DNA from: Paraspadella gotoi
Taxonomy: Eukaryota; Animalia; Chaetognatha
Assembly: GCA_051294375.1 (NCBI GenBank)
Contig: JBJCIZ010000033.1
Span: forward strand, 64,450 to 92,168
Direction: 5' to 3'
Length of the DNA stretch: 27,719 nt
The translations under genes and the position numbers were made by a program. Shown here one piece after another: positions 1 through 27,719 of this stretch. Positions within the stretch are counted from its first letter, which is position 1, and each line of letters begins with the position of its first letter. Below the pieces are notes generated by a model. The model had not been told where the DNA came from, ran no database searches, and saw only the letters and a list, made by a program, of their open reading frames with translations.

Positions 1-573
1 TTTTTTTCGTTCGTCGGTCGGTCAGTCGGTCGAAGTAAAGAAAGTGAAAAGTGAAATCAAAGAGAAAATAAAAGGCGATNNNNNNNNNNAACAACGTATA
101 ACGTGAAAACTTCATTCTGCAAATTAGATTTAAATTCAGGAATCAGGACTGACAACAACGACGACAAGAAATAACAGTTCATTCGATGATTCGATATATG
201 ATATTGAATGAGACATTTCGACAAACAAGACTAAAAATTAAGTTGACATTAAAAAGGCAGCATGTCATCACGAATAAAGAAAGTGGTCAAATGTAATTGA
301 TCTGACAGAAAGAGAGAGTCGAGGCATCACATTTTCTTCAATAACAACGACAACAATAACAACGACGACAACAACAAAGACAATAACAAATAACAACAAC
401 GACAACGATGACGAAAACGACAACAACGTTAACGACAACGAGGGTTCGGATGCTCTTCCGTTTCTCCTTAATCTTTCATAAATCTCAGACGCAAAACTGA
501 AGACCAAAGATTTTTTTTTCTTTTTCTCGTGAACTGAGGTTGAAGTTCAACGCGGAAAAAATTCGGATGAAGT

Positions 574-579
<6 letters not shown>

Positions 580-621
<42 letters not shown>
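580..621. repeat. (CT)n microsatellite, representative of many (AG/CT)n tracts (also ~4466-4497, 4616-4670, 4886-4958, 5063-5149, 6801-6994, 8035-8196, 10533-10593, 12073-12221)
   Basis: Pure dinucleotide runs read directly. They produce the spurious poly-ER and poly-SL ORFs. Confidence 0.97.
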
Positions 622-624
<3 letters not shown>

Positions 625-703
625 ATTTTCTCCCCATTTTGATTCCCTCTTTATTATTCCTTTCCCCATCGTCCCTTTCAACTTTTTCTTTCATTTCTTA
701 TTC

Positions 704-1335
704 TTTTTAGTCGGATCTGCTTATTAGCAGATTCCGACTCTATAATTCACTTTGTCGGTCCGTCGGTCCCACCCCTAAATCTTGTCGGTAAATCATTATT
801 ATCACTTCAGAACATCATATTATGCTAAATTAAGCAAAAAAAATGATGTCCGTCCAGCCGTCCTACTGTCTGTCTGTTTGTCTTTCTGTCTGTCTGTCTG
901 TTTTTCTGTCTGTCTGTCTGTCTCTCTGTCTGTCCGTCCCCCCTTAGCAAAAAACTTTAATTACTCGTGATTGGATGGTTGGATTGGAATGATATTTTGT
1001 GTGTGGGTAGGAAAATGTGTGAAAAGCTGGATATAAAGTTTCAATGGAATCGTGCGAGTGGAAATGAGTTTAAATGGAAAGAACATAAGTCCCAATAACT
1101 TAAATATTTTTATTAATTTTAACCCATAATTACTAGAATTAATCATAATTGGATAGATTGTGTTAAAATTAGTTAAAAGTAAAAAAATTATATATATTAA
1201 AAAAATGATGCATATTGAAAGATTGTTGCAAGCTGAAAGAACGATGCAAGTTGAAAAACTGATGCAAGTTGATTTAGCTGATTACCGCTTAATTATCGTG
1301 TGCAGATCCGACATTGTTTGCTCAAACTTGTTTTT
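704..1335 (+). mobile_element. Non-autonomous Helentron-associated element (HINE/DINE-1-like), copy 1
   Basis: In order: T-run; 5' subTIR GTCGGATCTGC (710-720) folding with GCAGATTCCGAC (727-738); (GTCY)n microsatellite (~848-940); 18-bp TGCAAGTTGA repeats (~1214-1272); 3' subTIR GCAGATCCGAC (1302-1312); small hairpin GTTT-GCTC-AAAC; T-run. A homologous copy is at 18591-20029. Confidence 0.8.
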
Positions 1336-1354
1336 CTCTATCTTTACTTTTTTC

Positions 1355-1530
1355 TATTTCTACCTTCCCTTATTGTATTACTCTCTCTTTTTCCTATTTC
1401 TACCTCCCTTATTGTATCTCTTCTTTTTCCTATTTCTACCTCCCTTATTGTATTCTCTTCTTTCCTATTCTAACCTCCTCTTATTGTTATTCTTCTTCTT
1501 TTCCTATTTCTACCTCGCTTATTGTTTTCT
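1355..1530. repeat. ~32-bp pyrimidine-rich minisatellite (TTCCTATTTCTACCTCCCTTATTGT core)
   Basis: About 5 degenerate copies visible. Confidence 0.85.
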
Positions 1531-1800
1531 TTCACCTTCTTCCTCATAACTCTTTCTCCAGAGCTCATAGAAAACTACTAGTGGCATAACTTGATGCGCA
1601 TGCGCGGCGGGAAATAGACGGAGGCGCCGGATGCCGCTTGACAGGGACGAGGAATGCCTTCAGTGCGAATGTTTAACCCACAGATCATCACCGTGATCAT
1701 TCAGTGAAAACCTAGAAAAGGCAAAACATTTTTCGCTCGTGACTTTCGCGACGCGTATTCATAGTGTACCTCCGTGGGGAAATTCAGCGTTTTGTTTTCT

Positions 1801-2610
1801 TTGCGCAATTCCGTGCTTCCTTGGCGCTCTTCCGTAGCGCATTTCCGTAGCGCACTTCCTTGCGCACTTCCTTGCATCCTTGGAACTCTTCCCCTAGCAC
1901 ACTTCTATTGCGCACCTCCCTGCTTCTTTGGCACTCTTCCATAGCGCATTTTTGTAGCGCTCTTCTATTGCGCACCTCCGTGCTTCTTTGGCACTCTTCC
2001 ATAGCGCATTTCCGTAGCGCACTTCCATTGCGCACTTCCGTGTTTCCTTGGCACTCTTCCATAGCGCATTTCCATAGCGCACGTCCTTACATCCTTAGCA
2101 CTCTTCCGTAGCGCACTTCTATTGCGCTCCTCTGTGCTTCCTTGGCACTCTTCTGTAGCACATTTCTATAGTGCACTTCTATTGCGCACTTCCGTGTTTC
2201 CTTGGCGCTTTTCCGTAGCGCATTCTTCCATAGCGCAACGTTTACATCCTTAGCATCTTCCGTAGCGCACTCTATTGCGCTACCTCCCTTTCTCTTTGGC
2301 ACTCTTCCATAGCGCATTTTGTGTAGCGCTCTTCTTATTTGCGACCTCCGCTGCTTTTCTTTGGCACTCTTCCATAGCGCATTTCCGGTAGCCACTCCAT
2401 TGCGCACTTCCGTGTTTCCTTGGCACTCTTCCATCACCGCATTTCCATAGCGAACGTCCTATAACATTCCTTAGCCACTCTTCCGTAGCGCCATTCTATT
2501 GCCTCCTCGTGCTTTCCTTGGCACTCTTCTGTAGCACATTTCTATGAGTGCAACTTCCTATTGCGCCTTTTCTCAAGTGTTTCTTGGCGCTTTTCCGTAG
2601 CGCATTTCTG
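1801..2610. repeat. GC-rich higher-order satellite: 60-bp unit built from ~13-bp (RTWGCGCACTTCC-like) monomers plus an 8-bp monomer
   Basis: Lines starting at 1921, 1981 and 2041 align column by column. 2101-2224 recurs at ~2478-2607 with many 1-nt indels. Confidence 0.92.
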
Positions 2611-2885
2611 TGAGTGAGAGAGAGAGAGAGAGATAGAGGAATTAGAGAGGAGATAGAGAAGCAGAGGAGCAGAGAGAGAGAGAGAGAGTGAAGATAAGAG
2701 AGAGAGCAACGCCGAGAACGAGAGAGGAATAGAGAGAGCAGAGACAGCAGCAGGGCAGTAGGCCCAGGGCAGACTTATGAAAACAAATGTGAAACCAGAA
2801 TTGTCCTGTCGCAACGAAAAATGATTCTAAAGACGAAATTCGATTTCTCTCTCTCTCTTCATGTTTTCCTTTTGTACGAAATTAG

Positions 2886-3070
2886 ATGCCAAGCAGAAAA
2901 AACACCCGCAAACATTTAGCCATGGCGGACGCGTCATGGCTAAGCATAGCGTGGAACTGAAGGAGGCACAAGAATTGACGATTGGAATTGAAGTGGACTC
3001 TCCGTGTACCAGTACATCCCTTTCGAACATAGTTTTTGCGAAAATTCGTAGCCTTATGTTTGCGGTTTAA
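2886..3070 (+). CDS. Possible terminal coding exon of an unidentified host gene (DAKQKKHPQTFSHGGRVMAK...LMFAV*)
   Basis: Pyrimidine tract and TAG acceptor ending at 2885, then non-repetitive open frame to TAA at 3070. No recognised motif. Confidence 0.25.
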
Positions 3071-3769
3071 ACCATATTTTGACCGTACTATTGCATTTTT
3101 ATTCTTTTAAAAAATAATAGAATCCACTTGAGATTTAAAATTAAAATTCAAAATTTAAATCATTAAATCTTATTAAATTAAAATCTTTCCATGCCAACAA
3201 TCACGCATTCGCCAGGCCAAACCACCAATTAGATGTCAGCGCAAATCCTTGTCTCCATTCACTTCAATCAGTCATCCTCGGGTAAAAATCTTTCTCCTTT
3301 TCACACTCCTCACCTGTAACTCCAATCACTGTAATCAACTAGTGATGCTGACCTTCACTTCACGCTCTTCCCCTCTAACTCCAATCACGATGTCTCGTTC
3401 AACGAATCCCAAATTCTTCAGACGAGATTGAAAGTTGATGCAGAAGCGTAATGGAGAACAACAACGACAATATCAACTCACGCAAGAGACGCAGTCGACC
3501 TCACCACGTCTGACCGACACCCTCCAGTTAGGCGCGTGATTTCCTCCGGGAGATGCCACGTGGGGGAGCAAGCGAAGAGACGAGGATGCAGAGAGAGAGA
3601 CAGAGAAGATGAGATGAGACTCGAGAAGACGGAGAGAGAGACGAGAGAGAGAGAGAGCCATGAGATGAGAGAGAGCAGAATGGCTGGGGATATGGGAGGA
3701 GACGAGGGTATAAGGCAAGCACCCATTTTAGCTTTGTCAGCAAAGAGAGATAGAGAGAAAAAAGACAGA

Positions 3770-4075
3770 AAGAATAAAGAAAAAAGAAAACAGAAGAAAG
3801 AAGAAGAAAGAAAGAAAGGAAAGAAAAGAAAGAAGAGAAGAAAAGAAAGAAAGAAAGAAGAAACAAAAAGAAAGGAAAGAAAGAAAGTAGAGAAAAGAGG
3901 ACAAAAAAAGAAAGAAAAGATAAGATCAAAAGAAAAAAAAAAAAAAAAGAAAGAAGAAAGAAAGATAGAAAGAAAGAAAGAAAAAAAAACAAAGAAAGAA
4001 AGAAAGAAAGAAAAGAAAGAAAGAAAGAAAGAAAGAAAGAAAACAAAAAAGAAAAAAAGAAAAAAAAGGAAATAA
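3770..4075. repeat. (AAAG)n-type purine microsatellite (also ~6028-6285 and 13443-13535)
   Basis: Read directly. Explains the K/E/R-rich and F/L/S-rich ORFs. Confidence 0.95.
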
Positions 4076-4462
4076 TGAGTAGGAGAGGCGATAATATAAA
4101 AAAGGAGAATTAGATTTCATTAAATTTAATTGATAAAAATGAAAATTTCAGTGGACATTGTTTTAATGTGTAGGTTCAAATTTCACTGTTGAGAAAGAAG
4201 AGCATTAACAATAGTAACAGATGTACACATTTAAAATATATATTCCTCGTTTGAAAAATGAATAAAAAATTAATCAAAATACAACATTACCGGCAACATT
4301 TAGTTAAAACAAAAGTAAAAGGCCTTTTTTTTTCTTATTTTTTAATATCCTCTCGTTCCTCTCCTTCTTCCGTTTATTTCTTCTTTTTAATTTATTTTCT
4401 TTTTTTTCTTCTGATTCAAACGCTGAACGCATTTTCGCTCCATTTTTCTCCCGGTTTTTATT

Positions 4463-4501
<39 letters not shown>

Positions 4502-4612
4502 GTGTGTATGAAATGTGGCTGGCCGGTCTCTCATTCATTTTTGCTTTCTTGTTTTAACTTTCATACTTTCCTAGTTTTGGAAAAAGAAAAAGAGAAAGAA
4601 AGAGAGAGCGAT

Positions 4613-4663
<51 letters not shown>

Positions 4664-4887
4664 GAGAGAGAGAAAGAGTAGTGACCTCCAACCATGTTTT
4701 TTGAGGCACAAGACCCGTACTTTTGCCAGTCAGTTTGGGTAAAGAAGGCTTTTGATGTAGAAACGGTTGATTGGGGGTATTCTGGACGTGAACCTCCACC
4801 AGATGATGGATTTACTTAAGGAACCAAATAGTGGCTTGAGAGACGAGGCGACCAAAAATAGCGGAAAAAAACGTGATAAGAAGCGAG

Positions 4888-4964
<77 letters not shown>

Positions 4965-5058
4965 AGAGAGGCGAAGATTTGATTTTGGCTTTTGATTGAA
5001 GCCGAGATTCTTAGTGGCACTGGAGGATCAGAAAGAAACAGAATCCGCGGATCAGTGA

Positions 5059-5149
<91 letters not shown>

Positions 5150-5411
5150 CAATTTACTTTATATTTTACACATAGAGTCCCAACTACATCAGATATTGAT
5201 TTCTTAAGCTCCGAGTGATGGCACTTAACCAGAGTGGCTGATACAGTGTGAATTAAGAAAAAAAAATTTTTACAGCATCTTAAAATAGCTTTTATTAATT
5301 AAGGTTAAAAATAGGTCTTGTTAAACTGCTGTAGTTAAATGGCCATAAAATAATAAAGATAATATGGCGTAGTAAATATTTCTATATGGAGTTCTTCATT
5401 TTCTTTGCAAT

Positions 5412-5671
5412 CCCATGGCAGATTCGAACACCTGGCCAATTTGAAACCCTGGCCGATTTGAACCTCTGGCAAATTTTAACCCCAGGCCGATTTGAATCAT
5501 TGGCCAATTTTAACTACCGGTTAATTTGAATCCCTTGGCAGATTTGAACCCCTGGCCGATTTAAACCTCTAGCCTATTTTAACCCCTGGCCGATTTGAAC
5601 CACTGGCTGATATGAACCCCTGGAAGATTTGAATCCCTTGGCAGATTTGAATCACTGGCCGATTTGAACCC
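5412..5671. repeat. 20-21-bp minisatellite (CCCCTGGCCGATTTGAA core), ~12-13 copies
   Basis: Recurring TGGC(C/A)(G/A)ATTT(G/T)AA at 20-21 bp spacing. Confidence 0.92.
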
Positions 5672-6027
5672 GAAAGAAGAATTCGGTCGGGAGGGAGGAA
5701 ACCTTTTCATCGACACCAAAAAGAAAAGAAAAGGAGGAAGAAAAGAAAAATTGAAAAAAAAGAAAAGAAAAGAAGTGAAAGAAAAGTTTTGTTTTCTGAG
5801 AAAAAGAGATTTAAAGAGTCAGAGCGTTAGGGAAGTCGGAGGTTGAAGTCGGAGAATGGGGAAAGAGTGAGGTCGGAGTTCGATGTGCGAAACTGGGGAA
5901 GGCAAGGTTGAGATTTCAGAATGTGTAACAATAAGTTAGAGTTTGAGGTTGGAGAACAGGGAAAGGGAGAGGTCGGGGTCGGGGTCGGATAATGGAGAAA
6001 AACCGTGAGGTCGGAGAATGAAAGGAT

Positions 6028-6079
<52 letters not shown>

Positions 6080-6112
6080 AAGAAAGAAAGAAAGAAAGAA
6101 AAAAAGAAAGAT

Positions 6113-6167
<55 letters not shown>

Positions 6168-6354
6168 AAAGAAATTTAAAAAGACAAACTTTGTTTTCGT
6201 AAAAAGAAAAAAAGAAAGAAGAAAAAAAATAAAGAAAAAAAGAAAGAAAGAAAGAAAGAAAGAAAGAATGAAAGAAAGAAAGAACGAATGAAAATTACAT
6301 TTATTTCTGGTTCTAAGCTTTTCCTGTTTCTTTCTTGCCTGATTACATTTACTC

Positions 6355-6720
6355 TCGTTCACATCCGTTTCACATCCGCCTCAGTTAACATTAGGTTCAC
6401 TTCTGCCTCGAATTACATATGGTTCGCATCTTCTTTAGCTCACATCCGGTTCACAACTTGTTCAGCTCAAATTAGGTTCGCATCTTTCTCAGAACACAAA
6501 TGGTTCACATCTTCATTAGATCACATCCTTTTTACCTTCTCTCCAGTTCACTTAATGTTCACATCTGCTTCGGATAACAATAATTTCACATTTGCTTCAG
6601 TTCACTTATGTTCACACCAGCCTCAGGTCGCATCCGTTTCATTTCCGCAGATGAGATCCAGTTCACATTTGCTTTAGTTCGCATCCGGTTCAAATCCGCC
6701 TCAGTTCACTTCCGGTTGAG
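6355..6720. repeat. 30-bp degenerate minisatellite (CACATCCGGTTCACATCCGCCTCAGTT-like)
   Basis: GTTCAC/GTTCGC recurs with ~30-bp period. The ORF at 6288-6677 shows the matching 10-aa periodicity. Confidence 0.85.
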
Positions 6721-6829
6721 TCGCTGATTTTATCGGCTTCACTTAAGCGTCGCCTCTTTGACAGAGAAGGCGGAATTCACAATAGGGACAAATCACTAGA
6801 TGAGAGAGAAAGAGAGAGAGAGAGGGAGA

Positions 6830-6945
<116 letters not shown>

Positions 6946-7373
6946 AGAGAGAGAGGACGAGAGAGAAGAGAAGAACAGAGAGAGAGAGAGAGAGAAATCA
7001 ACAATCCCGGGCTTGTAAATATTTTTAAATACATCTGCTTTTTTCGAATTCTTTTTTTCATAAGGTTTAAATTGCGTTCTAGGCTAATTCCTATTATAAC
7101 ACCTAAGCTAATGGGGTTTTACCATTTCATTATCAAAATAGATAAAAGAACAATGAAAACAAAATTTTATAAGTTATTATTCTTCGTTAATTATATTTTT
7201 TCTGTTCTGAGGAATTTATTTCTCATAAAATTCATTTCATTTATTTCATTAAATATATTTCATTATATATTATTTATTTTATTCATTATTTATCTATTTC
7301 GTATTTATTTCTCATAAAAGGGTCAGTTGAGGTCAACAAACAAAAACTAAAGAAGACTGATCCGATGACGCCA

Positions 7374-7414
<41 letters not shown>

Positions 7415-7554
7415 TGAGACATGCAAATAAAATTCTTGCTAGAAAATCTAATTTGCATCCGTGATTCAACGCAAGATTCATTTCGTGTTATCGGGTCTTA
7501 AGACGAAGAAAGGGAAGGAGGCGAGGAAGGAAGGATGCAAAAAGGGTAGGAATT

Positions 7555-7720
7555 ATGGAAGGTAGGAAAAAAGAGGCATTTGAAAAGTAAGATAGATGGA
7601 AGGTAGGAAAAAAGAGGCATTAGAAAAGTAAGATAGATGGAAGGTAGGAAAAAAGAGGAATTAGAAATGTAAGATAGATGGAAGGTAGGAAAATAGTAGA
7701 AAAGATGGAACTATGGAAGG
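7555..7720. repeat. 41-bp tandem repeat (TAGAAAAGTAAGATAGATGGAAGGTAGGAAAAAAGAGGCAT), ~3.5 copies
   Basis: Near-identical units at 7580-7620, 7621-7661 and 7662-7693. Confidence 0.9.
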
Positions 7721-8036
7721 TATGAAGATAATAAAAAAGTAAAAAGTAAGAAAGATACGCGCTAAGATAGAAGATAATAAAATAAAAACGGAGAAATGGA
7801 AAGACAATGAAATAAAGAAGAGACAAGTGAATGAACGACGGAGGAAGAAAAAAAATGACGTCGTTGATTCGAGTAAGAAAAAGAAAAAAAGAAAAAAAAA
7901 GAAAGAAAAAGAAGAGAAAAAGAAAAGAAAGACAAAGATTCAATCTTTCTCTGATTAGTTTTTCATATTCTCCCACAAGACTTGGTTGTTTTGGCTGCAT
8001 GTAAATTGTATGTCTCTCGCGCAGACAGAGACTCAC

Positions 8037-8199
<163 letters not shown>

Positions 8200-8431
8200 T
8201 CACTCACGCTCAGTCTCTCTCATCCATTTTTTTTCACCCACTTTTTATATTTGTTTCCCTTTTCTTTCTTAGCCTCATCAGCGCCACTCTGTTCAGAAGC
8301 GGGAGAAGAGAGAGAAAAACGAAAAGGAGCGAGACAAACAAAGGAACAGCCCGAGAGGGAGAAAAAAGTAAATGAAGGACATTAGAAAGACAATGGAGAG
8401 ATAAAACTAGCGGCAGCTAAATCAACAAACG

Positions 8432-8622
8432 NNNNNNNNNNNNNNNNNNNNNNNNNNNNNNNNNNNNNNNNNNNNNNNNNNNNNNNNNNNNNNNNNNNNN
8501 NNNNNNNNNNNNNNNNNNNNNNNNNNNNNNNNNNNNNNNNNNNNNNNNNNNNNNNNNNNNNNNNNNNNNNNNNNNNNNNNNNNNNNNNNNNNNNNNNNNN
8601 NNNNNNNNNNNNNNNNNNNNNN
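8432..8622. other. Assembly gap (other N-runs at 80-89, 10035-10139, 11465-11562, 12722-12761)
   Basis: Runs of n. Confidence 0.99.
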
Positions 8623-8729
8623 AGTCAATTTATCACATTATAATGAAACATCGAGAGAGAGATAACAACGAAATAAAGAAGAGATGGAGACAAACGATTC
8701 CTTTTAATTCATTTCATTTAAATTTGTGT

Positions 8730-9265
8730 TGGTGCCATTTATTTTGTTCTGCCATTTCTCTTTTCAATCCTTCCATTTTGTTTCTCCTTTTTGCCGTGTC
8801 TTTCTTTTAGCCATTTCCTGTTTTCTTTACTCCTATTCTTTCTTTTTGCCATTTCTCATTTCTTTTTGTCCGTTTCTTTCTTTTTGCCATTTCTCTCTTT
8901 TTTTTTTCGTTTCTTTCTTTTTGCCATTTCTATTTTCTTTTATACAATTTTTTATTTGCCCTATGTATTTTTCTTTTCTCCGTTTCTTTTTTTTTTTTTT
9001 TTTTGCCATTTCTCTTTTCCTTTTCTCCTTTTTTTAATTTTTGCCATTTCTCTTTTCTTTTTTGCCAGGTCTTTCTTTTAAATATTTCCTGTTTTCTTTA
9101 CTCCTATTCTTTCTTTTTGCCATTTCTCTTTTTCTTTTTGCTATTTCTTTTATTTGCCCTTTCTCTTTTTCTTTTCTCCGTTTCTTTACATTTGTATTTT
9201 TGTCATTTGTCTTTTCTTTTTTGCCATTTCTTTTTTCCTTTTTCCGTTTATTTTTTTTCGCGATT
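8730..9265. repeat. T-rich low-complexity array punctuated by TTGCCATTTC, with internal duplication (~8785-8860 and ~9057-9130)
   Basis: ATTTCCTGTTTTCTTTACTCCTATTCTTTCTTTTTGCCATTTCTC occurs twice. Confidence 0.85.
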
Positions 9266-9669
9266 TTTTTTTTCATTAAAAATTTTGTAAAACATTAAGG
9301 TTGGTTATTAAGATTAAAATTAAGTTCTGGGATTAACAAACAAAAATGGATCTCTTTAGTCAACCACAACAACAACAACAACAAAAACGACGGTGATCGT
9401 CGTCGTCATCTTCGTCGTCGACGTCGTCGTCATCTTCGTCGTCGTCGTCGTCTTCTTCGCCTCAAGTTACGGACTCGAACAGTAACGTCATTTTATAAAA
9501 AACTCGAAAACAAAAGAAGAAAACGATTAAAAAGAAAAAAAAAAGGAGATAGAAAAAGAAATAAACATGAGAATTTATAAAGGATAAACTCGGGGCCTGA
9601 AGGCTTCTTACTCCAATATGCAAATGAGATTATGTCGCGCTCGGGTGCGACCGGAGACTCGCACCTGCG

Positions 9670-10010
9670 TCGCCTGACGAGAGACGATGACTGGCGAAAG
9701 ACAACGCCTGCAGAGAGATGACGCGAGAGAGATGATGGCTAGAAACGACGCCTGGCAAGAGGCAAAACTTAGCAAAGACGGTGCAGGGCCAGAGACAATA
9801 TTCCGCGAGAGTAATACCTGGTAAAACCCAACGCCTGTCCAGAGACAAGGTCTGGCAAAGATGGTGGCATGGCAAAATACATGGCTTTGCGAAAGACAAG
9901 GCCTGTCAGAAACACTTCTTTGCAAGATTGATGCCTGGTAAAAGACAATGCCTGTCAAGATACATTTCATTGCGAGAGCTACGCCTGGTAAAAGACAATG
10001 CCTGGCAAAG
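9670..10010. repeat. Degenerate ~18-bp minisatellite (GCCTGGTAAAAGACAAT / GCCTGTCAAGA)
   Basis: GCCTGGTAAAAGACAATGCCTG occurs at ~9933 and ~9983, with related units back to ~9670. Confidence 0.75.
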
Positions 10011-10524
10011 GAAGACGGGAGAAACTCATTAGTTNNNNNNNNNNNNNNNNNNNNNNNNNNNNNNNNNNNNNNNNNNNNNNNNNNNNNNNNNNNNNNNNNN
10101 NNNNNNNNNNNNNNNNNNNNNNNNNNNNNNNNNNNNNNNGGGTGAAGGAAAGGAAAAGGGGAGGAAGAGAAAAGAAAAAGAAAAGGAGGAAAGAGAATTT
10201 AGTGAAATCAATTAGGAGTAGGAGAATGGAGAGAAGTCATCATTTTAATCGTAATGAGCAGAAGAAAGAATAATTATTTCGTAAATCGAGTTGGATTTAT
10301 TATTTTTTCAAGCTTGATTATTTAATTTTATGAGTTAATGAGTCTTAAATTTACCCCGTAATTAATATATTTTACCCGTTTAACCTGGTGGCTCATTGCT
10401 TGAATGTCACATCGTTCGGTATCAATTGAGGCCAACAAAAAATAAAGTACGGGCAGATAGAAAATCTATGAGGTAAGCGTTTAAGGAAAGCCGCACCAAA
10501 TTTTAAAACAAACGGGAAGGTGAG

Positions 10525-10597
<73 letters not shown>

Positions 10598-10684
10598 GAA
10601 GCCTTTTCCTTTTACGACCGTCATCTTTTTTGTTTTATCTTATTTTTAGGTTTTATTTCTTTTTTGTCGTCAAACGATGAATCT

Positions 10685-10687
<3 letters not shown>

Positions 10688-10731
<44 letters not shown>

Positions 10732-10750
10732 TTCGTCGTCGTCGTCGTCC
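10688..10750. repeat. (TCG/GAC)n microsatellite (also ~7375-7413, 9398-9460, 12311-12440, 13845-13940)
   Basis: Read directly. Source of the poly-S/R/D/T ORFs. Confidence 0.95.
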
Positions 10751-11325
10751 TCCCGGTGATAATAGTTGTTGTTATCGTTGTCATTCTCGTCAACATTTTC
10801 GTTTAGACTTTTTCGTCGTTTTTAACGTCGTCGTTTTCTTTCTTTTGAATGATAGTAAATCAATTAATTTATAAATAAATAATTTCATTATTTAATTAAC
10901 GATGCATTAGTTTAGTCCTATATTAACCAGGTGCATTAATAAAAAGACCAGATCCATTAGGCATTCTCGAATTTTTAAGCTGCGAAATTATAAATATAAA
11001 TAGTTTAAAAGGCGCGACCTTGAAAAACCGGGAAATAAAGTAAGACTCGTTTCATCCGGGTGTTTCTTTTCATCCGGGGAAGAAAGAGAAAGAAAAAGAG
11101 GAAGAGGAGGCGGGAGTGAAGTATTTCACCCAATTAGCTCAAATTTGAAACCTCGAAAGTCCCGGAAACCTTAACCGATCGGGAAATTATGATTCGAAAA
11201 AGTGGGAAAATTTTCGTGTCGAAAATTTTAAAATTGAATTAAGTTCCAGTTTCATGAAAGGATTCGAAATTTTTAAAATCAAGACGGGTTGGTTTTACTT
11301 TGTTTATTTAAAAACATGAAAAAGT

Positions 11326-11361
<36 letters not shown>

Positions 11362-11562
11362 CGTTTTTGTTTTGAGTTTTTTACCAGCAGGAATTCCACA
11401 GCCGTCGGTTGACGGATACGAGCTCATTTAGGCGACAGCTCCTGGCCATTACCTTGCACGGGGGNNNNNNNNNNNNNNNNNNNNNNNNNNNNNNNNNNNN
11501 NNNNNNNNNNNNNNNNNNNNNNNNNNNNNNNNNNNNNNNNNNNNNNNNNNNNNNNNNNNNNN

Positions 11563-11597
<35 letters not shown>

Positions 11598-12070
11598 CCT
11601 ACGAATATCAAACCTGAAAAAGTAAACGAAAATTACAGAAAAAATATAAATGAAAAAATTAAAAGGAAGAAAACTGAATTTCAGTTTTTATATTCAGGTT
11701 ATATATTCTCTATATTTAGCGTTTCTCTGGCGTACTTCATTTAAAAAAATCAATGCTCCCTAACGGATAGCCCCCATTTCTATGAAATGAACATCATGTA
11801 TATCACACTTTGCATCTTTTAATTAACTTTTATTTCCTTTTAAAGTTTTTCTAAAACAAGATATACAGGGTGATTTTTAAGGCTGAAATAAAGTTTATTT
11901 GGTACAACCTATTATGTTTAAAGAATACATCATTGTATTTGTTTATAATTTAAGATCATATTCATTAATTAATTTTCTTTAAATTAAGAAAAGTCAATCG
12001 ACTTGAATCTTAATCCATTAGTTTCGCAGAATCTTTTTACTCATCGGTCGCTTTAACTGTCAACTCAATT

Positions 12071-12227
<157 letters not shown>

Positions 12228-12346
12228 ACCTCTTTTTGCCTCGCCTTCCTTCTCTTTCAACGATTCTGCTCGTAATTTATTTAAAGCTAAACTTCTCGAT
12301 GTCTCCTCTTTCGTCGTCATCGTCATCGTCGTCGTCATCATCGTCA

Positions 12347-12380
<34 letters not shown>

Positions 12381-13100
12381 TATTGTCGTCGTCATTGTCT
12401 TCGTCGTCGTCGTCATCATTATCGTCGTTGCCGTTGTCGTCCGCAAGCGGTGTGAAAAGTAAAATTTCTACTAAAATTAGAAATTTTCCTTTTTTTTTAA
12501 GTTGTAACCTATTTCTCAAATCGAAGTATCATTTAACGAAATAATTAATTTCAATTGTTGTTGTTGTTGTTGTTGTCCTTTGTTGTTCGTTGAACTCATT
12601 AACGCGTTTTTTTTTCTCACCTACGACAGATTGTAAATTAAAATTATTTCTCGTTCCAGATAAGTTTTTTAATTTTTTTTTTTCAAATTAATTTTTTTTT
12701 ATTTCTAATGCGATAAACAATNNNNNNNNNNNNNNNNNNNNNNNNNNNNNNNNNNNNNNNNTGATTCCAGATCGCCGCCAGCATGAGATACGAGAGAGAC
12801 GTAATGAGAAGAGAGTTGACGAGAGTATGAAAGAATATTGGGAGTTAAGAGAGTAGAGAGAGGAGAAATAGAGAAGGCATGAGAAGAGTGAGAGAGGAGA
12901 GAGTAGATCGAGGATGAGAAGATTAGAGAGATGCAGATGAAGAGAGAGAGATACGATAGATAGATAGATAGATAGATAGAGAAAGAGAGAGAGAAAGAGA
13001 GTGATTATCACAACGTGCTTAAAAAAACAAAAAAACTATACACAAATGTTCACATATAAATGGCTTGGCCTCAATTCCTCTTTTCCCCTCTGCCCTACAG

Positions 13101-13246
13101 TCTGCCGTGCTCGCGCCGAGTGTGACAACGCTTACCTTGAGATCCCCGCCTTTTGCAAAGTCTCCGGTCCAGACGGAGGGTCGGGCAGAGGAGAAACGTC
13201 GGGCATCTGCACGTCATCTGGAGACGTGCTCAAGGAATGCTTGCAG
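13101..13246 (+). CDS. Internal Cys-rich exon of an unidentified host gene: (x)CRARAECDNAYLEIPAFCKVSGPDGGSGRGETSGICTSSGDVLKECLQ
   Basis: Strong acceptor (TTCCTCTTTTCCCCTCTGCCCTACAG|), strong donor (CAG|GTGAGG), 146-nt GC-rich open frame of phase 1-0, 5 Cys. Confidence 0.65.
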
Positions 13247-13443
13247 GTGAGGAAGGAAGGCGTGGAGGGGACGTGACGAATGTAAGAGAATAAAAGAGAA
13301 TGAGTGGAGGAAAGAAAGAGAGAAAGATGGAAGTATTTAAAAGAAAAGAGGGAAAAGGAAAGAAAGAATTAAGGAAAGAAAAAAGAAAAAAAGGAAAAAA
13401 AAGAAAGAAAAAAGACAGAAAAATGTAAAGAAAGAAAAATGTA

Positions 13444-13531
<88 letters not shown>

Positions 13532-13675
13532 AAAAGAAAAGGAAAACGGTGATTTTCTCCCAACCCTGGCCCATCGACCCAGTCAAACCCTCAGTTTTAT
13601 TATCAAAGAACAAAAAATCGGCGTCGGATTTTCGCAATTTCTTCAGTCATCTCTCGCTCCTGCTCTCTCTCTGCT

Positions 13676-13707
<32 letters not shown>

Positions 13708-15439
13708 CTCTCGCTCTCTCTCTCTCTCTCTCTGTAGTTTCTTTTTCGCCTCTCTTACGTTGTACCCACTCTGTCTTATTCACTTCACAACATTTAAAAT
13801 TTTTCATACATAATGACATTCTTCCCTAATTTTAAAGTTTATCCTCGTCATCTTCGTCGTCGTCGTCGTCGTCGTCGTCGCGTCTTCAGCCTTGTTTTAG
13901 TCGTCGTCGTCGTGTCGCCTTCGTCGTCGTCTTCGTCGTCGTCTATCTCTTTGCTTCTTCTTTTCATTAAGTGAGTTTTTTTCGCCGGCCGAATTTCGCC
14001 CCCGTCTTTTGTCTTTCGTCTTTCTTTCGTCTCCGTTGTTATTAGTTTGGTGGCGCCTGTAGTCGAACCGTCTAAAGGGTTAAACTCGTCTCCAGCCAAT
14101 TTGCCTTCCGCGATCATCATAATTTGCTTTTGAAGGCACAAAGGAGGGAATTATATCTCATACGTAAATTTATAAACTGCCTCCCGATATTATTAAATAT
14201 AAATTTTATAACGTGAAAATTCTGTCGTAAAAACTTTTTTTTAGGCAGTTGGTTCGGCGGTAGAATTACGCAATGACATTCGCCTTACTTTAAATGCATA
14301 GCAATAAAAAGGAACGTTTTGAGTAACGAAAAAGCTCTCTCTATCGCAATTGCTAGAAACGTTCGGTTTGAGAAAAATAATTGCAGTTGTATCAACAATC
14401 AAGAGAGATATTCTTGTCGAATAAATCCCTAATTATACGAAGAAATAATTACTACACGAACAACCGTAGTATGCCGCGAATGCAAGTAAATAGTATATAT
14501 TTAAATAATATTTTAATAATGTAATAAATAGCGATGTTGAGTATTATGGTGTCGTGAGCGTCATTCATAGTATAAACAAAAGATTTCACGATTATCGCTT
14601 TTGAATAAATCATCAGTTTTTCGTCCTCATCGACGTCGAAGAGAAAATTTAAACGACGCAAATATTTTGAAAATCGATAAAATTTTCGTCGCCATCTTGA
14701 ATTTGCCGAAGTCGTTGAATTCAGTCGCCGCGTTGAGGCGAACTCGAAAATTCGATGCCGTTGCGATATCTATTCCATCTTGAATATAATTCCATCGCGA
14801 ATTCGACTGCCATTGCGAATTCGATGCCATCGCAATTTCCGTGCACAGCGAATTAAATGCATTGCAATTCTATGCATCTCGACCCACTCCCCCCCCCCAG
14901 CTCATCTTTCCATCCCCAGCCTCATTCTCCCATCGTTTATTTCGTCACGTGACCCATACCGCAGCTGTCTCGCCGCAGCTGCGTCCCGAGCGCGCTGTCT
15001 CCGCTGCCATCCGCAGCCATAATTTCTCCGCGGTTGACGATTCGGTCATAACCGCCACGCCACGCCCCCCAAAACCGCCGCCCCCGATCACGCCTCTAAC
15101 GCAACGCCTTTTTTGTCGCCCCTTCACCTTCGTTTCGTTTCCAACTGTCTTTGTCCTTATTCAAGATTTTATGTTCTGTTTACGTAGGTTCATGTCTTTC
15201 GTTTCGTCTCTCTCGTCTCTCTCTCTCGTCTCTCTCTCTTCTCTCCACTATATTTTAATCCTCTATTTCTATCTTATAATCCGCTTACTCTATTTTGCTA
15301 TTCTTCTTTCTTCCTTTTTAATAATTTTTTCCCCTTTTAATTCTAATTCTTCATCCCCTAATCCTCTTTCTTTCCATTCTAATCCACTTTTTCATCATCA
15401 TCATCAACATTTGTTTCTCTTTCTCCTTCTTCTACTCAT

Positions 15440-15775
15440 CTTTCTCCATTCTCTAATCCACTTCTCTATTCTTTAATCCTCTTTCTCCATTCTCTAATCT
15501 TCTTTCCCCATCTTCTAATCCTCTCTTCCCATTCTCTAATCCTCTTTCTTTATTCTCTAATCCTCTCTCCCCATTCTCTAATTCTCTCTCCCCATCCTTT
15601 AATCCTCTTTCTCCATTCTCTAATCCTCTTTCTCCATTCTCTAAACCTCTTTCTCCATTCTCTAATCCTCTCTCCCCATTCTCTAATCCTTTCTCCCCAT
15701 CCTTTAATCCTCTCTTCCCATCCTATAATCCTCTTTCTCCATTCTCTAATCCTCTTCTCCACCTTCTCCCAGCCC
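15440..15775. repeat. 21-bp minisatellite (CCATTCTCTAATCCTCTTTCT), ~15 copies
   Basis: Read directly. Explains the RIREW repeat ORF on the - strand. Confidence 0.93.
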
Positions 15776-15925
15776 TTCTCACCCCCTCTCCTCTCTCCTT
15801 CTTTTATCATGACGATTGCCACGCCCACTTCCGCCCACTCCGGGGACGCCTTTCTTCGCCCTCATCTCACCTCAAACTCACCATCTCCCTCATTTTTTAA
15901 GATATATTTTTTTCTTTTTCTTCTT

Positions 15926-15958
<33 letters not shown>

Positions 15959-16220
15959 TTTTCCTTTTTTTCTGCTTTATCCTGATCCCAGAGTGGAGCT
16001 CATAGCGCGCACAGAAGGTTGGTGAGTCATATACTCAGCTCTCGCGCGAACGCAGCCGTAGACCGGAGCGGCGGCGTGCGGCTTCCCGATCGACTCACTT
16101 CTCCTTCCGGGCTTCTTCCGCTCGGATCGGGGAGATTTTCTCTCTCTCGATGGTGAGTCGGGCTTCTTCCGGTCGAAGTCCGAGCGGATCGGGCCCGGAT
16201 TTCTCTCTCTCTCTTCTCTT

Positions 16221-16253
<33 letters not shown>

Positions 16254-16705
16254 TTATTTCTCTTTATCGTCTCGGTCGGTCGTCAGTGTAGCGTCAGCGA
16301 ATATCACTATCTTACTCTTTTTCTTTACTGCTCACTCTCTCTTTTTCTTCCCCTTTTTTTAATGATTGTGATCTAAAAAAAATATATTAAAAAATTAAAA
16401 ATTGTAGAAGCTCATCTGCTAACAATAAACAACGACAAACGACGACGACGATGACAACGACCAAATCGTTTCAATACGAATCCACCACTTGACGTTAAGT
16501 GGGTCAACCTATTTGAGCCACTTAACCAATACAATTGTTTTCTCGCCTTTAGTTAGTTTTGACCGTGAATTGTGTTTACCATTGTTGTGGACTTTTACTC
16601 TCTGTTTTGGCTCATGATTTTCGAATCATTACACCTTGATAAAAAAATACGGAAAACTTTTCTTAATTTTCAAATGAATAATCTCGCCAAGTTAGTCGCC
16701 TCACA

Positions 16706-18563
16706 ATGTCCAAATCTCCGAGGGAAAAATTTATTCAAGAATTTAATCGTCTGGCTTATACTCCGAAAATCTGTACATAGGTGTAATTGTGATAGACAGA
16801 CCACGAAAAAGTCACTTTAATCGAAGGCGATCCTAATTTAAAAACTGGATAGTTTTTGAAAATTCTGCTCCTATTTTAAAATCATGGTGCCAACGACAAA
16901 AAATATCAAATTCATCCAAAGAAACTCCTGCTGGGGTCAAATATTCGTTGCCAAAAATCCCCGCTGGTGGAATAAAAGAAATTTCCTGGGCAACATTGGA
17001 AATTCTTTGGACAAGGGTCATGCGAACAGTTCTTCCTGAACGTAAAGGGATGATGGGCTATGACAGTCTTCGGTGAGTATTAAATTCAATAACTGTCTTT
17101 ATCGTAGTATGAATGGTATAGTTTATATCCTCTTTCCTTACTCTTTAAAATTCCTAAAAACGATTTTTATCTACAATGACCTTGATTTAATCATGTAAAA
17201 TAAAAAGTGCAATGCCTTTAATTTTTTTTTTATTTAAACAATAAGAAATTACTCTTTTATACCAGTAAATCGGCCAACAAACCAGAATTTCTTCCAGCCG
17301 ACTGCATCTGGGCAGGCCCTACAAAAAGAAAGGAAAGCCATGAAGCTTCAAAAATGACACCAAGTGAATTTTTTGAAAATGAAAAAAAAGTATTAGAAGC
17401 GGCCTATAAATATGCTGGATATGATCCAAAAACCTATGTATCTCAAGAATCAACTTCAAAATCATTTTTGCCGGAACCCTTTCGAATTCCACTCCCTATT
17501 TTAGATCATCCAGCTACACCAGGAATTTCAAAGGCACCTGCTCCAATACCTAAACATAATATGTTAAATTTGGTTTTTCCAAGTCCGCTTAGAGGTGAAT
17601 TCTAGTAAAGTAAATTCTCTCCATCTGTAATTTTGTCTGAATGTCTGTTCCACGGTCTCCTGCTTGTTCTCAGTTTTGTATTTTGTTTTTGTTATTGTGG
17701 TTTTTGATGTTCTTGTATATACTTGCTCGTCCCTCTCCCATAGGGTCTTAAATTTTGTACTGTAACTTTTTTAATTTTCTACTTTTCTACTTTGAAAGGA
17801 ATTTATCTTTTCGAAAAAAAATTGTTATTATTTAATAATTAATATTTAATTTTTAAAACCTTTTTCAATAATAATTTACCTCAAAGTTAAAAACCCATTA
17901 TTCATACATTCTAATCAGCATCATCTCCTATTGAAGTTCAAACTGATCGACCCACTTCGCCCTTTTTTCGTGGGACAAATCTCCACCAAACAACGTCGAC
18001 AAGTCAAGTTTCACCATTTTTTGGAGGAAACAGATTTACTTTTCCAAAACCACCATCGAATCCGGTTTCGTTACTTCCATCAACATCTGGTTCGATTCGA
18101 CAACCTTCCCCAAATAATTTGACCAACGAAAAATCTTATCGCTCTTCATTAGGCGCTAGAGAACTAATTAGTCATTAACTCACTAGATAAGGCAAAACAA
18201 ACTGGGCCTCGCTGTGTAAATCACTTACAATCAATTGGGATGTTATGTACAAAATGTAATTTCTTTTTTTGCAAAGCTTTATGCATGAAAATTGTTCCTG
18301 TCATTGGCTTGTTGTGTGATCTTTGCGCAAAAAAAGCTATTCTTGAAGCGCAGGAAGAAAGTCGAGAATACGTTGCTCCAGGAAACGAAAAAAATCAAGA
18401 GGATGATAATGATAGTGATTATGAACCGAGTGAAAACCATGTAGCCAAAAAGTCAAAATTTAAAGTAATCTCGGATGTTTTCACCTGCGATCTTTGTCAA
18501 AAAACTTTTAATCGAAAAGGCAATCTGAAGCGTCATAAAAAATCCATGCATAACTTGGATTGA
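16706..18563 (+). CDS. Spliced gene encoding an NRF1/EWG-like DNA-binding domain, a Cys/His cluster (B-box/AN1-like) and a C-terminal C2H2 zinc finger
   Basis: Intron 17073-17265 (GTGAGT..ACCAG) joins YSLPKIPAGGIKEISWATLEILWTRVMRTVLPERKGMMGYDSL-R-KSANKPEFLPADCIWAGP...LEAAYKYAGYDP in frame. A phase-1 donor lies at 17595. The last exon has CVNH-x7-CTKC-x4-CKALC-x10-CDLC and FTCDLCQKTFNRKGNLKRHKKSMH. The 5' end (16706-16852) and the ~18170 junction need either frameshifts or alternative introns. Confidence 0.7.
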
Positions 18564-18590
18564 AATACCATAAGTTCTTTTAATATCGCC

Positions 18591-20029
18591 TTTATTACCC
18601 AGCTAAAATTCTCTATAATTCACTTTGTCGGTCCGTCGTTCCGCCCCCTCAATATTGTCGGGCACACACTTATATCATGTCAGAACATCGAATTATGATA
18701 AATTATGCAAAAAAAATGATGTCCGTCCGTCCGTCCGTCCCACCTTAGCAAAAAAATACAATTACTCGTGATTGGATGGATGGATTGGTATGAAATTTTG
18801 TGTGTGGGTAGGAAACTGTGTGCTTGAGATGGATATGAAGTTTCGATGGAATCGTGCGAGTGGAAATTGGTTTAAATGGAAAAAATAAAAAAATCTATTT
18901 CACTATTTGAACGCCAATTGCTCATGAGTGGATAGGGCAATTGACTTAAAATTTTGTATGATGGTAGGAAAGTGTGTGATTGAGCTGGATATAAAGTTTC
19001 GATGGAATCGTGCGAGTGGAAATGAGTTAAAATGGAAAAAACAAAAGTCATATTTACTTGAAGTATTTTTACTTAAATTTACTCATAAATATTATGTTTA
19101 TTAAAAATTGGATAGATAAACCGAAGTTGAATTTTGTATGTGGGTAGGAAATTATGTGATGTAGGATTTGAACCTGCGAAATTCTTTCCACGAATTATTG
19201 GTGACGTCTATCGGCCAAGACCGATATATATATTCACTTAGAAATCACTTCGATATGTTTTAATTCAATTTCTAATTAATTTTAAAATAATAAAAAATGA
19301 GTGACGACTCGGTCTCGAACTCGGGACCCTTTATCCACTGGGTATTCATTAACCATCGTCGCCACCACTGAAGTTTATAAACTAAATCGTTTTTCTCTAT
19401 TTAATTCTTTTATCTTTGGTTTTCATAAACAAATGAACAATCTGATTAAATTCGATTTATCAGCTGATTCCTCTAGTAGATATCCATTCCATCTAGCTTC
19501 TAAATCTTATTTACAAACTATAGAACTCGCCGGAACTACTTGGCAATATTTTACCTATGAGTAGTCTCAACAATCGTTTCACTATTTTCATTATTATTGA
19601 TTGTTATGATTAATCCAATGATTAATTACATTATTGTTATTTCATATAGATATTCTAATTGCTTGATGGCAGAAGCAGATGGAATATCTATATGCTTTGA
19701 TTATTTTATTAAGGTTCTCTTTTATGCTAATAACTAAATAAGTTGGTTACTAAAACTTTTATGATCAACTCTGGAGACTACTCCCTTTTTAAACTCGGTC
19801 GAAGCTTCGCCTCCCGATTCCTTTACGCCACGCGCGCCAAATTTGGCGTAGCTTCCGGTCAACGTCCGGTTGACCAAATTATCTTAATTGATCAAATTAT
19901 GTCAGTTGACCAAAATATGGCAGTTTACCAAATTATGCAAGTTGATTAAATTATGCAAGTTGACCAAGTTAGCTTATTACCACTTAATTATCGTAGGCAG
20001 ATCCGACATTGTTTGCTCAAACTTGTTTT
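18591..20029 (+). mobile_element. HINE/DINE-1-like element, copy 2 (expanded), nested between the two transposon genes
   Basis: Homologous to 737-1335 from CTCTATAATTCACTTTGTCGGTCCGTC (18611), with (GTCC)n at 18720-18740. Internal ~170-bp block repeated (18765-18885, 18930-19045, partial 19110-19160). 18-bp TGCAAGTTGA repeats at 19870-19965. Same 3' end GCAGATCCGACATTGTTTGCTCAAACTTGTTTT (19997-20029). The 5' subTIR is missing or diverged. Confidence 0.8.
19301..19366 (-). other. Degenerate tRNA-like / Pol III A-box and B-box segment (similar segments at ~19158-19225 and ~20101-20176)
   Basis: Minus strand reads GGTGGCGACGATGGTTAA...CCGAGTTCGAGACC...GTCGTCAC followed by T6. Not a canonical cloverleaf. 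Confidence 0.4.
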
Positions 20030-20432
20030 ATTAAGCGTAACCTTTTTTCAATATATGCACATTTGGTTGACTGCTTTTAAAAAATTCATTAAAAAAAATT
20101 GGTGGAACTTGAACCTATAACTTCTAGAATGGTAAGAGTGGTAAGAGTGCTCGTTATCATTTCGCTAAAAAGCCACAGATTTTATTCAGAGGCAAACAAT
20201 TGATAAAAACCTTTTGGTCGTTTCAAACCTTGTGATTTAACATTATTCTATCCTTTTATCTATCAAATTTACATGTACTAATATTGATTAATATCCGATG
20301 TTTTTAATTTTGCCTTTTTTTAAGTTTAATTGCTTTACTCCACTAGGTTAAAATTATGTAATAATAATCGTTTCACATAAACATTGCTTCAATCTCCGTG
20401 GCATACCGAATTCTAAACAGCTCTCTATTCCA

Positions 20433-23400
20433 ATGGCGTCTTCTTCAAAATCAATTTACCACAGTTTATATATTCAAAAACTAAAGGATAACAATCATTA
20501 CTGGCTGCTTGATAAAAACGTTTTAGTGATACGAGACTTAGACAAAAATGGTCGTATTGGACGAAAAGCCATCGTCATCACACCTCATTCTTTCACGGTT
20601 GAGACCCAACATGAAATTCAAGAAATAATCTTAACTTGCTCATGTGATCTTAGTAAAAATTCAGCAAAAATTATTGCCGAAGCTCCATCTGTATTTCCTA
20701 CCCGCGAAGCTCTTAAAGAATTCAGCCAAAGTAGAAAAAAAGAATACTGCATTCACGTTAACGTTGCTACTGACCAAAATTTTAAAATTCATCAGCAAAA
20801 GTCGTATTCAGAAATATTGCGGAAAAATGATATCGAATACAACGTGGATGGTCCTGTTGCTTTTCTTTCTGAAAAACCTAGACTTATTGCAGTTAATGAT
20901 GGGTTGACTTGGTCAATTTTAGCTCCATATGGCGTGAAAAGTGGTTTATGTTGTTGTGCATCAAGTTGCAAAGACTTATCTAACAAATGTTCTCATGTCC
21001 AAAAATATCTAAATTTTTGTAGTGATATGGACGAGGATCCAGAGGTTTTTCAAAAATGTGATGACGAACCTGAAATCTCTATTAAGTCCTGGAAAAAAAT
21101 TCCTTTTTTCCCTCTCTCAGAAAATTTAAAAGAAAAAATGCATAACTTAGCTTCAGGGTTCGAACATTGGCCTTCCGAACTTCGACCCGACGCCGAATCC
21201 TTTGGAGGCAATTGCAGTTGTACAAATTCCCATCCGTGGGTAGATCAGATTAAAATTGGAACAGCAAAAATCTTTACTCCTTTGACCATAATCAGTCAAA
21301 CATTTGTCGACAACGAGATTCGTGACATTAGTGTTTTTGTTGGAGTAACAAACAGGTATTAAAAGATTATTTAATCTTGAAAAAATTTATAACTATTATA
21401 CTAAACTTTGAAATAAAGCGCTGCAGTTTTATTTAAACAAATCATGACAAAATTATGATATAGACGTGCATAAAATATTTTTACTAAAATAATTACTAAT
21501 CTTTTAATTACACTGTAATATTTATGTGGGATAATTCTTTTATTTTGTTGTGTAGTGAAATTAAGTGAAAAAGTTTGAGTTATGTTTCAACAACTAATTT
21601 ATTTTCAATAGAAAACGGACATGTTTCGACTTTAGTTTTCAAGCCTTCATCAGCGTTTAACAATTTCTGAAACAACTTTGCCCCATTGTTAAAAAAACTC
21701 AGACTATCTGTCCTTACCTGTCGTCACCACTGACCACTATTCTTTCTCGACTCTGTGTTGAAAAAATTTTACTTTCTCTCCCCCTCTTGTTTTTCACAAT
21801 TTCGCTCAATATTTTCACAAATTGTTGAACAGCAGAAACATGAATTTTCTATTAAAAATAAAAATTCGTCGTTTAAACAAAAATCTAACTCGCTCTCTCT
21901 CTCTCTCTCTCTCTCTAAGTTTCACTTCTTTTCACAACTTATTCAATCTGTCCTCACCTTGACCTGTCCTCTCATCTGACCACGAAAAAGAAAGGATTAC
22001 TTCAATATTCTCCCACCGTATTTATATTAGTTCATCATTTTTAATTATGAATATTTTTAATACCTGTATTGTGAAAGATGCAATTGTAAGCTAAATCCGG
22101 ATGGCCAAGAATTCGCATTGTTGAACATAAATAACCATTACTTCATAAGTTATTCCACTTTAACTCTCTTTCTAGCAATAATGGGTCATGGTACGCCCTC
22201 TTTCAATTTGTTTAACAATATTTTGCACACAATGTATGATTGGATTTTAAAAAAAAATCCAATAAAAATAAATTACATGTACAGACTAGTTCGAAACGCA
22301 TTTTCAAAATTTCTCGATCTTCTTGAAATAAATACAGGAAATCATCTGGGGTGCCCACACGAAAAAGAAATCGATACTTGTCCGTCTTACATCGCCGATG
22401 GTCAGTATAAGTTGATAGTAGGCAAAATGATTTTTTTTTAACTTAAAAGTTAATAAAAAGTTTAGACGAATTATCATGCATATCCGGTTTTAAAAAATAT
22501 CCAGACACGTTTCGAACTCTGAACTATTGAGAGCATCTTGTAGTAATTGGTACCTTTTCGCCACGATTTAATTTTTGAAATTATTAATTTTTTGAGAAAA
22601 TATTCCCGATGTGGGCTAAATTAATTTTCTTGGTTTTTTTCTTTCTTTCGCTTTATTTTCTTCCTTGGTTTTCTTTTTTTACATATTTTCTCTCTCTAGT
22701 TGTTGCTTCCATACTCTTTTTCTCGTTCAATGGTCAAAATTATTCTGACCTCTGCTGACCTTAACTTATGAATGCTTTTTGATGTTTGTTCTCGTAATTT
22801 TTGACATTCCTAAATCTCAGTTTGAAATATGTTGTAATATATCTTCTAGAATAGCGAATACAAGATGATAATCAATATAATTTTTTTTTTTCAAAAAAAA
22901 AAAATCATTTTGCTTTCTCCAGGTACTCAAATGGGGCCTAATGGTTTAGCAATTTCTAACAAATATTATCTAGATCCAAGTAACATTCCTCATTGTGATC
23001 AAGAAATTTTGGTTGGCAGCCGTGTTGAACGAAGAATGATCAACGAAAAATCTTTAAGAGAACAACTTGACAGTTTTTCTGGGATACGTTTAACAGGAGG
23101 GCAAGATATTAATGACCATACAAAGTTTCTCACTCATGAAGAATATAAAAGTATGATTGCTAAAATGAAGACCGCAAGTAAGGATTCACTCCTCCACTGC
23201 ATAGCTGATTTTACTCTAAAAACGCATGATTTTGAGGAATCTGATAAAATTAATTGTCGAAACGATTTCAAATGTCTTTATAGCGAATTATCAATTTCAA
23301 ATCAATCTGCATTAGGTTTCCTTCAAATTCCCTCCACACAAGAGAGAAATTTTTTGGTGGGGATCGCTTCTTGGGATTATGGTTCAATTCTCGAGAATCC

Positions 23401-24352
23401 AGATGCCCTTCAAAAATTGCACAACATTTCTCCAGTTCTGTTTAATGCTTATAAAGGAATTAGATCTGTTGAAGAAGAAAAATCGTTTGCAAAATTAATC
23501 GGGTCTTTATATAATATCTATAGAAAATGTTTTAAACACGGAACTCAATGGTTTGAAGTCGACTCTGAAGTATCAATCTTTGACTGTGAGACCTATGTGG
23601 CAAGTGGACGTAAGAAAGTCAGAAACATTCCCAGCTATATTAGTTCCCGAAGTGACTCAAAGGAAAAATCTTGCAAGAAAGCTCCTTACAGTACAAATAA
23701 TATGTGCGGTACTTTTTTTTTAACCTGTTGCCATGGTTATTTTATTACAAGCCTTTTAATGCAGGTAGATTAATATAATTTTTGTATAATAGCACTTGCT
23801 TTGAGTTCAATCCCTGGAAAAGAGCATTTTTTACAGTTATATCATAACTTGATCAAAATTAGTATATAACCTTTTTTTTTATTAACTTAACGTACAGACA
23901 CGGGAAAATCCCATGATTTTACTCTACATTTTATTATCATACTTTCGCAAGATGCCAAGGACAGTCATTTATGATAATGCATGCAATGCATGGTAAGTTT
24001 TAAGTTTGTTATGATTCCTTTTGAAAAATTATTGGTTTAGAATAATAATTTCATATTTGATAATAGCGAATACATTGCCAATCGAGAGCCAAATTTTCTC
24101 AAAACGGGTCGACTGGTAATCGACAAAATGCACATAAAAAATCATGCCGGGTGCTCACGTGGTTACAACTCTGCGCTTTATCCCGAATTAAACGAGACGA
24201 ACACGCAGCTGTGTGAGCAGCTAAATTCTGAACTAAAAAAACTTAACGCTATGGTCTGCTACTCGAAACCAAAAACAGCGTGGAAAATAATAACCACGTA
24301 TATGTGTTTAAGAAATTACATTCGTAAAAGAACTGATACTTCCGTGGCTTAA
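20433..24352 (+). CDS. KDZ (Kyakuja-Dileera-Zisupton)-family DDE transposase, 5 exons, ~822 aa, apparently intact
   Basis: Exons 20433-21355, 22078-22400, 22923-23764, 23898-23992 and 24067-24352 total 2469 nt; all introns GT-AG, frame preserved. Motifs: SWIM-like CSC...CIH and C..C...CSH; CxC-type Cys clusters; IADGT (first D); GTFFLTCCHG; REN(P); VIYDNAC (second D); NREP; IDKMHIKNHAGC; NTQLCEQLNS (E). The exon 2 acceptor is the least certain. Confidence 0.9.
21353..22066. mobile_element. Insertion with 12-bp terminal inverted repeats (CAGGTATTAAAA / TTTTAATACCTG) that coincides with transposase intron 1
   Basis: Perfect IR at 21353-21364 and 22055-22066; flanks are AA and TA. The left IR contains the donor CAG|GTATT. 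Confidence 0.55.
21613..21658 (-). ncRNA. Minimal type I hammerhead ribozyme (Penelope-like-element type)
   Basis: Minus strand: AAACG CUGAUGA A GGCUU-GAAAACUA-AAGUC GAAA C-AU-G UC / CGUUU. Stem I is perfect (5 bp), the core is intact, stem II has 5 bp, stem III is minimal with palindromic ACAUGU, and the cleavage triplet is GUC. Confidence 0.75.
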
Positions 24353-27050
24353 AACACTAATTGTCGCCGTTTCATTCAGATACAAAATTAATAATCAATC
24401 GTCAATGGTTCAATTCTTTATTTATTCATTTTTATGCCAAAAAAATGTTTCCCATTCTATAAAAGATTATTTGTGAATTTTTTCAAATTGTTACTACATA
24501 TTCGTATGTAGATTTTTATATTTTTGGTTGTTTTTCATTGCGTTATTTACTGTACAGTAAACTGAAACATTTAAAAAAAATCTTTTAAATTGAAGGAAAA
24601 TTTAAAAATAAAAAATCACCAGACTACCCTACTTTTAGTCAGTTAGTTGCTTCAATAAAGCCAAATACTAACTCAAATACAATTTCTTGAAGAAAAAGAC
24701 TCCCGGATCCGCGCGAACCCATGATCGATCCGCTCGGAGGCAGAGAGAAGAGAGTCGGCGGTGACGAGGGTAAGAGAGAGAGTAAAAGAGAAGTCAGCTG
24801 CGGCTCGACCGATCGACTCTGTCGTCGCGCGGATCCGGGAGATAGGAGAAGAAGAGGAAGAGGAGTAAGAAGAGCCGAGCGAAGTAAGTCGAAGGCAGGA
24901 AGCCGCTCGGCCGCGCGCGCGGCTGCCTCCCGGAGGCTGCGCTGTACGAGGCCTTCTGAGTCATAGCCATGAGAGAGAGAGAGAGAGAGAGAAGGACGAG
25001 AGAGAGAGAGAGCCGACGAGGGTCGGGCGATGAAAAGTTTTCCAACGACGATTTGTGGAAGGAGGCAATCGAGTAATTTATGGCGTCACTAGAAGGAAAG
25101 AGAGAGGAGGACGGAGGAAGAGGAGGAGGAAGACGGAAGAGAGGAGCATGAGGAGATCAGCGAAGGGTAGCAGCGGAGGAGGAGCGAGGAGAGAGCGCAG
25201 GATGAAGGCAGGAAGAGGAGGAGGGAGAAAGAAGACGAAAGGGAGGGATAAATGGCTCCACGCATGGACAAATAAAGGGAAAGAAATTCTAAACATATAG
25301 GAGACGAAAGGCGGTTGTCGGCGAGAGAGAGAGAGAGGAGAGAGAGAGAGCAGAGACGAGCGAGAGAGAGAGAAAGAGCAGAAGAAGAGAGAGAGACGAG
25401 AGAGGAGAGAGAGAGGACTGTGGTAAAGGGCGAAAAGAATAAGATCCAGGCGCGGATGAAGATTATTTTTCTATGATAATGATTTTGTCATATGTATCTT
25501 ATATTGTGATTCATATAAAATTGTTAAATCATTCCATTAATTAAGTCAACAACCTAACCTAACTGCTCTTGTTAAGTCCATAAATCTCTACAGATAATAA
25601 CATAGCAAGGCCCTGCATGCCTGTTATTAATTGTTATATATTAATGTAACTCCCTGATATAGTACAAATTAACTTTGTAGAATGCTTAGATTTTTTCGTC
25701 AAACCTGAGCCTCCTGGTTCCATAACCTAGTGAAAGTCAAAGGGAGAAGTAGGCTATAAAACAAATGATAATTAATGATAAAACCAGAATACATGATTTA
25801 TTATGATGAAATGGTTAAGGAGAACAATAAAGAAGGGTTATAAAAAATGCACATAAATTGAAATGGAAGAAGGTTGATAAAAGAAGCGGGAGATGACGGC
25901 GAATGAGTTAGAATGATTCGAGTATGAATGTTAAATGAACATCTGCGATTGAATGTGAGACGTTCGTGGAAATGTCTGGGGCGTGTAGATCGGTGACGGA
26001 AACTCATTCGTGAAGTATTCGAATCCTAGATTCGTAGAAGAAAACTGGTTGAGCCGAATAAGCCAGGGTCGTCACCTATTGCTCTCTCTCTCTCTCCTCG
26101 TCCTCTCTCTCTCTCTCTTCTTCCTCACTCTTGCCAGGGTGCATTGTACTGTTCAATTCAAATTCAACTTCACTCTCTTCTCTCAGAAGTGAACAAATTG
26201 GTATTAGAGTGATTGTTGAAAACTGAAAAATTTTAGGAAATCTTAAACAATTTTTAGCATATAAAACATAAAAATAAAAACCCAATAAAAATACCTTTTG
26301 GTAAATTTTATTTTTAATTTATACATTAGTGGCACCACGTGAAGCTCTATATATAATTTTTAATTATTATGTATAATAATAAGTATATAATAAGCTTAAA
26401 ATTTCAAATGCAAATCTTAAATTTTCAGATCGGATTGATGCAAAAGTTGACTATAAGAAAGTATATAAATCCATAAGTTGCGTCTAAAATGTAAAAAACT
26501 ATATTTAAGACAAAGATTTTCAATTTCGAAGCTTAAAAATATATTTTTTTATAATTTTAACTATTTAAGACTAATTTTTTAAAAAGATCTATTTCTTTAT
26601 CAACTTTTAACGAGGAATCTGAACTGTCCAGAATAAAAAAAACATATTTTGAAATTTTGACATTATATACTATATATACAAAATAAGCTGACTGGGCTTT
26701 GTAAAAAAAGAAAAATAATTATAGATTAGTATTCATTTATATGATAGTTTTCAAGATATAACTGCTAAATATTGATTCCAAACTTTCACTTCATCCTATT
26801 GTGTATCTCTGGCGGATTTTTGTTATTGGCTCAGAAACTGACTAAATCTTTTTCAAAACTATTACTAAAATGAGGAGACAATTCGAAAAAAAAGTCATTT
26901 TTTTAGTGAATCATAACACAATTTTTTTTTTACTTTCTTATAATTACCCGGATTATTAAATCGTAAAACAGACATAGTTTGTGACAAAAAATTACTACAT
27001 TAAAATAAATTTACATTTTTTGAATCAAAGTGGAATCCAGGGCAAAATCT

Positions 27051-27149
27051 TCATCCCCGATTTCTCTTGCAAGATCCTCCCTCGCAAGCATAACCGCTGC
27101 AGCAGCCGAGTCCGTTGCCGCAGGGTTGACCGTCGGAGCCGCATTGACG
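27051..27149 (-). CDS. Terminal exon encoding an inhibitor-cystine-knot (knottin)-like peptide RQCGSDGQPCGNGLGCCSGYACEGGSCKRNRG*
   Basis: Acceptor TCTTTTCTTCTCCAG| then 32 codons and TGA. Cys framework C-x6-C-x5-CC-x4-C-x4-C. GC-rich island in AT-rich flanks. Confidence 0.8.
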   Translation of the reverse strand, partial: RQCGSDGQPCGNGLGCCSGYACEGGSCKRNRG

Positions 27150-27302
27150 CTGGAGAAGAAAAGATATCACGTCGGCTTGAGCTTCTCTCTTTGCTCTATA
27201 TTCCGAAAGCGTCTATTTTTTTTGTTGTTTTTTTTTATTCACGATCTTAACGATCTCTCACACAATCTGAAATCTCAAAGTCAAAACCCTGATACCTGCA
27301 CT

Positions 27303-27465
27303 TAAATCTTTATATCTTTAAATCTTTAAATCTCTATATCTTTAAATCTTTAAATCTTTATATCTTTAAATCTTTATATCTTTATATCTTTAAATCTTTA
27401 AATCTTTAAATCTTTAAATCTTTAAATCTTTATATCTTTAAATCTTTAAATATTTAAATCTTTAA
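27303..27465. repeat. 8-bp tandem repeat (ATCTTTAA / ATCTTTAT)n, ~20 copies
   Basis: Read directly. Confidence 0.95.
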
Positions 27466-27719
27466 GTTTAAGAACCAATTAAATTCTGAATTTCGATACT
27501 TTGAAAAAAAGGGCCTTCTCTTTTTCATGAAATTGTTACAACCAATATAAAAATTATCTATTTGTAGATAAGGCACGAAATAGGCTGAACACTACTATCC
27601 GTAACTTCTGTGCCCCCTCAGCAGATATGGAACGGGTCCTGGGCATGGAACCAGGCTTGAGGGTTTATCAGGTCCCCATGGCGGTTTACGGCCGTCCTCA
27701 CGCTTCCCGCAGGGTAGGT

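What the first reader, a model, noticed from the sequence alone, without database searches (positions are those of the whole stretch)
15999..24973. Two-gene KDZ transposon pairing an intact transposase with an NRF1/EWG-like DNA-binding partner gene
Seen: two co-oriented, intron-containing, AT-rich genes form a nearly microsatellite-free island between two GC-rich termini that share inverted motifs. Known: KDZ/Zisupton elements encode CxC/SWIM-bearing transposases, and fungal ones often carry TET/JBP cargo; Harbinger and CACTA elements use a separate DNA-binding gene. Inference: this is a bipartite KDZ element whose accessory protein derives from the NRF1/EWG-like fold. I do not recall this pairing being described.
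Basis: partly seen in the sequence, partly recalled or inferred. Interest (0 to 1): 0.85.

Follow-up and report, generated by a model that had tools for sequence, protein, structure and literature searches.

The report
Intact KDZ transposon with partner gene
This 9-kb stretch of a repeat-rich eukaryote genome holds an intact KDZ-type transposase gene and a second intact gene that likely belongs to the same jumping element and would act as its DNA-binding helper, possibly a distant relative of the animal gene regulator NRF1.

Summary
Between two GC-rich ends (CA at 16001, TG at 24971) lie two co-oriented intron-containing genes.

The downstream gene is an uninterrupted 805-822 aa KDZ transposase. 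Three unnamed relatives match it at 50-66% and pass Pfam's KDZ cut-off.

The upstream gene looks broken in the window, but runs from three studies all lack the four indels, so these are assembly errors. It encodes about 445 aa, ends in a C2H2 finger, and intron 1 is spliced in one contig. It has 11 unnamed relatives.

Read depth puts both genes near single copy and the ends at high copy. A deletion derivative joins upstream-gene DNA to the right end, so that gene likely lies inside the element.

The NRF1 label is not confirmed: no significant sequence or fold match was found, and only single exons could be tested. It rests on a by-eye resemblance, a compatible helix layout and a weak Atlas lead. 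No target-site duplication was found, and co-occurrence in other genomes could not be tested.

Two-gene KDZ elements are already published (Cryptococcus KDZx1). The scan noted a broken KDZ plus NRF1-like pair in another genome (e1-6728510). Verdict: new variant of a known kind.

The parts
16001..16198 (.). Left end of the element: begins CA, GC/CpG-rich, carries repeated short motifs shared with the right end; followed by a CT run (16199-16268)
   Evidence: One X5 contig identical over 16091-16193 has depth 847 against 12 for the genes. The depth-based edge estimates fall at 15972-16026, plus one at 15928 in the skipped repeat; the exact base is inferred.
16706..17072 (+). Partner gene exon 1 (ATG at 16706): helix-strand-strand-helix pattern by eye, then the first helix of the putative DNA-binding domain; three assembly indel sites and one substitution in the window
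17073..17265 (+). Partner intron 1, 193 nt, GT..AG, phase 2
   Evidence: Joined in one contig of run X7; an X2 DNA contig (16962-18009) spans it unspliced
17266..17594 (+). Partner gene exon 2: conserved family core (KPxWLP-like, WxxPT/SK and FxxNxxxVLxAAYxxxG motifs), then a Pro-rich tail
   Evidence: 11 relatives at E 1.8e-14 to 1.7e-6; motifs; model pLDDT 68.9. The donor at 17594 is inferred.
17919..18563 (+). Partner gene exon 3 (acceptor 17919 or 17937): Pro/Ser-rich linker, PHD/FYVE-like Cys cluster, acidic stretch, one C2H2 zinc finger, stop; one assembly indel
   Evidence: PF00096 E 9.6e-6, above cut-off; FYVE_2 E 0.016, weak; frame open after the read-shown difference; splicing to exon 2 is inferred, not seen
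18611..20029 (.). Nested very high-copy repeat, DINE-1/HINE-like, 5'-truncated and composite; not part of the two genes
   Evidence: 83-87% identical pieces at window 738-1334; summed contig depth above 10^6 in X1 and loose ends at 18611 and 20029; features compared with PMC4067079 passages
20433..21355 (+). Transposase exon 1 (first ATG assumed), with two SWIM-like Cys/His motifs seen by eye
   Evidence: no SWIM hit in Pfam
22078..22400 (+). Transposase exon 2 (possible 51-nt in-frame intron 22234-22284): CxC4-like region, ends in the first catalytic-type Asp
   Evidence: PF18717 E 0.0012, below cut-off
22923..23764 (+). Transposase exon 3: insertion region and the CCHG motif
23898..23992 (+). 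Transposase exon 4, with the YDNAC motif
24067..24352 (+). Transposase exon 5: DxxHxxxH and NxxxCEQxN motifs, stop
   Evidence: PF18758 E 0.001, below cut-off alone; relatives 69-74% identical pass the cut-off
24632..24971 (.). Right end of the element: multi-copy from about 24632, GC-rich from 24691, ends TG, followed by a GA run
   Evidence: target of the 18253-to-24632 joint

Best explanation
The stretch 16001-24971 carries an intact KDZ transposase gene and an intact second gene, and it is likely the full-length master copy of a cut-and-paste DNA transposon whose second gene would encode a DNA-binding helper that is probably a distant relative of NRF1. Shown: both reading frames are open; partner intron 1 is spliced in one contig; the ends are shared with many other genomic copies; partner DNA is joined to the right end in a shorter derivative. 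Inferred from known KDZ biology: the transposase cuts and pastes DNA bounded by these ends and has mobilised the shorter non-coding relatives in trans. Inferred and untested: the partner dimerises through its N-terminal strand-pair region, binds the repeated GC-rich subterminal motifs with its second domain and zinc finger, and helps load or express the transposase, as the Myb protein of Harbinger or TnpA of En/Spm do (recalled). It would read a different sequence from NRF1, because NRF1's three base-reading residues appear changed.
For: Transposase: 805/822 aa without stops, with DG, CCHG, YDNAC, DxxHxxxH and CEQxN motifs; relatives 50-69% identical over residues 452-801, and the printed P0001 alignment has no gap at the last two introns; 3 of 3 scanned relatives pass the Pfam KDZ cut-off; X1 contigs match 20006-21879 and 21954-24631 with no difference. 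Partner: 3 of 3 laid runs (three studies) lack the four indels, giving a 445-aa frame; intron 1 joint GT..AG in X7; 11 relatives keep its core, and 8 of the 8 with upstream residues have R or S at the position that a phase-2 AG acceptor gives. One element: joint 18253 to 24632 in X2 and X5, about 5 and 2 times gene depth, landing inside the right end in the same orientation; ends share motifs beyond chance; CA..TG termini as reported for Kyakuja. NRF1 link, weak: exon-2 model of loop, two short helices, long helix, short helix fits the published NRF1 DBD layout; a PF10491 cluster ranks 4th at 0.79 in the Atlas; motif resemblance by eye rests on recall.
Against: No significant NRF1 match in any test of single exons or relatives: Pfam, PDB sequence and profile. 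In the Atlas a GTF2I-repeat cluster (0.81) ranks above the NRF1 cluster and all scores are under 0.9. Neither end has a full NRF1 site. No 5-10 bp target-site duplication for any boundary pair tested. The full-length copy is near single copy and carries nested repeats, which also fits an immobile locus. The 18253-to-24632 joint is absent from the X1 and X7 columns, rests on one contig per run with 37 letters on the short side, and came from the 85% laying. X7 is only guessed to be RNA and also holds intron-covering contigs at depth 2-3; no transposase splice joint was among the 15 of 446 joints listed.
Confidence: 0.55

Rival explanations
1. The second gene does belong to the transposon, but its core is not NRF1-derived. 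It is a separate small domain (GTF2I-repeat-like or undescribed) that only resembles NRF1 in a Pro/Trp motif, and its DNA or chromatin binding comes from the Cys cluster and C2H2 finger.
For: No PF10491 hit in 13 of 13 search hits; the 16-sequence profile does not find NRF1 in the PDB at E up to 10; the GTF2I cluster outranks the NRF1 cluster in the Atlas; NRF1's base-reading residues are not kept, by a recalled alignment.
Against: All tests used half of the putative domain, because intron 1 splits it. By eye the resemblance runs in order over about 170 residues, including an N-terminal helix-strand-strand-helix block like the NRF1 dimerisation domain (layout). The GTF2I score is also under 0.9.
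Confidence: 0.24
2. The locus is an immobile, host-kept gene pair, or the upstream gene is captured cargo with no role in transposition. The high-copy ends belong to short elements moved by another transposase.
For: Both genes are near single-copy depth in runs of studies P1 and P2; no TSD; several repeats have inserted in non-coding parts while both frames stay open.
Against: Both ends are present and shared with near-identical multi-copy sequence (X5 contig, 0 differences over 103 nt, about 70 times gene depth). Partner DNA has been copied with the right end. The 8 of 11 partner relatives looked up are ENA-only and unnamed, with none in NCBI, which is unlike a conserved host regulator (weak evidence).
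Confidence: 0.14
3. The two frames are one transcription unit driven from the GC-rich left end and alternatively spliced, as in En/Spm (recalled), so the partner's first exon could be fused to the transposase.
For: Same strand; only about 400 bp lie between the nested repeat and the transposase ATG; no AATAAA or ATTAAA signal between the partner stop and the nested repeat.
Against: The one acceptor open to the transposase ATG needs a phase-0 donor, while the partner's donors are phase 2 and 1. A bridging 64-nt exon at 19650-19713 is possible on paper but lies in multi-copy repeat sequence and has a poor donor.
Confidence: 0.07

Closest known systems
KDZx1 of Cryptococcus deneoformans (Zisupton-type KDZ; PMC11588098, passages read)
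   Same: Two reading frames; transposase with KDZ, CxC4 and SWIM domains; second protein of unknown function; no TIRs detected.
   Different: 6.4 kb with 8-bp TSDs and shown to move. Here 9.0 kb (about 7.5 kb without the nested repeat), no TSD found, movement of the full copy not shown. Whether its unknown protein is related to this partner was not tested.
Kyakuja, Dileera and Zisupton elements carrying TET/JBP genes (Kojima 2025, PMC12730594; abstract and passages)
   Same: KDZ transposase plus a second gene inside the element; Kyakuja-1/2_LB have CA..TG termini and no TIRs, as here.
   Different: The second gene there is a dioxygenase, and TSDs are 7 bp (Kyakuja) or 8 bp (Zisupton, Dileera). 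No TET/JBP gene was seen here.
Zisupton elements of Pristionchus and fish (PMC9297572 passages; Bohne 2012 not read)
   Same: Multi-exon transposase gene, element of 8-9 kb; in Pristionchus no TSD could be detected either.
   Different: The passages read describe one large protein (1166-1367 aa) and TIRs, and mention no separate partner gene.
NRF1 / EWG / P3A2 transcription factors (Pfam PF10491; PMC10810270 passages and section 16)
   Same: Apparent layout of an N-terminal helix-two strands-helix block, a linker, then helix, long loop with short helices, long helix, short helix (exon-2 part modelled; the rest by eye).
   Different: No significant sequence or fold score. Base-reading R206, N242 and R244 appear as E, G/H and T/S by a recalled alignment. 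The partner adds a Cys cluster and a C2H2 finger and sits in a transposon.
PIF/Harbinger Myb/SANT protein and En/Spm TnpA (two-protein DNA transposons)
   Same: Functional model: a separate DNA-binding gene beside the transposase and repeated subterminal motifs. The Nuwa two-protein layout is stated; the mechanism is recalled.
   Different: Unrelated transposase family and unrelated DNA-binding fold; binding is untested here.

Membership tests
KDZ transposons | Transposase with the PF18758 KDZ catalytic domain and D-D-E-type motifs | tested here: met
   Last exon alone E 0.001, below cut-off; relatives 50-66% identical pass the cut-off; motifs present (their catalytic role is recalled)
KDZ transposons | N-terminal CxC cysteine cluster | tested here: inconclusive
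   CxC4 E 0.0012, 19.1 bits against a cut-off of 26.9, on exon 2 alone
Zisupton-type KDZ | SWIM domain ahead of CxC4 and KDZ | tested here: inconclusive
   Two SWIM-like motifs by eye in exon 1; no Pfam SWIM hit at E up to 1
KDZ transposons | Target-site duplication of 7-8 bp (4-8 bp in Cryptococcus KDZ2/3) | tested here: not met
   No 5-10 bp direct match for left edges 15990-16005 against right edges 24964-24979; 4 bp not tested; the right flank is a GA run and the assembly has errors nearby
Zisupton/Dileera | Terminal inverted repeats | tested here: inconclusive
   Imperfect match of about 20 nt at the tips and shared motifs in both orientations; no long TIR among the 25 longest of 889 pairs listed
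Kyakuja | 5'-CA..TG-3' termini without TIRs | tested here: inconclusive
   CA at 16001 and TG at 24971 are present, but the exact edges are inferred and no tree against named KDZ clades could be built
Active DNA transposon | Multiple dispersed copies sharing the ends | tested here: met
   Ends and deletion derivatives are multi-copy by contig depth and joints; the full-length two-gene form is near single copy
NRF1/EWG/P3A2 | Significant match to PF10491 or to the solved NRF1 chain | tested here: inconclusive
   No hit for single exons, relatives or their profile; the domain is split by intron 1 and the joined form was not submitted; Atlas lead 0.79
NRF1/EWG/P3A2 | DBD fold (three helices, long linker with two short helices) | tested here: inconclusive
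   Exon-2 model has a compatible order of elements; fold searches on half domains gave no clear match to anything
NRF1/EWG/P3A2 | Base-reading residues R206, N242, R244 and binding to GCGCATGCGC | tested here: inconclusive
   Residues named. By a recalled, by-eye alignment none of the three is kept; no tool alignment was possible. No full site in either end.
NRF1/EWG/P3A2 | Homodimer through the N-terminal strand-pair domain | not testable with these tools
   That region is frameshifted in the window and the complex tool reads table 11 only

The most novel reading that the evidence does not exclude
An undescribed lineage of KDZ transposons encodes a dedicated partner built on the NRF1 two-domain plan, retuned to read the element's own GC-rich ends. 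The NRF1 fold would then be a transposon-borne module, as Myb/SANT is for Harbinger, and the host NRF1/EWG factors could have exchanged domains with, or come from, such elements.
Probability: 0.4. Interest if true: 0.75.

Novelty: new variant of a known kind. Interest (0 to 1): 0.52.

Why it matters
How KDZ transposases find their ends is not settled, and the extra genes of the published mobile Cryptococcus KDZ elements have no predicted function. This copy has both genes intact, both ends, and natural deletion derivatives that show which sequences are kept, so end binding and the need for the partner can be tested directly. If the NRF1 link holds, it ties a fold known from a small family of host regulators to mobile DNA and bears on where that fold came from. 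It also shows that assembly errors can hide such a partner as a pseudogene.

Tried and rejected
No whole genome is held, so other copies and empty sites could not be searched.

Homologue searches. Word-seeded searches found nothing for transposase exon 3 or partner exon 1; both were limited to longer proteins, so this is weak evidence. Scans for flanked relatives gave no locus: transposase patterns in metagenome, viral and prokaryote contigs (one search confirmed 1 of 18 stretches but returned no locus) and partner patterns in viral contigs. Of 13 hits, P0015 and P0021 were dropped as repeat proteins matching through many short stretches.

Reads. No run is on record as RNA. X7 is a guess, so expression level cannot be judged. 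Intron 2 of the partner was not seen spliced, and one X7 contig runs 16 nt past its predicted donor.

Rejected readings. That the partner is a pseudogene. That the ends carry canonical NRF1 sites. That the long inverted matches between the flanks are TIRs; nearly all are CT/GA runs.

Literature. Searches for the pairing found no paper: 10 of 17 listed, nrf1 count 0 in all 10; 0; the term was read as one joined word; listings with unrelated titles; 6 listed, one KDZ paper; 0. Iyer 2014 was not held. Repbase entries and the papers' supplements were not seen and may describe such elements.
Full report
Setting. The window is AT-rich eukaryotic DNA full of CT/GA microsatellites, with assembly gaps. 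No genome is held. The host is probably an animal, inferred only from the repeat types.

The observation. The interior 16301-24690 has 0.5% microsatellite cover against 9.3% and 3.6% in the flanks, and 33% GC against 57% and 60% at the two ends. The ends are related beyond chance: inverted alignment score 66, reached by 2 of 300 shuffles; shared 7-mers 19 inverted (3 of 1000 shuffles) and 22 direct (0 of 1000). They look like clusters of subterminal motifs with an imperfect match of about 20 nt at the tips, starting CA at 16001 and ending TG at 24971. No 5-10 bp target-site duplication exists for any boundary pair tested; the right flank is a GA run.

The transposase. Five or six exons from 20433 to 24352 with GT-AG introns give 822 or 805 residues without a stop. 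Single exons hit CxC4 (E 0.0012) and KDZ (E 0.001), both below cut-off. The last exon found three unnamed ENA proteins at 69-74% identity. All three pass the KDZ cut-off. With their five cluster mates they align to the spliced model at 50-69%, and the printed P0001 alignment shows no gap at the last two introns. The motifs DG (398), CCHG, YDNAC, DxxHxxxH and CEQxN are present; reading D398, D705 and E761 as the catalytic triad is recalled knowledge. Two SWIM-like motifs in exon 1 are by eye only. X1 contigs match 20006-21879 and 21954-24631 with no difference; the X2 contig over the latter stretch shows 4 gaps whose places were not listed.

The partner gene. In the window it is frameshifted. 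Three runs from three studies all show the same four indels and one substitution at full share, so these are assembly errors. Corrected, exons 16706-17072, 17266-17594 and 17919-18563 give 445 residues (439 with the other acceptor). One X7 contig skips exactly intron 1 (GT..AG), whereas an X2 DNA contig spans it. This shows a spliced form. X7 is only guessed to be RNA and also has intron-covering contigs at depth 2-3, so the level is unknown. Intron 2 is inferred. The C-terminus has a PHD/FYVE-like Cys cluster (weak hits) and one C2H2 finger above cut-off.

The partner family. A full HMMER search of 1.84 billion representatives with exon 2 gave 13 hits; I dropped two repeat proteins and kept 11. 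All 11 keep the helix motif and 10 of 11 keep the two Trp/Pro motifs. All 8 that have upstream residues carry R or S where a phase-2 AG acceptor would put them, which points to a shared intron. The 8 of 11 looked up are unnamed, ENA-only, and on contigs of 0.5-2.4 kb, so their neighbours are unknown.

One element or two neighbours. Contig depth is a rough guide only. Both genes sit at about 100 (X1), 200 (X2) and 6-17 (X5). The right flank is similar (91, 239, 11), and the left flank is about half in X1 and X2, where allele differences appear. The full two-gene form is therefore near single copy. The ends are multi-copy: one X5 contig identical over 16091-16193 has about 70 times gene depth, and the left-edge estimates from depth fall at 15972-16026, plus one at 15928. 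A joint from 18253, inside partner exon 3, to 24632, at the inner edge of the right end, stands in X2 and X5 at about 5 and 2 times gene depth, with 38 other letters between; it is absent from the X1 and X7 columns. The 95% laying shows the same loose end in X2 and X5, and a linked 18037-to-18144 deletion. The simplest reading is an internally deleted derivative that was copied a few times, which puts the partner inside the mobile unit. A DINE-1/HINE-like repeat is nested at 18611-20029, and more repeats lie in transposase intron 1.

The NRF1 question. By eye, and from recall of NRF1, the first 180 residues follow its plan in order. The published layout is a dimerisation domain with two strands between helices, a linker, and a DBD of three helices with a long loop and two short helices. 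The exon-2 model (pLDDT 68.9) shows loop, two short helices, long helix, short helix. No tool confirmed homology. Pfam gave no PF10491 hit for exons or 13 of 13 hits. PDB sequence and profile searches missed NRF1, and fold searches on half domains were uninformative. The Atlas ranks a PF10491 cluster 4th at 0.79, below a GTF2I cluster at 0.81 and an unnamed, mostly Basidiomycota cluster at 0.84; all are leads only. These tests were handicapped because intron 1 cuts the domain in two. NRF1's base readers R206, N242 and R244 appear changed by my recalled alignment, and the ends hold no full NRF1 site. I put NRF1 descent at about 65%.

Mechanism. Most likely this is the master copy of a KDZ cut-and-paste element that has mobilised shorter relatives. 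The partner would dimerise, bind the subterminal motifs and help load or express the transposase. The open frames, the intron 1 joint, the multi-copy ends and the derivative are shown. Mobility of the full copy, DNA binding and any contact with the transposase are inferred.

Comparison with what is known. Two-gene KDZ elements are published. Cryptococcus KDZx1 has a SWIM-CxC4-KDZ transposase, an unknown second protein, 8-bp TSDs and no TIRs, and KDZ1 carries further unknown genes (PMC11588098, passages; bioRxiv 10.1101/2025.05.19.654958, passages). Fungal Kyakuja, Dileera and Zisupton elements carry TET/JBP genes, and Kyakuja has CA..TG ends (PMC12730594, abstract and passages). Nematode Zisupton elements are multi-exonic with no TSD detected (PMC9297572, passages). 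PMC12062965 (passages) does not mention Nrf1. No paper linking KDZ elements to NRF1 came up; Iyer 2014, Bohne 2012, Repbase and supplements were not seen. The scan's notes record a broken KDZ plus NRF1-like pair, head to head, in another genome (e1-6728510) and several KDZ elements with other partner genes; I could not check these.

Verdict. A real, intact two-gene KDZ element with an unnamed partner family: new variant of a known kind. The most interesting claim, NRF1 descent with a role at the ends, is plausible but unproven. Interest 0.52.

Noticed in passing
window 712-1334 and 18611-20029: DINE-1/HINE-like repeat family at very high copy: matching subterminal inverted 11-mers, a 5' hairpin, a GTCC/GTCT microsatellite and a T-rich 3' flank. 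The copy inside the element lacks the 5' hairpin and is composite.
   Followed up: partly
window about 21613-21983 (transposase intron 1): High-copy repeat pieces inside the intron (bin depth about 10^4 in X1 against 100), with a 41-nt inverted pair at 21655-21695/21790-21830.
   Followed up: no
window near 17229 and 17686: Short repeated pieces inside partner introns 1 and 2, seen as loose ends in X5 and X7.
   Followed up: no
window 16426-16992: The 5' leader and start of the partner gene are at 2-5 times gene depth in X2, with joints 16573-16641 and 16461-17768, suggesting left-end deletion derivatives.
   Followed up: partly
window 1797-2608: Tandem array of about 60-bp units, degraded in its second half as in error-prone gap filling.
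   Followed up: no
window 5404-5671, 7555-7739, 15450-15760: Further short tandem arrays of about 19-40 bp units.
   Followed up: no
window 25417-25586: The right flank differs from contigs of three runs at several letters and 11 gaps, so the assembly is also error-prone there.
   Followed up: no
P0016 residues 18-100: The top Atlas look-alikes of the partner core are unnamed clusters, mostly Basidiomycota (0.84, 0.79). They may be fungal relatives, possibly the unknown second genes of fungal KDZ elements; a lead only.
   Followed up: no
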